Shown here: positions 1 through 64,000 of the stretch, in pieces | How positions within the stretch are numbered: position 1 is the stretch's first letter | Layout: the number at the start of each line of letters is the position of its first letter | NCBI GenBank assembly: GCA_033664045.1 | Contig: GCA_033664045.1_3674.1 | DNA from: a phage | Direction: 5' to 3' (one strand) | Length of the DNA: 64,000 nucleotides | Translations under genes and position numbers: made by a program | The notes under the pieces: model-generated | Seen by the model: only the letters and a program-made list of their open reading frames with translations | What the model was told of the DNA's origin: nothing | The model's database searches: none

Positions 1-35
1 ACCTTGTCTGGATTCGGACTGCATTCTAGCAGGCG

Positions 36-338
36 GTGGCAAGGATGCCACTTAAAAGAGTAATGAACATGTTATACCAGAAACACGAACTTTGTGCAGA
101 AAAAGAGTTAAATTTTGACAAAGTTATCCACAGATATTGTTATGGAAAAACCGGAAGACAACTAAGAAGATGCACTCCAGCATTCTTTCACCCCAGCAGG
201 CGGCTAAGTCCTGAAGAGGCGACAGCAGAAAGGGTTGCATACAACTGGGAAGTTGTGTACGATATTGACAGATCCGATGTGACATCTGTTTTGGAAAACT
301 TTGAAAACACTTACACACAAGTAGAGGACTTTTACTAA
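36..338 (+). CDS. hypothetical protein
   Basis: ORF co-directional with downstream operon; stop overlaps next start (TAATG). Confidence 0.4.
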   Translation: MARMPLKRVMNMLYQKHELCAEKELNFDKVIHRYCYGKTGRQLRRCTPAFFHPSRRLSPEEATAERVAYNWEVVYDIDRSDVTSVLENFENTYTQVEDFY

Positions 339-1522
339 TGTCAAGAAACGTATTTGAAAGTGGTCAAATCACTGTCCGTGAGTTGCCAGCTATCATTCAG
401 TTCGCCCAGCGTCATAACCGATCTGTCCTGATTTTAGGACCAATGGGCGTGGGTAAGAGCCAGGTGATGAAGCAGATTGCAGATAATATGTTCGGTGAGC
501 GAGATGACAACCTGGTTGACGTGCGACTGTCAGATAAAGATCCTGCTGACTTATCTGGGCTACCTATCCCTGTAGAAGCGGATGGAACTACACGTACAGT
601 GTTTGCAATTCCAGAATTTTGGCCTGCAGATCCGGACTGGAGCGGAATTATCTTTCTAGATGAGCTTACCCATGCAGATAATTACCTGCAGAAGGTTGCA
701 ATGCAAATTATGCTCGACCACAAGTGCGGCACTTATGCATTCCCTAAGGGCTCTGTTTTTGTAGCTGCAGGTAACCGTTCTACAGATGGTGCTGTTCTTT
801 CAGCGCTTGAAGCACCTCTGGCTAACCGCTTTATCATTGTAGAGGTTACAAGCAATGCAGAGGTGTTTATTGAGGACTATGCATTCCTCAACGGGGTGCA
901 CTCCTCTGTAATTGGGTATTTGAAAAGAGTTCCATCAGCTATCGATAATTATGAGGCTATGGCTGAGATTAATTGTCCATCTTTTGCCACACCGCGATCT
1001 TGGGTTGCTGCATCTGATATCTTGCACGATTTTGACAGCGGTATTATTTCTGACGCTATGGCCCGTGTTCTTCTGCAAGGTGCTATTGGTCACACTGCAG
1101 CGGTAGAGATCTGGACTTACCACACCAAAAAACGCAACTTACCGGAAATCGGTCGGATTATGGCAGGAGGTTGCAAAGAATACGTAGGTCCTAAACAGCC
1201 AGACATCTTGTGGATTCTTGGATCTGAAGGTTGTATCGCTATTCGTAATATGATGGAAAATGCAAGTATCTCCGACGAAGATCTTGTTAGCTGTGTGGCA
1301 AACTTCCTCGATTTCCTTTGGGAAAATTTCAAGGACGAGAACCGAGATTTTGTATTCTCAGTCTTTATGGCGATGATGAAACCTAATGCCTTAGGAAATG
1401 CCTTGCTTATCGGTAAAGGGCGTGACAAGATTGTTGCTCAGCTGATCAAAGCATACCCAAACCTGATGAAGATTGTAAAAGAGTTTGGTGAAGAGTTTAG
1501 CGCCATTTTGGCTAAAGCTTGA
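338..1522 (+). CDS. AAA+ ATPase (AAA_5 / MoxR-like)
   Basis: Walker A LILGPMGVGKSQ, Walker B IIFLDELTHA, downstream VFVAAGNRS sensor-like segment. Confidence 0.75.
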   Translation: MSRNVFESGQITVRELPAIIQFAQRHNRSVLILGPMGVGKSQVMKQIADNMFGERDDNLVDVRLSDKDPADLSGLPIPVEADGTTRTVFAIPEFWPADPDWSGIIFLDELTHADNYLQKVAMQIMLDHKCGTYAFPKGSVFVAAGNRSTDGAVLSALEAPLANRFIIVEVTSNAEVFIEDYAFLNGVHSSVIGYLKRVPSAIDNYEAMAEINCPSFATPRSWVAASDILHDFDSGIISDAMARVLLQGAIGHTAAVEIWTYHTKKRNLPEIGRIMAGGCKEYVGPKQPDILWILGSEGCIAIRNMMENASISDEDLVSCVANFLDFLWENFKDENRDFVFSVFMAMMKPNALGNALLIGKGRDKIVAQLIKAYPNLMKIVKEFGEEFSAILAKA

Positions 1523-1531
1523 GGAGGTTGT

Positions 1532-1912
1532 ATGGCTAAAGTAGGTAAGCGGGGAAACTACTTGGTAGTATTGACCGAGGAGCCGGAGAAGGAGTACGAA
1601 TGCAGCTCCACTTGCGTGATCGATATCCGAGAAAAAGATGTAGATGAAATCTGGTTTGAAATATTAGATGCTTGCGACAGCAGTGATTATTTCTTCATCT
1701 ATGTCAACGATAAAGCTGGGTTCTTCCATGACGACGGAGAGTTGCCGTATGAAATCTATGAACTTGTAGAGGCTTGCCATCGTGGAGATGCGGAGTTGTT
1801 TGGCTTACGGCTGAAAAGCGGTAAATTCTTCTATCAAGATGAGTGCATGAATCTTCATAACTTTGTAGAGGGAACTTGCAACGATGGAGAGATTTTGGCA
1901 CACTACGATTAA
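1532..1912 (+). CDS. hypothetical protein
   Basis: ORF with RBS GAGGAGG upstream of ATG; acidic, Cys-containing. Confidence 0.5.
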   Translation: MAKVGKRGNYLVVLTEEPEKEYECSSTCVIDIREKDVDEIWFEILDACDSSDYFFIYVNDKAGFFHDDGELPYEIYELVEACHRGDAELFGLRLKSGKFFYQDECMNLHNFVEGTCNDGEILAHYD

Positions 1913-1960
1913 TTTCTAAGACCACCCCGCTTCGGCGGGGATTTTCTATTTGGAGTTATT

Positions 1961-2461
1961 GTGAAAATTAAGATCTTTGCTATTATTTTGAGCGCATTTT
2001 TATCGCTGCCTGTTGTTGCAGCACCAAAACAAAAAGTATACCATACTTGCAAGCCATCAGATACTAAGGAAAACATTCTAGCATGCAATATCTACAGGGA
2101 AGCTAGAGGGGATGGCACGATGGGTATGCTGGCATCTGGGTTTGCCACATTAAACAGGAAATCTCACCCTAAATACCCAGACACTATAAGAAAGATTGTC
2201 TACCAGCCTAACCAGTTTTCGTGGACAAACCACGGCAAAACTTTTAAGGTGACAGAAAAAGATTCATGGGATCACGCTAAAAGTCTTGCAAAGATGCTTC
2301 TAAAGGTCTACAATAACAACCATGTTGCATACATGGCTATGGACATAACAGGTGGAGCAACACACTACCATACAACCAAAGTACGACCGAAATGGGCAAA
2401 AAAGATGCAGAGGACAGCTCAATTCGGGAGTCATATCTACTACAAGGAGCGCAATAAATGA
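1961..2461 (+). CDS. SleB/CwlJ-like cell wall hydrolase with N-terminal signal peptide
   Basis: GTG start after GGAG; hydrophobic leader MKIKIFAIILSAFLSLPVVAAP; motif IYREARGDG...ATLNR...IRKIVYQPNQFSW typical of SleB/CwlJ hydrolase domain. Confidence 0.7.
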   Translation: MKIKIFAIILSAFLSLPVVAAPKQKVYHTCKPSDTKENILACNIYREARGDGTMGMLASGFATLNRKSHPKYPDTIRKIVYQPNQFSWTNHGKTFKVTEKDSWDHAKSLAKMLLKVYNNNHVAYMAMDITGGATHYHTTKVRPKWAKKMQRTAQFGSHIYYKERNK

Positions 2462-4440
2462 TTGTAAACAGTAATGAAACTAAAGCAGTACTAACCGGAA
2501 ATATGGAGGTCACCAGGGGCTCAATTTCTCTGAACAAAGAGACTTTTGGGCTAATCATTAAAGGGATTTACGAAGATAAGGTGCTGGCAAGCTGCCGTGA
2601 ACCAATCTTCAATGCTGTGGACTCTCATGTTGAGTCTGGACGGAGTGATGTACCGATCATCATTCACTCTCCTACAGACCTTGAACCATACTTCTTTGTG
2701 CAGGACGTTGGATTGGGCATGTCAGAAGAGATGGTCCGCAACACGTTCATGAACCTTGGAGAGTCAACCAAACGCAACAGCAACGCCCTGGTAGGTAATA
2801 AAGGTGTTGGCTCAAAGGCTCCGTTCAGCATGGTGGACACTTTCGATGTTATCAGTGTGCACAATGGTGTTGAAAGCACATATCTATTGTTCTTGGATCA
2901 GGGTATCCCAAACGTTACCAAGATCCGAGAGCGGAAGACTGAAGAGCACAACGGGGTAAAAGTTCAGTTCCATGTTAAGAAAGAGCATGTCCTGAAATAT
3001 CGCACCGCTATTGCATCATGCCTACGCTATGCAAAATTCCCGTTCACCGTCACTGATCCGATGACGAGCAAGATGCTAGAGGGTGACAAGGTAGAGGCGC
3101 AATACTATTACGAAAAAGATGGTTGGAAGATGACCATCTTGAAGGGCTATACCAGCTCTGACGAGAGTCGTGTGGTAATGGGCCACCAACCTTACCGCTC
3201 TAAGTTCCTGGAGACATTGACCGATTACCCTGCAATCTGCGTGGAAATTCCTATTGGGGATTGCAATATTAACCCTGGGCGTGAATGGACCATAGAGGGC
3301 CATGACGACGGTGGATTCCAGGATCGCCTGGAGGCCTTTGTCAAAGAAGGTATACGTCTTCGCGGGGCAGAAGTTGTTGCAGAACTGGAGACGGCAAAAA
3401 CCTCCGCAGAAGCACGTGAGATGATGAAGAACAGTGGAGTGTTCGGGCACATCTTCGGTAAGAATTTTATGTGGGACCGATGGGAAGAGACAGGACTAGG
3501 AAGTTTGGGAGATTGTGAGATCTTCGCTGGAGGCTTAAATAAAGGCCGCATAGGTTACGCTTGTTACGGAAAGGTAGAATTCTTACGGGGAGTCTATTTA
3601 GTATTTAACGACGGAGACGGCAAATATAACCGAAATAAGTGTAACTACTTAAGCGAGATCACCGGACGCAACGTTTTCTATTGCCGTAACACGGATCTGG
3701 TGAAAGAGTTTAAAGAGGCGGCACACCATCCGTTCTTTGCAGATACGGTAAAATTGTTATCAGAGCTACCTCGCCGACCTGCGAAGAAAGGTGAAACAAA
3801 AACTCATTATGAGCCAGGTTATTGGGTTAAAAAACTTGAGAAGGATGGTTACTTCCGTCGTGAGCGTATTACTAAGGCAGAGTTCAAGAAGATTAAGCAC
3901 TGCATTCCTTATGAGGGTGATATCCAACGTGGAAGTTGTTGGCTGGGACAGCTGAGTAACATCTACCAGCAAAATTATGATCGTGTGCGTGCGGCACTCC
4001 AGATTCCTGAAGGGGAAGATCTGTACCTGGTATCAGAATCCCGTCTGCTTTGGACTGATCCTGATTGCCAGTATGTTACAGAGAAAAATGTGGAACATTT
4101 GTTGAAAGAGGACGCCTGGAAATTCTTACTGACTCGCGCAGCAAATGAAACTTCATATGACAGCCTGTATAGACAATTAGGGAAAATTATCCCCATGCAA
4201 GATTTTGGAAATTATCGGCCACATTTCCACAAGTGGGAAGGTAACACCGCGTGGAAGCACAGTGAGCTAAATCATCGTGCCAAAATCTTAATCGCCAACC
4301 GAGTCAAGTGCGGGAAGGCCTATATTGCAAGATTGGAAAAGAAATACCCACTTTTGAAGCATGTAGGCTTGAAATATTGGGACACTCCTGCTATGATTGA
4401 ATACCGTGAACTGATCGATACAAAGAATAACATCAAATAA
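2458..4440 (+). CDS. GHKL-type ATPase (Hsp90/HtpG-like N-terminal motifs)
   Basis: Bergerat-fold motifs in order: EPIFNAVDS (ExxxNxxD), QDVGLGMSEEM (DxGxGM), NLGESTKRNS, GNKGVGSKAPFS (GxxGxG). Confidence 0.6.
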   Translation: MIVNSNETKAVLTGNMEVTRGSISLNKETFGLIIKGIYEDKVLASCREPIFNAVDSHVESGRSDVPIIIHSPTDLEPYFFVQDVGLGMSEEMVRNTFMNLGESTKRNSNALVGNKGVGSKAPFSMVDTFDVISVHNGVESTYLLFLDQGIPNVTKIRERKTEEHNGVKVQFHVKKEHVLKYRTAIASCLRYAKFPFTVTDPMTSKMLEGDKVEAQYYYEKDGWKMTILKGYTSSDESRVVMGHQPYRSKFLETLTDYPAICVEIPIGDCNINPGREWTIEGHDDGGFQDRLEAFVKEGIRLRGAEVVAELETAKTSAEAREMMKNSGVFGHIFGKNFMWDRWEETGLGSLGDCEIFAGGLNKGRIGYACYGKVEFLRGVYLVFNDGDGKYNRNKCNYLSEITGRNVFYCRNTDLVKEFKEAAHHPFFADTVKLLSELPRRPAKKGETKTHYEPGYWVKKLEKDGYFRRERITKAEFKKIKHCIPYEGDIQRGSCWLGQLSNIYQQNYDRVRAALQIPEGEDLYLVSESRLLWTDPDCQYVTEKNVEHLLKEDAWKFLLTRAANETSYDSLYRQLGKIIPMQDFGNYRPHFHKWEGNTAWKHSELNHRAKILIANRVKCGKAYIARLEKKYPLLKHVGLKYWDTPAMIEYRELIDTKNNIK

Positions 4441-4450
4441 GGAGACCAAG

Positions 4451-5656
4451 ATGATTTTCATCTACGAACATTTCAAAACCCGTAAAGAAGCACGAGACCG
4501 CCGTGCAGAACTGGAGAAAAAGGGTTTCACATGTGCCATTGAGAAAGGCGACACAACCTGGACACTGGCAGTGGGTGCCCCAGAGTTGTTCGATCCTGAC
4601 CGTGACAGCGTCTGCTACACCCGTGAGGATTTTGAAACCCGCGAAGAGGCCCGTTTATTTCGATATGGTCTGGAAGATAACGGCAAGTACGCTATGATCT
4701 TAGATTTAGGCGAAGGTTCCGTTAAACGTTGGGGCGTGGTATATCCCCTGTGTGTTGTTCACGGTGTGGGGTTCACTGGGGTGGCAATCAAGTCAGAAGA
4801 ACCTTTAGTAGAAGTCAAAGATCCGGTGCTGGAGGTGGTGAGCAGTGTGTCTCAGCAACAGACTCGAAGCATCGAGCCTTTGGTAGTTATTTGTGGGGAA
4901 CTCCTCCAGATCACCTGCAACGAAGGTATTTTTGAAATTCGCCGCAGTGAAAGTGAGGAAGTTTACCAGAAAGTCTTCGACCATATCTCTGTTCAGGAAT
5001 ATGATGAGGCAATTGGTGAAATCCTTGTCTGGCTGGAACGCAAGAATGAGTTCACCACACTTGCAGACAACCTGATCATGAAAGATGGTAAGCTCTACTA
5101 CTACGGTGTAGAGATGCGATCCACCATTGCAAAGAAAATTGAGAAAGACTATGCAGACGGAACACTGGATGACCGCTATGTGAAATTCCTCGTTCGCCTG
5201 CTACGCAATCCTTCTGCAAAATCTGTAAACATGCTCTACGATTTTATGCAGGCCAACGATATCCAGATTGCAGAAGATGGTCGAATCGTTTGCTACAAAG
5301 GTGTTCAGTTTAACGGCAGCAAGTGGGTGGATTGGCACAGTGGTAAAGTTCCACAATACCAGGGTGCTTTTGTATCCATGCCTCGTAACTTTGTAGAGGA
5401 TGATCCGGAAGCTGCGTGCTCCTATGGCTTACACTGCGCCAGCAAAGAGTATGCAAAAAGCTACGGCACTGTAATGACTGTTATGGTTGACCCTGCAGAT
5501 GTGGTTAGTGTGCCATACCAACACAATAGCGCCAAGTGCCGTGCATGCCGCTATGAGATTGTGGTAGCTCCGGAAGCACGCAAGGACGGAGACCCGATTG
5601 AATACGTGGTTGACAGAGATGGTAACACTATCGACATTCTTTACGAGGAGGTGTAA
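4451..5656 (+). CDS. hypothetical protein
   Basis: 401-aa ORF with RBS AGGAGA; no motif recognised; stop overlaps next start. Confidence 0.55.
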   Translation: MIFIYEHFKTRKEARDRRAELEKKGFTCAIEKGDTTWTLAVGAPELFDPDRDSVCYTREDFETREEARLFRYGLEDNGKYAMILDLGEGSVKRWGVVYPLCVVHGVGFTGVAIKSEEPLVEVKDPVLEVVSSVSQQQTRSIEPLVVICGELLQITCNEGIFEIRRSESEEVYQKVFDHISVQEYDEAIGEILVWLERKNEFTTLADNLIMKDGKLYYYGVEMRSTIAKKIEKDYADGTLDDRYVKFLVRLLRNPSAKSVNMLYDFMQANDIQIAEDGRIVCYKGVQFNGSKWVDWHSGKVPQYQGAFVSMPRNFVEDDPEAACSYGLHCASKEYAKSYGTVMTVMVDPADVVSVPYQHNSAKCRACRYEIVVAPEARKDGDPIEYVVDRDGNTIDILYEEV

Positions 5657-7026
5657 TGGAAAAAGGGCAGTATGATGTAGGCACAGATGCTGCCCTCGTT
5701 GCAATCATGAGCGGTGAGAATGTCTTCGTTTCAGGACCCGCAGGTTGTGGGAAGACGTACCTCATCAACATGATCCAGTCAATGTATGGAGACTCTTGCA
5801 TAACGGTTGCCCCGACAGGGGTAGCCGCTTTAAACGTTAATGGAGCAACAGCACACCGAACCTTCGATCTTGCAGCAGGTGTGAGCATGGAGTCAGACTG
5901 GACCGCAATAAGGGCAAAAACAGCAAAGCCTTTGAAAAGCAAGGCATTTACCATCCTAATTATCGATGAAATCTCTATGATCCGTGCTGATAAGTTTATA
6001 GAGATGGATAGGAAACTTCGCTTCCTTCGAAAAAATGACAAACCTTTCGGAGGCATACAGGTCATATTGTTTGGCGACTTTTACCAGGCACCTCCTGTTG
6101 TCTCTTCTATGGAGAAGGAAGCCTACTTCAACTTCTACCATACGGACCTGTGTTGCTATACCGAATCTTGGAAAGAGCTTGACCTCCACAACATAGCCCT
6201 AGTAGATCAGTTCCGACAGGAGTCTATTCGATTTGCCACAATGCTCAACTGTGTTCGTGAGGGTCGTCGCATAAAAGAGGTTGTAGCAGAGCTTAATGCT
6301 CGCTGTTACAAAGGCGGTGTACCAACAGACGCTCTCACAATTTGCGCCACCAACAAACAAGCAGAGGAAGTGAACAGAAGGTTCTATGATGCCATCAACG
6401 CCCCAGAGAAGGTATACACTGGTGAAATGAAGGGTAAGTTTCCCTCCACCCTACCAGTTGAGCAGGAGATGAAGTTGAAAATTGGCATGAAAGTTATGAT
6501 AACCGCCAACGATGTTGACCCAACGCACAAAGTACCTTATTATGTTAACGGAACACGTGCCACAATTGTTAAATTTAAGAACAAGGCAGTGGTGGTAGAG
6601 CTTGAAGATGGAACACAGGTTGACATAGAGCAGATGTTGTGGGAGAATAACGAATATAAGCCATCTCAGAGATACAACATTGCAGAAAGGAAGATGGAGA
6701 AGTTTATAGAGAGGGTAGTGATCGGGTCATATAAGCAACTCCCTCTGAAATCTGGGTACGCCGTAACATCTCATAAAAGTCAAGGACTTACACTAGATTG
6801 TTACAACCTAGACCTTGGAAAGAACGGAGCTTTCTCTCCTGGGATGACGTATGTCGCTTTGAGTAGAGTTAAGACAATACAAGGAATAAACTTGTTGCGT
6901 CCACTAAGAGAGGTTGACATTATTGTTGACCCGCGAGTCGTAGAGTTTTACAATACAACATTCCCTGACTTAGACAAAATTGTCAGGAAAGATTTTGAAA
7001 CCAGAGCCGAAGAGGGGGACGTATGA
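5656..7026 (+). CDS. SF1 DNA helicase, Dda/RecD-like
   Basis: Walker A GPAGCGKTY, Walker B ILIIDEISM, C-terminal VTSHKSQGLTLD helicase motif. Confidence 0.8.
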   Translation: MEKGQYDVGTDAALVAIMSGENVFVSGPAGCGKTYLINMIQSMYGDSCITVAPTGVAALNVNGATAHRTFDLAAGVSMESDWTAIRAKTAKPLKSKAFTILIIDEISMIRADKFIEMDRKLRFLRKNDKPFGGIQVILFGDFYQAPPVVSSMEKEAYFNFYHTDLCCYTESWKELDLHNIALVDQFRQESIRFATMLNCVREGRRIKEVVAELNARCYKGGVPTDALTICATNKQAEEVNRRFYDAINAPEKVYTGEMKGKFPSTLPVEQEMKLKIGMKVMITANDVDPTHKVPYYVNGTRATIVKFKNKAVVVELEDGTQVDIEQMLWENNEYKPSQRYNIAERKMEKFIERVVIGSYKQLPLKSGYAVTSHKSQGLTLDCYNLDLGKNGAFSPGMTYVALSRVKTIQGINLLRPLREVDIIVDPRVVEFYNTTFPDLDKIVRKDFETRAEEGDV

Positions 7027-7364
7027 GTTTGTGGAGAAATATAGTTAACTACGTGTGCGGCAATCCAACTCCTGAAGAGAAGGATGTTGTGATTCACGAT
7101 TTTACTAAAAGATCTCGTGAAAAAGATCTACTGCTAACAAAGGTGACTGATAAAGATCCTGCAGTAGGGGACTGGGCAGGTTTTGCGTTTACATCGGACA
7201 AATACACCTTTAACAAAGGTGACTACCTTGTTGTAGATTTTAACGAAGACATCGAGGGTGCTGAACCTTACTATCAGACCCTTATTGTTGCAGGGTGTGT
7301 TGATCTCTCTGCAGGCATGCACAGTTTGATTCTTTTTGAGCTTGACTCTGAAGACCTTGAGTAG
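7023..7364 (+). CDS. hypothetical protein
   Basis: ORF overlapping upstream stop by 4 nt, co-directional. Confidence 0.5.
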   Translation: MSLWRNIVNYVCGNPTPEEKDVVIHDFTKRSREKDLLLTKVTDKDPAVGDWAGFAFTSDKYTFNKGDYLVVDFNEDIEGAEPYYQTLIVAGCVDLSAGMHSLILFELDSEDLE

Positions 7365-7424
7365 TAAGATGTGAGTATAAAGGGGAGGCACTCCTCCCCA
7401 CAAAAACTAAGGAAGCACTAAACG

Positions 7425-7727
7425 ATGAAACGTTATAAACCATACACTTTTGAAATCGATTTCGAACTTGACGATATGTTTACTGTAGAAGCTCAGGCAG
7501 TTGTCCAGTTGCCAGACCCGGAGTGCCGTGATTCTGATGTTGACTATTACGGATTTAGACAAATTACCGATGTGCATGTTTACCACAACGGTGAAGAGGT
7601 GGACTTCCACCAACTGCCAAACGATTTGCGACACTCAATTTACAAACGTGCAGCCCGTGAACTAGAGTCCTATCTGGATGCAGCGACGACAGCAGCTGCA
7701 TTTGCTGAAGAAGTGGGAGGTTTCTGA
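7425..7727 (+). CDS. hypothetical protein
   Basis: ORF preceded by GC hairpin ggggaggcactcctcccc and RBS AGGAAG. Confidence 0.5.
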   Translation: MKRYKPYTFEIDFELDDMFTVEAQAVVQLPDPECRDSDVDYYGFRQITDVHVYHNGEEVDFHQLPNDLRHSIYKRAARELESYLDAATTAAAFAEEVGGF

Positions 7728-8125
7728 TGATTACAGGTGTGAAGATTATCCAATACCACTTAACCAAATTGGAAGATGCTGAAAAAGAGCTTGCAGAAGT
7801 TCTGAATAGTGGATATACTTTACTATCATGCGCCTGCTCAGACACCTACGTTGTGTGGACACTTATCCGGAAGGAAGAGCCTGCGGGGATCTTGGTGCCA
7901 AACCCTAAGATCCTTAGTGAGGTGGATGACTACGCTCAGGACGGCCTGCCAGAAGGCTGGGAAGTATGGGAAGGTGGTGAAAACCCTGCACCAGGTAAGT
8001 GGGTAAAATACAAACTACGTAGCGGTGCGCAGTACGCTGACTACTCTGATGACCTAGACTGGAGTCATTCTTCACCAGGATCGTCTGCAAGTTCATATGA
8101 TATCGTTGCTTTTCAGGAAGAATAA
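7727..8125 (+). CDS. hypothetical protein
   Basis: ATGA overlap with upstream gene. Confidence 0.5.
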   Translation: MITGVKIIQYHLTKLEDAEKELAEVLNSGYTLLSCACSDTYVVWTLIRKEEPAGILVPNPKILSEVDDYAQDGLPEGWEVWEGGENPAPGKWVKYKLRSGAQYADYSDDLDWSHSSPGSSASSYDIVAFQEE

Positions 8126-8137
8126 GGAGATAGTGTT

Positions 8138-8620
8138 ATGTCAGATTTTATGTGGAAAGTAGGTTACGCAGCTCCTGAAATGTGTGAGGCTTGCTTTGTG
8201 AAAATAGGCCGCGAGGATATCGACAAAGTGATCCTTAAGTTTCGTGATGTAGCTGTGATCGGCAACCGAGTGCTTAAGCACTTAAAGAATCTGAAGCTCA
8301 CCAAAAAGAAGTTCTTCGGACTTTTCGAAGAGAAAGTTGATGCTTGGACCCATTGCATTCAGGAAGCTAAATCTCACTACAGTGCTATCGTTACCCCAGA
8401 ACGGGTAGCCAAGATGGAAGGACTCATCAACAGCACAGAGTTTGAGTGCCTAAAGGCTGCCCTTGATAGTTATCCGAAATGCCTCAAGCACTTGGACAAG
8501 TATGTGGAAAAGGATGGGGAAATGTATCTCACCCTGGACGCATATTATGAGATGCAAGAAATTTTAAATTTAGATTTGACATTGGTATCCACCGAGTATA
8601 CAATAGGTATCCGGGTTTAA
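8138..8620 (+). CDS. hypothetical protein
   Basis: RBS AAGGAGA upstream; followed by intrinsic terminator. Confidence 0.5.
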   Translation: MSDFMWKVGYAAPEMCEACFVKIGREDIDKVILKFRDVAVIGNRVLKHLKNLKLTKKKFFGLFEEKVDAWTHCIQEAKSHYSAIVTPERVAKMEGLINSTEFECLKAALDSYPKCLKHLDKYVEKDGEMYLTLDAYYEMQEILNLDLTLVSTEYTIGIRV

Positions 8621-8626
8621 CACTAG

Positions 8627-8654
8627 GCCCTGCCCGAAAGGGTGGGGCTTTTTG
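8627..8654 (+). terminator. rho-independent terminator
   Basis: hairpin gccctgcccgaaagggtggggc followed by TTTTTG. Confidence 0.6.
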
Positions 8655-8671
8655 CATTAGGAGACAGCAAA

Positions 8672-9433
8672 TTGAAATTTATCTACAAAGAACACTACCA
8701 CAAAGGTGTTGTGTGGAGTCTATTTGACGGGTCTGGTGGTGCAGTCATTGACTGGGCAAAAGCTGGATATCTGTGCCTGTGCTTTAATGCAGAAGGTGCT
8801 GATCACGGCAGCTATGCAGAGGTGATAACCGATCATCCCAACATTCACTACGTGGATTATTGGATTGACCCATGGTTCCCTCAGGAAACTTTTTGCATGT
8901 ACCCAGCTCCAGACTTTATTCTTGCATTTCCTCCGTGCACGCATTTAGCGGTATCAGGTGCCGCACATTTTAAGAAAAAGCTGGCTAAGGACCCCATGAT
9001 CCAAATTAATGCTGTAAAGGATGCTCGGGTTGCGGAAGAACTGGGAGAGATTTACGATTGCCCGTGGCATGTAGAGAATCCTGTTGGTGTTATGTCCACA
9101 CTGTGGCGCAAACCTGATTACCGTTTTCATCCTTCTGACTATGGCGGGTATTTACCGGAGGATGATGTAAACCCCTGGTTTCCTGAATTTATAGCTCCAC
9201 GTGATGCCTATCCAAAAATAACTTGCGGCTGGATAGGTAATGGATTTATAATCCCGGCCACAAAACCTGTCCCGCAAATAGTTGACGCGGTTAGCGGGTA
9301 TTCCATGCAACACGCCAAGCTGGGTGGAAAGAGTGCAAGAACGAAGATGATCCGAAGCCTTACACCACGTGGCTGGGCAAAAGCCGTATTCTTAGCAAAC
9401 GAGCCTGTAGTAAGGAGAAGGGCCAATGGTTGA
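8672..9433 (+). CDS. DNA (cytosine-5)-methyltransferase-like protein
   Basis: TTG start after AGGAG; C5-MTase-like motifs LFDGSGG (motif I), FPPCTHLAVSG (motif IV-like, PCT not PCQ), VENPVG (motif VI-like); short, no obvious TRD. Confidence 0.45.
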   Translation: MKFIYKEHYHKGVVWSLFDGSGGAVIDWAKAGYLCLCFNAEGADHGSYAEVITDHPNIHYVDYWIDPWFPQETFCMYPAPDFILAFPPCTHLAVSGAAHFKKKLAKDPMIQINAVKDARVAEELGEIYDCPWHVENPVGVMSTLWRKPDYRFHPSDYGGYLPEDDVNPWFPEFIAPRDAYPKITCGWIGNGFIIPATKPVPQIVDAVSGYSMQHAKLGGKSARTKMIRSLTPRGWAKAVFLANEPVVRRRANG

Positions 9434-10097
9434 CTGGAGCAAGTATTTCACCTACAGTGACGGCAAACTGTTCTGGGCGTACACTGCAAAAGCCGGAAGG
9501 GGCAGGGTTATACATTACGCAGGTGAGGAGGCCACAGGTACAGATAAAAATGGCTATAGAGTGATATATGTGTCAGGTGTTGGGAGTGTTCGTAGGCATA
9601 GAATAGTTTGGGAGATGCATTACGGGGAGATACCCGAAGGACTTGTTGTGCGGCACAAGAACGACATAGCAGGCGATGATAGGGTAGAGAACTTAGTCCT
9701 AGGTACACAGGGCGATAATGCACGAGACATGATCTACAGTGACAAACTGAGCATTAACAATACCTCAGGGTGTCGAGGTGTACGCTACCATAAAGGCATA
9801 AAAAGATGGATTGCATCTGTTGGAGACATATACTTAGGATGTTTTAAGACAAAAGAGGATGCAATTGCATGCAGAAAGTTATGGGAGAAGGGAAAATTCG
9901 TCCCGCAAGAGTTGGATGTTAGAAACACTAGCGGTGTAACAGGAGTGTTCTATGTGCCGAGCTCTGGAAGGTGGAGAGTAAGAGTGCAAAGCGGCAAAAA
10001 GAGAAAGAGCTATGGCACTTACAATACTTTAGAAGAAGCAAAAGCTGTAAGAGATAGAGTGATGAAAGAGATTGAGGAGTTTAAAGATGGGGAATAA
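9426..10097 (+). CDS. HNH homing endonuclease with AP2 DNA-binding repeats
   Basis: HNH core RRHRIVWEMHYGEIPEGLVVRHKNDIAGDDRVENL; two AP2-like repeats SGCRGVRYHKGIKRWIASV and SGVTGVFYVPSSGRWRVRV. Confidence 0.75.
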   Translation: MVDWSKYFTYSDGKLFWAYTAKAGRGRVIHYAGEEATGTDKNGYRVIYVSGVGSVRRHRIVWEMHYGEIPEGLVVRHKNDIAGDDRVENLVLGTQGDNARDMIYSDKLSINNTSGCRGVRYHKGIKRWIASVGDIYLGCFKTKEDAIACRKLWEKGKFVPQELDVRNTSGVTGVFYVPSSGRWRVRVQSGKKRKSYGTYNTLEEAKAVRDRVMKEIEEFKDGE

Positions 10098-12165
10098 GTT
10101 TATATCCTCTGCATATAGCCGCTATGGAGAACCCAACCCGGTTGCAACAAGATACAAAAGTGGGGGCAGTATGAAACGAGACTATCGTGATGAAAAAGAG
10201 GTTGAAACTGTAGAGACTGTTTTAGAAAATACTAAAATTGTCCCTGTTCCACAACAGAATATAGGGCTAATGGCTGCTCAATATTTTGGTGTGCGATCAG
10301 CATTATCCCAAGAAGATGGTGTGACAGTCACTGCAACATATTTTCCATATTATGACCGCTACGGAAATCTGTCTGGTTTCAAAAAACGTGATTGGTCTAA
10401 GCCGAAAGAGCAGAAAGGACACTGGTCTGTAGTAGGCATCGTAAAGGCTAACTCCCAGATGTTTGGTCAAAAGCTGTGTGCATCTTCCAACAACCGTAAG
10501 CAGATTAACGTTTGTGAGGGGGAAGGTGATGTTATTGCAGCATGGCAGGCTGCATATCAGATACAAGTAAAAGGGATTCTCACCAACGCTAAAGCCCCGG
10601 CAAAGGTGAAGCAGTGGGCTAAAGAGGTCCAAGACGGGATCGACGCAGTTATCAACGGTGGTGATCTGGCAGGAAAACCCTGCCTGCCTTTTGTTGGAAT
10701 TAACTGTGGATGTGCAAACGCAGTAGATACTTTTGCAAACAATGAGAAGTTTATCCGTAGCTATGGAACAGTTGTGCTGGCAATGGATAACGATGCAGCT
10801 AACGAGGTAGAGAAGCAAAAACACGTCATCAAAGGTGTTGAGGCCACGCACAATATCGCAGCATTTTTGATGGCTGATAACGTTTACCACGTAGAATACC
10901 CCGGTGAAGTAAACGACCCTGATGGTGTAAAAGATATCCGAGACATGCTGAAGGCTAAAAAGCTGGAAGATATTGTCAACATGTTCCGGCATCCTGTTAA
11001 ATATGTACCTGATGCTGTGTCGGATTTAGAAGACTTCTCTATCGAGTCTTTGCGGAAAAAGACTTCCAACGGGGTAGATATCAGTGCAGAGTTCCCAAAA
11101 CTGCAAAAAATGCTAAAAGGCTTGCACAAAGGGACACTCGTAATGCTTACAGGTCCATCAGGCGGCGGTAAAACAACCGTGGCTAAAAAACTGGAACACT
11201 GTATTGCAAGATACCTAATGGACCCGACATGCCCGAAGGCCGATGACTATGAAGAGGATGATCGTCTATGTATGATCCATCTTGAGGAGGATCCAGAGGA
11301 AGCAATTAACTCCTTGTATGCAAACCAGTTAGGGTTTGATGTTAAAGAGTTTGTTGAAGATCCTAGCCAGTTTTTAACTGATCAAGAACACGCAGAGATT
11401 CACCAATCATGGGCAAAAGCTGGAAAAATCAAAGTGTTCAAACATTTCGGGTCTATTCCGGTGGACGAGTTGATTACCAAGCTTAAGCAAATGGTTTGCC
11501 TGTACCATTGTCGTTATATTGTGCTGGATCACCTGTCCATGGTAATTTCAGGGCTTAATGTTAAGGATGAGCGAAAAGAACTGGACATGGCTATGACCCA
11601 ACTGGCTGCGTTTTGTAAGCAGTTTAACGTGTTTATCTTGGTGATCGCTCACCTCAAACGTACAGAGATTGTGCCTCCTAAAGACAAGGATGGTAACCCG
11701 TTACCTTTCTGGTATCCTGTGCGAAAAGAGAATTTGCGAGGATCGGCTGGGCTTGAACAGTTGAGTTGGGTAGTCATAGGTGTCGAGGCCGAAGAAATGG
11801 TGGATCGTTCTCGTGGGCGTGTCCGTTTAGTAGGTCTTAAAAACCGTCCAGCAAAAACATTGGGTATTGCAGACACTTTGGTTATGGACCCACATACAGG
11901 TAAGTTCCATGATGCCAGTAATTGGTACTGGGACAAAGAAATGCAAATGTTTACAGATGGAGAAGGTGGGGAGGTTGTTTGGAGACCTCAGGCTATGTTT
12001 GAGGATCAGGAGCATGCAGTTGTAGAAACACCTATGGGCAAGGTTGTGGCTGATAAGGTTGTAACTCCTACTGTTAAGCCTGTTGACACGCAGGAAGACC
12101 TCCAGTACGATGATCCGTCCTCTGACCATGTTCCTGGTTTTGAGGATGATGAAACACCTTTTTAA
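10087..12165 (+). CDS. primase-helicase (T7 gp4-like; Toprim + DnaB-family helicase)
   Basis: ATG at 10087 after GAGGAG (track start 10072 is TTG); Toprim EGEGD / AMDNDAANE; Walker A LTGPSGGGKTT; acidic C-terminus ending DDETPF. Confidence 0.85.
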   Translation: MGNKFISSAYSRYGEPNPVATRYKSGGSMKRDYRDEKEVETVETVLENTKIVPVPQQNIGLMAAQYFGVRSALSQEDGVTVTATYFPYYDRYGNLSGFKKRDWSKPKEQKGHWSVVGIVKANSQMFGQKLCASSNNRKQINVCEGEGDVIAAWQAAYQIQVKGILTNAKAPAKVKQWAKEVQDGIDAVINGGDLAGKPCLPFVGINCGCANAVDTFANNEKFIRSYGTVVLAMDNDAANEVEKQKHVIKGVEATHNIAAFLMADNVYHVEYPGEVNDPDGVKDIRDMLKAKKLEDIVNMFRHPVKYVPDAVSDLEDFSIESLRKKTSNGVDISAEFPKLQKMLKGLHKGTLVMLTGPSGGGKTTVAKKLEHCIARYLMDPTCPKADDYEEDDRLCMIHLEEDPEEAINSLYANQLGFDVKEFVEDPSQFLTDQEHAEIHQSWAKAGKIKVFKHFGSIPVDELITKLKQMVCLYHCRYIVLDHLSMVISGLNVKDERKELDMAMTQLAAFCKQFNVFILVIAHLKRTEIVPPKDKDGNPLPFWYPVRKENLRGSAGLEQLSWVVIGVEAEEMVDRSRGRVRLVGLKNRPAKTLGIADTLVMDPHTGKFHDASNWYWDKEMQMFTDGEGGEVVWRPQAMFEDQEHAVVETPMGKVVADKVVTPTVKPVDTQEDLQYDDPSSDHVPGFEDDETPF

Positions 12166-12223
12166 TGTTTAACAAAGAGTGGGAGGGGTAGTACAACCGC
12201 CTCCCCTTTAAGGAGAACACTTT

Positions 12224-15001
12224 ATGAGTATGTATAGCTTCGATTTTGAGGCCTCTGGGCTTTTGGAAGATCCAGACCTTTATTATCACTGCGGCCTGTT
12301 TAAAGCGTTGAATAAGAACCGTTTTATGCTGTTCCTTCCTCTGAATGACCGCACACACTACTCCGAGGAGGATATAGAGAAGGCTAAGAACTTTATTCTG
12401 GCAAAGAAAACTCTTTATAAGGATTTTGAAGTTCGCATAGCAGATTTTTCGGAGTTGGAAGGGTGGCTTACAGGAAATTCTGACTGGTCACCCACAGCTT
12501 TGAACTGCCACAACTGCTACAGCTACGACTTTATGCTGATGGAGAGATTGTCCGGTATTCATTTTGATATGTTCCGTGATCCTAAGTGTATGGGGACTAT
12601 CAACGACCACCAGGTTAATCTGTTTGATACATTGGCTATGAGCCGAATTTTGTGGCCTGACCGACCTTTGCCAAAAGGTTGTCCAGACGCTGTATTCAAC
12701 CCGGTTACTAAGAAAATGCAGCCTGTTGGTCCTCACGGCCTTATGGCATGGGGCTACGCTCTTGGTAACCAGAAAGTTCAAATTGATGACTGGCGCGATC
12801 TTCCGTTGTGGAAGTATGTGGATCGTGTATTCGAGGACGTTATCATCCAGGAGCTGCTCTGGAAAGAGCTGGTAGCGGAATCAAAAGGTGTATTCTACGG
12901 CAAATCTGACATGCAGAACTTTATGTACGATCCTGCCAAAGAGAAGCCGAAAGGATTCAAGAAGATCACCTGGAAGAACGCATTACGTCGAGGCATGCTG
13001 CAGCACTTCCTGATGGAGCTGCAGGCCCGTCAGGGCGTATACTTCGACATAGATGGAGCTATTGCTTTACGTGACCGTTGCGATGCGTGGATGAAAGAAA
13101 TCGCTGATCGTGTTGAACCACAACTGCCTTTAAAAGAGCTGTCAATGTCTCAGCGGCCCAAGTTCCCTGAAAAGCCGTTTAACCAAGACGGGACAATCTC
13201 CAATAATGGTTGGAAATGGTTAAAAGATAAGCTTGGCTATCCTGTAGACATGAGCGCTTTAGAGTTCAAAGCCCCGCCTAAGAGAGCATTTACCTCTACA
13301 GGAGATGTCAGCAAGATGGGGATAAAATGGTGTGAAGAGATGGGATGCAAAGACCCCGATAAGATGGCTGATTTCTTGAGAGGCTATATTAAGGGCACTT
13401 CCACACCACACCCTTTGCCTAAAGAGCTGATGGATCAGGCAATAAGTGATCTACAGCAGAAGCGAATGCCGGACTGCAAGATACCTATGAAAATCAGCAA
13501 CCAGGACGACATTAAGCGATACCTGATCAGTGCTGGCTGGCTTCCGACAATGTGGAGAACTAAGGATGTAACTAAAGACAGCAAGAAGAAAGCTTTACCT
13601 GATGCAGATGTTGATGCACGAGTATATGCATATATGGACGAGCTTTTGGAGTCAGAGTATTGTGACCTAATTATCAACTTCTGGAACAAAACTGATGCTA
13701 AGTTCCAGACAACCGTGCACAAGTTCCGAAGCTTTCCTAACTCCGAAAGGATTAAAAAGGAAGTATTCGGGAAAATACGTAGAAAAGCTAGGGCACTTAT
13801 TACTTCTCCGCAACTGAAAGATACGTTTGGACACCTATGCCCAAATCTTGAAAAATTGAACGGAGAGATGGCTAAAGATATCGTCTTGTGGTTATCATTG
13901 CGAAACCGCAGATCGGTCCTTGATCCAATCAAGGAGGATAAGGTTGATACTGGTCTTCTTAATCACCCACGCTTGAAGATTGACCATAAGCTTCCTGCTA
14001 AAAGTTCTGGATTAACAAACACTTCCCGACAGAAACACAGTATTTGTGCAAACATGCCTAAACCATCTCCTAAAGTGGTTATGGGTAAAGAGATGCGTAG
14101 TCTGTGGGGTGTTCCTCCAGGATACTTTGAGATCGGTATTGACGGGTCCAACTTAGAGCAGCTTATCGGGGCTTGGGGTGCCTTTGAGTTCGACAACGGC
14201 TTGTATTATGATGTTGTAAGTAACGGGGACGCACACCAAAACAATGCTGAGGCATATACAAAAGTAGCAGGCAGAGAGGTGTCTCGTAACGACGGTAAAC
14301 CTATCACGTATGGGGTTATGTACGGGGCACAAAAAGATAAAGTTGCAGACATGCTGGATATCTCTCCAGAGTTGGGGCAAAGGGTAATCGATGCGCTTTG
14401 GGATGCCAACCCAGGTCTTAAGGGGCGTAAAGAGGATCTGGAGAAATTCTGGGAAGCAACTGGTAAGAAGTTTATCTACTCTTTTGATGGTCATGCCATC
14501 TGGACCCGATCTAAACACTCTTTACTTAATGCATACCAACAAAATGGCGGTGCATCGTTGTGTGATTTAGTTGGGATACTCATGCACCACCAAATGGTGA
14601 GGCGTGGGTGGTACGATGAAGGTGTTCGTCGTATTATCTATTACCATGACGAATATCAGCTTCAAGTACCTGACACACCGAAGTATAAGACTGTGTACAC
14701 CTTCGACACAATTGAAGAATTGGAAGCATTTAAGGCAGAGCAGGAGGCCAAACTTCATGTGTTCGACGGTCATAAGTACAAAAAGGCACGCAAGGATGAA
14801 AACGGAAACGAAGTGGTTGACAGAGACGGAAACACGGTGTACGATCCTATCTTGAACGATGACGGAAAGCTTGAACTTATCTGGAGTCCTGTGGGCGAAA
14901 TGGTGGTACATTGCTTCTGGCAAGCTTCTAAAATGATGGGAGTCCCGTTCCAGATCACAGGTGAATACTTGTGTGGTCGTAATTGGGGTGATTGTCACTA
15001 A
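12224..15001 (+). CDS. DNA polymerase, family A, with 3'-5' exonuclease domain
   Basis: Exo I FDFEASG; motif A IDGSNLEQL; motif B RNDGKPITYGVMYGAQ; motif C YYHDEYQLQV. Confidence 0.9.
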   Translation: MSMYSFDFEASGLLEDPDLYYHCGLFKALNKNRFMLFLPLNDRTHYSEEDIEKAKNFILAKKTLYKDFEVRIADFSELEGWLTGNSDWSPTALNCHNCYSYDFMLMERLSGIHFDMFRDPKCMGTINDHQVNLFDTLAMSRILWPDRPLPKGCPDAVFNPVTKKMQPVGPHGLMAWGYALGNQKVQIDDWRDLPLWKYVDRVFEDVIIQELLWKELVAESKGVFYGKSDMQNFMYDPAKEKPKGFKKITWKNALRRGMLQHFLMELQARQGVYFDIDGAIALRDRCDAWMKEIADRVEPQLPLKELSMSQRPKFPEKPFNQDGTISNNGWKWLKDKLGYPVDMSALEFKAPPKRAFTSTGDVSKMGIKWCEEMGCKDPDKMADFLRGYIKGTSTPHPLPKELMDQAISDLQQKRMPDCKIPMKISNQDDIKRYLISAGWLPTMWRTKDVTKDSKKKALPDADVDARVYAYMDELLESEYCDLIINFWNKTDAKFQTTVHKFRSFPNSERIKKEVFGKIRRKARALITSPQLKDTFGHLCPNLEKLNGEMAKDIVLWLSLRNRRSVLDPIKEDKVDTGLLNHPRLKIDHKLPAKSSGLTNTSRQKHSICANMPKPSPKVVMGKEMRSLWGVPPGYFEIGIDGSNLEQLIGAWGAFEFDNGLYYDVVSNGDAHQNNAEAYTKVAGREVSRNDGKPITYGVMYGAQKDKVADMLDISPELGQRVIDALWDANPGLKGRKEDLEKFWEATGKKFIYSFDGHAIWTRSKHSLLNAYQQNGGASLCDLVGILMHHQMVRRGWYDEGVRRIIYYHDEYQLQVPDTPKYKTVYTFDTIEELEAFKAEQEAKLHVFDGHKYKKARKDENGNEVVDRDGNTVYDPILNDDGKLELIWSPVGEMVVHCFWQASKMMGVPFQITGEYLCGRNWGDCH

Positions 15002-15050
15002 TGTAAACTATCAACACATGGAAGTGTTGTTGAGCAAAGAGGAGACTTTT

Positions 15051-15335
15051 ATGGTAGTAGAGCCAACAAAAACATTTACATCCATGACCATTCCTGTTAT
15101 TATGCAGGTGGAGTGTGTTCAGGTATCTCAAGTGTGGCCTGGCACCAAAATCCCAACAGGGCCTGATTTCTTTCAGGTTGGGAAAGTGTACAATGTCTGG
15201 AAGGCACCAGATTGTTACCCTTTCATTAAAGATGACCGTGGGATGCTGTGGTATCTTGGAAATGACTTGACACTGCACCTTGGGAATGCTATTATTGCAG
15301 TATTCAGACTTAACAAGAAGGAGACCGATCAATGA
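15051..15335 (+). CDS. hypothetical protein
   Basis: ATG at 15051 with RBS GAGGAG (track start 14961 overlaps polymerase); KDDRGMLWYL motif shared with next two ORFs. Confidence 0.45.
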   Translation: MVVEPTKTFTSMTIPVIMQVECVQVSQVWPGTKIPTGPDFFQVGKVYNVWKAPDCYPFIKDDRGMLWYLGNDLTLHLGNAIIAVFRLNKKETDQ

Positions 15336-15559
15336 CGACTTTGGTTAAAGCTACCTTTGTAGAAGAAAAGATGACAGACCTGTCATTCTTTAAAGAAGGA
15401 AAGACCTACGAGGTTTATTACGATAAAAATCGTGCAAACAAGATGATTAAAGACGAGGAAGGGATTGCCTGGTTTATCTCCCATCTGGCAAACGGTGAGT
15501 ATCATATCTACGGAACCACCCTGCTTGCCAAGTTTGTAGCTGTTGAAGAGGGCCTATGA
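15332..15559 (+). CDS. hypothetical protein (small paralog)
   Basis: ATGA overlap; KDEEGIAWFI motif. Confidence 0.5.
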   Translation: MTTLVKATFVEEKMTDLSFFKEGKTYEVYYDKNRANKMIKDEEGIAWFISHLANGEYHIYGTTLLAKFVAVEEGL

Positions 15560-15750
15560 AAGTAAAGTATCTGGCTGAGGGTATGAGTAGGTATTTCACC
15601 CTTGGTGAAGAATATTGGCCCTTTACAAGCAACGGCGATGTCTACGTGAAAGATAATTCCGGCACGCCGTGGTTTCTGCACTTTAATGGGCTGGGATACT
15701 CCATTTACTGCGGTGCAGTGAACAACACAACACTTGCAGAGTTTGTATAG
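15556..15750 (+). CDS. hypothetical protein (small paralog)
   Basis: ATGA overlap; KDNSGTPWFL motif. Confidence 0.5.
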   Translation: MKVKYLAEGMSRYFTLGEEYWPFTSNGDVYVKDNSGTPWFLHFNGLGYSIYCGAVNNTTLAEFV

Positions 15751-15760
15751 GGGAGGCAGG

Positions 15761-16132
15761 ATGTTAGTAAAAGGTACTCACACAGTCAAACAGCGTATTG
15801 AAGTTGAGATTGATGATTGTGAGCTGAAGCATATTCTACGGTCATGTTCTAACGTTTTGCTCCTTAGCATTCTTCAGGAGCGAGCAGAGAACGAGTTCTT
15901 AAATGCACTGGCAGGCCGTCCTGGTGACTTCTGTGTGCGTAAGCGTGGTGACAACAAGTCATGGCTGTGGGAAATCGATGCCGACTGGGATTACCACAAA
16001 AATGAGGGTATAGATGAGCCTATTCGTGAATTGACAGACAAAGAGGTTCAGATGTACAATGAAGTTTGTCATTGGGCAACACGCCAACAAATTTACCTCG
16101 ACCCTGTGTGGCTGATTGAAAATAGTCATTGA
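15761..16132 (+). CDS. hypothetical protein
   Basis: ATG at 15761 after GGGGAGG RBS. Confidence 0.5.
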   Translation: MLVKGTHTVKQRIEVEIDDCELKHILRSCSNVLLLSILQERAENEFLNALAGRPGDFCVRKRGDNKSWLWEIDADWDYHKNEGIDEPIRELTDKEVQMYNEVCHWATRQQIYLDPVWLIENSH

Positions 16133-16208
16133 CAAGAAGTAAGATTAGATATAAGATGTTTCACACAAACAGAGCGTTGATTTTTAAATAACTAAGGAGA
16201 CTGCCAAG

Positions 16209-16463
16209 ATGAAAATTACTTTGAAGCCAGAATGCGTTGAAAATGACCGAGCTTTTAAAGATTGCACAGTCGGTGCAATTTATGAAGCAGAGTTTTGTGA
16301 GAACCCTCTGGTAAAAGCCCTTCTGGAAGAAGGGGCCCCTTTATCACAAGAAGAGATCGATGAGCTGGAAAACTCAGCACAGTGCCTTACCTTTAAAGAT
16401 GATGAAGGAGACTCTGTCTGGTGCACTGTTAATGAAGTAGTTTTTGTAAAACCTGAACATTAA
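16209..16463 (+). CDS. hypothetical protein (tandem paralog 1)
   Basis: RBS AAGGAGA; KPECVENDRAFKDCT...DDEGDSVWCT similar to next ORF. Confidence 0.55.
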   Translation: MKITLKPECVENDRAFKDCTVGAIYEAEFCENPLVKALLEEGAPLSQEEIDELENSAQCLTFKDDEGDSVWCTVNEVVFVKPEH

Positions 16464-16466
16464 TAC

Positions 16467-16495
16467 TTGACAACAGTGATAGGGCCTAATATAAT
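16467..16495 (+). promoter_or_regulatory. sigma70-like promoter, TTGACA-N17-TATAAT, -10 inside a palindrome
   Basis: cTTGACAacagtgatagggcctaaTATAATggccctatc; palindrome gatagggcc/ggccctatc flanks the -10. Confidence 0.6.
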
Positions 16496-16526
16496 GGCCC
16501 TATCAAAACGAAAGGGGACCACAGCA

Positions 16527-16799
16527 ATGACCAAACAATATCAACGAATTAAAGCCAAGGTTAAGCCAGACTATCTGGAGAAGGACTCTGCTTTTCGGGA
16601 CTGCACAGCTGACAAAGTTTACACAGGTGCCGTCCTGTTGAACGATGAACTTGAAGTAGATATTCTGGGTAAAGAGGCCACTATTAAGGACGACCAAGGC
16701 GATTATGTTTGCTGCACCACACGTGAGCTAGAAATCTTAGAATACTTCGGTGAAATCTTCACCTCTCTTGATGATTACTTAGACGACGAGGAAGCGTAA
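16527..16799 (+). CDS. hypothetical protein (tandem paralog 2)
   Basis: ATG at 16527; KPDYLEKDSAFRDCT...DDQGDYVCCT. Confidence 0.55.
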   Translation: MTKQYQRIKAKVKPDYLEKDSAFRDCTADKVYTGAVLLNDELEVDILGKEATIKDDQGDYVCCTTRELEILEYFGEIFTSLDDYLDDEEA

Positions 16800-17188
16800 T
16801 GAAAAATATTTGGGATATTGATATCTTTGAAGCCTCTAAGCTTGACGGTGCTGATGGAGTGATTATGGTGTCTGATGGCAAGGCAACACTAACTTCCGGA
16901 GATATCATCTATGCCTTGGACGAGCTGGCGCTTCTGAAGTCTACCGGTAACACTCTAGAGGAGCGTCTTCAAGGCTTCGCCTTCAAAGAAGGCACAAATA
17001 CCGCCATGATGTGCACCACACGGACAGTTCAGGTGGGTAACGGTGTCTATATGATTATTGCTGTGTGTCCTAAATTCAGCAACGTCAACAAAGATGATGC
17101 TGACGCGGTAAACGATGTGGTTGTTCTCTTCGTGGGTGACGCTATGGCAGATCTGATGAATGCAGGAGAAGCAGCAAATGAAGACTGA
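16799..17188 (+). CDS. hypothetical protein
   Basis: overlapping stop/start, co-directional. Confidence 0.5.
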   Translation: MKNIWDIDIFEASKLDGADGVIMVSDGKATLTSGDIIYALDELALLKSTGNTLEERLQGFAFKEGTNTAMMCTTRTVQVGNGVYMIIAVCPKFSNVNKDDADAVNDVVVLFVGDAMADLMNAGEAANED

Positions 17189-17480
17189 AAACATCACCCC
17201 AGCAGGGTTCTTAAAAGTATACCGTGAACTGCTATATACTACAGAGGACAGTGTTCTGGAGTATCCAGAATATCTTTTGCTGTATAAGTATCTACAGGAG
17301 GCTGGTGAAAATCTGCCAGTTAATGCAGAAGGCGGTCCGAACTGGGTATACAGCGCATGGAGAAAGGTTGACATTCTCCCAGATCCAGGTAAAGATATGG
17401 TAGTTTGGCAGCTTATCAACAACATCGGGATTCCAATCTTCGATGAGGCTGTTAAAATCTATTTTGAACTTGACGATTAA
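17178..17480 (+). CDS. hypothetical protein
   Basis: ATG at 17178 with AGGAG RBS (track start 17160). Confidence 0.5.
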   Translation: MKTENITPAGFLKVYRELLYTTEDSVLEYPEYLLLYKYLQEAGENLPVNAEGGPNWVYSAWRKVDILPDPGKDMVVWQLINNIGIPIFDEAVKIYFELDD

Positions 17481-17497
17481 TATCAGGAGACCTTAAG

Positions 17498-17743
17498 ATG
17501 ACTGAAGTAGTTGCTCGCGCAGGACAGAAAGTACGTTGTGTTGAAGTAGGTTTTGGTGGCAAAGGGTGTCAAAACTTGACTCAAGGTAAGGAATACGCTG
17601 TTATCTCTGGTGGTGGCGACGAAAGTATTGTGTTCGAGGGCCACATCCTGGATGCTGAAAACTTTGAAATCTTTGACGACGATGGGGATCCGATCACCTG
17701 CCTGCTGGACGGGAATTGGGGAACTTTCGAAGTGATTGGCTAA
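17498..17743 (+). CDS. hypothetical protein
   Basis: RBS CAGGAGA; small acidic protein. Confidence 0.5.
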   Translation: MTEVVARAGQKVRCVEVGFGGKGCQNLTQGKEYAVISGGGDESIVFEGHILDAENFEIFDDDGDPITCLLDGNWGTFEVIG

Positions 17744-17826
17744 CAAATACCTATTGTAATTTACAGAAGGGGATGCTAAAATAGTGTCTCCTTCTATGTT
17801 GTTCAAATAAAATCGGAGATTCCATA

Positions 17827-18192
17827 ATGGAACAAATGAACGATCAAGCGTCGGTTGCGATGAACGAGCAAGAACAACCTCAAGAATTTTTCTTAGGGTT
17901 AAGTAAAGATCAAGTGTCTCTTCTGCTAGTGCTTTCTTCTTTCATGGGAAGACTTCAGGAGCTCACACAACAGCCAGAGGCTGAACAATTATTCCAAGCT
18001 TTGCGTGAAGAAGAAAAATATCGTCGTTTGGACTATGCCTTAGGTTGGGTAGCTCAACAACGAGATATGCTAATGGCCCTCTCTGGGACTACAAGTTTTG
18101 CAATGGGCCTGTTGGCTCAAGTTCAGGACAAATTAATTCAAGCAGGGTTTGCACACACGGCAAACACTAACGAAGAACAAGGAGATAAATAA
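17827..18192 (+). CDS. hypothetical protein
   Basis: ORF with upstream AATCGGAGA RBS. Confidence 0.5.
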   Translation: MEQMNDQASVAMNEQEQPQEFFLGLSKDQVSLLLVLSSFMGRLQELTQQPEAEQLFQALREEEKYRRLDYALGWVAQQRDMLMALSGTTSFAMGLLAQVQDKLIQAGFAHTANTNEEQGDK

Positions 18193-19418
18193 TGAGCGTT
18201 ATTCAACAATTCGCTAACCCAATGAATCCGCGTGAAACTGTTTTACTGGCTCACGGCATGATTAAACGTGTTAGCATCAAGCCTATCAAAGGTGCTGATC
18301 CTACAACAGGTATTAAAACCACTGTGTGGCAAGGTAAGAAAATTGAATCCAGCCACACCATCTCTTTACTGATTTCTGAACTGGATTCCTCTGATAACCT
18401 GCTTCAAGGTGGTGAAGAAGTCTGGATCAGCATGGGTGATAAGCTGCTTAAACCAGGTCATCAAGACTCTGTCTCTGTTAAGATTGATGACAAGTGGGAA
18501 ACCGTAACGCCAGGATGGATCGTAAATATCCCTTTGAAGGCAAACGAGCATAACGGTAAGACCTATTACAAGGGCTCACTGGCTAAGATGGTTAAGCTGG
18601 GTGCAGGAGAGGCTCCAGCAGCGACTCAGCAGCAAAAACAGCAACAAGGTGCACAATCACAAGGCCAGAAGCAGAAACCTCAGCAGAATGCCAATCAGGA
18701 CGTTTTACGCATCTATGGTGATGTGACTCAGATTGTTGGCAACGTGGTTACTGTTAATGACCACAAGATTGGCGAAGGTGCTATGGTTGTAACTGATGAG
18801 CAGCTTAAAGACCTGGTGGTAGGTGGTCGTGTTGCAGCCATTGTTGACAAAGACACCGGAAACATTATCAGTGGTTTCAAGGCCTATCCCCCTAAGGCAG
18901 AGAACGGCACTCAAGGCTCTGGTGGCAAGCGTAAATCCTCTTACGACCCTATCGGTGTGGAAACGGGGCATAGCATCAATGCGTTGCAGATCATCCTGGA
19001 TCGCGGGTTTAAGGTAGACGACCCGCTGGGCGTGGCTAAAACACTGCACGTAGTCACCATTGAGCTTAAGAAAGAGTATGCTCAAGCCACCAACCGAACT
19101 GAAGATGAAGTAGGTGCCAGTGTCGGTAATGCGGTGTTGAACGCTTGTCGCCGTATTGACAAGAAAACGAAAGTTGATGATTTTGCAGCGGCAATTACTG
19201 CAGAAGCAAAAGATGTCTTGACTAATCTGGCTGAACCGTTGTACGATTGGATCAAGAACGGTGCTGGGTCAACCGACCATCAAGAACCTCAGGCTGCCAA
19301 ACAGGAAGCAGCTCCACAGCAAAACACTGTAGACGCTCCTCCTGTAAATGATGAGGAAGATGACCCAATGGATCAGAATCCAGCACAGTACGCCTTTGAT
19401 GATGACATCCCTTTTTAA
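18192..19418 (+). CDS. putative ssDNA-binding protein (SSB-like acidic C-terminal tail)
   Basis: Q-rich linker and C-terminal DDDIPF, identical to the E. coli SSB tail; N-terminal OB fold not verified. Confidence 0.5.
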   Translation: MSVIQQFANPMNPRETVLLAHGMIKRVSIKPIKGADPTTGIKTTVWQGKKIESSHTISLLISELDSSDNLLQGGEEVWISMGDKLLKPGHQDSVSVKIDDKWETVTPGWIVNIPLKANEHNGKTYYKGSLAKMVKLGAGEAPAATQQQKQQQGAQSQGQKQKPQQNANQDVLRIYGDVTQIVGNVVTVNDHKIGEGAMVVTDEQLKDLVVGGRVAAIVDKDTGNIISGFKAYPPKAENGTQGSGGKRKSSYDPIGVETGHSINALQIILDRGFKVDDPLGVAKTLHVVTIELKKEYAQATNRTEDEVGASVGNAVLNACRRIDKKTKVDDFAAAITAEAKDVLTNLAEPLYDWIKNGAGSTDHQEPQAAKQEAAPQQNTVDAPPVNDEEDDPMDQNPAQYAFDDDIPF

Positions 19419-19433
19419 CAATTAGTTAACATA

Positions 19434-19462
19434 GCCCTGCCCGAAAGGGTGGGGCATTTTTG
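19434..19462 (+). terminator. rho-independent terminator (same hairpin as at 8627)
   Basis: gccctgcccgaaagggtggggc + ATTTTTG. Confidence 0.6.
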
Positions 19463-19480
19463 TATAAGGAGATCTGAAAA

Positions 19481-19897
19481 ATGACATTAGAAGATATCAT
19501 TGTTAAACCTGAGAACTATGACCAATACAACCTGTCAACTCAATCTGTAGACCTCGGATGCGCCACAGTCAGTGCATGGCTGGTTAACGGAAAAGAGCTT
19601 GACGAGTGCCTGGAAGCACACATGTCGGTGAATAAATTTCTTGATGAAAATACCCACTGGCTAGAGGGTGCAGGAGTATATGCTTCATGGTTGGAGAGTA
19701 TGGGATTCGACTACCAATCTGAAGAGGGGTGGTGGAGCTATTTAGCTATCTGCCCAGAGACGCTGCAATGCTTCATGAAATATTCTGAAGATTTGGAGTA
19801 CCGGGCGGTGGTTGATAGTGCCATTGCCCGTTATAGCCGTAAACCTTTTTCCCACGACATTAAAACTGTGGAAGAATTTGTTGAAGTTTTCTGTTGA
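19481..19897 (+). CDS. hypothetical protein
   Basis: RBS AAGGAGA. Confidence 0.5.
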   Translation: MTLEDIIVKPENYDQYNLSTQSVDLGCATVSAWLVNGKELDECLEAHMSVNKFLDENTHWLEGAGVYASWLESMGFDYQSEEGWWSYLAICPETLQCFMKYSEDLEYRAVVDSAIARYSRKPFSHDIKTVEEFVEVFC

Positions 19898-19993
19898 CAC
19901 AGGTTGAAAGGTGTGCAATTATAACTTCATATAACGGGAGGACGCGATGAACGAAGAAAACTGGGATGTATAACTAACAGGAGGCCACTGCCC

Positions 19994-20191
19994 ATGATTT
20001 ATCGAATCCGTGTAAGAGAAGATGCACCAGGCTGTTACTTTGACTGGCGTGGGTGGTGGTTTCTCCACCCAATGGATGGACTCACAGATAGAATGCTGGA
20101 TGCTGCCCTTTATACAGATATCGACATAGAATATAATCTCTATCTGAAGGACGGTATAGATAACGGCCTGTTTGAAGCAATTCCTGTATAA
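19994..20191 (+). CDS. hypothetical protein
   Basis: RBS CAGGAGG; preceded by TTGACA promoter-like site near 19903. Confidence 0.4.
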   Translation: MIYRIRVREDAPGCYFDWRGWWFLHPMDGLTDRMLDAALYTDIDIEYNLYLKDGIDNGLFEAIPV

Positions 20192-20259
20192 GAGACTGTG
20201 ATAGCCATGTTTTATGATCTCCCTGTAGCACCACCCCCTGTTGAACCCGGAGAACTAAG

Positions 20260-20685
20260 ATGATCTATGAAATGCCAAAACTGATTCGCGACGATGCCCA
20301 AAACGCTCACACCATTATTATGGGCAAGCGCATGGATATTATTTGTCATAAAGATTTCTGGGAAGGGAGTTACTTCACAGAATATTTTGGTAAACTGGAT
20401 AATGGTCTGCTGATCCAGTTCTACACCGATGCGGAAAACAACATTCACTGGGAGTTCGAAACTGAAGATATCCATAAACTTTTCACCTTCCTAGGTATTA
20501 AGGTTGAGGCCAAGTTCGAAGAAGGTGAGTGCGACGATTGTGGATTCTACGAGGTAACAGATTTCTATCTCCCAAGTGGTGAGAACCTTTACTATGAAAG
20601 CCACTTCGGCAACTCAAATATGCCACAAGGTTGGGATGAGTTTTTTGAAATTGCGGAAGAGGAGCTGGCATACCGTGATTATTGA
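20260..20685 (+). CDS. hypothetical protein
   Basis: ORF with GGAG RBS. Confidence 0.5.
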   Translation: MIYEMPKLIRDDAQNAHTIIMGKRMDIICHKDFWEGSYFTEYFGKLDNGLLIQFYTDAENNIHWEFETEDIHKLFTFLGIKVEAKFEEGECDDCGFYEVTDFYLPSGENLYYESHFGNSNMPQGWDEFFEIAEEELAYRDY

Positions 20686-21133
20686 TACTGTAGAGGGAGA
20701 TCTAATCTCCATTTTCAAGAAAGGGTCAGGCCACATGATCCACGGTTGTAACTGCTTTCACACAATGGGTGCAGGTATAGCGAAAGATATTGCCCGTGAG
20801 TTCCCTCAAGCACTGGCAGCCGACAAAGAGACTGCCTATGGTAATCTAGACAAGCTGGGTATGTTTTCTTGTTGGGAGCATTTTGCCAAGAACAGGGTTG
20901 TATATGGGATCAACCTGTATACCCAGTTCTACCCAGGGCCCAATGCTGAATACTTCTCAATCATGAAAGGTTTTGAGCGAGTCAACGAGGTATTCAAAGG
21001 TGTGTCATTGCCGTTCTACATCCCTAAGATCGGGTGCGGCATAGGCGGTTTGAAGTGGGAGCACGTGGAAGATGTCATTAATCTTGCAACCACGGATATT
21101 GATGTGGTTGTAGTAGAGTACAAAAAGTGTTGA
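20675..21133 (+). CDS. macro-domain-like protein (putative ADP-ribose binding/processing)
   Basis: GTG at 20675 in frame with track ORF 20576; Gly-rich loops HGCNCFHTMGAGIAKDI and IPKIGCGIGGLKW resemble macro-domain diphosphate-binding loops. Confidence 0.45.
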   Translation: MIIDTVEGDLISIFKKGSGHMIHGCNCFHTMGAGIAKDIAREFPQALAADKETAYGNLDKLGMFSCWEHFAKNRVVYGINLYTQFYPGPNAEYFSIMKGFERVNEVFKGVSLPFYIPKIGCGIGGLKWEHVEDVINLATTDIDVVVVEYKKC

Positions 21134-21384
21134 CGACCATCTTCTGAGGTGATATATTCTCCACAACGACTAAGAGAGGAGAGCGCTGTGGAGACTAAAA
21201 TCTTAATTCTTGCTGTGGTAGATACAACCGAAGGAGCTATATTCGAATCTGCAGGAGGGTATTTCTATCTACCATACGGAAAAAGAACTTCCGAGCCAAG
21301 TAAAGATTCAATCCTCAAAGTGTTCCCGTGTGCTTTCTGGCTGGAGATTTTGGTATAAGATTGCATAGGATTTGAGAGAGAATT

Positions 21385-21579
21385 ATGAGAAACAAGAGAG
21401 AGCTTTACTCTGGAGAGTGGATAAACGATCAACAGGTTGGAGAGGTAACCTGCTTCCGGTGTTTTACTCGGTACAATCTTAAAACTGCACCAAAAAGTGT
21501 TCCAAAGACTGATGGTTATTACATAAAAGAACCTCATTGCCCAAAATGTAAATGCCGATTATACTGGAGTAACCTGTAA
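21385..21579 (+). CDS. hypothetical zinc-ribbon protein
   Basis: CFRCF ... CPKCKC cysteine pairs. Confidence 0.45.
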   Translation: MRNKRELYSGEWINDQQVGEVTCFRCFTRYNLKTAPKSVPKTDGYYIKEPHCPKCKCRLYWSNL

Positions 21580-21583
21580 AAGA

Positions 21584-21611
21584 TTGACATCTTAAAACTA
21601 CAGTGTATAAT
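21584..21611 (+). promoter_or_regulatory. sigma70-like promoter TTGACA-N16-TATAAT
   Basis: aTTGACAtcttaaaactacagtgTATAATat upstream of ORF 21643. Confidence 0.55.
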
Positions 21612-21642
21612 ATACGCACAGACTAACAGAGAGCGACGTATT

Positions 21643-21834
21643 ATGGTAATTTTTAACCGGGATGGCATCATAGTTAGACAGCACCCCTTCCTTGAATACT
21701 ATCAAATTGAGCAATGGTGCTACGGAGATTGCAGTCACTCCTATGGGCAAAGTTGGGGATATCGCACAGTTTTTGAATCAACAGACCTTGACAAAGTAAG
21801 ACAGAAAGTTTTAGAACTTATTAACAACAAGTGA
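21643..21834 (+). CDS. hypothetical protein
   Basis: ORF downstream of consensus promoter. Confidence 0.45.
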   Translation: MVIFNRDGIIVRQHPFLEYYQIEQWCYGDCSHSYGQSWGYRTVFESTDLDKVRQKVLELINNK

Positions 21835-21843
21835 GTATGACAT

Positions 21844-22176
21844 ATGGTAACATTAGAAAGACGTAAAGCTATCGCCGCAACACTGGCAGACATCTTTTGG
21901 GATTGCAACTTAAAAGATACCCGAAATTGTGGCGCATCTGTAGATGTATTATTCCCACGGCCCACCATTGTTGCAATGGGAAACCTGTTAAACGTAGTGT
22001 ACGGAGCATGGGACAAAGAAGGTGGATTCTATATCTGGCAACCTGACTACGGAGCCTGGAAAGAGGTAAGGGGTGCGGATGACTTTGGGCCTACAGTTGC
22101 TAAGATGGACGGCTGGGAAATTTATGTTGGAAACGACATGAAGCTGAAAGGCGAGATTGTTTACTGGCTACCTTAA
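21844..22176 (+). CDS. hypothetical protein
   Basis: co-directional ORF. Confidence 0.5.
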   Translation: MVTLERRKAIAATLADIFWDCNLKDTRNCGASVDVLFPRPTIVAMGNLLNVVYGAWDKEGGFYIWQPDYGAWKEVRGADDFGPTVAKMDGWEIYVGNDMKLKGEIVYWLP

Positions 22177-22185
22177 GGGTAAAGT

Positions 22186-22431
22186 ATGAACACAGAGTGG
22201 ACATCTGTAGACGGCGTTAAAAACATGCCTCTTGGAAAGTATATCGTAGCCATGGCTGATGAGGATGGCAATGTAGATTTCGGAGCTTGCGAGGTTATTC
22301 TTGCAGGATCTGGTAACTATGTAGACAAAACCGGGATAATTAACGGTCAGTTCTACTTTGATCACAACCCTGTTGTAGCGTATATGGCTATGCCAGAGTT
22401 TAAGTTCCCAAAGGAGGGTGCTGATGTTTAA
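22186..22431 (+). CDS. hypothetical protein
   Basis: RBS upstream; stop overlaps next ORF. Confidence 0.5.
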   Translation: MNTEWTSVDGVKNMPLGKYIVAMADEDGNVDFGACEVILAGSGNYVDKTGIINGQFYFDHNPVVAYMAMPEFKFPKEGADV

Positions 22432-22621
22432 GCTTAAATCCGCATGGAACATTGCTGTAGGTGACGAGATCCGTATCCCCGGTGGGAAGACCATTATGAA
22501 GATATCTCGTATTGAGTACGAAGGTGACCGTGTATTCCACATCTTCGCAGAAGATGGTCGAGAAATTTATATACAGGCAGGTTCTCACATTTATATCCGT
22601 AAGAAAGGGGACGACAAATGA
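22418..22621 (+). CDS. hypothetical protein
   Basis: RBS AAGGAGGG upstream. Confidence 0.5.
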   Translation: MLMFKLKSAWNIAVGDEIRIPGGKTIMKISRIEYEGDRVFHIFAEDGREIYIQAGSHIYIRKKGDDK

Positions 22622-22947
22622 CAGAGATCATCATTTCAACTGCAGGGTATGTGTTCCTGACAATCATTGCACTGACTATTTTGGTGACAGTGTATGGGTT
22701 TGTTATCCTTCCTATCCTTGAGACATTTAGTTTGTGTCGGTGTTGGAGAAAAGCTTACGGTCCACAACCATGGAAGGACTGGCCCCACCTGGTGCGCTTA
22801 GCGTTCTCTTATGCTTACGATCACTCCAGTAGTGCATGCATAACCGGATACCACGCCCACAACTGGAGCTGGGAAGGGTTGAGGAAATGGAATGTTACAA
22901 AGACCATACCTCTGCGCATGTACAAACCTAAAAACAAAGACAGCTGA
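22618..22947 (+). CDS. hypothetical membrane protein
   Basis: N-terminal hydrophobic helix IISTAGYVFLTIIALTILVTVYGFVILPIL. Confidence 0.5.
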   Translation: MTEIIISTAGYVFLTIIALTILVTVYGFVILPILETFSLCRCWRKAYGPQPWKDWPHLVRLAFSYAYDHSSSACITGYHAHNWSWEGLRKWNVTKTIPLRMYKPKNKDS

Positions 22948-22984
22948 TACTTGAAAATTCCTGGCATATCAAGTATAAGGGGGA

Positions 22985-23440
22985 TTTCTAAAATGGATTT
23001 CCTCCTTTTGATATTTCACCGGGCTGGATATTTTAAAATTCTTAGAAAATCAGAAAATGGATCGAAAACTAAAATGGATTTTTCAGAGTAGGCGCGACAA
23101 GCTGAATAACTCATCCTATCGTTTGCACCATATTCCAGGCCACAATTACAGATTTCCAGCACATGCTCCCACCCTTCTACTAGAACTTCCTCCACTTACC
23201 CTTTACCTTCTATGGTAACAATCTAACCACTATCTTGAAGTTGCGGTGCAGCTTTCCAGGTACTCGATCTACTTTTCATTTCAGGGCTTGGATTTTCTGA
23301 AAATTTTTCTCGATAAATTTCTCAGTACTCGATCTGTTTTTCGTTTTCTGAATCGGATTTTCTGGAAATCGTTCCGGATCTCGACCTGAAATTTTTGGGG
23401 ACGAAATCGATTTTTCGTTTTCAGAAATGGATTTTTAAAA
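22985..23440. repeat. non-coding tract with short direct repeats
   Basis: AAAATGGATTT x4, TACTCGATCT x2, GGATTTTCTG x2, TTTTTCGTTTTC x2. Confidence 0.5.
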
Positions 23441-23579
23441 TTTGTATATGGAAATATTTTAGGAGGTATTATTTTATATAGAATTGTCACGGTAGGTAAT
23501 TAGCATGCTAACTAAATTTATGAAATGCGAAAAGTTCTCATTTAGAATTTTGAATGATAATCATTCTCGTTTGCAGAAT

Positions 23580-23605
23580 AACGGGCACCCCCGGTGATTG
23601 TCTCC
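23580..23605. repeat. 26-bp repeat, left arm of perfect inverted repeat
   Basis: aacgggcacccccggtgattgtctcc; exact reverse complement at 32392-32417. Confidence 0.6.
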
Positions 23606-23712
23606 CGGCCCCTACTGCCCCGGCTTGTTATTATAGTAACACACAGGACAAAGAAAGCAAGAAGTTTTTTGCATAAATTTTTAGACGATAATGATAATCG
23701 TTCTCATTTTAT

Positions 23713-23741
23713 GCAGCGCCCATCCCCGGTGGTTGTCTCCC
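23713..23741. repeat. degenerate direct copy of the 23580 repeat
   Basis: gcagcgcccatccccggtggttgtctccc, preceded by gataatcgttctcatttt as the first copy is by gataatcattctcgttt. Confidence 0.4.
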
Positions 23742-23963
23742 TGTCACCGGTGCCTGCCGTCCTTTCGATATGTATATTGTGCCACCTGGCGGGGCCGCTG
23801 TCAACACTTTTCAAAAAATTTTTCTAACCTGATGCGCTAACCGCTGCAACCTGGCGGGGCCAGCCTGGCAGGACCTAACTGACCAGGTAGGAGAGAATGA
23901 AGGCTTGCAAACCTGGTGGGCCTATGCTATAGGATAGGTAACAATTGAAGAGGAGGTACAAAA

Positions 23964-24140
23964 ATGAAAGGTAATATAATCCCCCTGGAAAATGTAGCTA
24001 TTAATGACGCTGAGGCTATCGCCCTGGTTGAAAAGGCTATGGCGGGAGCGTTGGAACATAAAGAAGAGTACGAAAAAATGATGGTTAACCTGGCAGGGGC
24101 GGCGGCTGGAGAATTCTACCCAAAAAATAATTTTAACTGA
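23964..24140 (+). CDS. hypothetical small protein (58 aa)
   Basis: not in track (<60 aa); strong RBS AGGAGGT 7 nt before ATG; clean 59-codon frame. Confidence 0.5.
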   Translation: MKGNIIPLENVAINDAEAIALVEKAMAGALEHKEEYEKMMVNLAGAAAGEFYPKNNFN

Positions 24141-24224
24141 TGGTTGACAGCTCGTACAGTTATTGTTATTCTTATCCTCGCAAGGTGAACAACACCACAC
24201 CAATTAACAGAGAGGATAAAAATC

Positions 24225-24422
24225 ATGAACGCCTACGGAATCAAAGTACGTCGCAACACTCGCCAGGTGGTCACCGATCAAATGGTTTGCCGGGTGGATG
24301 TAACCATCAACAACGGGCAAGGCCTTTATAAATTCCGTCGCGGTCAGAGCTATACCCGGCAGCAGCTTAATCGTTGCGCCCTGACAAAAGGTCAGATAAA
24401 CCACTGGTTTAATAAAAAATAA
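24225..24422 (+). CDS. hypothetical protein
   Basis: RBS GAGAGGA; basic small protein. Confidence 0.5.
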   Translation: MNAYGIKVRRNTRQVVTDQMVCRVDVTINNGQGLYKFRRGQSYTRQQLNRCALTKGQINHWFNKK

Positions 24423-24486
24423 GTATTGACATATAGTCCGACACCAAATACACTAAAAGCACAAAAGACACTAAGAGGATAAAATC

Positions 24487-24885
24487 ATGAAAACCACTAC
24501 CTTTAATTTTGATAATGCGGACTTTTCTTTTTCTGATGTCAAGAACTGCCGCCGTGATCGTGGATTTTACAAGGCCTATAATCTGGTGGGCCTGGACGAT
24601 GACAATAATTTGCACGAAGTAGCTGAGATCCGGTATTATGCCGCCGCCAGCGGGAACACTCACTACTGCGTTTTTTGGATACACGACAACAAGAACAATA
24701 AGTACGGCTATACTGGAGGCAAGGCGAGCGGTCACGGTTATGATAAAGCCAACGCAGCACTTCAGAGCGCATTAAATGCTATGGGGATCACTGCCGACGG
24801 CTGGATCTACGAAGAAGAGTTTTTGTCGGCACTTGCTGACCGCCTGGGCTATAAAAAGCACATTGTAACATGCGCCCACGAATAA
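24487..24885 (+). CDS. hypothetical protein
   Basis: promoter TTGACA-N17-TACACT near 24426; RBS AAGAGGA. Confidence 0.55.
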   Translation: MKTTTFNFDNADFSFSDVKNCRRDRGFYKAYNLVGLDDDNNLHEVAEIRYYAAASGNTHYCVFWIHDNKNNKYGYTGGKASGHGYDKANAALQSALNAMGITADGWIYEEEFLSALADRLGYKKHIVTCAHE

Positions 24886-24967
24886 AAATTGTTGACACGC
24901 TGCAAAATTCAAGTAAACTGGGCACAAAAGGCGGGAATGTTTCCCGCCAACATAAAGGAAAAAGATC

Positions 24968-25372
24968 ATGAATAAGAACGTACGCCGCATCATGAACGAA
25001 CTGGCAAACGATGAAAAAATTATTGATATGCATTTGGTCAACATTTGCCGCCGTTGTGTAACATACAACAACCGCGCCGCAAAAGCGCGTGAGATGAACG
25101 CAAAAGGCACCTTAAAGCCATTCCAGGTGGTGGTAAAGGCCATTAAAGATGTAACTAATACGGCAAACCAGGTACAGGGGAACACCAACGAGAGTACCAA
25201 TATTGATCCGTCTTACGTAATGAAACGGATCCGGACTTGCAAGAATAAAGAGCAGGTGTATAACGTCATAGATTGGCTGGACTCCCTGGGCGATGTGGTT
25301 TACAATAGGTTTTCTGCAGCTATTGAGATTCAGTTAGACAGGTTGGACGGGAAAGTACTAAAAACTTACTGA
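24968..25372 (+). CDS. hypothetical protein
   Basis: promoter TTGACA-N16-TAAACT near 24893; leader hairpin ggcgggaatgtttcccgcc; RBS AAAGGAA. Confidence 0.55.
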   Translation: MNKNVRRIMNELANDEKIIDMHLVNICRRCVTYNNRAAKAREMNAKGTLKPFQVVVKAIKDVTNTANQVQGNTNESTNIDPSYVMKRIRTCKNKEQVYNVIDWLDSLGDVVYNRFSAAIEIQLDRLDGKVLKTY

Positions 25373-25373
25373 G

Positions 25374-25420
25374 TTTATTTTTAGATGGCCTTGACTTCAG
25401 GGCCATCAATAAAGTAAACT
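25374..25420 (+). repeat. 47-nt repeated hairpin element, copy 1
   Basis: tttatttttagatggccTTGACTtcagggccatcaataaagtaaact; stem tggcc/ggcca with TTGACT in loop. Confidence 0.5.
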
Positions 25421-25452
25421 AGTCTCAACTAAGCGAAAAAGGGGGCTTTAAG

Positions 25453-25572
25453 ATGAGCACTACACGCCAATACACAAAGGTAACTATTATCGTTTGCGTT
25501 GTCGGTTACATCCTGGCGCAAATGTTAATGAGTAGCGCCAACAGTTTTGCAAAATTTTTCTTAAATTTTTAA
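25453..25572 (+). CDS. hypothetical small hydrophobic protein (39 aa)
   Basis: not in track; RBS AAGGGGG before ATG; VTIIVCVVGYILAQMLM hydrophobic core. Confidence 0.4.
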   Translation: MSTTRQYTKVTIIVCVVGYILAQMLMSSANSFAKFFLNF

Positions 25573-25651
25573 TTGACAAGCTAACCCAAATCGGTATACT
25601 TAAACACGTAAACGGGAAAACTTCCCAGAACACACAAAAGGAGAAAACACC

Positions 25652-25993
25652 ATGACTACTATGACCGCCACAGAAAAAGCTATGCAGATCGCCGCGCTGA
25701 AAAAACAGATCGCAGACCTTGAGAACAAGATCGATAACTTTGAAATCGACGAGGACAAGTACGACGAAAACTATGACGAATGGTTAGACGAGATCTACGG
25801 CGAAATTATGATCGGAAACATTTCTTTTCTTCCGTCGCGTATCCTCAAGGAGCTGGATCCTATCGCTTACCGCTGCGGATTTAGCGACTACATCGACAGC
25901 TTGGATATTGAGGACGATGAAGAGTACCAAGAATTACAGACAGAGCTCGAAGAAGTGAAAGAAGAGCTTGCAGAACTGGAAGAAAACGAGTAA
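25652..25993 (+). CDS. hypothetical highly acidic protein
   Basis: promoter TTGACA-N16-TATACT; RBS AAGGAGA; roughly 30 percent D+E with coiled-coil-like C-terminus. Confidence 0.55.
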   Translation: MTTMTATEKAMQIAALKKQIADLENKIDNFEIDEDKYDENYDEWLDEIYGEIMIGNISFLPSRILKELDPIAYRCGFSDYIDSLDIEDDEEYQELQTELEEVKEELAELEENE

Positions 25994-25995
25994 AA

Positions 25996-26042
25996 TTTAT
26001 TTTTAGATGGCCTTGACTCCAGGGCCATCAATAAAGTAAACT
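25996..26042 (+). repeat. 47-nt repeated hairpin element, copy 2
   Basis: tttatttttagatggccTTGACTccagggccatcaataaagtaaact. Confidence 0.5.
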
Positions 26043-26083
26043 TTATACTGTTAACACTGAACTAATGCATAGGAGTTAAAACC

Positions 26084-26329
26084 ATGGCAGCACTAATCAC
26101 CAAATATTATGCCCCTACCAACACCAAAAGCGCCCGTATCATGGTAAAAGGCTTCGGACGTAAAAAGGTTTACACCTGGGATTATGCCTTAGACACAGAA
26201 GACAACTACACCAACGCGATGACCGATTTTATTAATGATCTGAACACGCGGATCTTGACAAATTATCAAATTACCGATATTGCCTATATAGGGGAAGGCG
26301 GGATCTGTTTTGTCGGTATCGTCAAATAG
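26084..26329 (+). CDS. hypothetical protein
   Basis: RBS AGGAG. Confidence 0.55.
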   Translation: MAALITKYYAPTNTKSARIMVKGFGRKKVYTWDYALDTEDNYTNAMTDFINDLNTRILTNYQITDIAYIGEGGICFVGIVK

Positions 26330-26406
26330 GCTGTTTTTTCGGTGGTCCTGGTAGCAGGGCCATCTATAAAGATAGTTTATCAACACAATGAAAGGAGAAA
26401 GTACAC

Positions 26407-26760
26407 ATGATCAGCGGGGCTAGTTTTATTATTGGCGCTATTGCTACGGCTTTAATTGTAAACAAGATCCAGGATAAAAAAGAAAGAGGAAGTACCGCCC
26501 TTGCAGAATATCCATTTTGGACATTCAACGATAACGAAGATTATATTATAAAGTATAAAAATAAAGAAGGCGACCAAGTAACACCGCGACCGATCCCGGC
26601 TTACAAAATGCAGGAAACACTATACCGCCTGGAGGCGGGGGGCGCAAAAATTGTGGACTTTTGGGGATACGACCACACAGATCAGGAAGTTATAAAGCGC
26701 CGTATCCGGGCTATTCAGGCCAATATTGAAGTTAGCAAGGGTGGAATATATGAAAATTAA
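26407..26760 (+). CDS. hypothetical protein
   Basis: RBS AAAGGAGA. Confidence 0.55.
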   Translation: MISGASFIIGAIATALIVNKIQDKKERGSTALAEYPFWTFNDNEDYIIKYKNKEGDQVTPRPIPAYKMQETLYRLEAGGAKIVDFWGYDHTDQEVIKRRIRAIQANIEVSKGGIYEN

Positions 26761-26947
26761 TTTCGAGAAAATTGTAAAGCGCCCTCATGATTCCGAAGAG
26801 CTGCCAGAACGCCGACAGCGTAACAATAAACTGAATAAGCCAAAAAGATTTGGGAAGATCTGGCGGAATCATTATGATCGTAAATTGCCCGGCCTACTTT
26901 TGGAACGTGAACGACAGGCAGAACGATACCGCCATAAAGACAAATAA
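26750..26947 (+). CDS. hypothetical basic protein
   Basis: ATG at 26750 after AAGGGTGGA; overlaps upstream stop. Confidence 0.5.
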   Translation: MKINFEKIVKRPHDSEELPERRQRNNKLNKPKRFGKIWRNHYDRKLPGLLLERERQAERYRHKDK

Positions 26948-26955
26948 CAACCAAC

Positions 26956-26984
26956 GCCCCGCCATTGTGCGGGGCTTTTTATTT
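26956..26984 (+). terminator. rho-independent terminator
   Basis: gccccgccattgtgcggggc + TTTTTATTT. Confidence 0.6.
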
Positions 26985-27166
26985 CTATCCTACGAATAGC
27001 GCCCCTGGTTGGCCCTGTAAGCGCCAAAAAGGCCCCCACCTATGCAATCGCCCCCCTTTAACCTGAAAACATCGCCCAGGGCCGTTTTATGGCGTTAAAA
27101 ATATCATTGACATCGTCAACAGGTTAGCTATACTAACCACATCAAAGAGAGAAAGGAGTAAACGCC

Positions 27167-27427
27167 ATGCGTAAATTAAAAAATTTTGATAAAGTTGATG
27201 TTATCCTGAATAATTTTTACTACTGCAACAATAAGGCTATTTGGTGGCGTGATAGTTCCACCGATAAAGTCAAGGCGCGCTTTCTTCAGGGGCACTGGCA
27301 AGGCCGCCCAGTGATTAAAATCATGGGGCAATTGGTAGCGTTTAAAAATTGCCGCCGTGTTGATGACGTTGAGGAGATTTTAAACATTTTGCGCCACAAT
27401 AATTTAAAAAATAGTGTTGACAAGTAA
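27167..27427 (+). CDS. hypothetical protein
   Basis: promoter TTGACA-N16-TATACT near 27104; RBS AAAGGAG. Confidence 0.55.
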   Translation: MRKLKNFDKVDVILNNFYYCNNKAIWWRDSSTDKVKARFLQGHWQGRPVIKIMGQLVAFKNCRRVDDVEEILNILRHNNLKNSVDK

Positions 27428-27444
27428 ATCTCAATAAGTATAAT
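27417..27444 (+). promoter_or_regulatory. sigma70-like promoter TTGACA-N16-TATAAT followed by leader hairpin
   Basis: gTTGACAagtaaatctcaataagTATAATtaaacacacaGGCGGGaaaacttCCCGCC. Confidence 0.55.
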
Positions 27445-27501
27445 TAAACACACAGGCGGGAAAACTTCCCGCCACTAACAAAGAAAACAGGAGAAAATAT
27501 C

Positions 27502-28125
27502 ATGACCACCGTTAACATTACCACAGGTTACAATTTATCTTTCGACGTGCTGACCGATGAACAAAAAGAAAAAGCTATTGAAATGGTCCGCGAAAGAGAA
27601 GAACACAGCGGGGATAACTTTTTTGCAGAAAGTGTAATTGAAGACTATAAAGAACATATCTTTCCAGAGTATGGCCTTGAAGATACCAAGGTACATTGGT
27701 CCGGATTTTGGTGCCAGGGCGACGGCGCATCAATCAGTGCGGAAAACGTGGATTTAGAAAAATTCTTGCGTAAAGTAAAGGCCCTTACCAAGTTCCGATC
27801 AATTCGTCACTTGTTCGGCACAATGCACGATGGCGAACTATCCGCAAGCGTTGAGCGTGATCCATATAGCCGCTATAGTCACGAAAACACTGTAAGCGGG
27901 TACATCGATACTACATGGCTAGACCTGACCGCCAAACAAGAAAATAAAGTGGAAGATCTGGAAGAGCTGATCACCGAGACGGTACGGGAGCTATCCCGCA
28001 AGGTTTACGTAGACCTGGAGCAAGCTTATCTTGAACAATTTACTACCGAAAACCTGATCGGCCTTATCGAGGCCAATGATTGGCGGTTTGATGTGGATGA
28101 ATATGGCGAGATGACTTTTTCATAA
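27502..28125 (+). CDS. hypothetical acidic protein
   Basis: RBS CAGGAGA; 207 aa. Confidence 0.55.
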   Translation: MTTVNITTGYNLSFDVLTDEQKEKAIEMVREREEHSGDNFFAESVIEDYKEHIFPEYGLEDTKVHWSGFWCQGDGASISAENVDLEKFLRKVKALTKFRSIRHLFGTMHDGELSASVERDPYSRYSHENTVSGYIDTTWLDLTAKQENKVEDLEELITETVRELSRKVYVDLEQAYLEQFTTENLIGLIEANDWRFDVDEYGEMTFS

Positions 28126-28214
28126 ATAAAGTGTTGCAATAACCTAAAAACCTGCTATATTAAAACTCAAGGGGCAAGACGTTTGCCCCCACACAAAACA
28201 AAGAGGAAAACATC

Positions 28215-28595
28215 ATGAAAAACACCACTAAAGCTATTGACACCGTTATGTTTAACCTGGTTACCTTTCGCGAGGATATGAAAGATCTTCCGCGTGAAAC
28301 AGTGTGCGACCATATCGAAAACTATCGCAAACTAATCAAAGAGTTGCCTTTAAAACGTGATCAGTATGCGGCTAACGCCATGCTTAATGCCATGATCAAA
28401 AAGATGATCCAGTGTGATTTAACTCTGGCCTATGACTATGCGGGTGGTCGTTTTGCAGTATACAATCAGCCCGTGCCTGGTATGAGCACCACCGAAGAAT
28501 TGCACGCGCTCAATCTAAAACAAGACGTGTGGGATAGTATGCCTCGCGTGGTGGTATGGGTAGAAAGCGGAAAGATTTACGGCGATAATTTTTAA
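28215..28595 (+). CDS. hypothetical protein
   Basis: promoter TTGCAA-N16-TATATT; leader hairpin ggggcaagacgtttgcccc; RBS AAAGAGGA. Confidence 0.55.
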   Translation: MKNTTKAIDTVMFNLVTFREDMKDLPRETVCDHIENYRKLIKELPLKRDQYAANAMLNAMIKKMIQCDLTLAYDYAGGRFAVYNQPVPGMSTTEELHALNLKQDVWDSMPRVVVWVESGKIYGDNF

Positions 28596-28659
28596 TCAGG
28601 TAACAGGCGGCATATTTGCCGCCTTATTGTTAATCAGAACTGTAAAAGAGGTACATAGA

Positions 28660-29031
28660 ATGGAATTTATTATTTTGGCTGTACTGGTTGCCTTGTTTAA
28701 CGCCTGGATCGCTGGCAAGATGGGAAGATCCGCCTTTTTATGGTTTATTATATCTATTTTCCTGGGGGTGGTTGCAACTATTGTATTGGTTATCCTTGCA
28801 ATTGTTGACAAGGGGAATAATAGAAAGGGTAAAGTATTTTCAGACCTGTACGACGCTCAAACGTTTGTCAACGCCTATTATAGTGATCTCCCAGTCTCCC
28901 TACGTTGCAGCCTTGCACAACAGGTTTTCGATGAAGCTAAAACCAGAGATCACGCCCATGAGATTTGTTTAACTGAGGCGGATCGCTTATTTGAGAGGAA
29001 TAGAAAATATGTGGGCCAGCCGTTTAAATAA
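28660..29031 (+). CDS. hypothetical membrane protein
   Basis: ATG at 28660 after AAAAGAGG; two hydrophobic helices. Confidence 0.5.
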   Translation: MEFIILAVLVALFNAWIAGKMGRSAFLWFIISIFLGVVATIVLVILAIVDKGNNRKGKVFSDLYDAQTFVNAYYSDLPVSLRCSLAQQVFDEAKTRDHAHEICLTEADRLFERNRKYVGQPFK

Positions 29032-29250
29032 TACCACGTTAATTAATCCGCTTAGTGAAGATTTGAGGCCAGCCGCCTGGCGGGATGGATTCAATAATGA
29101 AAGCTTTATTTTCAGGCCTGATCTTAAGGAATTTTATAACAATGGATCGGACAACGACAGAGATAATTTTTCTTGTAATGTGCGTGGTGATAATACTCCT
29201 GGGGGCCATTGCAAACCACGTAACTGCTAACAGGGGGAAGGGGGGAGACG

Positions 29251-29370
29251 ATGACAACCAAGGATAAGCCCCGCACCGATAAGGCGCGCCGTGCTATGGT
29301 ATGGCTTGAGATCATCGCCCTTGAAATATTGTTAGGTGTAGGGATGTATTTTATCGCTGTAAGTAACTGA
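29251..29370 (+). CDS. hypothetical small membrane-anchored protein (39 aa)
   Basis: not in track; G-rich RBS before ATG; basic N-terminus then hydrophobic helix; terminator follows. Confidence 0.35.
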   Translation: MTTKDKPRTDKARRAMVWLEIIALEILLGVGMYFIAVSN

Positions 29371-29374
29371 TAAC

Positions 29375-29415
29375 GGCCCCCGATCCCTGGGGGCCTAACT
29401 TTTTAAAATTTTTTT
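29375..29415 (+). terminator. rho-independent terminator
   Basis: ggcccccgatccctgggggcc followed by long T-tract. Confidence 0.55.
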
Positions 29416-29513
29416 CTCCTTGGGTGTTGCAATCCGATCCAGAATATGGATAATAACAATCAACGGGGAGACACTCCCCACCACACAGACAAAATTCCAA
29501 AAGGAGAAACAAA

Positions 29514-29714
29514 ATGAGCAACAATATCCGCGTTATTAACTTCAAAAAAGAAGAAAAAATTGCTGTGCTGGTTGATGGTCAAGAAATCTTCAAGGGCGAC
29601 TATGAAGATCATCAAACGGCGATTAGTATCACTCGCGTGATCGGTTACCATAATTTCTACCCCCAAGGCGCTGAGGCAGCAGTTAAACGAATCAAAGAGA
29701 TTGTAGGCCTGTAA
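29514..29714 (+). CDS. hypothetical protein
   Basis: promoter TTGCAA-N17-ATAATA; leader hairpin ggggagacactcccc; RBS AAAGGAGA. Confidence 0.5.
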   Translation: MSNNIRVINFKKEEKIAVLVDGQEIFKGDYEDHQTAISITRVIGYHNFYPQGAEAAVKRIKEIVGL

Positions 29715-29716
29715 AA

Positions 29717-29762
29717 TTTATTTTTAGATGGCCTTTACTTCAGGGCCATCAATAAAGTAAAT
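29717..29762 (+). repeat. 47-nt repeated hairpin element, copy 3
   Basis: tttatttttagatggcctttacttcagggccatcaataaagtaaat. Confidence 0.5.
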
Positions 29763-29805
29763 TTAAACCCTGTTAAAATAATCAGTGCAAAAAGGAGTAA
29801 TGATC

Positions 29806-30105
29806 ATGTTTATACCCGCCAATAATCTTTATTTCTTTGATGGTCAGATCGTAGACGGTGTGGAAGTGGAGATCACTGGGTGCCCTGGTGGTCAGGCTAT
29901 GACTTTTCGGAATAATGCCTTTGATGATTCTCATATCGTTATGAGAATGGAAGTTACAAAGCTGGACGACAAGAAAACGCTTATTGACTATTCCGTGAAA
30001 GATCATCCAGACTACCACATGATCTATGGTGATTTGTGTATTGTTGACCGTGACAAGGTGGGCGGCATTGTGATCGCTATTGTGAACGATGTTTTCTCTG
30101 AATAA
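29806..30105 (+). CDS. hypothetical protein
   Basis: ATG at 29806 with AAGGAG RBS (track start 29785). Confidence 0.5.
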   Translation: MFIPANNLYFFDGQIVDGVEVEITGCPGGQAMTFRNNAFDDSHIVMRMEVTKLDDKKTLIDYSVKDHPDYHMIYGDLCIVDRDKVGGIVIAIVNDVFSE

Positions 30106-30329
30106 TTCCGGCAAATGATGCAAAATAAGGCCCCTAGCAGGGCCTGCAGCGATATAATCACATAAAGGCTATGCGGTTGCATGGCCTTTATTATTTTAGC
30201 GTTACAGCGGCCCCCAAGGCGCTTAAAAAATTTTTAAAGAAGTACTTGCATCAAGCCCTACAATATGGATAATAGGACGTGTCAGGGGGGCGGCCCCAAT
30301 CATTAACCGGATAGATAGGAGTTAAAACC

Positions 30330-30614
30330 ATGGCTATTGTTACTGCTGGCGATGTAGTAGAAATGGAAGCAAAATACTTAAAAGCGGGTATGCATATCCT
30401 ACGGAATGATCAAGAGTTATTATTAACGATGGTCGACTATAATCCCGGCCAGGATTATCCAAGCATCGACTACTTTTTTGAGTATGTTGATGAAGAATTA
30501 AAAGAGGATGAGGCCTATTGCGGTGAGTTCTGCAATTTCTTTTGTCCTGATGAGGTTGTAAAGGTTATCTATCAACCTGGCGTAGCTTTCCCTCTGCACG
30601 CTATCAATAAATAA
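30330..30614 (+). CDS. hypothetical protein
   Basis: promoter TTGCAT-N17-ATAATA; RBS TAGGAG. Confidence 0.55.
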   Translation: MAIVTAGDVVEMEAKYLKAGMHILRNDQELLLTMVDYNPGQDYPSIDYFFEYVDEELKEDEAYCGEFCNFFCPDEVVKVIYQPGVAFPLHAINK

Positions 30615-30679
30615 ACCTGGCGGGGCCGAAAAGGCCCCTACAGCATAAAATCATAAAAAATAAAGAGAGGCAAATCATC

Positions 30680-30913
30680 ATGATGGAACAAATTAAACGC
30701 GCTGAGGCTATTAATGGCAATGTGATCTATTTTGTCAGCAAAAACGAAAAAGGCGTACCATATGCGGCGGTAATAGTACAGCCTGACGGAGATTATTGGT
30801 TTACTGTATACGGATCTTATTCTTTTGGGCGTCCAGTGCATGATAAAATTTTGAAAGTAGCGAACCCCACCGGGAAGAATATCACGGCAGAAAAATTTTT
30901 TGAAAAGTGTTGA
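30680..30913 (+). CDS. hypothetical protein
   Basis: RBS AAAGAGAGG. Confidence 0.5.
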   Translation: MMEQIKRAEAINGNVIYFVSKNEKGVPYAAVIVQPDGDYWFTVYGSYSFGRPVHDKILKVANPTGKNITAEKFFEKC

Positions 30914-30988
30914 CATGACCATATAAAACTGTAGTATATAAATCAAAGGGGGCAACAAGCCCCACCAACCACAAAGAGGATAAAAATC

Positions 30989-31168
30989 ATGGCTATTATT
31001 GCAAAAACTGAGATCGTAGGCTTAGATTCTATTCTCCTCGCATATGAGGAAGCTATAGAAATGTATGTGGTTTCCTATGGTGAGTATATCCGTGAATATA
31101 AATCTATTGATCTGGCTTTTGAATGTTATATTCGCCAGGTAAATAAAGCATATGATGATTATCGTTAA
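30989..31168 (+). CDS. hypothetical small protein (59 aa)
   Basis: not in track; promoter TTGACA near 30910, leader hairpin gggggcaacaagcccc, RBS AAAGAGGA. Confidence 0.45.
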   Translation: MAIIAKTEIVGLDSILLAYEEAIEMYVVSYGEYIREYKSIDLAFECYIRQVNKAYDDYR

Positions 31169-31264
31169 AATAGTTTGACAACAAACAACCATCTAACAAA
31201 GCATAATACATAAGGTGGTAGAATGATCTGATCCGCCACCTGGAACAAAGAAGAGGTAAACACC

Positions 31265-31369
31265 ATGAAACAGAAATTAATTGATGCAGTGATCTTGGTT
31301 ATTGCCCTAGGTATTGGCCTGATTGCAACCATGGCTAATGTGATCTTGTCTTCCAACGGTATCGGGTGA
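31265..31369 (+). CDS. hypothetical hydrophobic peptide (34 aa)
   Basis: not in track; RBS AAGAAGAGG; single predicted TM helix. Confidence 0.35.
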   Translation: MKQKLIDAVILVIALGIGLIATMANVILSSNGIG

Positions 31370-31378
31370 GGTTGACAA

Positions 31379-31594
31379 ATGATCACTAACAAAACAGGCA
31401 AAACGGAATTTTTACGCAACTTGCAGATCGGCAAGCCTGAGATCTGGTATTGCACTAAAACACCACGTGACGAAATGAAAGACTTCACCGCCACGCTGCA
31501 ACGGGTAAAGATATCTATCACGCAGAAAAAGGCCTTACTAGTGGTGGAAGGGGAGATCCCCCAAACCGTTGTTATAGTTGAGCGTACAGCATAG
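31379..31594 (+). CDS. hypothetical protein
   Basis: ORF close after the 34-aa peptide. Confidence 0.5.
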   Translation: MITNKTGKTEFLRNLQIGKPEIWYCTKTPRDEMKDFTATLQRVKISITQKKALLVVEGEIPQTVVIVERTA

Positions 31595-31683
31595 TTTAAT
31601 CTATACCGTACGCCCCATTAACTAACAAAGCATAAACAGGCGGCGGTAACCGCCTTAAACGCAGCAGAAAGAGGATAGACAAC

Positions 31684-31968
31684 ATGAAAAAGATGATCGC
31701 AGTGGTTGCCCTGGTTATTGGACTTAATGCGCCTGTAATGGCTAAAGAGCTGGCAAAAGAGGTAGATCTAACTGATATCCATGCCGTCAATCAAATCGGT
31801 GTTACTTATCGGTTATGCCTTGCCGCAAAAACTTTCCAGGATGGCACAACAGAGTACTACGGATTCGAAGGCATCCGGTGCGGTGAGCTTGCTCGCGACC
31901 TTAAAGAAGATCCAGACCTGGAGGATCTGCCGATAACCGTAAACGGGAAAACTTACGTGAACCGTTAA
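31684..31968 (+). CDS. hypothetical secreted protein
   Basis: signal-peptide-like MKKMIAVVALVIGLNAPVMA; RBS AAAGAGGA. Confidence 0.5.
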   Translation: MKKMIAVVALVIGLNAPVMAKELAKEVDLTDIHAVNQIGVTYRLCLAAKTFQDGTTEYYGFEGIRCGELARDLKEDPDLEDLPITVNGKTYVNR

Positions 31969-31970
31969 CC

Positions 31971-32105
31971 ATGAGAAAGATAATTATCACCATGGGGATC
32001 GTGGCGGGATCGCTGGCGCTCTTTCTCCTTATGGTTAGGTATGTGCTGATCAGTATTGTCCTGACAGTCAGTGATCTATTGGAAACGGTTGGCACCTTGT
32101 TTTAA
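31971..32105 (+). CDS. hypothetical hydrophobic peptide (44 aa)
   Basis: not in track; starts 2 nt after upstream stop; weak RBS. Confidence 0.3.
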   Translation: MRKIIITMGIVAGSLALFLLMVRYVLISIVLTVSDLLETVGTLF

Positions 32106-32118
32106 AGAGCGATAGAAA

Positions 32119-32310
32119 ATGAATATCGAACAAGTTAGAAAGGTATTAACGGTACTGCGTTATCATAATCATAGAAAGGTCATAGACGATCCTGATTATG
32201 TTGATTCAAGCCTGGAAGGGGATACACTGCAAGCCATAAGCAACATGCAAGAATTGCTCAAGCGCATGACAGAGAAAAACCGACCGGACTACATAGGCGA
32301 AAAAATATAA
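32119..32310 (+). CDS. hypothetical protein
   Basis: ORF followed by terminator-like hairpin and T-tract near 32322-32350. Confidence 0.5.
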   Translation: MNIEQVRKVLTVLRYHNHRKVIDDPDYVDSSLEGDTLQAISNMQELLKRMTEKNRPDYIGEKI

Positions 32311-32391
32311 TCCTTATAAACTACAAAACAGGGCTTGCAATGGTCCTGTTTTTTGTTATACTTGTTTCACGGGTGGCACCTGGCGACGGGG

Positions 32392-32417
32392 GGAGACAAT
32401 CACCGGGGGTGCCCGTT
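32392..32417. repeat. 26-bp repeat, right arm of perfect inverted repeat
   Basis: ggagacaatcaccgggggtgcccgtt is the exact reverse complement of 23580-23605. Confidence 0.6.
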
Positions 32418-32522
32418 ATATAAAAAACTATAAAAACCGTTGACATCTGCCGGGTGGTGGGGTAGCATTTACCTTGAAGGGGCAAAAGTGCCCACACAAC
32501 AACCAGAAGAGAGGAAAACACT

Positions 32523-32795
32523 GTGTCAAGCTGGATTAATCAAGAAGTAGAATCACGTTTTAATGCTATTTGGGATCTCATCGAAAAAGAGGACGGAACA
32601 TCAAGCCCCTACCTCAACAATTTGGAATTCCATTTTGTGGAAGCGATGAACGCAGAACATGATCACGAAGGTGGCGCGGATGATTTCGCTAAAGGTTATG
32701 GCTTTAACAATGCCAACGAAATGATCGAGTCGGTCGTACTCCAGGCTGAGGAAGATTATCAATTAAAAACGCTTGAATTCTGCCGCCATAAGTAA
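32523..32795 (+). CDS. hypothetical protein
   Basis: GTG start; promoter TTGACA-N17-TAGCAT near 32443; RBS GAGAGGA. Confidence 0.5.
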   Translation: MSSWINQEVESRFNAIWDLIEKEDGTSSPYLNNLEFHFVEAMNAEHDHEGGADDFAKGYGFNNANEMIESVVLQAEEDYQLKTLEFCRHK

Positions 32796-32856
32796 TAAGA
32801 TAATGACACGGGCCAAAAGGCCCACCAATCAGAACCGCACAAAGAGGAAAAACATC

Positions 32857-33120
32857 ATGAAACGTCTTGACCAGCTCAAATTAGTTCAATATATGGCTTA
32901 TCGTGTTCTTGAAGTCCAAAAAGGTAGCAAAAAAGAGGTTTGCGAGAAAGCATATAAGATCTTTACCCGTAAAAAAGATGATTGGATGTTACGCCAGACC
33001 AAAAAGGCTGACATCTTGGGGTACCTGGAAGAAGAGATCCGGCTTGAAGAACAAGAAGAGATCCGCCGCAGTGAGGCAGATTATCAGGCAGCTTGGGAAA
33101 ACTGGATGAGCAACAAATAA
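32857..33120 (+). CDS. hypothetical protein
   Basis: ATG at 32857 after AAAGAGGAAA; leader hairpin gggccaaaaggccc. Confidence 0.5.
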   Translation: MKRLDQLKLVQYMAYRVLEVQKGSKKEVCEKAYKIFTRKKDDWMLRQTKKADILGYLEEEIRLEEQEEIRRSEADYQAAWENWMSNK

Positions 33121-33265
33121 TACAACAAGTTACATGGTCAGGGGGCAATAAAGCCCCTTTATCGCATAAAAATTATGCTATCCTTGGTTGACAGGGATCG
33201 GCAGTTTTGCTATATTCTTTTTTGAAGGGAAGTTGTAAGAAAATTAACTAAGAGGTAAAAACACC

Positions 33266-33685
33266 ATGAACATTAAATCTAATAATCCGGCATATAGCTT
33301 TGATAACGCTTTTTGTCACGGTCCGGCGGCGAAAGGATTCGAAATCGATGGTAAACTAATTATTGTCAATGTTGACGGGGAAGAGGTTGCAGTATATCCG
33401 GTGGCAGACGTTAAAAGCCGTTTGCAATGCCGCATGGATGTTACCGCCTATCAGCTTGATCCGGTCCGCATAGTTGCCCTGGTCCTGGAAGAAGAAATTA
33501 AAGCCATGCACCATAGCAACAGGTTTATTGGTGACGCACAGGATAATATGAAGGTATGCCGCCATAAAGTTAATGAAGTGCTTAAAGAATATGGCTTTAA
33601 AGATCTGATGATCAAACGTGAGGAAAAATTCCGTTATCGTAACGACCTGGCAAATCGGATTTTTGAAATATACGAATCATTATAA
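33266..33685 (+). CDS. hypothetical protein
   Basis: promoter TTGACA-N17-TATATT near 33186; RBS TAAGAGG; last gene of plus-strand block. Confidence 0.55.
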   Translation: MNIKSNNPAYSFDNAFCHGPAAKGFEIDGKLIIVNVDGEEVAVYPVADVKSRLQCRMDVTAYQLDPVRIVALVLEEEIKAMHHSNRFIGDAQDNMKVCRHKVNEVLKEYGFKDLMIKREEKFRYRNDLANRIFEIYESL

Positions 33686-33703
33686 TTTATTAACTGAATT
33701 ATC

Positions 33704-33730
33704 AAGGGGCTTAAGGCCCCTTTCTTTTTG
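33704..33730 (+). terminator. rho-independent terminator closing the plus-strand block
   Basis: aaggggcttaaggcccc + TTTCTTTTTG. Confidence 0.6.
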
Positions 33731-34179
33731 TTTGCTCTTTTCCTACCACAAACGGCCCAGCCTGGCAAGTGGAATAATTGACTAGCCATCAATCCCGCAC
33801 ACTGTACAAATATACATATAAAATAGATATTGCATAACCTTTCATTGTGTGGTAGCAGGGCCATTTTTACACGTTTTTCCTTCCAAAATTGCACGTAATG
33901 CAGCTATTGCACAAAATTTAACCTGATGCACATCTTCAGTATACTGTCAACAATTAAAAACCCTTATAAGTCATACACTTACACAAACCAAAAAGCGTGT
34001 CCTACGTGAAAAATCGGGTGTAACTATAGCCGACAGATCTCAGAATCCACGTACGATCACCATTCTATAGCCTGCAAAGTATTTATTCCAACCACAGAAT
34101 AACGGAATAGTCAATACCTGTATAAAATAATTATTCGTATAAACTGCATAACATAAACCCGCCCAGGTGTCAACATTTT

Positions 34180-35040
34180 TCGTAAACAGTCCGAAATTGT
34201 CACGGTGAGTTATCATAAATAGAGAAATATTTAGTCGTCTAATGTTTACTGTACATTACTATACTGACTGGAATCATTAGATGACTAAGAGAAAGATAAG
34301 AAATAATTAACAATGTAAGTATTTTACCTGCAACAATAAGGCAACTATGCAAACGAATGTCATGGCGCGACGGAGTCGCGACATAATATAAAAGCAGTAA
34401 CCATCACCCCCGTGATAGTTTGTCTGCAAACTATTAATCAGATCATAGTTGCCTTGTATTTAGTTAATCATGACATAACAAGCAAGGCAACTATAGATCT
34501 TCTAATAGTTGCCCTGCTTTTATATTATGTCATCTATTGTAAATCAGTTAATTGTTTTCATGCAAACGAATGTCATGGCTTATCATTTTTGAGTAAATAG
34601 TTTGTTTGTAAACAATCTATACGTAAACAGTTAACTATGTAAACTATTAGATATGTAAACTATTGGTTATGTAGACTATCAGGAATGTAAACAGTAAAGC
34701 GAGTGAATAGTGAGAGCGTAAACAGTCAGGCATGTCAATTATGTTTAATGTGCCCAGTATGTCACTATTGTGTCTAAAGTGTCATAGTATGTCACAGTAT
34801 GTCAGACAAGTTTTTCTCCTCTTTGTCAAGTGCTGCATGAAAAATTTACAAACTGGTATGGTAGCATTTTTGCGGCCCTGTTTACATTCAGTAATGTATG
34901 TATAATCCTTGTTGTGTGGGCGTTTGGACGTCTAGACGGTTGGAAGTCTGCAGGTCAATATCTAATCTATTGGCTGCTAACTATATCCCACACAAATAGT
35001 AAGAAATATGATTGTTATATGCGTAAACAGTAACTCATGT
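34180..35040. repeat. iteron-rich non-coding region
   Basis: at least 8 copies of GTAAAC(A/T)(G/A)T; 5 copies of (A)GTATGTCA at about 10-11 bp spacing (34757-34805); inverted ATAGTTGCC/GGCAACTAT pairs; palindrome cgcgacggagtcgcg. Confidence 0.55.
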
Positions 35041-36222
35041 TATCAATCCCTGTATGTATCGCCAGTGGTGCGCATAATGGGTATTATGTTAAATTGCCCG
35101 TAATGATAACTATTCTCACAATGATAGGTATTCTCATTCACCCCCACAAGATAGGTTGCAAATGTTGTGCCACTGTGTGAACGGCCTCACCTATTAATTT
35201 GCCTCACTGCCTCGATATTTGAGAATTGTTATAAGAATGAGAAGTATTCCCATTCCGTCCGCCTGGCAGCACTCCAGTCGCTACGGCTCATAACAGGGCA
35301 GAACTGGGTCCATTCAGATATTTCTGGCTGGCTCTTCAGGTCTGTGTGGGAAAAGCCAACCTCTCCTGCGGCGGGGAGGGGGTCAATTAAAAAATTTACG
35401 TGGTATATGTAGCGCTGTTCAGGTAAGGCATGTATTATGGGATGAAATCCTCTTCAGGCAATGATATTTGTGGGTGTGATATTTGCTGGAAAGCCAGATA
35501 TGACGGGACTCCCGGCGGGGCAGGGGTGGTACAGACAGGGAAAATATGGAGGATGTGGTTGGGTGAATTGATCAGACAGGTAGAGTATGGAATATGTTAC
35601 AAGTATGTTAAATATGAAGGGTGAATATCTGTAGGATTTGTGTGTAAAATCAAAGACTTAAGTAGTGTTGTGGTATTTTCTATAAATAATTCAAGTTTAA
35701 TAGGTAATATTTGTCTCTATCCACTTTGTGTGGTAAACAAATTCAGATGAGATTGGTTTACAAGTGTATACATAATATACAAATTAAAGATACAAGAAAC
35801 CCCCCTCCCCCTTCGGCTACCATTCACCTTTTCCTCTGACTGGTACTTAAACACTTATTCAGACTCTTCAGGTTATCACCCATATATCATATGGCAGTGA
35901 CTGGTGTCCTCCGGCCCCTCTTTCGTCACCCGTCCGCTTCGCCATGCTAATGCCATAGCCAAATGTTCGGTTGTTCACCCTGTTCACTCAGGTGTATCTC
36001 CATACCCCTTCAAACCGAAGAGAACAGAAAACCCGAATTACTCGGTAAAAGAAAAGAGAAGAACTTAATTTTATCAAGATAGGCAAGAATGTCAAGGCAT
36101 GACTGCTCACTAAACAAGCAAACAGTCATGTGCGGTAGGTAAGTGATTGTGGTTGTAGGAAATTTAATTGAAAGATGTGTTATAGGTGCTTCCAGCACTT
36201 TAGCCTGGCAGCTAATTGTGTG

Positions 36223-36438
36223 TCAGTCCAGCGGTTCATCCTCTACTTCACTGAAATCAATGTTCATGGTCTCTTCCCAACCATCGATCTCAGCACAAGA
36301 GTGGAGTTCTTTAGGGTTTACTCCCAAAGCCTCAGCAACAGAGTCTATATTTAACACCTCTGGCAGGTATGATTCATCGAATTCAAGGTAAATCAGGCCA
36401 CGAGTGTTGTCAGCTCCACCAAATATTTCTATCTTCAT
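36223..36438 (-). CDS. hypothetical small acidic protein
   Basis: last ORF of minus-strand block; MKIEIF N-terminus shared with family. Confidence 0.5.
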   Translation of the reverse strand: MKIEIFGGADNTRGLIYLEFDESYLPEVLNIDSVAEALGVNPKELHSCAEIDGWEETMNIDFSEVEDEPLD

Positions 36439-36559
36439 GAAATCTCCTCTGGAAATGAGAGTGTGAACAGGGTTTCATACGTTCCAGTGCACAGGAATTA
36501 TGCACGTTTGCCTCTTCAGGCCATGCTTTAGCATGAGAAACCTGTGTGGGCTCGGTGCT

Positions 36560-36865
36560 TCATAGTCTACCACCTCTGAACTCCTCGTGCTCAGGCATAA
36601 TAGAGAACCAGATATCTACGATGTCTTCCCACGTTAAGTCATCAGCCTCAGGATCTACCTGGAGCGAAGATGGAGAATCTTCAGAATCGAAGTTTTCCTC
36701 TTTAACTGGCTCATCCAAGGGACATATAGTCACTCCTTTGGATGTCTCTTCAGATGCATGTGTGTTGATCATGTTCCACCAGTGAGTATTCCTGCAACAG
36801 CCGCTATGGACGTAATGATCATCAGGATCACCACTAAAACTTCGGACAATGTTTTCATTGTGCAC
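36560..36865 (-). CDS. hypothetical protein
   Basis: co-directional minus-strand ORF. Confidence 0.45.
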   Translation of the reverse strand: MHNENIVRSFSGDPDDHYVHSGCCRNTHWWNMINTHASEETSKGVTICPLDEPVKEENFDSEDSPSSLQVDPEADDLTWEDIVDIWFSIMPEHEEFRGGRL

Positions 36866-37069
36866 TCCATATTCTCCAGACTATGTGTGGATACTATCAC
36901 GAGAGTAGCAATGTGTCAACAGAAACGCCGCGAGGGTTTGGTTAAAATCCGAGCGTATGGTGATTTGGGTCAAAACGGACGTGCGTTCTCGCTACGCTCG
37001 AAATATGGAGTTGTTTGTAGAAAGCTCTTAAACGCTCTATAATGAGATTATCTGTCCAAGGTATGCAAT

Positions 37070-37108
37070 CGTGCACTAGATAAAGAAAAGGACGCCACAG
37101 AGCGTCCT
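37070..37108 (-). terminator. rho-independent terminator (minus strand)
   Basis: hairpin aggacgc...gcgtcct followed on minus strand by CUUUUCUUUAUC. Confidence 0.5.
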
Positions 37109-37132
37109 AGGTGTCTTAAATTTGATATTTTG

Positions 37133-37444
37133 CTATACCCATGAGGGCTTATCAAGGTTGGAGTAGCTGAAAGGTGTCAAAAGGTGATTGTCAAAATCTC
37201 TCAAACTATCCAGATCTTTTTCCTCGTCCTGACACCATCTGTGCCTACATTTATTGTTGTAGTGCATAGAATGCATAGCGTTCTGCAACTTAACAGGCAC
37301 AAGTGATTCGGGAGTAGATAGTATTGTTGGGTATGCCAGAACCACCTCAAACAGTGGAAACACATCGAAACTAAAGTCTACCTCTGCAGAGGTTGATGGC
37401 ATGTAGGAGTATTTAGCCGCCTTTGTAGACATAATCCACCTCAC
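37133..37444 (-). CDS. hypothetical protein
   Basis: co-directional ORF, ATGA-type junction with upstream gene. Confidence 0.5.
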   Translation of the reverse strand: MRWIMSTKAAKYSYMPSTSAEVDFSFDVFPLFEVVLAYPTILSTPESLVPVKLQNAMHSMHYNNKCRHRWCQDEEKDLDSLRDFDNHLLTPFSYSNLDKPSWV

Positions 37445-37767
37445 ACAGGTTTGATAATACCTTCACCGAATAGCTCTTCGTATCTAATCTTGTCAGGATC
37501 CCACTCCTGGATAATTTCGAAGACAATATCCAACCCTGGGATAATCACTTCTCCAGTGTCAAGTTTAGCAAGAACAAAACCAGAAGGCTGAATGGTTTCC
37601 CAGTTGCGACGATTGGAATAGAAGACCTCGAAAATATCACCGACCTTGATCTGTTGATCAAGATGTTCAAGATTCTCTTTCATGTAGACGCAGCGTATTT
37701 TTCGTGCAGGCCATAGACCACCTGCATCACGTTCATTTAATTCTTTTACAGTGATCGGTATACCCAT
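37441..37767 (-). CDS. hypothetical protein
   Basis: co-directional ORF. Confidence 0.5.
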   Translation of the reverse strand: MGIPITVKELNERDAGGLWPARKIRCVYMKENLEHLDQQIKVGDIFEVFYSNRRNWETIQPSGFVLAKLDTGEVIIPGLDIVFEIIQEWDPDKIRYEELFGEGIIKPV

Positions 37768-37821
37768 CTCAAATCTCCTTCATAGATAGTAAAAGAGGGG
37801 CCCAAGCCCCTCTCTTTGTCA

Positions 37822-38127
37822 TTATTCCACAGAGCGTTTGAACAGAATGTCTGCCTCGGACATGTGCTCAACCTCTTCTTCGATTTTAGCTCGACGTTTT
37901 TCAGCCTCATATCGAATATCGAACTCGGTAGCCACCAGAGATTTGATGAATTTAGGAGAATACAGATGATCCTGCTTCTCAACGAGAATGATATCCTTGA
38001 TGGCATCTTTCAGATCTTTAATCTGAAGTTGGAGTTCCACCAGTTCTTCGATTGTTTTGCGAAGGCGATCACGTTCTGCAGTGTCAGAAGGAAGAGAGGT
38101 GAACAGTTCAACTTTAGATTTAGCCAT
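37822..38127 (-). CDS. hypothetical coiled-coil protein
   Basis: heptad-like charged repeats; minus-strand terminator hairpin agaggggc...gcccctct downstream. Confidence 0.5.
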   Translation of the reverse strand: MAKSKVELFTSLPSDTAERDRLRKTIEELVELQLQIKDLKDAIKDIILVEKQDHLYSPKFIKSLVATEFDIRYEAEKRRAKIEEEVEHMSEADILFKRSVE

Positions 38128-38155
38128 AGTAAGAGTCTCCTTATGTTGTTTTAAA

Positions 38156-38407
38156 TTAACGTTCTACAAAAATACCGTTCAGTTCAATAACCAGGAATTT
38201 CTGATCTTCACTATCGTCTCGTGCCAGCACCTCACATACGTATCGGTCATCCCCATCATCATCGCAGTCAAATACAAGACTGAGAACTTTATCATGGTAA
38301 ACCTTCGCCACTACCGCCTCGTAAGTATTGCCGATTGTGAATCCAAGATAATCTCCGATGCATTTGACAACAACATGGTCTCCAGCATTTAAGTCAATCT
38401 TCGTCAT
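38156..38407 (-). CDS. hypothetical protein
   Basis: ATG at 38407 with AAGGAG RBS preferred over track TTG start at 38473. Confidence 0.45.
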   Translation of the reverse strand: MTKIDLNAGDHVVVKCIGDYLGFTIGNTYEAVVAKVYHDKVLSLVFDCDDDGDDRYVCEVLARDDSEDQKFLVIELNGIFVER

Positions 38408-38534
38408 TACTGCGCTCCTTGGGTAATAATACTGTATGTAAAACTTTAACCAGAGATGTGAATAACGCCCCAAAACACACCGATAGCGCTAAAACAGACA
38501 AGGCCATCATTAAAGCTTCAGTAAAATCAGTCAT
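38394..38534 (-). CDS. hypothetical small membrane protein (46 aa)
   Basis: not in track; RBS AAGAGGTGAGGA before ATG; hydrophobic core; overlaps next start. Confidence 0.4.
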   Translation of the reverse strand: MTDFTEALMMALSVLALSVCFGALFTSLVKVLHTVLLPKERSNDED

Positions 38535-38562
38535 TCCTCACCTCTTGTTAGTCACTATACTA

Positions 38563-38826
38563 TCATTTATCCTCGCCGTCAAGAACTTTTTTAAATCTTT
38601 CAGGTATATCACCCGTTCTTAGATAGTTCATGACCTCACAAGGTTCCCACTTGAATTTCTTACAGAGCAGGGCGGCTGAGATTGTTTCATTGCGAAAAGA
38701 AAGGATATTAATATCCCACTCTGAGAACCCCAACTTCCGAAGGGTAGCTACAGAAATCCTCACCGCAACCCAGCAGCAAAAACATGCAACAAAAGCCACT
38801 GCTACAACCCACATCAGGATGTTCAT
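38563..38826 (-). CDS. hypothetical membrane protein
   Basis: N-terminal TM helix MNILMWVVAVAFVACFCCWVAV. Confidence 0.5.
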   Translation of the reverse strand: MNILMWVVAVAFVACFCCWVAVRISVATLRKLGFSEWDINILSFRNETISAALLCKKFKWEPCEVMNYLRTGDIPERFKKVLDGEDK

Positions 38827-38915
38827 ATAAGCACCTTACTGAAATACAAGACATAGGGTTAAGGTTACTGACCAGCAAATAATTAACAGTGCCGTTGCAA
38901 CCTTGGCAAGATTTA

Positions 38916-39203
38916 TCATAGTGCCTCTAAGATTTCATATCCTTCGGGTCGGAATACAAGCCACTCCGTGGCTCCGTTTGGTCGATACGCTTTATACAGA
39001 ACAACCTGATCTCGGCACATGCACATAGCTACATAGTTTTCATCCACACCTGCAGCCTGCATTGCAGCTTCTTCTCCGGCAACTGCTTTGCTTACAACCT
39101 CTTTGGTAGGCAGGTGTGCGATCAGCTCGTCACCATCATTAATTCCAAAATGGCTGAGTTCTCCATTGGTATCTTTAATCTTAATCTTAACCAGATCTTT
39201 CAT
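38916..39203 (-). CDS. hypothetical protein
   Basis: co-directional ORF. Confidence 0.5.
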   Translation of the reverse strand: MKDLVKIKIKDTNGELSHFGINDGDELIAHLPTKEVVSKAVAGEEAAMQAAGVDENYVAMCMCRDQVVLYKAYRPNGATEWLVFRPEGYEILEAL

Positions 39204-39532
39204 TAGTCTTCCTCCAGGTTCAAAGGTCCTAAGATTTCATATGCCAGATTAGAAGTTACCAGAGGATCTTCTGCATCTTTAGTATTATACCACCCGTGAA
39301 TAACCAGAGTCCCACTCTGTTTCATATCTAACTGGAACTGTTCTGCAGTTTCCTCATCCATCTCTAAGATCTCCATAAGGTATTTGATGTTAGGGAGGTA
39401 TGCAGCTGTTACAGTCCCCTCTACCAGACCTTCAGGCCAACCTACATCTGGATGACAAGTAGGAACCAGGTTGGTCAGCTTAATGGTGTACGCTTTTTCT
39501 GCACGAGCCTTCAGTAACGGGTCAATCTTCAT
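39203..39532 (-). CDS. hypothetical protein
   Basis: abutting start/stop with neighbours. Confidence 0.5.
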   Translation of the reverse strand: MKIDPLLKARAEKAYTIKLTNLVPTCHPDVGWPEGLVEGTVTAAYLPNIKYLMEILEMDEETAEQFQLDMKQSGTLVIHGWYNTKDAEDPLVTSNLAYEILGPLNLEED

Positions 39533-39882
39533 TATTCGTCCTCCTCTTCGGTGCCTGCTTCCAGTAATAAGTTAAGAATATCTTCTGCACAAGGCTCATA
39601 GAACTCTTGGCCTTCATTATCGATGATTTTGTAGTCATCTCCACGAATAATCAGTGGATCACTCTCAAAATTATCGAGACCTTTAACAACGACAACACGA
39701 TCGATTGCCATCATTGTAAGAACTTTATCGACATTTTCCTCTGCTACACCATACTGCAGCAGAATGTCTTTGGTAGGAGGAACAGCATCCACAACAACAC
39801 CGTTACCAAAACCTTCCGGAAGTTTAGCTAAAATATCTTCCGGAACCGCATTCACATCAAAACCGGTAATTTCTACTTTCAT
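39532..39882 (-). CDS. hypothetical small acidic protein (family C)
   Basis: MKVEITG N-terminus, acidic C-terminus EEEDE. Confidence 0.5.
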   Translation of the reverse strand: MKVEITGFDVNAVPEDILAKLPEGFGNGVVVDAVPPTKDILLQYGVAEENVDKVLTMMAIDRVVVVKGLDNFESDPLIIRGDDYKIIDNEGQEFYEPCAEDILNLLLEAGTEEEDE

Positions 39883-40143
39883 TTACAGCACCTCTTCGTC
39901 AACTACTTCATAAAAATGGCTTGGGATTGCAATAGCGTTCTCACCTTCACCTACAAACACAGTTCCGTCAAGAATCAACATCATAAGAATTTCTGGAATA
40001 TCCTCTTCCGGAACGTTGCCAAAACCTTTAATCAGCTTGTAGGTTGGAAGATTTACCTCTAAGATGTCACCATCTTTAGAGCGGAAATCAACACCATCCT
40101 GAATCTCTGCCATTTCAAGGTTTTTCAGTTTAATCTTCATCAA
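39883..40143 (-). CDS. hypothetical small acidic protein (family C)
   Basis: MKIKLK N-terminus; C-terminal FYEVVDEEVL. Confidence 0.5.
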   Translation of the reverse strand: MMKIKLKNLEMAEIQDGVDFRSKDGDILEVNLPTYKLIKGFGNVPEEDIPEILMMLILDGTVFVGEGENAIAIPSHFYEVVDEEVL

Positions 40144-40219
40144 TCAGTCTCCCGTCTTGTTAAGATGAAGGTATTATTTCACACAGGGTTGGCGTTGTCA
40201 ACACCTGTGTGCAAGAAAA

Positions 40220-40615
40220 TTACTGAAACAGTGCGGATAAATTACCTTCTGGTGGGAACTTATCTGCCAAAAACGGTGTTAGCACAGTAGCCTTCTGAAG
40301 ATCTGGGGTCCACTCGTTGTTCAGAACATCCCAGTAGTACGCAATGTTGCTGTGTGGGTGCCGCATTACGAACTTTTTCCCTTCGTAGTCATCTGAAACC
40401 TCTACAGAAGAAATAACAACAGAATCTTCAAGGGTTTCTTCATAGAAAGATCCACCTTCAAATTTCCAACGAGATGCAAGAGCCCCTGCCTTGAACGCTG
40501 CAGATAACGGACTGTCGGCAAGAACATACATTTCTTGCACTCTGTCGCTGCGATCTTTGCTTCTTACGTTGTATACAGTATCTGAGCTATACTCAACACG
40601 GTATAGGCTTACCAT
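40220..40615 (-). CDS. hypothetical protein (family B paralog)
   Basis: FVMRHPHSNIAYYWDVLNNEWTP matches 42425 ORF FVIVHPDSRVKHYWNARTKTWTP. Confidence 0.55.
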   Translation of the reverse strand: MVSLYRVEYSSDTVYNVRSKDRSDRVQEMYVLADSPLSAAFKAGALASRWKFEGGSFYEETLEDSVVISSVEVSDDYEGKKFVMRHPHSNIAYYWDVLNNEWTPDLQKATVLTPFLADKFPPEGNLSALFQ

Positions 40616-40974
40616 TACCGCACCTCCTCAATAACTTCCACATCTGAACCTACCACAAATGCAAAAGGACAGGTTTCATGAAAGATATCCGGATCGCCGC
40701 CAAGCTTGCTAACAATTTCTCCACCACTAATAAACACAAGCTCACCGATATTCATCAGATTGCTGAAATAGTACCCATAATGATTAAAGAATGCAGCAGG
40801 GTCAGGTAGACTAGTGGCCTCAAGCACTACATCGGTTGAGGTTACTTTCTTATCATAACCTCTCGCCTTTTGAGATGCAAGATCTGCAGAATCCTCAGGA
40901 GACCGGAGATGCACAGGAATTGTTTCACCAATAAAGCGTACTTTCATATTATCACCCAACAACCATAGCTTCAA
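40615..40974 (-). CDS. hypothetical small acidic protein (family C)
   Basis: C-terminal VEVIEEVR; internal MKVRFIG may be true start. Confidence 0.45.
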   Translation of the reverse strand: MKLWLLGDNMKVRFIGETIPVHLRSPEDSADLASQKARGYDKKVTSTDVVLEATSLPDPAAFFNHYGYYFSNLMNIGELVFISGGEIVSKLGGDPDIFHETCPFAFVVGSDVEVIEEVR

Positions 40975-41215
40975 AAGGAGTCATGAACGAATAAACGGCA
41001 TCATCATCTGCTTCAGGGAATGCTCCCAAAGACTTCATGTCTGAGCCCTTGACAAATACAAGGTTTTGATCAAAAGCTTCTTGGGGGTCAATCCGATACA
41101 TATTTCGTAGAATATCGCTTACCTCCTCATCAAGAGGTGAGTATGCTGTGCACGTTTTTCCGATCAAGCTTTGAGAATCAGGGTAGCCACCTGAAGTTTT
41201 AAAATAAACAATCAT
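40952..41215 (-). CDS. hypothetical protein
   Basis: co-directional ORF. Confidence 0.45.
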   Translation of the reverse strand: MIVYFKTSGGYPDSQSLIGKTCTAYSPLDEEVSDILRNMYRIDPQEAFDQNLVFVKGSDMKSLGAFPEADDDAVYSFMTPFEAMVVG

Positions 41216-41309
41216 ATAGTATCACCTCTGGTAAGAGATTGGGATTCCTTTCCCATAAATAATTACAAATCTTCCTTAGCGAGGAAGTAGTATGCTAATC
41301 CAAGCAGGA

Positions 41310-41579
41310 TTATTCCTCTACAATCTCATACACATCAGGAGTTACAATCAACTCTTCTCCGTTACCCGGTGCAACAAACACCACCATTCCTTCAGGTGTG
41401 TGCTTTTTAGCCATCTCGATAACATCTTCTCGCAGAGCTGGCTCCATCAGATCAAAACCTTCACCCAGGGCATCACGAACCACCTTCATATAGTCAACTG
41501 GTTGTGCTTCGACAATCATGCCTTCAACCAGTCCACAGTTTTTGTCTGCCAGCTCAGTTTTGAATAATTTAATTTTCAT
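41310..41579 (-). CDS. hypothetical small acidic protein (family C)
   Basis: MKIKLFK N-terminus; C-terminal VYEIVEE. Confidence 0.5.
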   Translation of the reverse strand: MKIKLFKTELADKNCGLVEGMIVEAQPVDYMKVVRDALGEGFDLMEPALREDVIEMAKKHTPEGMVVFVAPGNGEELIVTPDVYEIVEE

Positions 41580-41716
41580 TTAGAGGTCTCCTCAATTATT
41601 TGATATTAATAGCCGTAACCTAACACATTAACTACAACTGCGATTGCAAACATAATTTCAAAGCATGCAATCTCTACATTTGGGACTAATTTCTTAATCA
41701 CGCCCATTGTAGCACC

Positions 41717-42034
41717 TCATTCTCCAAAGTCAATCTTTACTTTGCCTTTCCTCTTACCTTTCTTTCCACCACATTTAGCCAGCTGACGTGCTGCAACATC
41801 TACCATACGGTCAGTTGCCTCGTAAGCATCACCTCCTTTAGCCTTGGCAATAACTTCTTTTCCAGAATTGTCAAAAATGAACGCCATAACTTCCTGGCGA
41901 TCATTTTCAACTTTTACACTCACACGTGCATGATTTACAGAAGGATGTAGACGCTCCAGTTTTGACATTTTTTGGGAAATGAAAGACACCATGCCTTCGG
42001 TGATTTCTACGTTGCCAGTGATCTCAATTTGCAT
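41717..42034 (-). CDS. hpf: ribosome hibernation promoting factor (HPF/RaiA family)
   Basis: collinear with E. coli HPF: MQIEITGNVEIT...KLERL...VSVKVE...GKEVIAKAKGGDAYEATDRMVDVAARQLAK vs MQLNITGNNVEIT...KLEQY...VVLKVE...GGEIHASAEGQDMYAAIDGLIDKLARQLTK. Confidence 0.8.
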   Translation of the reverse strand: MQIEITGNVEITEGMVSFISQKMSKLERLHPSVNHARVSVKVENDRQEVMAFIFDNSGKEVIAKAKGGDAYEATDRMVDVAARQLAKCGGKKGKRKGKVKIDFGE

Positions 42035-42116
42035 AACGTGTTCCTTTTAAAGAAGAGGGAACCAAACCCTCTTTGAAAACAATGATACTAAATCTGAAGC
42101 GTTGTGTCAACAGTTT

Positions 42117-42407
42117 TTACAGCTTGTTGTCGATAGTATCCAAAATATCTACAGCAAGATCTGCCATTTTTCGAACATACTCTGCAAACTCAACAGGGTC
42201 CTTGATTAAAGAATTCACAGGGTCGTACCCTAGAGCGTTCAAAATGGCTGCAGCATCTACAACCTTCTCATCATTTGCAAAGATCTCTCCGTCAAACTTA
42301 TAGGTCCCTTTTGAGTCAATCTTGGCAGGGCATGGTTGGTCCATGCTTATTACACCATCTTTTTTAAACGATTCGGTGTTATCAGTATCCAAAACTAAAT
42401 CCATCAT
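42117..42407 (-). CDS. hypothetical protein
   Basis: co-directional ORF; minus-strand terminator hairpin near 42043-42065 downstream. Confidence 0.5.
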   Translation of the reverse strand: MMDLVLDTDNTESFKKDGVISMDQPCPAKIDSKGTYKFDGEIFANDEKVVDAAAILNALGYDPVNSLIKDPVEFAEYVRKMADLAVDILDTIDNKL

Positions 42408-42424
42408 GTAAGTACCCCACTGTT

Positions 42425-42823
42425 TCAGCTTATTTTTTCTTCAACAACCCCGTAGCTCGGGGCAGAGTCAAGAGCTTTCTGGTTTAAAAGTGGTGTAGCA
42501 GAATCTGCAAACGGTGTCCAGGTTTTTGTTCTGGCATTCCAGTAATGCTTCACTCTGGAATCAGGATGCACTATAACAAAAACTTTTTCACTTGTCAACA
42601 CATTAATTTCTTCCACACCCCTGCTGATAATTTCTCCGTCATATCCCCCGGTCTGGTATCCTTCGTACCAGGTTCTTGCATAGGCATAGCCAGCCTGCCA
42701 GCATGCAGCCTCCTCCGAGGTGGAGACTACGTAGAAGTCTTTCTCAAATTCTGGGATACGCCCTTGCTTTACGCTCCAAGCTCCGCGAATTTTCATTGTA
42801 ACTTTGAACAGTTTATTTTTCAC
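42425..42823 (-). CDS. hypothetical protein (family B paralog)
   Basis: paralog of 40220 ORF. Confidence 0.55.
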   Translation of the reverse strand: MKNKLFKVTMKIRGAWSVKQGRIPEFEKDFYVVSTSEEAACWQAGYAYARTWYEGYQTGGYDGEIISRGVEEINVLTSEKVFVIVHPDSRVKHYWNARTKTWTPFADSATPLLNQKALDSAPSYGVVEEKIS

Positions 42824-42835
42824 AACGGTTACCCA

Positions 42836-43090
42836 TCACAGCTCTACAATATCTGCATCTGACCCTGCCCCAAAGGCATAATATGACTCTTCCCCGAAAT
42901 AATATTCCGGTGCACCAGCCGCGATCAGGTCTGATCCCAAGATGAACACCACATTGTGGCCTACATAGCTGTGATTTTGCCGCACAGGATCATCCCACGG
43001 CAACCCTTCGAAGTATACAGCAGGTACGATCTTTCCCTTCAGGAATGATTGCCCCAAGTAGACGTTAGAGTCAAGAATTTTAACCTTCAT
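42836..43090 (-). CDS. hypothetical small protein (family A paralog)
   Basis: MKVKILDSNVYLGQ...GSDLIAAGA shared with 43080 and 46712. Confidence 0.55.
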   Translation of the reverse strand: MKVKILDSNVYLGQSFLKGKIVPAVYFEGLPWDDPVRQNHSYVGHNVVFILGSDLIAAGAPEYYFGEESYYAFGAGSDADIVEL

Positions 43091-43304
43091 GATCGTCCTC
43101 CACTACCTCTACATCCTCGCCTAGGGCAAAGTTGTAATTCCACTGACTGTCAAAGCATTCCTGAGATGCGCCAGCGGCAATAAGATCTGACCCTTTTATT
43201 TTTAAAAGGTCAGGGTAATCTTCATTAGGAACAGCGGTAAACACTTTTCCAACCAAAGGCTCTTGACCAATATAGAAGTTTGAATCTAAAACTTTAACTT
43301 TCAT
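43080..43304 (-). CDS. hypothetical small protein (family A paralog)
   Basis: MKVKVLDSNFYIGQ...GSDLIAAGA...VEVVEDD. Confidence 0.55.
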   Translation of the reverse strand: MKVKVLDSNFYIGQEPLVGKVFTAVPNEDYPDLLKIKGSDLIAAGASQECFDSQWNYNFALGEDVEVVEDDHEG

Positions 43305-43588
43305 CAGCGGTCTCCATCGGGCGGCTGTGGAACGTAAACACTGTTACGAATCTCGTCAGCAGTGTAGTAACAAGTTTTCCCCTCTCTGTCTCTGGCAGCA
43401 ATGTATTCAGCTATACCAATAAGTGCCATAGACTTGGTGGCGTATCTTTTAAGCTCGTTAGCTCCCCAGCAAAATCTCTGCCAAAACGGTATGAAACCGA
43501 ATAGGTACACCTTCTGTTTCACTATCCAATAAGTTCCTTTACAGATCACTTTAAACTCTGCAGCACTGTTACTGACACCATTGCTCAT
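43304..43588 (-). CDS. hypothetical protein
   Basis: co-directional ORF. Confidence 0.5.
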   Translation of the reverse strand: MSNGVSNSAAEFKVICKGTYWIVKQKVYLFGFIPFWQRFCWGANELKRYATKSMALIGIAEYIAARDREGKTCYYTADEIRNSVYVPQPPDGDR

Positions 43589-43600
43589 TATCTTCTCCTT

Positions 43601-43885
43601 TTATTTTTCTAGGTTTGGCAGATATTGCACATTGGCAGGAGGAACACCGGATAGCTCCCAAACAACCATAGTGCTATACCCTGGCACACTTCTAACATTT
43701 AAAAGAGTAGGAGCACCAACACATTTAAACTTCCTTTTCCCAAATCCGTTCTCCATCATAACCCAGTATCCGGTATCCTGATCACCTGGAATTTGTGTTC
43801 CATCATCGTCCACCCAGCGGACGGTCCATTTCGATACAGCAACTGATCGGTATTTAAACTTTTTAAACCACTCAAACAGTTTCAT
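43601..43885 (-). CDS. hypothetical protein
   Basis: co-directional ORF. Confidence 0.5.
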   Translation of the reverse strand: MKLFEWFKKFKYRSVAVSKWTVRWVDDDGTQIPGDQDTGYWVMMENGFGKRKFKCVGAPTLLNVRSVPGYSTMVVWELSGVPPANVQYLPNLEK

Positions 43886-43980
43886 AATTCAGCCTCGCAT
43901 AGCCATAATAACTATAAACAGACAAATAATGAATCCGAATGCCACGCCACCCATAAACGTTAATATTGATGCGACCATAA

Positions 43981-44166
43981 TCAATCATCCTCGTTTGGCA
44001 GCTCTTCCATTTTGACATACCGAAAAGTGTTGCCGTAATAGTTGATCCATGACATCAGCTCGCTTTCTTGCTCTTCCTCTGGAATTGACTCTCGGATACT
44101 GACAAGTTTTAAGAAAATCCAATCACAATCCACACCCATCCTACCAGACAGGCAATAGTGCTTCAT
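43981..44166 (-). CDS. hypothetical protein
   Basis: small ORF. Confidence 0.4.
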   Translation of the reverse strand: MKHYCLSGRMGVDCDWIFLKLVSIRESIPEEEQESELMSWINYYGNTFRYVKMEELPNEDD

Positions 44167-44184
44167 AGAACCCTCCCGCCTGGT

Positions 44185-44379
44185 TTAGAATATTGCTTCT
44201 TCCATTACGCCTGAGAGCAATAAAGAGGTAATATGACTAACATTCATCTCAGACTCTACTTCCTCTCCTTTGAAAGGTTCGCGGCAGAATAGGACTGTTT
44301 CAGGACTTTTACTTCGAACAATATAATACAAATCATTCAAAGTGTTGTAGTAATAAGTGTTAAAACGTAAGTTTTTCAT
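44185..44379 (-). CDS. hypothetical protein
   Basis: small ORF; stop overlaps upstream gene. Confidence 0.4.
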   Translation of the reverse strand: MKNLRFNTYYYNTLNDLYYIVRSKSPETVLFCREPFKGEEVESEMNVSHITSLLLSGVMEEAIF

Positions 44380-44663
44380 TTTCTAGTCCCCTTCTTAGAT
44401 TTTTGTGCAGAAACGCTTTCTGCAATACGAGACAGGCGTTCTTCTGAAGCTTTACCTACCCCAGGTTTCTTGAGCGGGTTATCTTTATGACCGCAATCCA
44501 ATTGGATGCTAGATACCTCCCCAACCTTGTAAGTCAATTCTAACAAAAGGTTGTCGTCCTTGTCAAATGTTTTTACGATAAATTTTTTATCGTCCTCCTG
44601 AACTTCGTACCTAGTACCTGCAGTATACAGCATGGTGCCATCAGCATAGGATATCCAGATCAT
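44376..44663 (-). CDS. hypothetical protein
   Basis: overlapping junctions both sides. Confidence 0.5.
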   Translation of the reverse strand: MIWISYADGTMLYTAGTRYEVQEDDKKFIVKTFDKDDNLLLELTYKVGEVSSIQLDCGHKDNPLKKPGVGKASEERLSRIAESVSAQKSKKGTRK

Positions 44664-45025
44664 TGAGCCTCCTTCTGCTGCAACAGCATTAACTCTTTGT
44701 TAGAGATCTTTACTGCTGTTTTTATTGTTCCATCTTTGCGGAACCACGACCAGAACTCTACAGTGTCCCCATTATCAAGCAAAGCATACCCGTGGTAGAA
44801 GTCTTTGTCCTTAGACAGTTTCTCATCTATGTCTGCATCGACACATTCGTGATCCATAGCATTTTGCCTGAATGCATCGGTTATGCCAATGCACGCCTTG
44901 CTCTCAAGACTGGTATATCCAGTATCTTTTAATTCGGTTTCCCAAACCCAGTATCCTACAAAAGCTACGACGGTTACCAGCCCCATAGCAGCTACCCACA
45001 TTAATATCGACTTAATATTTGGCAT
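44660..45025 (-). CDS. hypothetical membrane-anchored protein
   Basis: N-terminal TM helix ILMWVAAMGLVTVVAFVGYWVW. Confidence 0.5.
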   Translation of the reverse strand: MPNIKSILMWVAAMGLVTVVAFVGYWVWETELKDTGYTSLESKACIGITDAFRQNAMDHECVDADIDEKLSKDKDFYHGYALLDNGDTVEFWSWFRKDGTIKTAVKISNKELMLLQQKEAQ

Positions 45026-45085
45026 TCTCTCTACCTCTTTCTTAGTTTAATTAATCATGGCACATCCTTTGTGCCTTGTTGTACA

Positions 45086-45547
45086 CTACTTAAACAACAG
45101 TTCAAGATAGTGCAAAATTAACAGAAGTTGAATTACGCCTAGCACAACGGCGAGTATGTTAATCTTAGAATCAAAAAACTTCTTAACTTTTACCCTAAAA
45201 GGCTCTTTAATGTCCTTTACGATCCTATTTATAGATGATTTCATATCCCTGATTACCATCCTAAACATTAGAGACGGATCCTCCTTCTCTGTAACAGAAT
45301 CGAAAACATACTCTCTTCGGTCATAAGGCCCTCCAGATCTGCGTATTAACCTCTCCACAGAGACCTCGTACGACACACCTGTAACGTAATCATCTATGAC
45401 AAGTAGTGACGGGTCTTTATCATCCAAGGGTATTAAAGTTATCTTTCCAGATTTTGTTAAAATTTCTCCTTTTTCAAGCAAGGTGTACCAATGCTCTCTA
45501 CCAAGATTGTTGAGGCACGTTTTTACATATTTAACAAACATCGTCAC
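45086..45547 (-). CDS. hypothetical protein
   Basis: C-terminal hydrophobic helix. Confidence 0.5.
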   Translation of the reverse strand: MTMFVKYVKTCLNNLGREHWYTLLEKGEILTKSGKITLIPLDDKDPSLLVIDDYVTGVSYEVSVERLIRRSGGPYDRREYVFDSVTEKEDPSLMFRMVIRDMKSSINRIVKDIKEPFRVKVKKFFDSKINILAVVLGVIQLLLILHYLELLFK

Positions 45548-45747
45548 CCCTCATCGCACGTCTGATATAACCATTCTATGAAATCTTGATACCACTCTCC
45601 CTCTGAGCGCTCCGTAGGCCAATAATCTTCCCCCTCTCTTGCATTAAAATCTGAGTATTCAACTTTCCACTCCTTTACCAGCTCGTGGAGAAGGTTTTCG
45701 GCCTGTTCTAAGGATTTATTTTTTGTCATTACTGTCCCCTTTTTCAA
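45544..45747 (-). CDS. hypothetical protein
   Basis: ATGA-type overlap. Confidence 0.45.
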   Translation of the reverse strand: MKKGTVMTKNKSLEQAENLLHELVKEWKVEYSDFNAREGEDYWPTERSEGEWYQDFIEWLYQTCDEG

Positions 45748-45949
45748 GATAATTATACATCAGTGCCGCGCCACCCAAAATGGCTACTAGCAGTAATACT
45801 CCAGAGAGCATTTCAATAAACATGGCTTGAAACATTAGAAGGCCCCCTCTAATTTTACGCACCATTTTAAATACACACTCTTTTCCCATGAAGATGCTGA
45901 ACTAAGGTCTGTATGGAATGCAATCTCCCTAAGAATAGTGTAAACAGTT

Positions 45950-46186
45950 TCAGGCACTGTTACCATCCTTATCTGCCTCCTTCATTTTCCTGACGGTTTT
46001 ACAGTGATCTACCAAGCACATAACAACAATGAAGAGAACGACAGGCCAAAAAGGTGCGGCAGTGATTATAGTTATAAAGTCGTCAAACTTAATTTTTCTA
46101 CAAGATATGATGCAAAGAGTTGCTAAAACAACCATTGTCAGAAAGGTCAATGCGCAATACCAAACCAACACAGTATCTATGGCCAT
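45950..46186 (-). CDS. hypothetical membrane protein
   Basis: two hydrophobic helices. Confidence 0.45.
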   Translation of the reverse strand: MAIDTVLVWYCALTFLTMVVLATLCIISCRKIKFDDFITIITAAPFWPVVLFIVVMCLVDHCKTVRKMKEADKDGNSA

Positions 46187-46187
46187 A

Positions 46188-46715
46188 TCACATCTCCTGG
46201 TTCAAACTGTTAAGAAAGGATACTCTGTCTTCGCTATTTTTCTCTGTGATATACCCTCCAAACATGGAAAGAATCACATGCTTCAAGTAATCTTTTTCTG
46301 GGTCGCTTAGATGATTGCGTGGCTTTATTTCCACATCATGGTAGTCATACAATCCACAATCATGATACCCCCAGTATCGACACACCTCAATACTGATCGG
46401 GAGTTTTTTGTCACACGAAACTTTCCAACGGGTTACGTTGTTACCAGGGGATAAATCCTCGCCCACCTTCACGAATGACAAATCGTAATTCATAAACTTT
46501 TCGTACAGTTTAAGTACAAAACCCTCGACCTGTGGAGAAACACCAGCCACTAGCTGGGCGTATCTATATTTACTTTCAATAATTTTTCGGCGCTTTGCTG
46601 TAAGGTTTATTGCAGCAATTTGACTCTCTGAGTATCTCCAAGGCTTGTATATAAATGCTTTCGGGTCTTTATCGCCATAAAAATCTTTCCAATCAACTAG
46701 CAGCATACCTGTCAC
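46188..46715 (-). CDS. hypothetical protein
   Basis: co-directional ORF. Confidence 0.5.
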   Translation of the reverse strand: MTGMLLVDWKDFYGDKDPKAFIYKPWRYSESQIAAINLTAKRRKIIESKYRYAQLVAGVSPQVEGFVLKLYEKFMNYDLSFVKVGEDLSPGNNVTRWKVSCDKKLPISIEVCRYWGYHDCGLYDYHDVEIKPRNHLSDPEKDYLKHVILSMFGGYITEKNSEDRVSFLNSLNQEM

Positions 46716-46945
46716 TCCTCCACAACTTCAAGGCCTTTTCCGCCTCGTTCTGGTAGATTACTTAAAGACAGGTAATACGTATAGTCAGGAGAGATCCTGC
46801 CAGACTCTGCACCTGCAGATAGTAAATCTTTTCCCTTAACCATGACAACATTATCGTTTGCAGATAGTCGTTTTGCTTCCACAATTTTACCAACGCAGTC
46901 AACCAAGGAAGGGTACCCTAAATCTGTAAGAAATTTAACTTTCAT
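46712..46945 (-). CDS. hypothetical small protein (family A paralog)
   Basis: MKVKFLTDLGY...GKDLLSAGA...LEVVEE. Confidence 0.55.
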   Translation of the reverse strand: MKVKFLTDLGYPSLVDCVGKIVEAKRLSANDNVVMVKGKDLLSAGAESGRISPDYTYYLSLSNLPERGGKGLEVVEE

Positions 46946-46984
46946 GCTACCTCCTACTTCTACCGTCCCTGGTAAGATAAATTA

Positions 46985-47383
46985 TTACTGAACAGAGCGC
47001 GGAGCTGGGAAGGATAACTCTTCTAAAGAGAAGATTTCATTCCCCACAATCCATGTTGCAGGATCATCTGGGTTTACTGGATAGATAATCATCACCTCGT
47101 CAGTGTTACATACCCGCTTTTTACCTGTGGAGTCATCAGCAACCAGCATGCGCGGTTCTTCAGAAATGCACAGGTAGCCTCCTCGGCCCACTGTTCCTTC
47201 CACAGGATCTTGTCCTTTGATCACGATGATTATCTTCTCTCCTGAGGCGATATTACCTTGCACACTCACCGTTTGACCAACCTTGGATGTGCCAATCTTA
47301 GTGACTTCGAACATTACATCCCGAATTACTGTTGCATAATCGCCAGACACTTTCTTACCTTCTTTAGTGATCTCAATCTTCAT
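46985..47383 (-). CDS. hypothetical protein
   Basis: MKIEITK N-terminus. Confidence 0.5.
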   Translation of the reverse strand: MKIEITKEGKKVSGDYATVIRDVMFEVTKIGTSKVGQTVSVQGNIASGEKIIIVIKGQDPVEGTVGRGGYLCISEEPRMLVADDSTGKKRVCNTDEVMIIYPVNPDDPATWIVGNEIFSLEELSFPAPRSVQ

Positions 47384-47646
47384 ACACTGGGCTCCTTAAA
47401 TGAATCTATGTAATCAATTAAATCCCAAGCATCCCTATGACCTGTCAGAGGGTATACTTCTCCAAGAGGGATCATAGCAATAAGTCTATCAAAAACCCAA
47501 TCTGGACGCAACATTTTATGGTGATATTCCCACTCACCTTCTACAGATTTTTTCTGAGTAATCAGGATCTCTGTGTAGTGTTTCGCCTGTCTTGAGTAAA
47601 TTGAAAATGACTTGTACATAAATGACCCCCTTGTTGAGAACAACAA
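47380..47646 (-). CDS. hypothetical protein
   Basis: overlapping junction. Confidence 0.45.
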   Translation of the reverse strand: MLFSTRGSFMYKSFSIYSRQAKHYTEILITQKKSVEGEWEYHHKMLRPDWVFDRLIAMIPLGEVYPLTGHRDAWDLIDYIDSFKEPSV

Positions 47647-47653
47647 TACACAA

Positions 47654-47968
47654 CTACCAAGTTACTGTCAAGTAGGCAACAGTGTTATTTTTCTCTGGAG
47701 AGATGCCAACAACATCTACCTGCAGACCTCCTGCCCTCAAATCCCCAACAATATGCGGGAAGTAATCTGAGAGATGCGAGGGTAGATTTATCGAAAATCC
47801 GCATCCCAGAAAGCCTGCTAACGCTTTATTTTGTATCTCCCCTACAATCGCATCATAAATGGAGTTAAGCTCGTCAGGGAGCGTTACAGGACGTTTTAGC
47901 GCTAACTGGTGTAATTTGTCCTTAGCACTCATTTTCATTTCAGGTCTACCTCTGGGGGTGCCAACCAC
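47654..47968 (-). CDS. hypothetical protein
   Basis: co-directional ORF. Confidence 0.45.
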   Translation of the reverse strand: MVGTPRGRPEMKMSAKDKLHQLALKRPVTLPDELNSIYDAIVGEIQNKALAGFLGCGFSINLPSHLSDYFPHIVGDLRAGGLQVDVVGISPEKNNTVAYLTVTW

Positions 47969-48468
47969 ATAAACGGCGGCAAGTCTAAACGGTTTTTCTT
48001 ATCCCACACAAAATATGCATATGCTTGCCCGTCAGTTCTGCCATTTGATTGAAATGATGGACGCTTAGATATTGTGATCACAGTGGTAGGTGCATTATCA
48101 AGCCACCATTCAAATCTGGCTTTGCTTTCCAGAAAATTAAGACGCAAAAGCATAATAACTACGTCAGCATCTTTCAACGCCTTGTCTACGAACTCACGAG
48201 CCAGACTGTACGGTGGGTTGGTGATAATACAGTCAACATGGTTGTATTCTGTATTCAGATAGTCAACACCTTCTTGGATTTCTCCCCATGCAGATCCTAA
48301 CGGCATACGGGAGTAGAACACACCTGAGGCACTATTCCTGCAAGGCTCTAAGTAGGTCCAGTCCTCTGGGAACGGAATAAGGTCATACAGCCCTTCTGCA
48401 CACCACTCCGGTGTCACATACTCATCGTATGCGTTACGTTGTTCATCAGGTTTTCTAGCACAAGTCAT
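47935..48468 (-). CDS. DNA N6-adenine methyltransferase (small phage Dam-like)
   Basis: catalytic motif IITNPPYSLA (NPPY) in a 177-aa protein. Confidence 0.65.
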   Translation of the reverse strand: MTCARKPDEQRNAYDEYVTPEWCAEGLYDLIPFPEDWTYLEPCRNSASGVFYSRMPLGSAWGEIQEGVDYLNTEYNHVDCIITNPPYSLAREFVDKALKDADVVIMLLRLNFLESKARFEWWLDNAPTTVITISKRPSFQSNGRTDGQAYAYFVWDKKNRLDLPPFMWLAPPEVDLK

Positions 48469-48519
48469 GCAAATCTCCAGATCATAAAAGCCCTCCGAAG
48501 AGGGCTTTAGAATTAATGT

Positions 48520-49569
48520 TTAAGCTTCTTCGACAATTCCTGCACCCAGGATTTTTTCATTGAGCTCTTTTGCTGTTTTAATGATATTGTCCATCAGACG
48601 CTTGCGGGTCTTATCTTTCACCTTAATCTCTTCACCGCCGTTCAGAGTAGTCTTCAATTGAGACAGAATATCCTGAAGTTCGACGACAGAGAATCGCTGC
48701 AGATCTTCTGAAGTAATTTCACCCAAGGCGATCCGGACGGTCTCGCCACTTTCCATCTGCAGATTCAGGAACACAGTGTGAACATCGCCTTTCGTACCAT
48801 TTGCTTTTGCAGACTCAACAGCATGAACCAGCTCGTCCAGAGATGTGCATTGGTGAATCTCTGGCAGGCCTGCTTCGCCTAGCACACCTTCTTCATCACT
48901 TTTTGCCAAAAGCTTTTTCGGTTTCTGTCCATTCTGAATGCGCTGAATGTTTTCATCGTCCAGAATGATAGCACCAGTTCTAGATGCCAGCTCTTCTCCA
49001 TCTAACCACACTTCACCGCCAGCTGTAATGGATGCGATCTCATCTTCTGTTAGCACCCCACCGTAGTATTTTTCAATCAGGCGTTCAAAACGTTTCTTCC
49101 AGTAGTTGATCTGAGTATTCATGTTCACACCGTTACCATAGGTGCCACCTTGATAGTAGTGGAACATAAACTCTGTGTCCGGAGCCACAGTGCGTTCTTT
49201 GCAACCCAGCCATAGGATTGTTCCAGCAGAGCAGCACATACCTTCAGCATGTGCAACAACGCTTGCCTGAGACTCGCGGAATGCCTGCAGATAAGCCATT
49301 GCAATGTGCACGCAACCACCAGGACTATTGATGATCACCCGAATGCTTTCTTCAGGCTGAGCCATACGGATCGTCTGCAGACGAGACATATGATCTTGTA
49401 AGTCTTCCAGATCGTCGATATAAAGAACGTGGTCAACAACAGGTGTTGGGTAGCTGTATGTCTCCATAATACCACCCGGCATACCAAACATTTTATTACT
49501 CATAGGTTCAAAACCGTTCTGTTTTTCTTTCATACCGTGTACCATGGTGCTGCGAGGTGTTAAATTCAT
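48520..49569 (-). CDS. ClpP-family (S14) serine peptidase-like protein with C-terminal extension
   Basis: INSPGGCVHIAMAYLQAF...AEGMCCSAGTILWLG...FMFHYYQGG collinear with ClpP NSPGG / GxAASMG / HQP segments; about 150 extra C-terminal residues. Confidence 0.7.
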   Translation of the reverse strand: MNLTPRSTMVHGMKEKQNGFEPMSNKMFGMPGGIMETYSYPTPVVDHVLYIDDLEDLQDHMSRLQTIRMAQPEESIRVIINSPGGCVHIAMAYLQAFRESQASVVAHAEGMCCSAGTILWLGCKERTVAPDTEFMFHYYQGGTYGNGVNMNTQINYWKKRFERLIEKYYGGVLTEDEIASITAGGEVWLDGEELASRTGAIILDDENIQRIQNGQKPKKLLAKSDEEGVLGEAGLPEIHQCTSLDELVHAVESAKANGTKGDVHTVFLNLQMESGETVRIALGEITSEDLQRFSVVELQDILSQLKTTLNGGEEIKVKDKTRKRLMDNIIKTAKELNEKILGAGIVEEA

Positions 49570-49628
49570 GAGAAATCCTTAATATTGGAAGTTGAAAGCT
49601 ATTTATTAAACCTGATTCACATTTACCT

Positions 49629-49940
49629 TTATTTAGCAATCACTATAGAATACTTACGATTGTCAGAAGCATCACAGCTCAAGGATTGCCAGTCTACCAC
49701 ATACCACGTATCATTGTCAACAATTACTTTATCGCCTGTTCTGTAGCAGGTGCTGCTTTCAATAATCCGAGACTCGATAAAGAATCTGTGTCGGCGCTCA
49801 CGTAGCAACGCTAAGTTGATTATATTACCACCACTGTCCTTGATCCACACATTCTTGGATCCTTTATTTGCCAAAATTGTCTCTCCGTTATAGACAAACA
49901 GGCAGTATATTTTATTCAGTCTCTCTTGTATTGTAGCCAT
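49629..49940 (-). CDS. hypothetical protein
   Basis: ORF downstream of minus-strand promoter. Confidence 0.5.
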   Translation of the reverse strand: MATIQERLNKIYCLFVYNGETILANKGSKNVWIKDSGGNIINLALLRERRHRFFIESRIIESSTCYRTGDKVIVDNDTWYVVDWQSLSCDASDNRKYSIVIAK

Positions 49941-49970
49941 ACTATCTCCTTCTACTTGTCTTGTCCGATA

Positions 49971-49999
49971 ATAATATCTAAAGCTTACCTGTTTGTCAA
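49971..49999 (-). promoter_or_regulatory. sigma70-like promoter (minus strand) TTGACA-N17-TATTAT
   Basis: minus-strand reading: TTGACAaacaggtaagctttagaTATTAT. Confidence 0.5.
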
Positions 50000-50043
50000 C
50001 AACTGTTTTAGATATTTAAGGGTGGAATAACCACCCTTCTGTA

Positions 50044-50832
50044 TTACTCGGAAACAGGGGTCCAAATATGATTTGCACGATCCTCGATAAGATTGAGTGC
50101 AATCTGACGACCCAACCCGGAACGAACGACATCATCTGGACTATCAAAGCTGATCATTCCAACCTCAGGATCTGGATGGCGAGTAAAGAAATCCGTCACC
50201 CATGCAAGGCCAGATTTACCAGGGATGTCACGTTGGCTATTATCGCCCATAATTACAAGGGTGGCCTGATCAGAGATCCTTGTGATAATTGACAACATTT
50301 CTTCAGGGTTAGTTTGCTGTGCCTCGTCAATCAGGACAAAGCATCGCTCATCGAAACTACGACCACGAATGCTTTCAACTTCACAAATCTCGATACGGCT
50401 GTTCTGACCGTCTCCCAGCATTGCGGCAAAAGCACCTTTGCCAACACGACGACAAATAGTGTCCATCATACTACGAAGGTAAGGCCAAAGCTTCTGCATT
50501 GACGTTCCCGGTTTGTATCCGCTTGATTTTCCGGTCTGTACATAAGGACGTGCAACAATGATCTTATCAATCTCGTTCTTACGCAGAAGATCACCTGCAT
50601 ATGCAGATGCCATGAACGTCTTACCAGACCCAAACACACCGTTTACAATAATAATCTTACGTGACCCTAGATAATCAAGATACTTTTGCTGCTTCTTATT
50701 CATTGGTCGGAGAGCTGGAGCGGTGTGCTCTCGTTCGTCAGCAAATTTCTCAGCAGCCTTGCGCAAGCGATCAGATTTGCGAGCCTCTCTAGCTTCATCA
50801 CGCATGCGTTTTGTTTCTTTAGCTCGACCCAT
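50044..50832 (-). CDS. phoH: PhoH-like ATPase
   Basis: Walker A GVFGSGKTF, Walker B FVLIDEAQ, PhoH signature IMGDNSQRD. Confidence 0.85.
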   Translation of the reverse strand: MGRAKETKRMRDEAREARKSDRLRKAAEKFADEREHTAPALRPMNKKQQKYLDYLGSRKIIIVNGVFGSGKTFMASAYAGDLLRKNEIDKIIVARPYVQTGKSSGYKPGTSMQKLWPYLRSMMDTICRRVGKGAFAAMLGDGQNSRIEICEVESIRGRSFDERCFVLIDEAQQTNPEEMLSIITRISDQATLVIMGDNSQRDIPGKSGLAWVTDFFTRHPDPEVGMISFDSPDDVVRSGLGRQIALNLIEDRANHIWTPVSE

Positions 50833-50870
50833 GTTGGGACTCCTTTCAGATTGAGATGTGCCAAGTACTT

Positions 50871-51221
50871 TTACTGCAACAGTTTTTCAATAGCCGCTTC
50901 CATGCTGCTTGCAACAGCCTGAACTCGGATATTCATCTCTTCTTGGTGGATCAGCTCCTTAAGCTCTTTAATGGTAAATTCTTTAGAGAAACCTTCCACC
51001 ATAATCTTGTGTAAGGCTTCTTGCGTATCTACTTGCAAGAACTTTTCCAGTTTGTCGGCAGAGGCTTCTAAATCAGCCCGAATACGAGGGTCATCTGTGC
51101 GATTCAGCATTAGACGTAAGCCATCAAGATTAGTAGAAATAGCGTCTGCATGTTGAGTAACTAACCGTGGCAAAATGAGATCTACAAACTTATTAGCCAA
51201 ATCGATACGTTCTTGTGTCAC
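50871..51221 (-). CDS. hypothetical protein
   Basis: GTG start overlapping upstream stop (GTGA). Confidence 0.5.
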   Translation of the reverse strand: MTQERIDLANKFVDLILPRLVTQHADAISTNLDGLRLMLNRTDDPRIRADLEASADKLEKFLQVDTQEALHKIMVEGFSKEFTIKELKELIHQEEMNIRVQAVASSMEAAIEKLLQ

Positions 51222-51331
51222 TGCTGCACCCCCTCTTCATCCTCATGATGTTTCTTTTCACGCTTGTGTTTTTTCTTAAGCTCAAGCGCAATCTCTTTTT
51301 TGTACGCCTTCTTCAAGGCTTTTTTAGCCAT
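51218..51331 (-). CDS. hypothetical small lysine-rich protein (37 aa)
   Basis: not in track; RBS GGAGGTG; minus-strand promoter TTGACA-N18-TATAAT near 51363-51392. Confidence 0.4.
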   Translation of the reverse strand: MAKKALKKAYKKEIALELKKKHKREKKHHEDEEGVQQ

Positions 51332-51395
51332 TTGGCACCTCCTCTGCTTTCATTTTACGATAATTATACCTATCTAAACAAAGCTTTGTCAACAA

Positions 51396-51869
51396 CTAGT
51401 CTACCTGGACCCAACCGCCTGCTACTTTTTTAAACATTCTTTGGTTATCGCTACCTCGGAACGGTTTCTTGGTTGGTAAGTCTTTTACATACTTACCGTC
51501 AATGATGATATCAGCCAGTTTAAGAACATCACTAGAGATATGGTCAAATGTGAACCCAGTATATACAAGAATAGTTTTCTTGTCACCAAATTTTTCCTTA
51601 ATTTTCTCCATCAGACTAATAATATCTGGCTCATTATAGTATGCTAAGGGTTCTCCACCCAGCAGAGAGATACCGCACACAGACGGGTTATCTAAATCTG
51701 ACAAGATTTTTTGCAAGTCTTCTTCAGTAAACTCTCTCCCCTTATCTTTTGACCAAAATGCCTGATTAAAGCAACCAGGGCAAGCGTGTGGGCACCCAGA
51801 TACCCATAAGGCAGTTCTAATACCTGGCCCTTCGGTGTAAGATATTTCTGTGTATCCGGCAATGTTCAT
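51396..51869 (-). CDS. nrdG: anaerobic ribonucleotide reductase activating protein
   Basis: radical-SAM CX3CX2C motif GCPHACPGCFN; adjacent to nrdD. Confidence 0.85.
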   Translation of the reverse strand: MNIAGYTEISYTEGPGIRTALWVSGCPHACPGCFNQAFWSKDKGREFTEEDLQKILSDLDNPSVCGISLLGGEPLAYYNEPDIISLMEKIKEKFGDKKTILVYTGFTFDHISSDVLKLADIIIDGKYVKDLPTKKPFRGSDNQRMFKKVAGGWVQVD

Positions 51870-51982
51870 AGATACTCCGCATCACATTTAGGGCAATGCC
51901 AAATAAAATCGTCCAGTGCCTTGCACCAACGAAGATTACAATGACAACCGCACTTGCAGATTTTATAGATACCCGATGACAT
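51866..51982 (-). CDS. hypothetical Cys-rich zinc-ribbon micro-protein (38 aa)
   Basis: not in track; RBS AGGAGGT; CKCGCHC...WHCPKC; stop overlaps nrdG start (ATGA). Confidence 0.45.
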   Translation of the reverse strand: MSSGIYKICKCGCHCNLRWCKALDDFIWHCPKCDAEYL

Positions 51983-52034
51983 ACTGCACCTCCTTAGTTA
52001 ATAGCATATTTAAGATATGCATATCTTTCTACGA

Positions 52035-52967
52035 TCATTTACCACAAATCTTCTTGTATACCTCTTCTACCGTGTCAAACACTTCAGGCCTGTAGTAGAA
52101 AAACTCAGTGCTACCGTCAAATTTTACAGGAAAGTTTATTTTATACTTGCTGAAGGCCTTATGCACAGATTTTTCTAAATCTACCATGTTTTGAGTTGAT
52201 CCGCTCCATGTTTTTACTACGTGAAGAGTGTGGACACCTGCGCCAGATTTACGAGCACTGTTAAGCACCTCATTTTTCCTCCTGTGCATTTTAACGCATA
52301 CACCGATTTTCATAAGTGTTGGCACTTCTAAGTCATCAACCATAATGTAGAGTTTACCGTACTCATGAGATAAGAATCCATTTTGTGCGCATTTACAGCA
52401 GCCACGACCACTTTTTAGGTTATTAGGTTTAGCAGACCACTTATACCCACAAATTTTGCACCTACATTGCACTTTTGTGTTATCATTGGCAATTTCCTCT
52501 AATATTTCTATATCTGGGTTGGCTTTGTGGATAATTGCAGCATGCTCCTTATGGGTTAACGCTTGACTTTGCCCACGTCTTAAGTCATAGCACTCTGGGC
52601 AGCCGTTTCTTTGGTATAAGTGGTTTTCAGGGTATTGTTCAAACACACCGTGTTCAGGGCAAACAATTTTTACAGGCGTTCTCATGTTCACATATTTGAC
52701 TAATGAGTAATCGTACTTGTCCCCATGAACAGCCATAGCCTCTTTTATGAACTCTTCAGTGTTCTTTTTCGCTGACCCACCACACCTTGGACAACCATGC
52801 TTCTTGAAAGCATGTGCCACAGGGGTTTGCCAGAACTCACCGTGCTCAGGACAAATTATGCACACAGGTGTCTTGTTGTTTTTATACTCCACTTTGAAGT
52901 AATCATATTTGTCACCATGTATAGTCTGAGCTTTTTCTATAAACTCTTCGGTTGTTAGTCTCCTCAT
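52035..52967 (-). CDS. putative homing endonuclease (T5orf172 / GIY-YIG-like C-terminal domain)
   Basis: three repeated modules HGDKYDY...V.I.CPEHG.F.Q.P..H...GCP.C, then KLYIMVDD...LMKIGVC...RRKNEV. Confidence 0.55.
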   Translation of the reverse strand: MRRLTTEEFIEKAQTIHGDKYDYFKVEYKNNKTPVCIICPEHGEFWQTPVAHAFKKHGCPRCGGSAKKNTEEFIKEAMAVHGDKYDYSLVKYVNMRTPVKIVCPEHGVFEQYPENHLYQRNGCPECYDLRRGQSQALTHKEHAAIIHKANPDIEILEEIANDNTKVQCRCKICGYKWSAKPNNLKSGRGCCKCAQNGFLSHEYGKLYIMVDDLEVPTLMKIGVCVKMHRRKNEVLNSARKSGAGVHTLHVVKTWSGSTQNMVDLEKSVHKAFSKYKINFPVKFDGSTEFFYYRPEVFDTVEEVYKKICGK

Positions 52968-53076
52968 TACCAGACCAGACCCTTCCGCTATTCACTTTAT
53001 ATTGCATACTATAGAAAAGAGGAATAGAAGTCAATAAAAACAAAAATGAGAGCATCCTTGCTCTCAATCTCTTTCC

Positions 53077-54366
53077 TTATTTACTCAACGGACAACAGTC
53101 TACATTCCCAACATGTTTAACACGTTCGATAACCTCTGCTTGTTTACCTGTGTTATACGGTCTACTGTTCGGGCTGGAGAGATAGCCAGACACTCTTCGG
53201 ATCACTGAGATATATTGTTCATCGTGGCATCCACACGCAGGGCAGCAGAACCCTTTAGCTGTTGCACTGAACTCACCAGAGAAACCACACTTAAGACATT
53301 TATCCACAGGTTGGTTAATACCAAAATACATAATGTGTTTATACCCGAAATCGACAAGGGCTTCCAAAGCATCCAAGTTGTTTTTCAGGTTAGGTGTTTC
53401 TATGTATCCAATGTTGCCGCCAGAAGAGATCATAGCAAAACCTTCCTCATACTTCCACTTATCAAAAGGCGAGCTGTTGATCCATACTGGCTGATGGAAA
53501 CTGTTGGTGAGGTATTCATGCTCGTGCTTCAACACTTCTGGGTATTCACGATCCAGACAGGTTGCAGCTTTATAGCATAAACTCTCAGAAGGTGTGCCGT
53601 ACAAGCTAAATGCTAGTCCACTTTCCTTCTTATATCGATCACAAGCATCTTTCATATGCTGAAGGATTCCAAGAGCTAAAGCCTTGTCACCCTCTCTGCC
53701 CAAAATTTGGCAGGTTTCATACACACCAATATACCCAATACTGATGGAAGCGTACCCGTCATAGAAGAGTTTATCGATACTCTCTTCAGGATCCAGGCGA
53801 GCAAGAGCTCCTTCACACCACATGATAGGGTTCTGCCCAGCCTTGGTGCCTTTCAAACGATTAACTCTTACAAGGTGAGCCTCATATGCCAAATCCAAGT
53901 ATTCGTCAAGAACGGCAAAGAAATCAACACCTTCCGTCTTAGCTTTTGCCGCAATCATTGGCAGGTTAAGACTAACAACCCCCAAGTTGAATCTGCCGAG
54001 GTATTTCTCCTCACCTGTTTCCAAGTCATTGTATTTGCTAAGAAAACTCCGGCAACCCATGCTCGTTACTTTGCCATCTGTAGAGCCTGTCACTTTACGA
54101 TTTAGTGGAACAGAAACAAAGTCAGGATAAATCCGCTCTGCAGAGCATTCCAGAGCTAATCGTTTCAAATCATAGTTAGGATCTCCAGGGTTCATGTTGA
54201 CACCTTCTTCTAGGAAGAACAGCACTTTAGGGAACACAGGTGTGATACGTTCTTCACCAAGACCCATTTTGTGGACTTTCAAGTAGTTTTTGGTAATCAT
54301 TCTACCAAATACTGAGGTGTCCAGACCTAAACTTAATGTGATGAATGGAGTCTGCTGTCTCCTCCC
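53077..54366 (-). CDS. nrdD: anaerobic ribonucleoside-triphosphate reductase, 3' exon (glycyl-radical half)
   Basis: QQTPFITLSLGLDTS...GDPNYDL collinear with E. coli NrdD QVPFSSINYGT...GDPNYDL; Zn ribbon CLKCG...CPACGC; glycyl-radical motif RRVSGY. Confidence 0.85.
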   Translation of the reverse strand, partial: GRRQQTPFITLSLGLDTSVFGRMITKNYLKVHKMGLGEERITPVFPKVLFFLEEGVNMNPGDPNYDLKRLALECSAERIYPDFVSVPLNRKVTGSTDGKVTSMGCRSFLSKYNDLETGEEKYLGRFNLGVVSLNLPMIAAKAKTEGVDFFAVLDEYLDLAYEAHLVRVNRLKGTKAGQNPIMWCEGALARLDPEESIDKLFYDGYASISIGYIGVYETCQILGREGDKALALGILQHMKDACDRYKKESGLAFSLYGTPSESLCYKAATCLDREYPEVLKHEHEYLTNSFHQPVWINSSPFDKWKYEEGFAMISSGGNIGYIETPNLKNNLDALEALVDFGYKHIMYFGINQPVDKCLKCGFSGEFSATAKGFCCPACGCHDEQYISVIRRVSGYLSSPNSRPYNTGKQAEVIERVKHVGNVDCCPLSK

Positions 54367-55161
54367 CTGTGTTTCCACAGGGCCAGACTATCTCTTACTC
54401 TACTTCAATAAGATAATAACCCTTTATTGTGAGATGCTTACCTTCGGCATTTCCTTCGATAGCCCTATGAACGTTACCTACGTTCAAATTTAAGGCTTTT
54501 GCACAGGCATAGAGTGAAGGATATTCACCCACCAAGGTTTTCCCTTTGTATGCCTGCACTTTCCTATAGCACTTGCCTGGGCAAAGCCCTGTTCGGAAAG
54601 CATGTCTCTTATTATCTTCCGGCAAAACCCACTCTAGGTTAGACGGATGATCATTCAATGTATTGCCGTCTTTATGATTCACTTCCCAGTTTTCAGGGTC
54701 TTCTGGGACATCTGGCAAACAATACAAGGCAACAATCCTTGAGGTTTGGATTCGAATCTTTTTACCTTTGTGGTTGAAAGAGTACATATAACGGCGTTTA
54801 ACATGCTTGTTACCTTTTCCATAACCTCCCCACAATATTGGGTGTAGCATTCCACGTTTTCCGTATACGTTTCCAACCTCATCAATCACATAGTTTGATT
54901 CTTCACCATTAAGAATGATCTTTTTCATAGAGCCTCTCCATTTCGAAGTTAGTATTTCAACTAACCCCTACACTACTTGGTTCAGAAATGTTTGTCAAGC
55001 ATCTCTGCCTTTCGTTAGTCGTTACAACCGTTCCAACTCCTGTAAGAACTAGTCACGGGATTGGCATAGCTTTCGCCTTAGCGTTCCCCGTTAGCCGGAT
55101 TTACCGACCCCTCTTATGAGGTTAGGAGAGTTTTACAACGGCCAGTTTGTTAACCGTTGAC
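54367..55161 (-). mobile_element. putative group I self-splicing intron interrupting nrdD
   Basis: splits a collinear NrdD reading frame; 5' exon ends in U, proposed intron ends in G; P7-like GACUA ... UAGUC segments; carries HNH ORF. Confidence 0.6.
54395..54928 (-). CDS. HNH homing endonuclease (intron-encoded)
   Basis: HNH core EVNHKDGNTLNDHPSNLEWVLPEDNKRHA. Confidence 0.8.
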   Translation of the reverse strand: MKKIILNGEESNYVIDEVGNVYGKRGMLHPILWGGYGKGNKHVKRRYMYSFNHKGKKIRIQTSRIVALYCLPDVPEDPENWEVNHKDGNTLNDHPSNLEWVLPEDNKRHAFRTGLCPGKCYRKVQAYKGKTLVGEYPSLYACAKALNLNVGNVHRAIEGNAEGKHLTIKGYYLIEVE

Positions 55162-56013
55162 AGAAGTTAACGTATTGATTTGATAAAGCAACGTCTGCAT
55201 GCTGTCAAACACGTCTTTATCTGTCATTTGCATTGCAACAGTCTCAGCATCTGGCAACCAATGTTCCTGGCAAAACTTAAGGTTCTTCTCATAGGTTGCT
55301 TCAGCATATTGTGCCAGATAATGATCAATATGGCTCATAGTCTGACCACCATATTGAGCACTAGCTACCGCACTAGAGATTTGGCTAAGGATTGTTGTTG
55401 CAACCCCTATTGACTTCGGCTTACTGACATGGGCGTTGCCAATGTTGAATCCGTTTTCCAACATATCTGGATAATTTACCAAACAACAGTTTGTTAACGG
55501 ACTGATCAAGTAGTCAAGATCATGCACATGGATGAAGCCTCTATTGTGCTCTTCTGAGACACGGTCTGGCAGGATTTGTGTTGATGCAAGGTGTTTGCTA
55601 AGGATGCCTGCAAGCAGGTCACGATGAGTGTGTACATGATTGGTAGGCTTATTTGCGTTTTCTTTTGTAAATTCATCACAAGTGCGATCCAAGAAGCCAC
55701 TAATATCTGCAAGCAGTTTTCCACCTGCCTCTCTGTTATTATCTCTTGTCTGCCTATACTGGATGTATTCTCTGGCTGCACATTTTAAACCCATATCCAT
55801 AAAAGCGTCTTCAACAAGGGTATGGATATTTTTTACAGAGATCGTGCACTGGTCGGTTGGTAGATTGTTAGCAACAACTTCATTAACCGCGCAGGCGATC
55901 CGGTAAGCTTCTTCTTCAGTATGCCCAGACTCAAGTAAGGCGGACTCTGCCGCCTTGATCACCTTAATTCCGTTATAGACCTCTTCTCTACCGTCCCGTT
56001 TTACAACTTTCAC
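55162..56013 (-). CDS. nrdD: anaerobic ribonucleoside-triphosphate reductase, 5' exon (ATP-cone half)
   Basis: ATP-cone MKVVKRDGREEVYNGIKVIKAAESA; HVHDLDY; ends ...YQINTLTS; track ORF 55150-56013 reads into intron. Confidence 0.8.
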
Positions 56014-56288
56014 TTTTTCTCTCCAAAACCATTCTTAACAAAAGAGATGAAATCGTCGGCACCGCCTATATGGACACTTTCAAGATTGCTTTCTAAGAAT
56101 ATCTGCGGCAACGTTCTGGGTACGATTGGACTGCACTTCTCAATAAGCTCTTCTTTTGTGTAACCCTCGCCAAGTGTCTTATATACAAAAGGCAGACCTT
56201 TACTGACTGCAAATTCTTTTGCTCTTACACAATGTGGGCAGTTATCTTTACCGTAAATGATAAAGAAAAAAGATTTTTCACAGCTCAT
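56010..56288 (-). CDS. glutaredoxin/NrdH-like redoxin
   Basis: CPHC active-site motif near N-terminus, about 90 aa, adjacent to nrdB. Confidence 0.7.
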   Translation of the reverse strand: MSCEKSFFFIIYGKDNCPHCVRAKEFAVSKGLPFVYKTLGEGYTKEELIEKCSPIVPRTLPQIFLESNLESVHIGGADDFISFVKNGFGEKK

Positions 56289-56291
56289 ATA

Positions 56292-57440
56292 TTAAAACTC
56301 CCAAATTTCTTCTTCAGCGTCGTTAACAGTTGTGTTGACGCGGTAGTCGGTGTTCGACATTTCCTGGTTCGCCGTCTGTTGCAATGAAGGTTTCATCCAC
56401 ACCTGCATAAACGGTAGAGGGTCCTTTGTTGGCGGCACAAAGTCTTTGTCGATGCCGTAGTAATCATAAATAGGTGAGCAGTTATAGTCAACCCATTCTT
56501 TAAGCAACGGTGAGTTAAGACCTATAATCGCTCTTCCTTCGCTGAAAATATAGTCACTCCAACCGTACTCTTTGGTTCGTACTTCATCAAGAATCTCTTT
56601 TAACTCCCCTTTTATCTCAAGGAAGCTTTTCTCCCATGCTGGATCATTAAGCAGGATATCAATGATGGCAAAATCACCTTTCGAGTGTAGCATTTCGTCA
56701 AGCATGATTTTTTGAACAAGCTGCGCCACCTGAACAAAAATACCCTGTTCAGCTACTGCGAAAGTGCATGCAAAACTTGCAATAAACTCAATACTCTCTA
56801 GGGCTAAAAGTGCAAAAAGCGCTCTAAGAATGCATTTCCGCACAATATCTTCTTCAACACTAGAAGGATCCAGTCGGTATTTTGCACCAATAACCTCAAG
56901 CTCTTGCATGTATTTGACAATAACGCCAGATCTGCTCAGAACGTTTTGGTTTTCCTGAATCTCTTCTATAATCTCACGGGCATTGGGGAGGCATTGTCTA
57001 ACAATCTCTGAGTAAGTTAGTGCGTGAAGAACTTCAATCTCTGACTGTTTCATCAATAGAGTGAAAAGCTCACTATTAGTGATGAATGGTGAAAAGAGGC
57101 AGATGATCGATCTTGCCGCAACGCTATCAGCCTCCCATTGCCACATCAAGGTCTGCACCATCACATCATAAGTTGACTTGGAGCATGTTACAAAATCTGA
57201 AATAGATTGCGACAAATCTACTTCATCCTCTGCCCAGTCTTGTTCTTTTTGTTTTTTGTACAGTTCGAACAGTTGTGGATATTTTTTGTTGATAGAGTCG
57301 TACATACCCATTTGCTGTCCCAGAAACAGCGGATAGTCACCAGTTTTATGAGCGGTGTTCTCAGCATTAAATACAGCCATTATTCTACCTCTAAAATGGG
57401 GCCGAAGCCCCTTTAAAATTATAGTGCACAGCTTTCGCAA
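56292..57440 (-). CDS. nrdB: ribonucleotide reductase class I small subunit
   Basis: 382-aa ORF directly downstream of and overlapping nrdA; size and position typical of R2. Confidence 0.8.
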   Translation of the reverse strand: MRKLCTIILKGLRPHFRGRIMAVFNAENTAHKTGDYPLFLGQQMGMYDSINKKYPQLFELYKKQKEQDWAEDEVDLSQSISDFVTCSKSTYDVMVQTLMWQWEADSVAARSIICLFSPFITNSELFTLLMKQSEIEVLHALTYSEIVRQCLPNAREIIEEIQENQNVLSRSGVIVKYMQELEVIGAKYRLDPSSVEEDIVRKCILRALFALLALESIEFIASFACTFAVAEQGIFVQVAQLVQKIMLDEMLHSKGDFAIIDILLNDPAWEKSFLEIKGELKEILDEVRTKEYGWSDYIFSEGRAIIGLNSPLLKEWVDYNCSPIYDYYGIDKDFVPPTKDPLPFMQVWMKPSLQQTANQEMSNTDYRVNTTVNDAEEEIWEF

Positions 57441-59734
57441 TACGGATCTTCAACTGAGCTATCTGCAATCAAAGGATAGTTCTTTCTGGTTTCATCTTCA
57501 GCCTGTTTCTTGGCATGAAGTTCCTCTGCCAAGGAGTCACCAGCACCAACCCTAGAGTTTAAATAATACCATGTCTTCATCCCGAATTTAGTGGCACGGA
57601 TAAGGTACCCTAGCTGCTCCTTCATTGAAATTTTACCATCTTTCAACTTGGTGTAGTCTATGTATAAATCCGCGCTGATTGCCTGACCTGTAAATTTTTG
57701 AATCACAGCATACATATCGATCATGTCGTTAGTATCAACGTCCCAAGCCGAGGTGTAATACTCTTTCAACTCATCATAGTCAGGAACGATAAACAGCACC
57801 TGCCCTTGTGGCGATTTTTTAAAGATAATGTGCTCACGGACAGGATAAACCCCATTAGTGGTGTTTGTTGCCAGCGAAGAGCTTTCATTAGGCATATATG
57901 CTTCAAGAACGCTATTACGTAGCCCACCATTTTCAATGATTTCTTTACGTAACCCTTCCCAATCCTGTTTAAGAGAAGGATCTTTCACCACGCTATCGAC
58001 CTCTTTGTTATAGGTGTCGACTGGTAACCAACCTTCTGGATACTTTGTTTTATGCATCCATTCGCAGACACCACGCTCTTTTGCCAACCGTAAACTTGCC
58101 TTATGCAAGCTGTAGCTGTGAAGTTCTGCAAGATCGTGAACAAGCTGCTTACTTTCAGGAGATCCGTAAGTAACCTTGTGGCTGGCAATAAAATGTGCAA
58201 CATTGGTAAGGCCAACCCCGATGGATCTGCGCTTTTTAACAGTGCTCTCCATATTTTCATACGGATATGTCATGATTTCCATAACATTGTCAATCATAAG
58301 CACCGTGTAGTATGCAACATCCTCATACTCCTCTGGGGTAACCCTTCCAGCTACAAGAGATGACAGGAAGCACAATGCAACCTCACCATCATCAACATCG
58401 TACTTGAAGATATTACGCATATCTGAATAGCCTTTTGTCGGGAGGGCTATTTCTGCACACAGGTTACTTGAATAGATCACATCTTTAAAAGGTGTATGTC
58501 TATTCATCTCATCTGTCCAGTATACGTACAGCCTTCCCACTTCGGTACGCTGCGTGATCAGCTCAACAGCAAGATCCCTAGCTCGGATCCATGTTTTAGG
58601 AATACTGTCATCTTTAGCGATACGATCAACCTCTGCATCAAACTCCTCCATAGACATGGTGAAGATACCTTCATGCAGTTGAGGCGCGTGCTTATAAGAA
58701 ACAAGCATCCAATCTAAATTCTTAGCCACACGGTTGATAAACGACCTATTAATACCTATAGAGTAGTCCATGGTGTTGATTCTTTTTGAAGCAACAGTCA
58801 TAGGGTTTCTCAAACGGATTAGCTCATCAATCTGTGGGTCTAGTGCAAGGAATGATACTGTTGCAGAACCGCCACGTGATTGTTGTCTGTTCTCCTTAAC
58901 CCCAGCATCGATACCTCGATAATATGGAATCTTACCCATGTGTTTAATAGTGTTACCACGAACACCATCGCCTGCAGATCTTGATGATAAATAGTAGCCG
59001 ATACCTGCTTGGTTAACCGTCATTGTGTACGCAACTTCACGTGCCACACCAATAGATTTTGCTGTATCATCCGCTTTTATTACACAGCAAGATGCATACC
59101 CTGTCTTACCTGTGCGCAGCCCGTTTAAGTACGGTGTCGGAGCATTGATCTTTAAGTCTGACAGATAAGTGTATAATTTTACAACATCGTTGATACGACG
59201 TTCTTTCGGCATATTCTTCATGACAGCCATTGCTATCCCCATAAACATCATCTGGGGAGATTCAAACAGGGTGTCTTTAAGAGTATCCTTGATCCCGTAT
59301 TTGTCGCGAAACTGTTTAAGTACTGCATAGCCGTAACCGAGATCTTTACTGTGGTCAATAACAGCGTCTAAAGTATTTAGCTCGGTAAAGCTATAACCCA
59401 TCTCCTCCCAATACCCTTTCTCAACCATGGTATTGTAAAACGATGGTAAGGAAGGGATCTTTGTAAACCCTCCAAAAGCCTCTTTATAAATCTGACCAAT
59501 AAGAACACGACCAGCCATACGGGAATGTGCTTCGTCTTTACGGCTAACACAGGAGTCTATGATAGCTTGGTTAACTTCTTTGGTTGTACATCCATCATAC
59601 AGTCGTTTGTATGCATCCAGTGCAATGTGTGACCAATTGCCGTTACCGTCGTCACCGAAAATAGCTGCCTTATTTAAACGTTCTGGATCGAATGCCACTT
59701 CACATCCGTTGCTTTTAATTACCTTGGTGATCAA
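57419..59734 (-). CDS. nrdA: ribonucleotide reductase class I large subunit
   Basis: N-terminal ATP-cone; active-site NLCAEIALPT; C-terminal cysteine pair YCESCAL. Confidence 0.95.
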   Translation of the reverse strand: MITKVIKSNGCEVAFDPERLNKAAIFGDDGNGNWSHIALDAYKRLYDGCTTKEVNQAIIDSCVSRKDEAHSRMAGRVLIGQIYKEAFGGFTKIPSLPSFYNTMVEKGYWEEMGYSFTELNTLDAVIDHSKDLGYGYAVLKQFRDKYGIKDTLKDTLFESPQMMFMGIAMAVMKNMPKERRINDVVKLYTYLSDLKINAPTPYLNGLRTGKTGYASCCVIKADDTAKSIGVAREVAYTMTVNQAGIGYYLSSRSAGDGVRGNTIKHMGKIPYYRGIDAGVKENRQQSRGGSATVSFLALDPQIDELIRLRNPMTVASKRINTMDYSIGINRSFINRVAKNLDWMLVSYKHAPQLHEGIFTMSMEEFDAEVDRIAKDDSIPKTWIRARDLAVELITQRTEVGRLYVYWTDEMNRHTPFKDVIYSSNLCAEIALPTKGYSDMRNIFKYDVDDGEVALCFLSSLVAGRVTPEEYEDVAYYTVLMIDNVMEIMTYPYENMESTVKKRRSIGVGLTNVAHFIASHKVTYGSPESKQLVHDLAELHSYSLHKASLRLAKERGVCEWMHKTKYPEGWLPVDTYNKEVDSVVKDPSLKQDWEGLRKEIIENGGLRNSVLEAYMPNESSSLATNTTNGVYPVREHIIFKKSPQGQVLFIVPDYDELKEYYTSAWDVDTNDMIDMYAVIQKFTGQAISADLYIDYTKLKDGKISMKEQLGYLIRATKFGMKTWYYLNSRVGAGDSLAEELHAKKQAEDETRKNYPLIADSSVEDPYCESCAL

Positions 59735-60039
59735 TTTGCTTCCTCCACTTCATTAACGTATTTATCAAGGCAGGTATCAGTATCTTGCTGGACAAAGGTA
59801 TCCTCTTCTACAGAGATATTTATAATTTTACCTGTATACTCGTCATAATAAACATCATCATACATTTTAATATCGTTTGTCAGGCCGTTGAACCAAAGCC
59901 AACCAACATATTCTGCCCGACTTGCAAAACCAAGATCCTTCCACTTGGAGTTATGACTCATCTTCACCACCTTAGCTTTCAATACCGAATAATTTTTCCA
60001 GGCGATGTAGATCTTCAAAATTGAAAGGTTCATCAACAA
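59731..60039 (-). CDS. hypothetical protein
   Basis: ATGA overlap with nrdA. Confidence 0.5.
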   Translation of the reverse strand: MLMNLSILKIYIAWKNYSVLKAKVVKMSHNSKWKDLGFASRAEYVGWLWFNGLTNDIKMYDDVYYDEYTGKIINISVEEDTFVQQDTDTCLDKYVNEVEEAN

Positions 60040-60472
60040 TATGAATATCTTCAGCCTTTTCAGATTGTTTTGTATACTTTCTTACATTAACACGATCCTC
60101 TACAGGGATATCATACGGGAGATCTTGAACAAGCATTGCCTCACCGGGTGCTTTATCTACATCTAAAATATCTACACCGTTATACATTTGCGGGTATCTA
60201 AAGTCTGCACGCATGACACCAGCAAATACATCTGCCTTTCGATAATGTGTTGGCTTATTTTTGCATCGAACGTTTTTTCCACGAAGAACATCAATACTTT
60301 TTAAATCAAACCCTACGGCAAAGAGTGCAGCTCGGAGACCGTTTCGTGTGCGAACGTTAAACCCGGGAACGGTAGATAGGAAATCCAAAGTAACTGAAAT
60401 AAATGTCTTTTTAGGAATCATAACATTACTCATATCTGTCTCCATTTCTGGCTCACTAACAAAGTGAGCCAT
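59972..60472 (-). CDS. hypothetical protein (weak dUTPase/dCTP-deaminase-like resemblance)
   Basis: 166-aa ORF in nucleotide-metabolism block; TRNGLRAALFAVGFDL only loosely resembles dUTPase motifs. Confidence 0.35.
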   Translation of the reverse strand: MAHFVSEPEMETDMSNVMIPKKTFISVTLDFLSTVPGFNVRTRNGLRAALFAVGFDLKSIDVLRGKNVRCKNKPTHYRKADVFAGVMRADFRYPQMYNGVDILDVDKAPGEAMLVQDLPYDIPVEDRVNVRKYTKQSEKAEDIHIVDEPFNFEDLHRLEKLFGIES

Positions 60473-60531
60473 TATTATAGATTATCTAATACTATTAGTC
60501 AACACAAAAGTTACCTATCGCTGTGATAGGA

Positions 60532-61515
60532 TTAACCTTTCACGAAGTGGTTATTAAGCAGTTGTCTGTGCTGAACCCACCCACAAAAGTTGGCAGACCA
60601 GAATTTACCATCACGGTCTTGATGGGTTACACCTTCCTGCCAAGTGCTAATGTCTTGTGTGATTTCACATGAAGACAGGTAGTAGTTTAAACGTTCCATT
60701 GCGTTATCATGATCCATAGGTGTTGCCTGGTGTTCGTAAGGGCTTGCATGAATACGATCCCCACCAATCAACTTTTTAGCCACACTGTCTGCCTTTTCAA
60801 ACGTACTGTCAATATTTCGATAAGATACTTGTGCACAGCAACTAGCACTAATAGACAGAGCTTCTTTAGTATCAAGAATGCAGAGCTTTCCTTCTGTGTC
60901 ACGTACAGCGTAGTTAAACTCTCCGTCCAAATAAACGTGCTCTACATATGGAGTGTGCCATTGACCTGGTTTAAGGATTTCAGGAGTGCTATTCACAAGA
61001 GCTTCCCACATACAATTAGCCAACATCTGAATCGTAGGATCCGCATCGTGCCAGCAACGGAGATGGAAAAAATTATTCCACTCTGTGCTTGTTACAACTG
61101 TTTTCATGCGCTGAAACGGCTCCACTAAGCGGTTGCATACTTGTTTATGGTAACCAGCAAGGGCGAACTTCTCTGCATGCCAAGCGGCGTTTTTTGCAGC
61201 TTCTTTCCAAAACTCTTCAGGGGTTAGCTCCATGTCAGTGTACTCTACACGGATCTTTTGATCGTGTTCCCCACCATCTTCCATCCCTCGCTTATTTACA
61301 CCGAAGCGAACTGGCATTGCCGGATTCTCCACAATCTGTTGCAGCATCTTGCCGACAGGCACTGCACGGGAAGACATGGCGTTTCGGCTGAACACTCGGT
61401 GCGTCATAAGCTCTGAGTGAATAATTCGAGGATACTCTAGTTCAAAAGTGGTGATACGCTTACCTTTCTCGGAAATGCTGTCAGCAATAATCTTTGCAGT
61501 GCACAGTTTTAGCAT
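60532..61515 (-). CDS. thyX: flavin-dependent thymidylate synthase
   Basis: ThyX-like signature MTHRVFSRNAMSSRAVP and N-terminal FELEYPRIIHSELMTH. Confidence 0.75.
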   Translation of the reverse strand: MLKLCTAKIIADSISEKGKRITTFELEYPRIIHSELMTHRVFSRNAMSSRAVPVGKMLQQIVENPAMPVRFGVNKRGMEDGGEHDQKIRVEYTDMELTPEEFWKEAAKNAAWHAEKFALAGYHKQVCNRLVEPFQRMKTVVTSTEWNNFFHLRCWHDADPTIQMLANCMWEALVNSTPEILKPGQWHTPYVEHVYLDGEFNYAVRDTEGKLCILDTKEALSISASCCAQVSYRNIDSTFEKADSVAKKLIGGDRIHASPYEHQATPMDHDNAMERLNYYLSSCEITQDISTWQEGVTHQDRDGKFWSANFCGWVQHRQLLNNHFVKG

Positions 61516-61715
61516 TATTTAGCTCTCCTTGTTTTAATTTTGGAAATTTCGTCTGGGTTTATGTTGGCCTTAAATGCAAGGTATCTGTTAAACATGTCAG
61601 AGCACATATCTTGGGTGATCCTGGAGGCATACACTAGCTTACCTCCCAGATCATACACCTCTAGCCAGTCACCGTATCTGACTACAGGATCGCCACCTTT
61701 AGAACATCTGCCCAT
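61515..61715 (-). CDS. hypothetical protein
   Basis: small ORF, overlapping junction. Confidence 0.45.
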   Translation of the reverse strand: MGRCSKGGDPVVRYGDWLEVYDLGGKLVYASRITQDMCSDMFNRYLAFKANINPDEISKIKTRRAK

Positions 61716-61716
61716 T

Positions 61717-62310
61717 TCAAATACCTTCTAAAAACTTTCCTATTTTATACCAGCTATCAGCGGTATAGTCAACACTGACCTTTAACTCCTCAAATTGCTC
61801 ATAAGGCGTATCTTTTAGAATTTTAATAACTTCAGGTCGTGAAGCGAATTGGTTCAGGTATTCATGCCTGTCGTCAATTATAACATCTACAGCCACATTT
61901 CCTTTAAAATGTGTGGCGTAGAATCCGTGGCCCTGGGTGTGATCGTCCAGATCCATAAACTCACTTGTCCAACGCTTTAAGAACCTTGATTTAGATGCAA
62001 GGTGACCTTTCTTGCATACCGAGATAAATGCAAGCTTGTGACCGCGAGCCACCAAATCTTTCATAACCTCAATAGCCCCCTCTTCAGGCTTAAGAAAGTC
62101 GTAGAGGAACGGATCACTCCAGAAATCAAAAGGTCCTATGATGTTTTCTTTGGGGCGATCAGGCCAATACTTTGACAGATCGTAATACATCAGCCCATTA
62201 GAAGGTTTAACGACTGTCTTACTGGCTGGACCATACAAACGCTCCAACCACTCCCACCATGCTGTTCCTGAATCTACCAGTGTCAAATCTACATCAATTC
62301 CGATTAACAT
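61717..62310 (-). CDS. HAD-superfamily nucleotidase-like protein
   Basis: HAD motif I GIDVDLTLVDS (DxDxT). Confidence 0.55.
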   Translation of the reverse strand: MLIGIDVDLTLVDSGTAWWEWLERLYGPASKTVVKPSNGLMYYDLSKYWPDRPKENIIGPFDFWSDPFLYDFLKPEEGAIEVMKDLVARGHKLAFISVCKKGHLASKSRFLKRWTSEFMDLDDHTQGHGFYATHFKGNVAVDVIIDDRHEYLNQFASRPEVIKILKDTPYEQFEELKVSVDYTADSWYKIGKFLEGI

Positions 62311-62921
62311 TCTTCTTGGGCCTCTTTAGCATCAATATACTTGCACACAATCTCCGATGCACATTCCCAAGGTGCACCTTCAGGATTTACAACATCGAAC
62401 TCAATCCCTTTTATTCCGTTCTTTTCCAGACTTAGATAGGTTCTGGAATCATTTCCCCAGTCATATCCGACACGGTGAATACGGAACAACAACAGATCTC
62501 CACCTGTGCTGTATGCGTACTCACTAAGGCATGCCAGCTCCTCTTTGAATCCACCATCGGAGTAAACAACAACCCCTTTACCTTTAGGGAAATCTTTCTT
62601 CAAGGATGTGACTGCGGCCTTACCGAAAGCATCTTCACCAAAGATAGGTTTAATCAGATTTTCACTACAATGGATCATCCACTCTCGCGGAGAAACATGC
62701 TTGCCGTCTATCATTAAGAAAGGGCAAGGCTCTTCTTTGTAGTGGCGGTCATAAAGTGCATTCCAAAGTTGAGGAGTTACACCAGCTGCCTTAATTGCCA
62801 CACTGAAGAGCATCTCCTTAACCTCACGGTGGTGTGATTTAGGAATAGCTTCCAACAAGAGATCTGCAATGTGGTCCTTACCACTGCTTGGTGGGGCGTT
62901 AAGAACAATAATATCCATCAA
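62304..62921 (-). CDS. deoxynucleoside monophosphate kinase-like P-loop kinase
   Basis: P-loop VLNAPPSSGKDHIADLL resembles T4 gp1 LSGVKRSGKDTTADF. Confidence 0.6.
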   Translation of the reverse strand: MMDIIVLNAPPSSGKDHIADLLLEAIPKSHHREVKEMLFSVAIKAAGVTPQLWNALYDRHYKEEPCPFLMIDGKHVSPREWMIHCSENLIKPIFGEDAFGKAAVTSLKKDFPKGKGVVVYSDGGFKEELACLSEYAYSTGGDLLLFRIHRVGYDWGNDSRTYLSLEKNGIKGIEFDVVNPEGAPWECASEIVCKYIDAKEAQEEC

Positions 62922-63121
62922 AAACCTCCGTGGTATTCTTCAACTGCATCAATAATACTTTTACACTTATCTACCAGCTCGTTAGCCACTACAGCATCGT
63001 CTTCCCAAACAGCCTCTTCAATCTGATCAAGCAATGATCGCATCTTATCCATCATTTCTGGGATAAAGTTTTCTGAAAAGCTGTCTGGAACTGTTAACTT
63101 TAGTGTCATTGCGGTCTCCAA
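62918..63121 (-). CDS. hypothetical protein
   Basis: small acidic ORF. Confidence 0.45.
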   Translation of the reverse strand: METAMTLKLTVPDSFSENFIPEMMDKMRSLLDQIEEAVWEDDAVVANELVDKCKSIIDAVEEYHGGF

Positions 63122-63136
63122 TCATACTATTCGTTA

Positions 63137-63595
63137 TTAGAAGTTTGTTTTTACACGTCCCTTTTCATCTACCTCATTGTTAGCTAAAAGCGTTACAAAG
63201 TCTGTGAAACGGACATGAAGAACTCTTTTCTTGTCAAGGTATCCTAAAGCCACCCCTGAAAAATTTAGCATCAAGGGGGCTAAAGAAGCTCTAGCACTGA
63301 AATGCTGTTGTTCTACTCTTCCTACACCCTTAGTGTAGGATGGGTTAAGATTGTAAGTTCTGAATCCCAGTTTTGTTGGAGCTTTAGAATTAAAAACAAC
63401 TTTATAGCGTTTCTTACTCAACTTATGCTCCAGGATAAGAATTCCCTTATCACCCTTGATAAGTTGAAAATCTGTAAAGTGCTCTTTTAAGACGAAAGGT
63501 AGTGCCAGTCCCATAGCCTGGCCTCTTTGTACCGCTGTCTCACCAAAAGCTTTTGCATCAGTAAGTTCTTTGGTCAAGTCTATGCTTTTGATCAT
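63137..63595 (-). CDS. hypothetical protein
   Basis: co-directional ORF. Confidence 0.5.
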   Translation of the reverse strand: MIKSIDLTKELTDAKAFGETAVQRGQAMGLALPFVLKEHFTDFQLIKGDKGILILEHKLSKKRYKVVFNSKAPTKLGFRTYNLNPSYTKGVGRVEQQHFSARASLAPLMLNFSGVALGYLDKKRVLHVRFTDFVTLLANNEVDEKGRVKTNF

Positions 63596-63986
63596 ATCGG
63601 GTCTCCAAAATGTATTGTAGTTCTTTCTTGCCTATACTCTTCATTCCAGCAGTCTTACCTGCTTCTTCTTGAAAAGAAGAATAGCATTCAGCAAACACTC
63701 TGTCAACACCGTCAACTAAAGATTTTATGAAATATGTAGATTCTTCAGATTTTGGATCACTATCACCCAATACTTTTCCAGCGTTATACCCAACACGTCT
63801 TACACAGAAGTCGTAGTCATCCGGTGTGCTAAAAGAAAATAACTTATTCTCTCCAATCTCTACAGGATCCCTATTGCACGCCTTTTTCTCCCAAATTTGG
63901 AAAACACATGGCACGTCATAAGGTTTGCCATTAAGTAAAAACGAGTTCTTAGGGCACCTTTCGCTATAGACAAGGTGCATAGACAT
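63558..63986 (-). CDS. hypothetical protein
   Basis: co-directional ORF near window edge. Confidence 0.45.
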   Translation of the reverse strand: MSMHLVYSERCPKNSFLLNGKPYDVPCVFQIWEKKACNRDPVEIGENKLFSFSTPDDYDFCVRRVGYNAGKVLGDSDPKSEESTYFIKSLVDGVDRVFAECYSSFQEEAGKTAGMKSIGKKELQYILETRYDQKHRLDQRTY

Positions 63987-64000
63987 GTCCAGTTTGTTTG

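What the first reader, a model, noticed from the sequence alone, without database searches (positions are those of the whole stretch)
39532..46945. Expanded families of small acidic paralogs on the minus strand
At least three families are visible. Family A (42836, 43080, 46712) shares MKVK(I/V/F)L...GQ...GK...GSDL(I/L)AAGA and an acidic C-terminus. Family B (40220, 42425) shares FV(M/I)(R/V)HP(H/D)S...(Y/H)YW...WTP...AT.L. Family C (39532, 39883, 40615, 41310, plus 36223 and 46985 by N-terminus) starts MK(I/V)(K/E)(I/L) and ends (V/I)(Y/E)(E/V)(I/V)(V/E)EE. Paralog expansion of small acidic proteins in an early region is typical of diversifying host-interaction or anti-defence genes.
Basis: seen in the sequence. 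Interest (0 to 1): 0.6.

Follow-up and report, generated by a model that had tools for sequence, protein, structure and literature searches.

The report
Three paralog families of phage ORFans
A block of small genes in an rV5-like E. coli phage holds three real families of old duplicated genes (5, 2 and 5 copies) of unknown function that are conserved rather than fast-diversifying, which is a tidy but fairly ordinary feature of large lytic phages.

Summary
The window is a Vequintavirus (rV5/FV3-like E. coli myophage). The paralogy is real, but the membership needs correcting.

- **Family A:** five genes (46712, 43080, 42836, plus 40952 and the C-terminal half of 40615). AlphaFold predicts an SH3-like small beta-barrel (pLDDT 91).
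- **Family B:** two genes (40220, 42425).
- **Family C:** five genes (41310, 39883, 39532, plus the missed 39203 and 38916).
- **Rejected:** 40615 does not belong to C. 36223 and 46985 share only about 7 N-terminal residues.

So 12 of about 32 genes between 38.9 and 46.9 kb belong to three families. Reversed-sequence controls never exceeded 22% HHalign probability; family links score 80-99%, except 39883/41310 pairwise (55%).

The anti-defence reading is not supported:
- dN/dS is 0.05-0.18 for all members.
- Gene content and order are conserved across about 120 genomes and in a lineage only 29-74% identical.
- Published data show these phages are unusually restriction-sensitive.
- The block is no more acidic than other small genes in the window.

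No function is known. B and C are genus-restricted. A also occurs in temperate mEp021-like coliphages between Q and the lysis genes, and one natural chimera shows A genes recombining between temperate and virulent phages. My best guess is that these are stable, non-enzymatic protein-binding modules expressed from host-type promoters. Interest is modest.

The parts
46712..46945 (-). Family A member (77 aa). This is the type that has relatives in temperate mEp021-like phages and E. coli prophages.
   Evidence: phrog_5009 E=8.5e-36. HHalign 97.3% to 43080. 42-49% identical to mEp010/mEp013/mEp021 genes.
43080..43304 (-). Family A member (74 aa). It is the first gene of a tandem pair and overlaps the next gene by 11 nt.
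42836..43090 (-). Family A member (84 aa), second gene of the tandem pair. It has a 14-residue insert between strands 2 and 3.
   Evidence: blastp E=9e-16 and HHalign 99.3% to 43080. phrog_5009 E=5.8e-32.
40952..41215 (-). Divergent Family A member (87 aa) with an acidic helical insert.
   Evidence: HHalign 96.6%, E=6e-10, full length, against the merged A profile, with control at 1.4% or less. Weak phrog_5009 hit at 1.2e-4. An 87-aa Shigella phage CM1 protein (identity to 40952 not checked) matches the A model at TM 0.81.
40615..40947 (-). 110-aa protein whose C-terminal half (residues 70-108) is a Family A core. The N-terminus reads MKVRF.
   Evidence: HHalign 94.4-95.5%, E=9e-8 to 1e-8, against merged A profiles. 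hmmsearch E=3e-5. No link to Family C.
42425..42823 (-). Family B member (132 aa, pI 7.8).
   Evidence: phrog_7379 E=3e-73. HHalign 97.3% to 40220 over 121 columns.
40220..40615 (-). Family B member (131 aa). This is the only B type present in the divergent lineage.
   Evidence: phrog_7379 E=2e-66. blastp E=1e-9 to 42425. 40% identical to the ortholog in L013/L015.
41310..41579 (-). Family C member (89 aa).
   Evidence: HHalign 54.8% to 39883 over 77 columns and 60.3% to the merged 39532+39883 profile. Adding it to the profile recruits 38916 at 90.9%.
39883..40140 (-). Family C member (85 aa). It is the first gene of a four-gene tandem run, directly downstream of a promoter.
   Evidence: HHalign 89.8%, E=1.8e-6, 84 columns, to 39532.
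39532..39882 (-). Family C member (116 aa) with an extra acidic C-terminal tail. It abuts the previous gene.
   Evidence: HHalign 89.8% to 39883 and 85.3% to 39203. It is the fastest-evolving member, at 29% identity to its ortholog in the divergent lineage.
39203..39532 (-). Its start overlaps the upstream stop codon (ATGA).
   Evidence: HHalign 91.4%, E=9e-7, to the merged C profile, with control at 1% or less.
38916..39203 (-). Its start overlaps the upstream stop codon (ATGA).
   Evidence: HHalign 90.9-91.8%, E about 1e-6, 79-80 columns, to merged C profiles.
40173..40201 (-). Near-consensus sigma-70 promoter (TTGACA-17-AATAAT with an extended -10 TG) in the gap upstream of the four-gene Family C run.
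   Evidence: 11 of 12 matches. The equivalent site is annotated as promoter P150 in rV5.
42082..42110 (-). Near-consensus sigma-70 promoter (TTGACA-17-TATCAT) upstream of the HPF/RaiA homolog and the genes after it (41310, 40952, 40615, 40220).
   Evidence: 11 of 12 matches. The equivalent site is annotated as promoter P144 in rV5.
36223..36438 (-). NOT a family member. It shares only the MKIEI start.
   Evidence: HHalign aligns 7 columns only, at 2-10% probability. It has its own PHROG, phrog_12108.
46985..47383 (-). NOT a family member. It shares only the MKIEI start.
   Evidence: HHalign aligns 5-7 columns only, at 2-4% probability. It belongs to phrog_5748.

Best explanation
Shown: the block carries three old paralogous families of small cytoplasmic proteins. 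Family A has 5 genes, Family B has 2, and Family C has 5. They arose by tandem duplication before the known Vequintavirus lineages split. Each copy has since been kept under purifying selection. The genes are packed back to back, often with overlapping stop and start codons, behind host-type sigma-70 promoters.

Also shown: Family A is predicted to be a single SH3-like small beta-barrel. It has a conserved Y11, G19-K20, G38-x-D40-L41...G45-A46 and Y57 patch, and it tolerates large inserts between strands 2 and 3.

Inferred: these are non-enzymatic binding modules. Each paralog has specialised on a different partner, either a host protein or a phage protein. They are made together, early or in the middle of infection, to remodel host physiology. 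They are not arms-race effectors that turn over quickly. Family A is also a mobile cassette, because related copies sit in the late-operon accessory slot of temperate coliphages and recombine with the virulent-phage copies.
For: Homology:
- blastp, PHROG and HHalign results with reversed-sequence controls support all three families.

Age and conservation:
- All A and C members and one B member are present in the same order in lineage L013-L015, at 29-74% identity.
- The full set is present in at least 111 of 130 matching phage records.
- dN/dS is 0.05-0.18.

Expression signals:
- 11-of-12 sigma-70 matches sit in the two intergenic gaps, the same sites annotated in rV5.
- Stop and start codons overlap or abut for 43080/42836, 39883/39532/39203/38916 and 40615/40220 (coordinates).

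Fold:
- The Family A model has pLDDT 91 and pTM 0.79.
- Many uncharacterised small proteins of enterobacterial phages share the fold at TM 0.6-0.85.
- There are no enzyme signatures and no Pfam or PDB sequence hits.

Mobility:
- Homologs lie between the Q antiterminator and the holin in mEp021 and in E. coli prophages, and in an SU10-like contig.
- In the natural chimera in L017/L018, the first 135 nt are 92% identical to the temperate-phage gene and the last 90 nt are 96% identical to 43080. The crossover lies in the DLIAAGA-coding core.
- Unequal crossover has collapsed the 43080/42836 pair into one hybrid gene in L019/L020.
Against: - No experiment or known homolog gives a function, so the binding-module idea rests on fold class, size and the absence of catalytic motifs.
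- Timing of expression has not been measured.
- The Family B model is poor (pLDDT 61).
- Pairwise gene-wide dN/dS cannot exclude positive selection at a few sites.
Confidence: 0.5

Rival explanations
1. One reading: these are diversifying anti-defence or counter-immunity proteins, for example DNA mimics or inhibitors of defence sensors. On this view the paralogs exist to cover variants of host immune systems.
For: - The proteins are small and mostly acidic, with no known function, and sit behind host-type promoters.
- Family A homologs occupy the accessory-gene slot between Q and the lysis genes of temperate phages.
- Family A genes are exchanged between phage types.
- Many anti-defence proteins are similar small ORFans (my own background knowledge).
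Against: - dN/dS is 0.05-0.18, no higher than the neighbours.
- Gene content and order are fixed across the genus and, apart from the second B copy, in a lineage with 29-74% identity. Anti-defence islands usually vary in content.
- Vequintavirinae are reported as exceptionally RM-sensitive (PMC8594841).
- The predicted Family A fold is a beta-barrel, not an elongated helical DNA mimic.
- Acidity is not exceptional for this genome.
Confidence: 0.2
2. These are phage-internal accessory factors. They could be small subunits, chaperones or regulators acting on the phage's own replication, transcription, translation-control or assembly machinery, rather than on host targets.
For: - Conservation is strict, core-like and under purifying selection.
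- They share a transcription unit with the nucleotide-metabolism genes (PMC3606486).
- They are interleaved with a phage HPF/RaiA homolog, a putative transcriptional regulator (phrog_639) and a virion protein.
- Translational coupling suggests fixed stoichiometry.
Against: - Families B and C are absent outside the genus, even though related subfamily members share the core machinery.
- Family A also works in unrelated temperate and SU10-like phages with different machinery.
- The only block protein named among the predominant virion proteins in the rV5 paper's main text is gp133, the 45086 homolog. The supplementary mass-spectrometry table was not examined.
Confidence: 0.2
3. Families A and C, and the MKIEI-start genes 36223 and 46985, are one deep superfamily. 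The separate 'families' would then be subclusters of a single, larger expansion.
For: - They share an N-terminal MK(I/V)K(I/L) strand, a G-x-(I/V)-x-A second strand and a (Y/V)E(I/V)VE(E) C-terminal strand.
- The A-versus-C profile alignment covers the first 28-52 columns at E=0.003, against 0.3-0.5 for the reversed control.
- 40952 has an acidic helical insert at the same position as the Family C insert.
Against: - HHalign probability is only 2-10%.
- 36223 and 46985 match over 5-7 residues only.
- An A/T-rich 'ATG AAA RTT AAA' start may simply reflect selection for efficient translation initiation (my inference).
- Without the family genes, the motif is not enriched (p=0.10).
Confidence: 0.2

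Closest known systems
PHROG families phrog_5009 (A) and phrog_7379 (B); for C, the five separate families phrog_11868, 12359, 12155, 12457 and 12794
   Same: 46712, 43080 and 42836 match phrog_5009 end to end. 40220 and 42425 match phrog_7379 end to end. All of these PHROGs are annotated 'unknown function'.
   Different: - PHROGs does not unite 40952 (phrog_13920) or 40615 (phrog_13661) with Family A.
- It splits Family C into five families.
- The C grouping and the enlarged A grouping are therefore new here.
SH3-like small beta-barrel domains (PsaE, Spt5/NusG KOW, eukaryotic SH3, retroviral integrase C-terminal domain)
   Different: - Sequence identity is 5-20%.
- There are no Pfam hits, and no significant PDB sequence hit (best E=0.046).
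Host-takeover or 'hyperplastic' blocks of small early genes in large lytic phages (the Bacillus phage SPO1 host-takeover module, phage T4 early small-gene regions, phage T5 pre-early genes)
   Same: All are dense arrays of small, often acidic ORFans with host-type promoters, genus-restricted and mostly of unknown function (comparison from my own background knowledge).
   Different: - Early expression is not demonstrated here.
- Gene content here is unusually stable.
- 12 of about 32 genes fall into just three paralog families.
Accessory genes between Q and the lysis cassette of lambdoid and mEp021-like temperate coliphages (mEp021_40)
   Same: mEp021_40 and the prophage proteins P0031/P0032 are true Family A homologs, 42-49% identical to 46712, and share the GxDLIAAGA core.
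   Different: - They are single-copy and sit in a late-operon context in temperate phages.
- They are rare, found in 13 of 5426 complete E. coli genomes.
- Their function is also unknown.

Membership tests
phrog_5009 (Family A) | Significant full-length match to the family HMM | tested here: met
   46712, 43080 and 42836 match at E=8.5e-36, 2.7e-38 and 5.8e-32 over the whole profile. 40952 matches only at 1.2e-4. 40615 gives no hit at 0.01. The last two are joined to A only by HHalign at 94-97%.
phrog_7379 (Family B) | Significant full-length match to the family HMM | tested here: met
   40220 matches at E=2.1e-66 and 42425 at E=3.3e-73, both end to end.
Family C as one homologous family (defined here) | Profile-profile similarity above matched reversed-sequence controls over most of the length | tested here: met
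   38916, 39203, 39532, 39883 and 41310 link at 55-92% probability over 66-84 columns. Controls are at most 22% pairwise and at most 1% for merged profiles. 40615, 36223 and 46985 fail this test.
SH3-like small beta-barrel fold | Five-stranded small barrel topology with structural similarity to known SH3, KOW or PsaE domains | tested here: met
Ocr/ArdA-type DNA-mimic anti-restriction proteins | Elongated, mainly helical, highly acidic DNA-mimicking fold | tested here: not met
   Family A is predicted to be a compact beta-barrel. There are no Pfam hits. 46712 and 42425 are not acidic.
Ocr/ArdA-type DNA-mimic anti-restriction proteins | The phage is protected from type I restriction-modification | not testable with these tools
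   The literature says the opposite for this phage group: Vequintavirinae are 'exceptionally susceptible' to RM systems (PMC8594841).
Diversifying (arms-race) effector genes | Elevated dN/dS, or variable presence among close relatives | tested here: not met
   Pooled pairwise dN/dS is 0.05-0.18. The full set is present in at least 111 of 130 matching records, and all but the second B copy are present in the divergent lineage. Site-specific selection was not tested.
Known anti-defence protein families (Acr, anti-CBASS, anti-Thoeris and others) | Match to a curated anti-defence profile | not testable with these tools
   No anti-defence HMM library was available. Pfam gave nothing, and PDB sequence searches gave nothing significant (best E=0.046).
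Early host-takeover gene block | Transcription early in infection by unmodified host RNA polymerase | tested here: inconclusive
   Two 11-of-12 sigma-70 consensus sites lie in intergenic gaps (annotated in rV5). However, the total count of promoter-like sites (32) is not above the shuffled expectation (28.2), and I found no transcriptome.

The most novel reading that the evidence does not exclude
Families A and C are one ancient superfamily of SH3-like 'adaptor or decoy' barrels. The ten translationally coupled paralogs would each bind a different host factor, or assemble into hetero-oligomers. The Family A core would be a mobile cassette traded between virulent and temperate coliphages by recombination at the conserved DLIAAGA-coding stretch. 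That would make it a previously unrecognised, widespread class of small phage effector, with fold relatives in T4-like and T1-like phages.
Probability: 0.12. Interest if true: 0.6.

Novelty: new member of a known kind. Interest (0 to 1): 0.33.

Why it matters
**Annotation.** About 37% of the genes in a 'hypothetical protein' desert, found in a phage genus widely used for E. coli O157 biocontrol and present in the BASEL collection, reduce to three families. That cuts the number of independent unknowns to test. It also gives a confident fold for one family.

**Biology.** The pattern is old duplications, strict conservation and low dN/dS. It is a counter-example to the reflex that small acidic paralogs in an early region must be arms-race anti-defence genes.

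**Gene flow.** The Family A chimera is a clean, nucleotide-level example of gene exchange between a temperate and a virulent coliphage.

None of this reveals a new mechanism yet.

Tried and rejected
- **Pfam scan of ten members:** no hits.
- **IMG/VR scans with the A and B alignments:** only near-identical Vequintavirus contigs.
- **tblastn of a concatenated 15-protein query against 50,697 phage records:** nothing outside the genus except Family A in mEp010/013/021.
- **First HHalign all-versus-all:** it timed out. With shallow profiles of 85-100% orthologs it left Family C at noise level. This was resolved only after I fetched the divergent lineage L013-L015.
- **Family B:**
  - The 5.8-billion-protein search returned only the two paralog types, truncated or fused variants of them, and one partial unrelated 87-aa protein.
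  - The exhaustive 1.84-billion-representative HMMER search added two divergent B forms (P0048, P0049); its weak long-protein hits look spurious (P0054, the only one inspected, is repetitive junk).
  - The AlphaFold model was poor (pLDDT 61).
- **PDB sequence searches with the A and C profiles:** nothing meaningful.
- **A-C superfamily link:** 2-10% probability, so unproven.
- **Membership claims I rejected:** 40615 as a Family C member, and 36223 and 46985 as members of any family.
- **Exceptional acidity of the block:** rejected.
- **tRNA and Rfam scans of the region:** nothing.
- **Literature:** the rV5 genome paper, the BASEL paper, the mEp021 paper and toxic-protein screens give no functional data and do not mention these paralogs.

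Full report
**Identity of the window.** The 8.5 kb around the finding is 91-95% identical to about 120 Vequintavirus genomes (rV5, FV3 and others). The best match is FV3 at 94.6%. In FV3 and rV5 the whole stretch is annotated as 'hypothetical protein', with four exceptions: a ribosome hibernation factor (HPF/RaiA) homolog, a 'transcriptional regulator', a 'virion structural protein' and a DNA methyltransferase. The minus strand from about 36.2 to 48.5 kb carries about 36 tightly packed small ORFs. GC skew flips at about 36 kb, where transcription converges.

**Checking the observation: Families A and B.**
- An all-versus-all blastp of the 36 ORFs gave 42836/43080 E=9e-16, 43080/46712 E=1e-6 and 40220/42425 E=1e-9.
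- PHROGs places 46712, 43080 and 42836 in phrog_5009, and 40220 and 42425 in phrog_7379, all with end-to-end matches.
- Both families are real.

**Checking the observation: Family C.**
- Pairwise blastp among the proposed members is not significant (E 0.03-0.5), and each member sits in its own PHROG.
- With shallow profiles made of 85-100% identical orthologs, HHalign left these pairs at the level of a forward-versus-reversed control.
- I then found a more divergent Vequintavirus-like lineage through distant Family A hits (L013-L015). Its orthologs of the block's genes are 28-87% identical to the window's.
- With these added, 39532/39883 reached 89.8% (E=1.8e-6, 84 columns), 39203/39532 reached 85.3% and 39883/41310 reached 54.8%. 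The control maximum over 630 pairs was 22%.
- A merged 39883+39532+41310 profile recruited 39203 at 91.4% and 38916 at 90.9% over 79 columns. Controls were at most 1%.
- The alignment shows a coherent common layout: an MKIKL strand, G..(E/D)G.(I/V)..A, an acidic helical insert, G.VV(F/V), L(I/V)(I/V), and Y(E)I(V/L)(E/D).
- Family C is therefore real, but with a different membership: 38916, 39203, 39532 and 39883 (a four-gene tandem run) plus 41310.

**Corrections to membership.**
- 40615 does not link to C. Its residues 70-108 match the Family A core at 94-95% (E about 1e-8).
- 40952 is a full-length divergent Family A member at 96.6% (E=6e-10). Controls were at most 1.4%.
- 36223 and 46985 align to A or C only over their first 5-7 residues, at 2-10%.
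- The start motif MK[IV][KER][ILVF] is enriched in the block (9/36 against 1/96 elsewhere, p=3e-5). Family members account for this. Without them the count is 2/24 (p=0.10).
- HMMs of the three families find no other member among all 1148 stop-to-stop ORFs of the window.
- A and C are not demonstrably related to each other (2-10%).

**Structure.**
- The Family A model (43080 with a 32-sequence alignment) is confident: pLDDT 91.0 and pTM 0.79. It has five strands plus a short helix after strand 3.
- Foldseek against predicted viral structures finds many uncharacterised small proteins of enterobacterial phages with the same fold at TM 0.6-0.85. These include RB49, Merlin, CS01, ZCKP1, Sf20 and pSf-1.

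**Distribution.**
- Families B and C are confined to Vequintavirus-sized contigs, even in the 5.8-billion-protein search. The same holds for B in an exhaustive HMMER scan of 1.84 billion representatives.
- Family A is broader. Its 46712-type has 42-49% identical homologs in the temperate phages mEp010, mEp013 and mEp021.
- In mEp021 the homolog is gene 40, among small hypothetical genes between the Q late regulator (gene 37) and the holin (gene 46).
- The same arrangement is seen in E. coli prophages (L006-L008). It is rare, present in 13 of 5426 complete genomes.
- A 107-aa form sits next to an HTH gene in an SU10-like contig.

**Dynamics of the paralogs.**
- In two independent assemblies (L019, L020) the 43080/42836 tandem pair has collapsed into a single 70-aa hybrid gene.
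- In two others (L017, L018) the 43080 slot holds a chimera. Its first 135 nt are 92% identical to the temperate-phage gene and its last 90 nt are 96% identical to 43080.
- The crossover lies in the stretch encoding the conserved DLIAAGA motif.
- This is direct evidence of recombination between temperate and virulent phage copies.

**Selection and conservation.**
- Nei-Gojobori dN/dS against five orthologous genomes is 0.02-0.21 for every gene in the block. The values are 0.06-0.14 for A, 0.05-0.07 for B and 0.05-0.18 for C.
- These are real coding genes under purifying selection, with no gene-wide diversifying signal.
- The full set is present in the same order in at least 111 of 130 matching phage records.
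- The divergent lineage also keeps the set, apart from the second B copy.
- The duplications therefore predate the split of these lineages.

**Regulation and context.**
- Two 11-of-12 sigma-70 sites lie in the only sizeable intergenic gaps. One is at 42110-42082, upstream of the HPF gene. The other is at 40201-40173, upstream of the four-gene C run. They coincide with promoters P144 and P150 annotated in rV5.
- The overall number of promoter-like sites is not above chance (32 against 28.2 expected).
- Several family genes overlap or abut their neighbours' stop and start codons. I infer from this that they are co-translated.
- The rV5 paper assigns the block to a long unit (genes 82-163) together with the DNA-metabolism genes. 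It reports no paralogs. The only block protein it names among the predominant virion proteins is gp133, the 45086 homolog (PMC3606486).
- The BASEL paper reports that Vequintavirinae are exceptionally RM-sensitive (PMC8594841).
- The block is not more acidic than other small genes of the window (p=0.52).

**Interpretation.** The arms-race and anti-defence reading is not supported by the tests available. The best-supported picture is of three old, stably maintained families of small non-enzymatic proteins. At least one family is an SH3-like barrel. They are co-expressed from host-type promoters and most likely act by binding distinct partners.

What those partners are remains unknown. An anti-defence role and a phage-internal accessory role each keep about 0.2 probability. 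As a phenomenon, paralogous ORFans in the non-structural arm of a large lytic phage, this is a known kind. The specific contributions here are:
- the definition of Family C;
- the enlargement of Family A;
- the confident fold for Family A;
- the link to temperate phages and the chimera.

Noticed in passing
window 41717-42034 (-): A phage-encoded ribosome hibernation factor (HPF/RaiA, PF02482) homolog sits in the middle of the paralog block, with its own near-consensus sigma-70 promoter at 42110-42082. It is conserved in the divergent lineage at 63% identity.
   Followed up: partly
window about 33700-36200: This is a roughly 2.5 kb ORF-poor, lower-GC (0.39) stretch where the two transcription directions converge and GC skew flips. 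It has no tRNA and no Rfam match. The rV5 paper labels it 'non-coding', and its function is unknown.
   Followed up: partly
L019 4001-4213, L020 4001-4213; L017 210-428, L018 210-428: These are natural recombinants of Family A genes. One is a 43080/42836 tandem pair collapsed into a single hybrid gene. The other is a chimera whose 5' part comes from a temperate-phage homolog and whose 3' part comes from 43080, with the crossover in the DLIAAGA-coding core.
   Followed up: yes
P0040, P0046: Database proteins fuse the N-terminus of 42836 (P0040), or most of 42425 (P0046), to the C-terminus of the 42117 protein. Some genomes therefore seem to carry deletions that remove or truncate the Family B gene 42425.
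   Followed up: no
L013 11092-11388; L014/L015 12881-13177: The divergent Vequintavirus-like lineage has an extra 98-aa gene (PF27050, Phage_P22_Y8K6) inserted between the Family B gene and the Family C run. It also lacks the 42425-type B copy.
   Followed up: partly
phage records MG0656xx: Eighteen records named 'Campylobacter phage' with host C. jejuni match this E. coli Vequintavirus block at the same ~85-96% protein identity as the E. coli phage records. The host attribution looks doubtful, and could reflect contamination or mislabelling.
   Followed up: no
window 41310-41579 (-); L010 7509-7778: The Family C gene 41310 is annotated as 'sigma 54 modulation factor' in several GenBank records (for example ime_76). 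HHalign shows no similarity to the true HPF gene 41717, so this is probably propagated mis-annotation.
   Followed up: partly
window 43601-43885, 45950-46186, 46188-46715 (-): These non-family genes occur in two sharply different allelic forms among otherwise similar genomes. For example, 46188 is 96% identical in FV3 but only 50% in rV5, ime and Aya. 43601 is 96% against 64%. This indicates mosaic replacement of segments of the block.
   Followed up: no
BFVD hits: Several structural matches to the Family A model carry neighbouring UniProt accessions (A0A514CYE9/CYF5/CYG1; A0A6G5Y8X7/YAU3/YI21; A0A7U0G9C3/GA42). This hints that other phages also carry multiple paralogs of this fold. The organisms could not be resolved.
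   Followed up: no

What the first reader, a model, noticed from the sequence alone, without database searches (positions are those of the whole stretch)
41717..42034. Phage-encoded ribosome hibernation promoting factor homologue
The 105-aa product is collinear with bacterial HPF/RaiA over its whole length (sequence comparison given in the feature list) and adds a short Lys/Gly-rich tail. A phage copy of a factor that dimerises or silences ribosomes suggests direct manipulation of host translation during infection.
Basis: partly seen in the sequence, partly recalled or inferred. Interest (0 to 1): 0.7.

Follow-up and report, generated by a model that had tools for sequence, protein, structure and literature searches.

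The report
Known phage ribosome-hibernation-factor homologue
The gene is a real homologue of the bacterial ribosome hibernation factor HPF carried by rV5-like E. coli phages. It was already published in 2019 and is annotated in over a hundred phage genomes, and what it does during infection is still not shown.

Summary
The ORF at 41717..42034 (minus strand, 105 aa) is real and belongs to the HPF/YfiA family. It scores 50 bits against Pfam PF02482 and passes the TIGR00741 cut-off. An AlphaFold model superposes on V. cholerae and E. coli HPF at about 1 Å. The 16-17 residue Lys/Gly tail is real and predicted disordered.

The window comes from a Vequintavirus (rV5-like coliphage). The gene occurs in 119 phage records, usually annotated as a hibernation factor or RaiA, and evolves under purifying selection (dN/dS about 0.1). 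It has its own conserved sigma70-type promoter.

It is not new. Mizuno et al. 2019 described the rV5 copy and expressed it in E. coli. They found it in cell extract but not in 70S/100S ribosomes washed in 500 mM NH4Cl, and 100S levels did not change.

My added points:
- The phage clade keeps the rRNA contacts K26, R83, K87 and K91 (E. coli numbering).
- It has lost K80, K89, T53 and H55.
- It passes neither the HPF nor the RaiA equivalog model.
- No phage record encodes an RMF homologue.

Most likely it binds vacant ribosomes independently of RMF and parks or protects them. That is inference. Homology is supported, the mechanism is unproven, and novelty is low.

The parts
41717..42034 (-). Complete CDS of the phage HPF-family protein (105 aa plus stop)
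   Evidence: ORF; PF02482 and TIGR00741 above their cut-offs; orthologue of rV5 gp139 / ORF144
41768..42034 (-). [quoted passage not shown]
   Evidence: AlphaFold model with core pLDDT about 90 and elements E2-7, H13-29, E33-43, E46-55, E60-67, H70-89. Foldseek: TM-score normalised to target length 0.94 and rmsd 1.0 A to V. cholerae HPF 4hei; 0.90 and 1.1 A to E. coli HPF 6h4n_x
41717..41767 (-). Codons 90-105 plus stop: Lys/Gly-rich tail GKKGKRKGKVKIDFGE, predicted disordered
   Evidence: pLDDT below 50 for residues 91-100. Tail beyond residue 88 carries net charge +5. Length and frame vary among isolates, but the basic K/G part is always kept
42042..42046 (-). Shine-Dalgarno AAGGA, 7 nt before the ATG
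   Evidence: Read from the sequence. A ribosome-binding site is annotated at the same place in phage Murica
42082..42110 (-). Sigma70-type promoter TTGACA-17-TATCAT directly upstream of the gene
   Evidence: 7 such sites in the window against 0.14 expected. Annotated as promoter P144 in the rV5 record. The -35 box is conserved even in the lineage that is 63% identical
41706..41733 (-). Promoter-like site TTGACT-16-TACAAT (TG-extended) overlapping the last codons (IDFGE) of the gene; would drive the downstream small genes
   Evidence: PhagePromoter predicts a promoter at the same place in phage Gotham. Consensus match only

Best explanation
The gene encodes a diverged short-HPF-type ribosome hibernation factor. 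It was captured from a gammaproteobacterial host by the ancestor of rV5-like phages and has been kept as a functional gene. This part is shown: family membership, predicted fold, purifying selection, presence throughout the genus, and a dedicated sigma70-type promoter within a long block of small same-strand genes.

The rest is inferred. The protein is probably made by host RNA polymerase during infection. It probably binds vacant 30S/70S ribosomes in the decoding-centre channel (A/P sites), where HPF and RaiA bind, using the retained contacts K26, R83, K87 and K91 (E. coli numbering). The extra Lys/Gly tail probably supplies electrostatic grip that replaces the lost contacts K80 and K89. It would extend towards the mRNA channel and RMF site, as the RaiA tail does.

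The phage has no RMF, so the protein would act independently of RMF, more like RaiA than like the HPF-RMF pair. Its effect would be to park and protect idle ribosomes from nucleases such as YbeY and RNase R. This would matter when infection stalls or the host is starving and can no longer make its own factors.
For: - Family and fold.
- Closest cellular relatives are enterobacterial short HPFs at 42-45% identity. RaiA is far weaker (E=0.07; 20 bits).
- dN/dS is 0.08-0.19 against seven other Vequintavirus copies.
- A syntenic copy at 63% identity exists in a sister lineage.
- The gene is in 119 phage records, the same number that carry a DNA polymerase at 90% identity or more. It was not detected in other Vequintavirinae genera.
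- Conserved sigma70-type promoter.
- Retained against lost contact residues: mapped onto the contacts reported for Gram-negative HPF in bioRxiv 10.1101/2025.10.07.680626.
- Basic disordered tail; pI 9.3 against 6.5 for E. coli HPF.
- No RMF homologue in any phage record.
- HPF/RaiA/RMF protect 16S rRNA from YbeY and RNase R, and the RaiA tail reaches the RMF site (PMC7913689).
Against: - Mizuno et al. 2019 expressed the rV5 protein in E. coli. They detected it in crude extract but not in 70S or 100S fractions, and saw no effect on 100S.
- Two of the five strictly conserved alpha2 basic contacts (K80, K89) are replaced in both phage lineages. So are the m2G966 contact T53, the uS9 contact H55 and the family-conserved R17.
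- The protein fails the NCBIfam HPF equivalog cut-off (58 against 125 bits).
- I found no expression-timing data and no knockout data.
- The extreme C-terminus is truncated or frameshifted in some isolates, so at least that part is dispensable, or those records contain sequencing errors.
Confidence: 0.5

Rival explanations
1. Anti-hibernation decoy. The phage protein competes with host HPF/RaiA, and through its tail with RMF, for the same site, but it binds weakly or reversibly. This prevents or dissolves 100S dimers and keeps ribosomes available for phage mRNAs in slow-growing hosts. Mizuno et al. proposed this idea.
For: The idea was put forward in PMC6375957. The tail leaves alpha2 where the RaiA tail starts, and the RaiA tail is thought to block RMF binding. 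Loss of K80 and K89 fits weaker, easily displaced binding, as does the absence of the protein from salt-washed ribosomes.
Against: A factor sitting in the A/P site still blocks translation, so it must leave before any benefit arises. No change in the small 100S fraction was seen on expression, although RMF is scarce at that growth stage. No direct evidence exists.
Confidence: 0.2
2. Exapted protein that no longer works on the ribosome. The HPF fold (related to dsRBD-like folds) with a new poly-Lys tail binds another RNA or protein target.
For: The protein was not found in ribosome fractions although it was present in the extract. Several family-conserved ribosome contacts are replaced in both phage lineages. 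It fails both the HPF and RaiA equivalog models. It is separated from every cellular HPF by 55% or more sequence divergence.
Against: Residues that are ribosome contacts or family-invariant in cellular HPFs are still invariant across the two phage lineages: K22, K25, D69, Y71, D75, R83 and K87. These include R83, the single arginine that contacts m4C1402. High-salt washing is used routinely to strip associated factors from ribosomes (PMC4889938), so the negative result is expected even for a true binder.
Confidence: 0.2
3. Host shut-off factor. The protein silences or dimerises host ribosomes in bulk, early in infection, to stop host protein synthesis.
For: Family function. The sigma70-type promoter is compatible with early transcription.
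Against: HPF-type factors do not distinguish host from phage mRNAs and bind only vacant ribosomes, so bulk silencing would also stop phage translation. Constitutive expression into late exponential phase left the ribosome profiles and 100S unchanged, and the authors reported no toxicity. Short HPF needs RMF to form 100S, and the phage has none.
Confidence: 0.1

Closest known systems
E. coli / gammaproteobacterial short HPF (YhbH; PDB 2rql, 4v8h, 6h4n; V. cholerae 4hei)
   Same: Best sequence match (E about 1e-12, 42-45% identity, collinear over residues 1-89). [quoted passage not shown] Keeps K23, K26, D69, Y71, D75, R83, Q84, K87 and K91 in E. coli numbering.
   Different: One residue shorter in the beta1-alpha1 loop. 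R17, T53, H55, K80 and K89 are replaced. It is 10 residues longer, with a Lys/Gly tail. pI is 9.3 against 6.5. It fails the HPF equivalog cut-off. It has no RMF partner in the phage. It is driven by a phage sigma70-type promoter rather than a starvation-induced one.
RaiA / YfiA / protein Y
   Same: Same fold and presumably the same binding site. It also has a C-terminal extension beyond alpha2. Working without RMF is the behaviour I infer for the phage protein.
   Different: Sequence similarity is much weaker (E=0.07; 20 bits against a 158-bit cut-off). The RaiA tail, as I recall the sequence, is longer and ends acidic. The phage tail is Lys/Gly-rich and basic.
rV5 gp139 / ORF144 (ABI79209, YP_002003641), the viral HPF of Mizuno et al. 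2019
   Same: Orthologue: 94% amino-acid identity, same position, same promoter, same tail.
   Different: Six substitutions: Q21H, V33A, H35Y, R46H, G68S, R95G. The window copy has one more arginine in the tail.
Other phage-encoded HPF-family genes (PHROG 8990; Cronobacter phage GAP32)
   Same: Same Pfam family carried by a virus.
   Different: A separate PHROG: the window protein belongs to phrog_12469 and matches phrog_8990 only at E=2e-7. Mizuno et al. place GAP32 elsewhere in the tree, so these appear to be independent acquisitions.

Membership tests
HPF/YfiA family (Pfam PF02482 Ribosomal_S30AE; TIGR00741) | Profile match above the curated cut-off | tested here: met
   PF02482 50.1 bits against 23.7; TIGR00741 50.8 bits against 40.9
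HPF/YfiA family (Pfam PF02482 Ribosomal_S30AE; TIGR00741) | [quoted passage not shown] | tested here: met
   AlphaFold model with core pLDDT about 90. The top 36 Foldseek PDB hits are all HPF, YfiA or pY chains. This is a predicted structure, not a solved one
HPF/YfiA family (Pfam PF02482 Ribosomal_S30AE; TIGR00741) | Conserved ribosome-contact residues (K26, K80, R83, K87, K89, K91; T53/H62; H55/E60 in E. coli numbering, from bioRxiv 10.1101/2025.10.07.680626) | tested here: inconclusive
   Kept: K26, R83, K87, K91, E60 and a hydrophobic residue at 62. Replaced: K80 to V, K89 to G, T53 to F, H55 to F, plus R17 to V
HPF/YfiA family (Pfam PF02482 Ribosomal_S30AE; TIGR00741) | Binds the 30S A/P-site channel of vacant ribosomes | not testable with these tools
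   The published attempt on the rV5 orthologue was negative after a 500 mM NH4Cl wash. High-salt washes strip associated factors, so it is not decisive
Short HPF (E. coli HPF equivalog, NF007780) | Equivalog-level profile score | tested here: not met
   58.1 bits against a cut-off of 125
Short HPF (E. coli HPF equivalog, NF007780) | Works with RMF to convert 70S/90S into 100S dimers | not testable with these tools
   No RMF homologue in any phage record. No effect on 100S when expressed in E. coli
RaiA/YfiA (NF007654) | Equivalog-level profile score | tested here: not met
   20 bits against a cut-off of 158; PDB YfiA chains match at E=0.07-0.1
RaiA/YfiA (NF007654) | C-terminal extension of about 18 residues reaching the RMF site | tested here: inconclusive
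   An extension exists: 10 residues longer than HPF, disordered and basic. It is unrelated in sequence to the RaiA tail, and where it goes on the ribosome is unknown
Long HPF | C-terminal dimerisation domain | tested here: not met
   Only PF02482 is matched, and the protein ends at residue 105

The most novel reading that the evidence does not exclude
The Lys/Gly-tailed phage HPF is a self-sufficient, RMF-independent ribosome-parking factor. The phage uses it to preserve host ribosomes after takeover, for example while it waits inside starved or dormant gut E. coli (the 'phage hibernation' described in PMC10761892), or to shield the decoding centre from host ribosome-targeting nucleases. The tail would occupy the RMF/anti-Shine-Dalgarno region in place of the lost core contacts. 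That would be a viral variant of ribosome hibernation with its own binding mode.
Probability: 0.2. Interest if true: 0.6.

Novelty: already known. Interest (0 to 1): 0.25.

Why it matters
A virus carrying a ribosome hibernation factor suggests that phages manage the host's ribosome pool, not only its mRNAs. This could affect how lytic phages cope with starved or dormant bacteria in the gut. The gene itself was reported in 2019 and is routinely annotated. What remains open is its mechanism. The only experiment was negative under conditions that would also strip the host's own factors. The residue-level picture here (three of five alpha2 contacts kept, a new basic tail, no RMF) gives concrete mutants and assays to settle the question.

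Tried and rejected
- **5'-UTR hairpin.** A hairpin lies between the promoter and the start codon (about 42047-42068). It is not more stable than shuffled sequence (z=-0.52) and is absent in the 63%-identical lineage, so I dropped it.
- **A second HPF gene.** The neighbouring 89-aa gene (41310..41579) is labelled 'sigma 54 modulation factor' in several GenBank records. It has no PF02482 match, so this is an annotation slip.
- **A phage RMF partner.** tblastn of E. coli RMF (sequence from memory) against all phage records at E up to 1 found nothing.
- **More divergent viral relatives, for tail evolution.** The word-indexed protein search found only 5 proteins. The IMG/VR scan found 2 loci. The exhaustive representative search found one other 50% cluster. 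The clade is narrow.
- **Newer functional work.** Searches for papers on phage HPF, Vequintavirus hibernation or Vequintavirinae transcriptomes found nothing beyond Mizuno 2019 and a 2020 re-mention.
- **tRNAs and Rfam families.** None in the window.

Full report
**Observation.** The window has an ATG-initiated ORF of 105 codons at 41717..42034 on the minus strand. AAGGA lies 7 nt upstream of the ATG (sequence). The product matches Pfam PF02482 (Ribosomal_S30AE / sigma-54 modulation protein) at E=4.7e-13, 50.1 bits against a gathering score of 23.7. The match covers residues 3-89 on profile positions 1-84 of 88. It also passes NCBIfam TIGR00741 (HPF/YfiA family; 50.8 bits against 40.9). Against the PDB, the best matches are E. 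coli HPF chains 2rql, 4v8h and 6h4n (E about 1e-12), aligned 1-89 to 1-89 with a single one-residue gap. RaiA/YfiA chains match only at E=0.07-0.1.

**Fold.** I built a 41-sequence alignment from the exhaustive representative search. The AlphaFold2 model from it has mean pLDDT 82.5, with about 90 over residues 1-88. [quoted passage not shown] Foldseek against the PDB returns only hibernation factors in its top 36 hits. V. cholerae HPF 4hei leads (target-normalised TM-score 0.94, rmsd 1.0 A), followed by E. coli HPF in the 100S ribosome, 6h4n_x (0.90, 1.1 A). The tail is predicted disordered. Beyond residue 88 it carries net charge +5, which raises the pI to 9.3 against 6.5 for E. coli HPF.

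**Source and distribution.**
- The surrounding 2 kb is 96% identical to BASEL phage JeffSchatz and about 95% identical to more than 100 other rV5-like phages of genus Vequintavirus.
- tblastn finds the gene in 119 phage records at 87-95% identity.
- The annotations vary: 'ribosome hibernation factor', 'sigma 54 modulation factor', 'RaiA', 'hypothetical protein' and, wrongly, 'ATP-dependent protease La'.
- The window's DNA polymerase also has 119 matches at 90% identity or more.
- Other Vequintavirinae genera (53-58% polymerase identity) gave no HPF hit, either with the phage protein at E up to 1e-5 or with E. coli HPF at E up to 0.01. The gene therefore appears genus-wide and genus-specific. 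I compared counts, not accession lists.
- In the exhaustive search of 1.84 billion representatives, the only close relative is P0004 (64% identity, 103 aa). The next hits are cellular HPFs at 45% identity or less, starting with an enterobacterial HPF.
- P0004 lies on phage contigs of up to 126-137 kb, in the same gene order. That region is only patchily similar to Vequintavirus (72-80% identity over about 22% of the region). It is a sister lineage, so the acquisition predates the split.
- IMG/VR holds only two loci.

**Selection and tail variation.** Nei-Gojobori dN/dS between the window copy and seven other Vequintavirus copies is 0.08-0.19. dS is saturated against the sister lineage. The gene is therefore maintained by purifying selection. 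The tail is the variable part:
- Murica ends ...KGKGKAK (99 aa).
- APECc02 ends ...KGKGERQSKD (101 aa).
- YN3 lacks VK.
- S127 lacks GE.

All of them keep the K/G-rich basic stretch. Some of these variants may be sequencing errors in the purine-rich run. The last codons (IDFGE) overlap a promoter-like TTGACT-16-TACAAT site at 41733..41706. Their nucleotide conservation may therefore reflect that site rather than the protein.

**Expression signals.** TTGACA-17-TATCAT lies at 42110..42082, directly upstream of the gene. It is annotated as sigma70-type promoter P144 in the rV5 reference record. The -35 region is identical in the sister lineage. The pattern TTGACA-N16-18-TATNAT occurs 7 times in the window against 0.14 expected, always co-oriented with the local genes. 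The gene sits in a block of more than 40 small same-strand genes, nearly all annotated as hypothetical. Transcription by host RNA polymerase, and hence early or middle timing, is an inference. I found no transcriptome data.

**Prior knowledge.** Mizuno et al. 2019 (Nat Commun, PMC6375957) list rV5 ABI79209 (105 aa) and five related coliphages as encoding HPF. They place these among gammaproteobacterial HPFs in a phylogeny and suggest that viral HPF might compete with the host protein to prevent ribosome dimerisation. They expressed the rV5 gene from pBAD24 in E. coli NM522. MS found its peptides, including the C-terminal VKIDFGE, in crude extract but none in 70S or 100S fractions. 100S abundance did not change. 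Cells were harvested at OD600 = 1, and ribosomes were pelleted through 500 mM NH4Cl. The authors themselves name growth phase and salt stripping as possible reasons. High-salt washing is the standard way to remove associated factors from ribosomes (PMC4889938). Mathieu et al. 2020 (PMC6969025) mention the gene again in five new rV5-like phages. I found no later functional study. The finding is therefore already known.

**What this analysis adds.** A recent cryo-EM study of Gram-negative hibernating ribosomes (bioRxiv 10.1101/2025.10.07.680626) lists the HPF residues that contact the ribosome. I mapped these through my alignment, using E. coli numbering.

| Group | E. coli HPF residue | In the phage clade | Contact reported |
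|---|---|---|---|
| Kept | K26 | K | phosphates next to m3U1498 |
| Kept | R83 | R | m4C1402 (the single essential arginine) |
| Kept | K87 | K | 16S rRNA, alpha2 basic contact |
| Kept | K91 | K | 16S rRNA, alpha2 basic contact |
| Kept | E60 | E | C-terminus of uS9 |
| Kept | position 62 | hydrophobic | m2G966 motif |
| Lost | K80 | V (T in sister lineage) | 16S rRNA, alpha2 basic contact |
| Lost | K89 | G (S in sister lineage) | 16S rRNA, alpha2 basic contact |
| Lost | T53 | F | m2G966 motif |
| Lost | H55 | F | C-terminus of uS9 |

The clade also replaces family-conserved R17 with V and has lost one residue from the beta1-alpha1 loop. K23, D69, Y71 and D75 are nearly invariant in the family and are also kept.

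The protein fails both equivalog models: HPF at 58 against 125 bits, and RaiA at 20 against 158 bits. No RMF homologue exists in any phage record. It is thus a diverged short HPF. Its binding surface is partly remodelled, and it has gained a poly-Lys tail at the point where the RaiA extension starts. The RaiA extension heads towards the RMF site.

**Mechanism.** The reading I think most likely (confidence about 0.5) has three parts. The protein still binds vacant 30S/70S ribosomes at the HPF/RaiA site. It does so without RMF. The tail compensates electrostatically for the lost core contacts. The effect would be to park and protect idle ribosomes in infected cells. This matches the role shown for host factors against YbeY and RNase R (PMC7913689), and it would matter most when the host is starved or takeover has stopped host gene expression.

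The rivals are:
- an anti-hibernation decoy (0.2);
- an exapted, non-ribosomal function (0.2);
- bulk host shut-off (0.1).

Family membership, predicted fold, selection, distribution and promoter motif are shown. Ribosome binding, the tail's path, expression timing and the benefit to the phage are inferred.

**Verdict.** The feature is already known, so interest is low to moderate. The open question is mechanistic and can be tested with the experiments listed under next steps.

Noticed in passing
window 53077-56013 (minus strand): The anaerobic ribonucleotide reductase gene nrdD is split. 55150..56013 encodes an ATP-cone plus NrdD profile positions 1-154. 53077..54378 encodes positions 155-562 plus the glycyl-radical domain. 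An HNH endonuclease ORF (54395..54928) lies between them. No Rfam intron family matched at gathering threshold.
   Followed up: partly
window 40220-40615 / 42425-42823; 42836-43090 / 43080-43304 / 46712-46945: The hpf gene sits among paralogous small genes of unknown function: a 131/132-aa pair (31% identity, E=3e-9) and a 74-84-aa family (42% identity, E=9e-16). This suggests local duplications in this block of small genes. None has a Pfam match.
   Followed up: partly
window, 7 sites: 15267, 16467, 21584, 27417 (+); 42082, 49971, 51363 (-): TTGACA-N16-18-TATNAT sigma70-type promoter motifs occur 7 times against 0.14 expected. All are co-oriented with the local genes: plus strand in the left part of the window, minus strand in the right part.
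   Followed up: partly
window 41310-41579 (minus strand): This 89-aa neighbour is annotated 'sigma 54 modulation factor' in several GenBank records (APECc02 and S127 BCL3; several MN850xxx records carry that label twice in this region). It has no PF02482 match. The true hpf gene is labelled 'ATP-dependent protease La type I' in MT884008-11 and OR0625xx. These are annotation slips.
   Followed up: yes
GenBank MG0656xx records: Eighteen records named 'Campylobacter phage', with host given as Campylobacter (C. jejuni in 16), carry this E. coli rV5-like region at about 95% identity. The host labels look doubtful.
   Followed up: no
L003 (phage Murica) 401-700: The Murica copy has an extra Asn (TGNNVEIT), which restores the loop length of cellular HPFs. 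It also has a frameshifted, shorter tail (99 aa). This may be real variation or sequencing error in purine runs.
   Followed up: no
window 41606-41707 (minus strand): A 33-aa hydrophobic ORF lies immediately downstream of hpf. It is annotated as a CDS in most relatives and as 'putative membrane protein' in one record, and it sits behind the promoter-like site that overlaps the end of hpf.
   Followed up: no
relatives of window 12224-15001 (DNA polymerase): In several relatives (isim, phiWec196, RudolfGeigy, PDX, rV5) the DNA polymerase match comes in two pieces, with an inserted HNH endonuclease or hypothetical ORFs. In the window the gene is uninterrupted.
   Followed up: no

What the first reader, a model, noticed from the sequence alone, without database searches (positions are those of the whole stretch)
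47935..48468. Orphan minimal N6-adenine DNA methyltransferase
A 177-aa protein with the NPPY catalytic motif (IITNPPYSLA) and no partner restriction endonuclease nearby. Such small phage Dam-like enzymes usually protect phage DNA from host restriction.
Basis: partly seen in the sequence, partly recalled or inferred. Interest (0 to 1): 0.45.

Follow-up and report, generated by a model that had tools for sequence, protein, structure and literature searches.

The report
Known phage GATC adenine DNA methyltransferase
This is a real, well-conserved small gene of an rV5-like E. coli phage, and a version differing by one amino acid has already been shown by experiment to methylate the adenine of GATC in phage DNA and to trigger two bacterial retron defences, so the finding is correct but not new.

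Summary
The ORF at 47935..48468 (minus strand, 177 aa, IITNPPYSLA at residues 81-90) is present as described. It is under strong purifying selection: 22 synonymous against 1 non-synonymous codon change versus phage Bas51.

The window is an rV5-like Vequintavirus, and the gene is rV5 gp118, annotated as a DNA methyltransferase. It is 176/177 identical to bas51_0176 of phage WalterGehring (Bas51). PLoS Biol 2025 (PMC12548924) showed three things for that gene:
- Nanopore 6mA calls on virion DNA give a GATC logo.
- A T83P mutant nearly loses GATC methylation.
- D69G, D79G and T83P abolish triggering of Retron-Asa1 and Retron-Squ1.

These residues lie in, or just before, the SAM-binding and NPPY motifs I mapped here.

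No nuclease lies nearby, so "orphan" holds. The anti-restriction role is not shown: Vequintavirinae are heavily restricted by EcoRI and EcoRV.

Verdict: correct, already known, low interest.

The parts
47935..48468 (-). Coding sequence of the 177-aa SAM-dependent N6-adenine DNA methyltransferase. It is the orthologue of rV5 gp118 and Bas51 bas51_0176.
   Evidence: ORF. PHROG 799 'DNA methyltransferase', E=8e-67. 176/177 identical to bas51_0176. Synonymous to non-synonymous codon changes 22:1.
48409..48426 (-). Motif X, D15-E-Y-V-T19-P20, the 'D.Y.TP' element that precedes motif I in gamma-type adenine methyltransferases.
   Evidence: T19 is invariant and P20, D15 and Y17 are at least 90% conserved in 43 homologues. 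It aligns to ETP of M.TaqI.
48322..48351 (-). Motif I, L40-E-P-C-R-N-S-A-S-G49, the SAM-binding loop after strand 1.
   Evidence: E41 and P42 are at least 90% conserved. It aligns to LEPACAHG of M.TaqI. Strand E39-41 is present in the AF2 model.
48262..48282 (-). Motifs II-III, E63 to D69 (EIQEGVD). These are predicted contacts to the SAM ribose and adenine. D69G is a retron-escape, loss-of-trigger mutation in Bas51.
   Evidence: D69 is at least 90% conserved. It aligns to the ADFL region of M.TaqI. D69G is reported in PMC12548924.
48208..48234 (-). Strand 4 plus catalytic motif IV, D79-C-I-I-T83-N-P-P-Y87. D79G and T83P are the other two engineered escape mutations in Bas51.
   Evidence: T83, N84, P85 and P86 are invariant. 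The codons were read directly. T83P nearly abolishes GATC 6mA.
48475..48478 (-). GGAG ribosome-binding site, 6 nt upstream of the ATG.
   Evidence: Sequence read.
48487..48508 (-). GC-rich hairpin AAAGCCCTC-TTCG-GAGGGCTTT followed by TATGAT. It lies between the ClpP-like gene stop and the methyltransferase start and is a likely partial terminator or RNA-stability element.
   Evidence: RNAfold gives -14.7 kcal/mol. The consensus terminator scan did not list it.
47654..47938 (-). Downstream 94-aa ORF of unknown function (rV5 gp119). Its ATG overlaps the methyltransferase stop codon (ATGA), which suggests translational coupling.
   Evidence: Junction sequence. rV5 and Bas51 annotation. PHROG 12158, unknown function. 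It is found only in Vequintavirinae-type phages, 190 records against 544 for the methyltransferase.
49971..49999 (-). Sigma-70-type promoter TTGACA-17-TATTAT. It is the likely start of the transcript that runs through the 103-aa ORF, the ClpP-like gene, the methyltransferase and the genes after it.
   Evidence: 11 of 12 consensus matches. Its position corresponds to the annotated rV5 promoter P121.

Best explanation
The gene encodes a stand-alone (orphan) SAM-dependent DNA N6-adenine methyltransferase that methylates the adenine of GATC on replicating phage DNA.

Mechanism, inferred from the fold and motifs. A single Rossmann-type catalytic domain binds SAM through motif X (T19-P20), motif I (E41-P42...G49), E63 and D69. 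The target adenine is flipped into the T83-N-P-P-Y87 pocket, where the methyl group is transferred to N6. There is no separate target-recognition domain. GATC recognition must therefore come from the catalytic domain itself or from self-association. Candidate contacts are the family-invariant basic and aromatic residues R109, R118, R136, Y150 and W155. This step is not known.

Shown by experiment for a 176/177-identical orthologue:
- It is needed for GATC 6mA in virion DNA.
- It is toxic when over-expressed in E. coli.
- It is the trigger of Retron-Asa1 and Retron-Squ1. [quoted passage not shown]

Inferred benefit to the phage: its fast-replicating DNA is fully methylated at its many GATC sites. 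This would block GATC-cutting restriction enzymes that are sensitive to adenine methylation, and possibly MutH- or SeqA-type recognition of unmethylated GATC.
For: - Identity to the characterised Bas51 enzyme is 176/177. Bas51 is phage WalterGehring, MZ501111, a Vequintavirus.
- PMC12548924 reports a GATC logo from nanopore 6mA calls, near-complete loss in the T83P mutant, escape mutations D69G, D79G and T83P, toxicity, and triggering of Retron-Squ1 in its native Serratia host.
- D69 and T83 map onto family-conserved residues in motifs III and IV (T83 invariant, D69 at least 90% conserved); D79 lies just upstream of motif IV.
- The A1 profile matches the M.TaqI catalytic domain through motifs X to IV, E=5.5e-6, and also type I HsdM subunits.
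- PHROG 799 'DNA methyltransferase', E=8e-67.
- GATC is not avoided in the window: 348 sites, 1.06 times the Markov expectation and 1.45 times the base-composition expectation, whereas GTAC and CTAG are depleted.
- Purifying selection, 22 synonymous to 1 non-synonymous codon change.
Against: - No in vitro assay exists for this protein. The link to GATC rests on genetics plus nanopore base calling in one study, and I could read only the text and legends, not the figures.
- No curated model places it. The best Pfam hits are 20.1 and 19.2 bits, below their cut-offs, and NCBIfam gives nothing.
- A protein of 177 aa with no recognition domain being GATC-specific is not explained structurally.
- The anti-restriction benefit is not shown. 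Vequintavirinae are 'exceptionally susceptible' to the six RM systems tested, although none of those systems cuts at GATC.
Confidence: 0.9

Rival explanations
1. It is an RNA adenine methyltransferase (of the rRNA or tRNA m6A type, such as Erm/KsgA, METTL5 or TrmN6) that modifies host or phage RNA. On this reading the DNA annotation is an artefact of the shared NPPY fold.
Against: A point mutation in the gene nearly removes 6mA at GATC in phage DNA. The invariant motif X 'TP' aligns with M.TaqI and, from my own knowledge, is typical of the gamma-type DNA enzymes (TaqI, HsdM) rather than of Erm/KsgA. The window protein gives no Pfam RrnaAD match at E up to 10 and no qualifying NCBIfam RNA-methylase hit.
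Confidence: 0.03
2. It is a non-specific or relaxed adenine DNA methyltransferase, like M.EcoGII or Hia5, as might be expected of an enzyme with no recognition domain. GATC would then be only its preferred site.
For: There is no target-recognition domain: the whole 177 aa is the catalytic domain. The enzyme is toxic when expressed in E. coli even without a retron, which would fit off-target methylation at high dose.
Against: The methylated sites give a 'distinct GATC motif'. Phages carrying the gene are strongly restricted by EcoRI (GAATTC) and EcoRV (GATATC). Both enzymes are blocked by adenine methylation within their sites (my own knowledge), so adenines there are evidently not methylated.
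Confidence: 0.05
3. The activity is GATC methylation, but its selected role is not defence against restriction. It instead serves the phage's own DNA transactions: avoiding MutH nicking or SeqA binding at unmethylated or hemimethylated GATC, or marking DNA for replication or packaging, as Dam methylation does for the phage P1 pac site.
For: Vequintavirinae show no effective RM protection in the laboratory. GATC is frequent in the window, one site per 184 bp, and occurs in local clusters. The T83P phage loses GATC methylation even though the study's phage assays used E. coli MG1655, which is dam+ to my knowledge. Host Dam therefore does not seem to keep up with phage DNA (my inference). The P1 pac and MutH facts are from my own knowledge.
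Against: The methyltransferase point mutants plate as well as wild type on cells without a retron (text for Fig 4c-d). Any such role is therefore dispensable in the laboratory. No test has been reported on mutH or seqA backgrounds, or on hosts with GATC-cutting enzymes.
Confidence: 0.3

Closest known systems
Bas51 (Escherichia phage WalterGehring) N6 adenine methyltransferase bas51_0176; PMC12548924, PLoS Biol 2025
   Same: It is the same protein: 176/177 identical, with only V174A different. It has the same length, the same neighbours (ClpP-like gene upstream, 94-aa ORF overlapping downstream) and the same residue numbering as the published mutants D69G, D79G and T83P.
   Different: Nothing of substance differs. 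The window comes from another Vequintavirus isolate; 23 of 534 nucleotides differ, 22 of them in synonymous codon changes.
M.TaqI and other gamma-type N6-adenine DNA methyltransferases (type I HsdM, MmeI, BseCI, CamA)
   Different: M.TaqI has a C-terminal recognition domain of about 180 aa and an insertion between motifs IV and V (from the M.TaqI sequence as I recall it). This protein has neither: 177 aa against 421. The Pfam models for this group are not reached (Eco57I 13.3 bits against a 25.3 cut-off).
Phage Dam family PF05869 (T1 Dam, HP1/HP2 Dam)
   Same: These are also small orphan phage N6-adenine methyltransferases acting at GATC (specificity from my own knowledge). The two share motif IV and the helix after it. 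Foldseek finds T1-type 'DNA N-6-adenine-methyltransferase' models at TM about 0.55-0.62.
   Different: The window protein scores 19.2 bits against the 28.1 cut-off, whereas T1 Dam scores 236 bits. hhalign of the family profile against T1 Dam aligns only 31 columns, at 67% probability. It is therefore a separate family.
E. coli Dam and T4 Dam (alpha-type, Pfam PF02086 MethyltransfD12)
   Same: They have the same chemistry and the same target, m6A at GATC (my own knowledge for Dam and T4 Dam; for this enzyme).
   Different: There is no detectable sequence relationship: no PF02086 hit even at E up to 10. The motif order differs, and those enzymes carry a dedicated DNA-recognition domain (my own knowledge).
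Phage methyltransferases as retron triggers (for example the phage K42 Dcm that triggers Retron-Ec86; bioRxiv 10.1101/2023.08.16.553469)
   Same: A phage-encoded DNA methyltransferase is sensed by a retron, and escape mutants map to the methyltransferase gene.
   Different: That case involves a C5-cytosine enzyme at CCWGG. Here it is an N6-adenine enzyme at GATC, and the retrons are Asa1 and Squ1.

Membership tests
Gamma-type (M.TaqI-like) N6-adenine DNA methyltransferases | Linear motif order X, I, II, III, IV, with a (D/N)PP(Y/F) motif IV after the SAM-binding motifs. | tested here: met
   D.Y.TP is at residues 15-20, EPC...G at 41-49, E63, D69 and TNPPY at 83-87. These align to the M.TaqI motifs in the profile search at E=5.5e-6.
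Gamma-type (M.TaqI-like) N6-adenine DNA methyltransferases | Class I Rossmann-like methyltransferase fold closest to the DNA adenine methyltransferases. | tested here: inconclusive
Gamma-type (M.TaqI-like) N6-adenine DNA methyltransferases | A target-recognition domain C-terminal to the catalytic domain. | tested here: not met
   The protein ends about 20 residues after the last core strand. The M.TaqI match covers only the catalytic domain. Nearly all of the top 150 family representatives are 142-271 aa.
Gamma-type (M.TaqI-like) N6-adenine DNA methyltransferases | Reaches the curated score of a Pfam model of the group (Eco57I PF07669, EcoRI_methylase PF13651). | tested here: not met
   13.3 bits against 25.3, and 20.1 bits against 26.4.
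Pfam PF05869 'Dam' (phage T1/HP1-type N6-adenine methyltransferase) and TIGR01712 | Scores above the curated cut-off and aligns over the whole domain. | tested here: not met
   19.2 bits against 28.1. TIGR01712 gives 16.1 against 97. hhalign to T1 Dam covers 31 columns only. The positive control, T1 Dam, scores 236 bits.
Pfam PF02086 MethyltransfD12 (E. coli Dam, T4 Dam) | Detectable match to the family model. | tested here: not met
   It is not among the hits at E up to 10.
PHROG 799 (phage 'DNA methyltransferase') | Significant full-length match to the family profile. | tested here: met
   E=8.1e-67, 227 bits, residues 1-172.
Dam-type activity (m6A at GATC in DNA) | GATC adenines in DNA are methylated in dependence on the enzyme. 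| not testable with these tools
   This is published for the 176/177-identical Bas51 orthologue: a GATC logo that is nearly lost in T83P (PMC12548924; identity). Here I could show only that GATC is not avoided in the window.
Orphan (solitary) methyltransferase | No cognate restriction endonuclease gene adjacent. | tested here: met
   The eight flanking ORFs have either no Pfam hit, or ClpP-like protease and PhoH. Their PHROG hits are 'unknown function', 'ATP-dependent protease' or 'virion structural protein'. The rV5 and Bas51 annotations show no nuclease within about 4 kb. A small unrecognised nuclease among the hypothetical proteins cannot be fully excluded.
RNA adenine methyltransferases (Erm/KsgA PF00398, TrmN6, METTL5) | Match to a curated RNA-methyltransferase model. 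| tested here: not met
   There is no RrnaAD hit for the window protein and no qualifying NCBIfam hit (HemK family 12.2 against 115.5). The resemblance is fold-level only.

The most novel reading that the evidence does not exclude
The 177-aa enzyme achieves 4-bp (GATC) specificity with no target-recognition domain at all. It would do so by a mode not yet seen in solved DNA methyltransferase complexes, for example an obligate homodimer in which one catalytic domain reads the palindrome for the other, or recognition through the invariant R109/R118/R136/Y150/W155 surface. It would then represent a very large phage-borne family that no Pfam or NCBIfam model covers. That family has about 1,900 clusters at 50% identity with E<1e-30, and two of the top representatives (P0161, P0231) match the profile in two stretches, possibly tandem copies.
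Probability: 0.25. Interest if true: 0.45.

Novelty: already known. Interest (0 to 1): 0.15.

Why it matters
The gene matters mainly as a well-supported annotation. rV5-like phages are common therapeutic and typing phages. Their DNA carries phage-made m6A at GATC, which affects how it behaves with DpnI/DpnII-type enzymes, with methylation-aware sequencing and with retron defences that sense methyltransferases.

What remains open is structural and ecological rather than a matter of discovery. It is not known how so small an enzyme reads GATC. It is also not known what advantage outweighs the cost of triggering retrons, given that these phages are otherwise poorly protected against restriction. 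Finally, the family lacks a curated Pfam or NCBIfam model, which explains the inconsistent names in public records: 'hypothetical protein', 'TrmN6', 'dimethyladenosine transferase' and 'DNA methyltransferase'.

Tried and rejected
1. Partner or specificity subunit. The 94-aa ORF whose ATG overlaps the methyltransferase stop codon (47654..47938) looked like a possible recognition subunit. It occurs in only 190 phage records, all Vequintavirinae-type, against 544 records for the methyltransferase across many taxa. It has no Pfam hit. The co-occurrence therefore looks like plain synteny, and I dropped the idea.

2. Membership of the phage Dam family PF05869. This was rejected.

3. Single-sequence search of the PDB. 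It gave only noise; a family profile was needed.

4. Domain fusions as functional clues. The long family members were either proteins matching the profile in two stretches, possibly tandem copies (P0161, P0231), or a fusion with an HNH homing endonuclease (P0258). They were not informative about the target.

5. The ClaI evidence for 'Dam methylation' of the relative phage CB7 (PMC7344957). I judged it uninformative, because an enterobacterial host should have its own Dam (my own knowledge).

6. Literature searches on 'Vequintavirus methyltransferase', rV5 methylation, enzymes lacking a recognition domain, and phage methylomes. These gave only annotations. The decisive paper came from the search 'Vequintavirinae' plus '6mA'.

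7. Rfam and tRNA scans of the window. Nothing was found.

Full report
**1. The observation**

It runs from 47935 to 48468 on the minus strand, starts with ATG, and encodes 177 aa containing ...VDCIITNPPYSLAREF.... The NPPY codons (AAC CCA CCG TAC) lie at 48208..48219. A GGAG ribosome-binding site sits 6 nt upstream of the ATG.

It is a real gene under purifying selection:
- Against the rV5 orthologue, 11 of 534 nucleotides differ, giving 10 synonymous and 1 non-synonymous codon changes.
- Against the Bas51 orthologue, 23 nucleotides differ, giving 22 synonymous and 1 non-synonymous changes.
- The protein is at least 99% identical in 109 phage records, although the surrounding DNA is mostly 90-95% identical.

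**2. Where the window comes from**

Megablast of 47000-49600 finds 120 phage records. The best are Escherichia phages MiataMamis (98.1%), LL12 (97.3%) and other rV5-like myoviruses of the genus Vequintavirus. In rV5 the gene is gp118/ORF123, annotated 'DNA methyltransferase'.

The gene order on the minus strand is:
- PhoH-like gene (50044..50832)
- sigma-70-type promoter (49971..49999, matching the annotated rV5 promoter P121)
- a 103-aa ORF
- ClpP-like protease gene (48520..49569)
- a GC-rich hairpin (48487..48508, -14.7 kcal/mol)
- the methyltransferase gene
- a 94-aa ORF whose ATG overlaps the methyltransferase stop codon (ATGA)
- further small ORFs of unknown function

**3. What kind of protein it is**

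No curated model claims it. The best Pfam hits are EcoRI_methylase (20.1 bits, cut-off 26.4), the phage Dam family PF05869 (19.2 bits, cut-off 28.1) and Eco57I (13.3 bits, cut-off 25.3). NCBIfam gives nothing near threshold. PHROG 799 'DNA methyltransferase' matches at E=8e-67.

A search of 5.8 billion proteins gave 312 homologues, most of those listed without any precomputed Pfam domain. A profile search of 1.84 billion cluster representatives gave 1,878 hits at E<1e-30 and 11,272 at E<1e-10. Nearly all of the best hits are 142-271 aa, so this is a large family of stand-alone small proteins.

An alignment of 43 members shows these conserved positions:
- Invariant: T19, T83, N84, P85, P86, L107, R109, R118, R136, D146, Y150, W155.
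- Nearly invariant: D15, Y17, P20, E41, P42, D69, R11, P137, F139.

A profile of this alignment matches the catalytic domain of M.TaqI from motif X (ETP) through motif I (LEPACAHG), the ADFL region and NPPY, at E=5.5e-6. It then matches ErmAM and ErmC' and type I HsdM subunits.

The protein is therefore an adenine-N6 amino-methyltransferase catalytic domain with the gamma-type motif order and nothing else. It lacks the C-terminal recognition domain of M.TaqI. From the M.TaqI sequence as I recall it, it also lacks M.TaqI's insertion between motifs IV and V. The fold alone does not separate DNA enzymes from RNA m6A enzymes. The invariant 'TP' of motif X points to the DNA branch; that last point rests on my own knowledge of these families.

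**4. Experimental evidence from the literature**

The search 'Vequintavirinae' plus '6mA' led to PMC12548924 (PLoS Biol 2025). That study reports the following:
- Three of these mutations (D69G, D79G, T83P), rebuilt in a clean background, abolished defence by both retrons.
- Native nanopore sequencing of Bas51 DNA gave 'a distinct GATC motif' for 6mA.
- The enzyme was toxic when expressed in E. coli.
- The enzyme triggered Retron-Squ1 in its native Serratia host.

Bas51 is Escherichia phage WalterGehring, MZ501111, a Vequintavirus. Its gene bas51_0176, 'putative N6 adenine methyltransferase', sits in the same context as in the window. It is 176/177 identical to the window protein, with V174A the only difference.

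The published mutant positions match what I mapped independently. D69 is the nearly invariant motif III aspartate. D79 starts the strand leading into motif IV. T83 is the invariant residue before NPPY.

I could read only the text and legends, not the figures. There is no in vitro assay.

**5. What the window adds**

GATC is not avoided in the window. There are 348 sites in 64 kb, which is 1.06 times the Markov expectation and 1.45 times the base-composition expectation. GTAC (0.64) and CTAG (0.54) are depleted. That fits a genome whose GATC sites are not under restriction pressure, but it is weak evidence.

**6. Is it orphan?**

Yes, as far as these tools show. The eight flanking ORFs give either no Pfam hit, or ClpP-like protease and PhoH. 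Their PHROG hits are 'unknown function', 'ATP-dependent protease' or 'virion structural protein'. The rV5 and Bas51 annotations list no nuclease within about 4 kb; the nearest are homing endonucleases inside nrdD in Bas51.

**7. Does it protect against restriction?**

[quoted passage not shown] In the raw-data sheet, one replicate row for Bas51 shows EOP 0.56 on EcoKI, 1e-4 on EcoRI and no plaques on EcoRV.

This argues against non-specific adenine methylation, because both EcoRI and EcoRV are blocked by adenine methylation in their sites (my own knowledge). It limits any protective role to enzymes that cut unmethylated GATC. No such host was tested.

The methyltransferase point mutants plate like wild type on retron-free cells. 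The gene is therefore dispensable in the laboratory, and its only demonstrated phenotype is a cost to the phage, namely triggering retrons. Sensing of phage methyltransferases by retrons has precedent, for example the phage Dcm that triggers Retron-Ec86.

Alternative benefits remain possible and untested. These include escaping MutH or SeqA action on unmethylated GATC, or marking DNA for replication or packaging.

**8. Comparison with known families**

The enzyme works like Dam, but it is not a member of either Pfam Dam family:
- PF02086 (E. coli and T4 Dam) gives no hit.
- PF05869 (T1/HP1 Dam) is below its cut-off. A profile comparison with T1 Dam aligns only 31 columns around motif IV, whereas T1 Dam itself scores 236 bits on PF05869.
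- Foldseek against viral models finds T1-type enzymes only at TM of about 0.55-0.62.

It shares its motif order and best fold match with the M.TaqI group but lacks that group's recognition domain. How it reads GATC is unknown. Two of the top representatives match the profile in two stretches, possibly tandem copies, and the target is palindromic, so a dimer is plausible. That is inference only.

**9. Leads that went nowhere**

- The 94-aa ORF that overlaps the stop codon is not a conserved partner outside Vequintavirinae (190 records against 544).
- The 226-227-aa versions in Klebsiella and Erwinia phages only carry a low-complexity tail that overlaps the next gene in another frame.
- Rfam and tRNA scans of the window were empty.

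**10. Verdict**

The gene is already annotated in more than a hundred genomes, and an orthologue differing by one residue has been characterised experimentally. Novelty: already known. Interest: low (0.15). The residual open questions are the recognition mechanism of this family, which has no recognition domain and no Pfam or NCBIfam model, and its selective benefit.

Noticed in passing
window 33900-36100: About 2 kb with no ORF of 70 aa or more fully inside it. It holds 16-nt tandem units (34607-34692), a cluster of (C/T)GTAAAC(A) words (34181, 34607, 34622, 34638, 34654, 34686, 34717, 35022) and three GTATGTCA words at 34757-34804. It looks like an iteron or regulatory region, possibly an origin or an early control region.
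   Followed up: partly
window 46188..46715 (-): A 175-aa ORF that is 51% identical to bas51_0171, annotated 'putative glycosidase'. In PMC12548924, a premature stop (R87*) in that gene abolishes defence by Retron-Asa1, making it a second trigger five genes downstream of the methyltransferase. It has no Pfam hit and belongs to PHROG 13467, of unknown function. It is far more diverged between isolates than the methyltransferase.
   Followed up: partly
window 47654..47938 (-): A 94-aa ORF of unknown function whose start codon overlaps the methyltransferase stop codon (ATGA), which suggests translational coupling. It is conserved only in Vequintavirinae-type phages.
   Followed up: yes
window 48487..48508 (-): A stable hairpin (AAAGCCCTC-TTCG-GAGGGCTTT, -14.7 kcal/mol) lies between the ClpP-like gene and the methyltransferase start. 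It may attenuate read-through from the promoter at 49971..49999.
   Followed up: partly
public records MG0656xx (matches to window 47000-49600): Eighteen records named 'Campylobacter phage', with host given as C. jejuni for sixteen of them, match this rV5-like coliphage region by megablast. The one listed (phage C2) is 95.5% identical in DNA, and several encode a 100% identical methyltransferase. Their host assignment is probably wrong, or the stocks were contaminated.
   Followed up: no
whole window: Among 4-bp palindromes, CTAG (0.54 of Markov expectation) and GTAC (0.64) are the most depleted. GATC (1.06) and TGCA (1.11) are not depleted. GATC also forms local clusters, for example at 25687-25856 and 31909-32073.
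   Followed up: no
homologues P0003, P0004, P0012, P0031 (Klebsiella, Erwinia and related phages): In these relatives the methyltransferase ORF is 226-227 aa long. It carries a charged, low-complexity C-terminal tail of about 55 aa that overlaps the gp119-like gene in another frame. This is either a lost stop codon or a real extension.
   Followed up: partly
window 48520..49569 (-): A 349-aa protein in which only residues 59-168 match the ClpP protease model (PF00574, E=1.6e-12). It lies among early or metabolic genes rather than in the head-gene module, and it has a long C-terminal extension with no Pfam family match.
   Followed up: no
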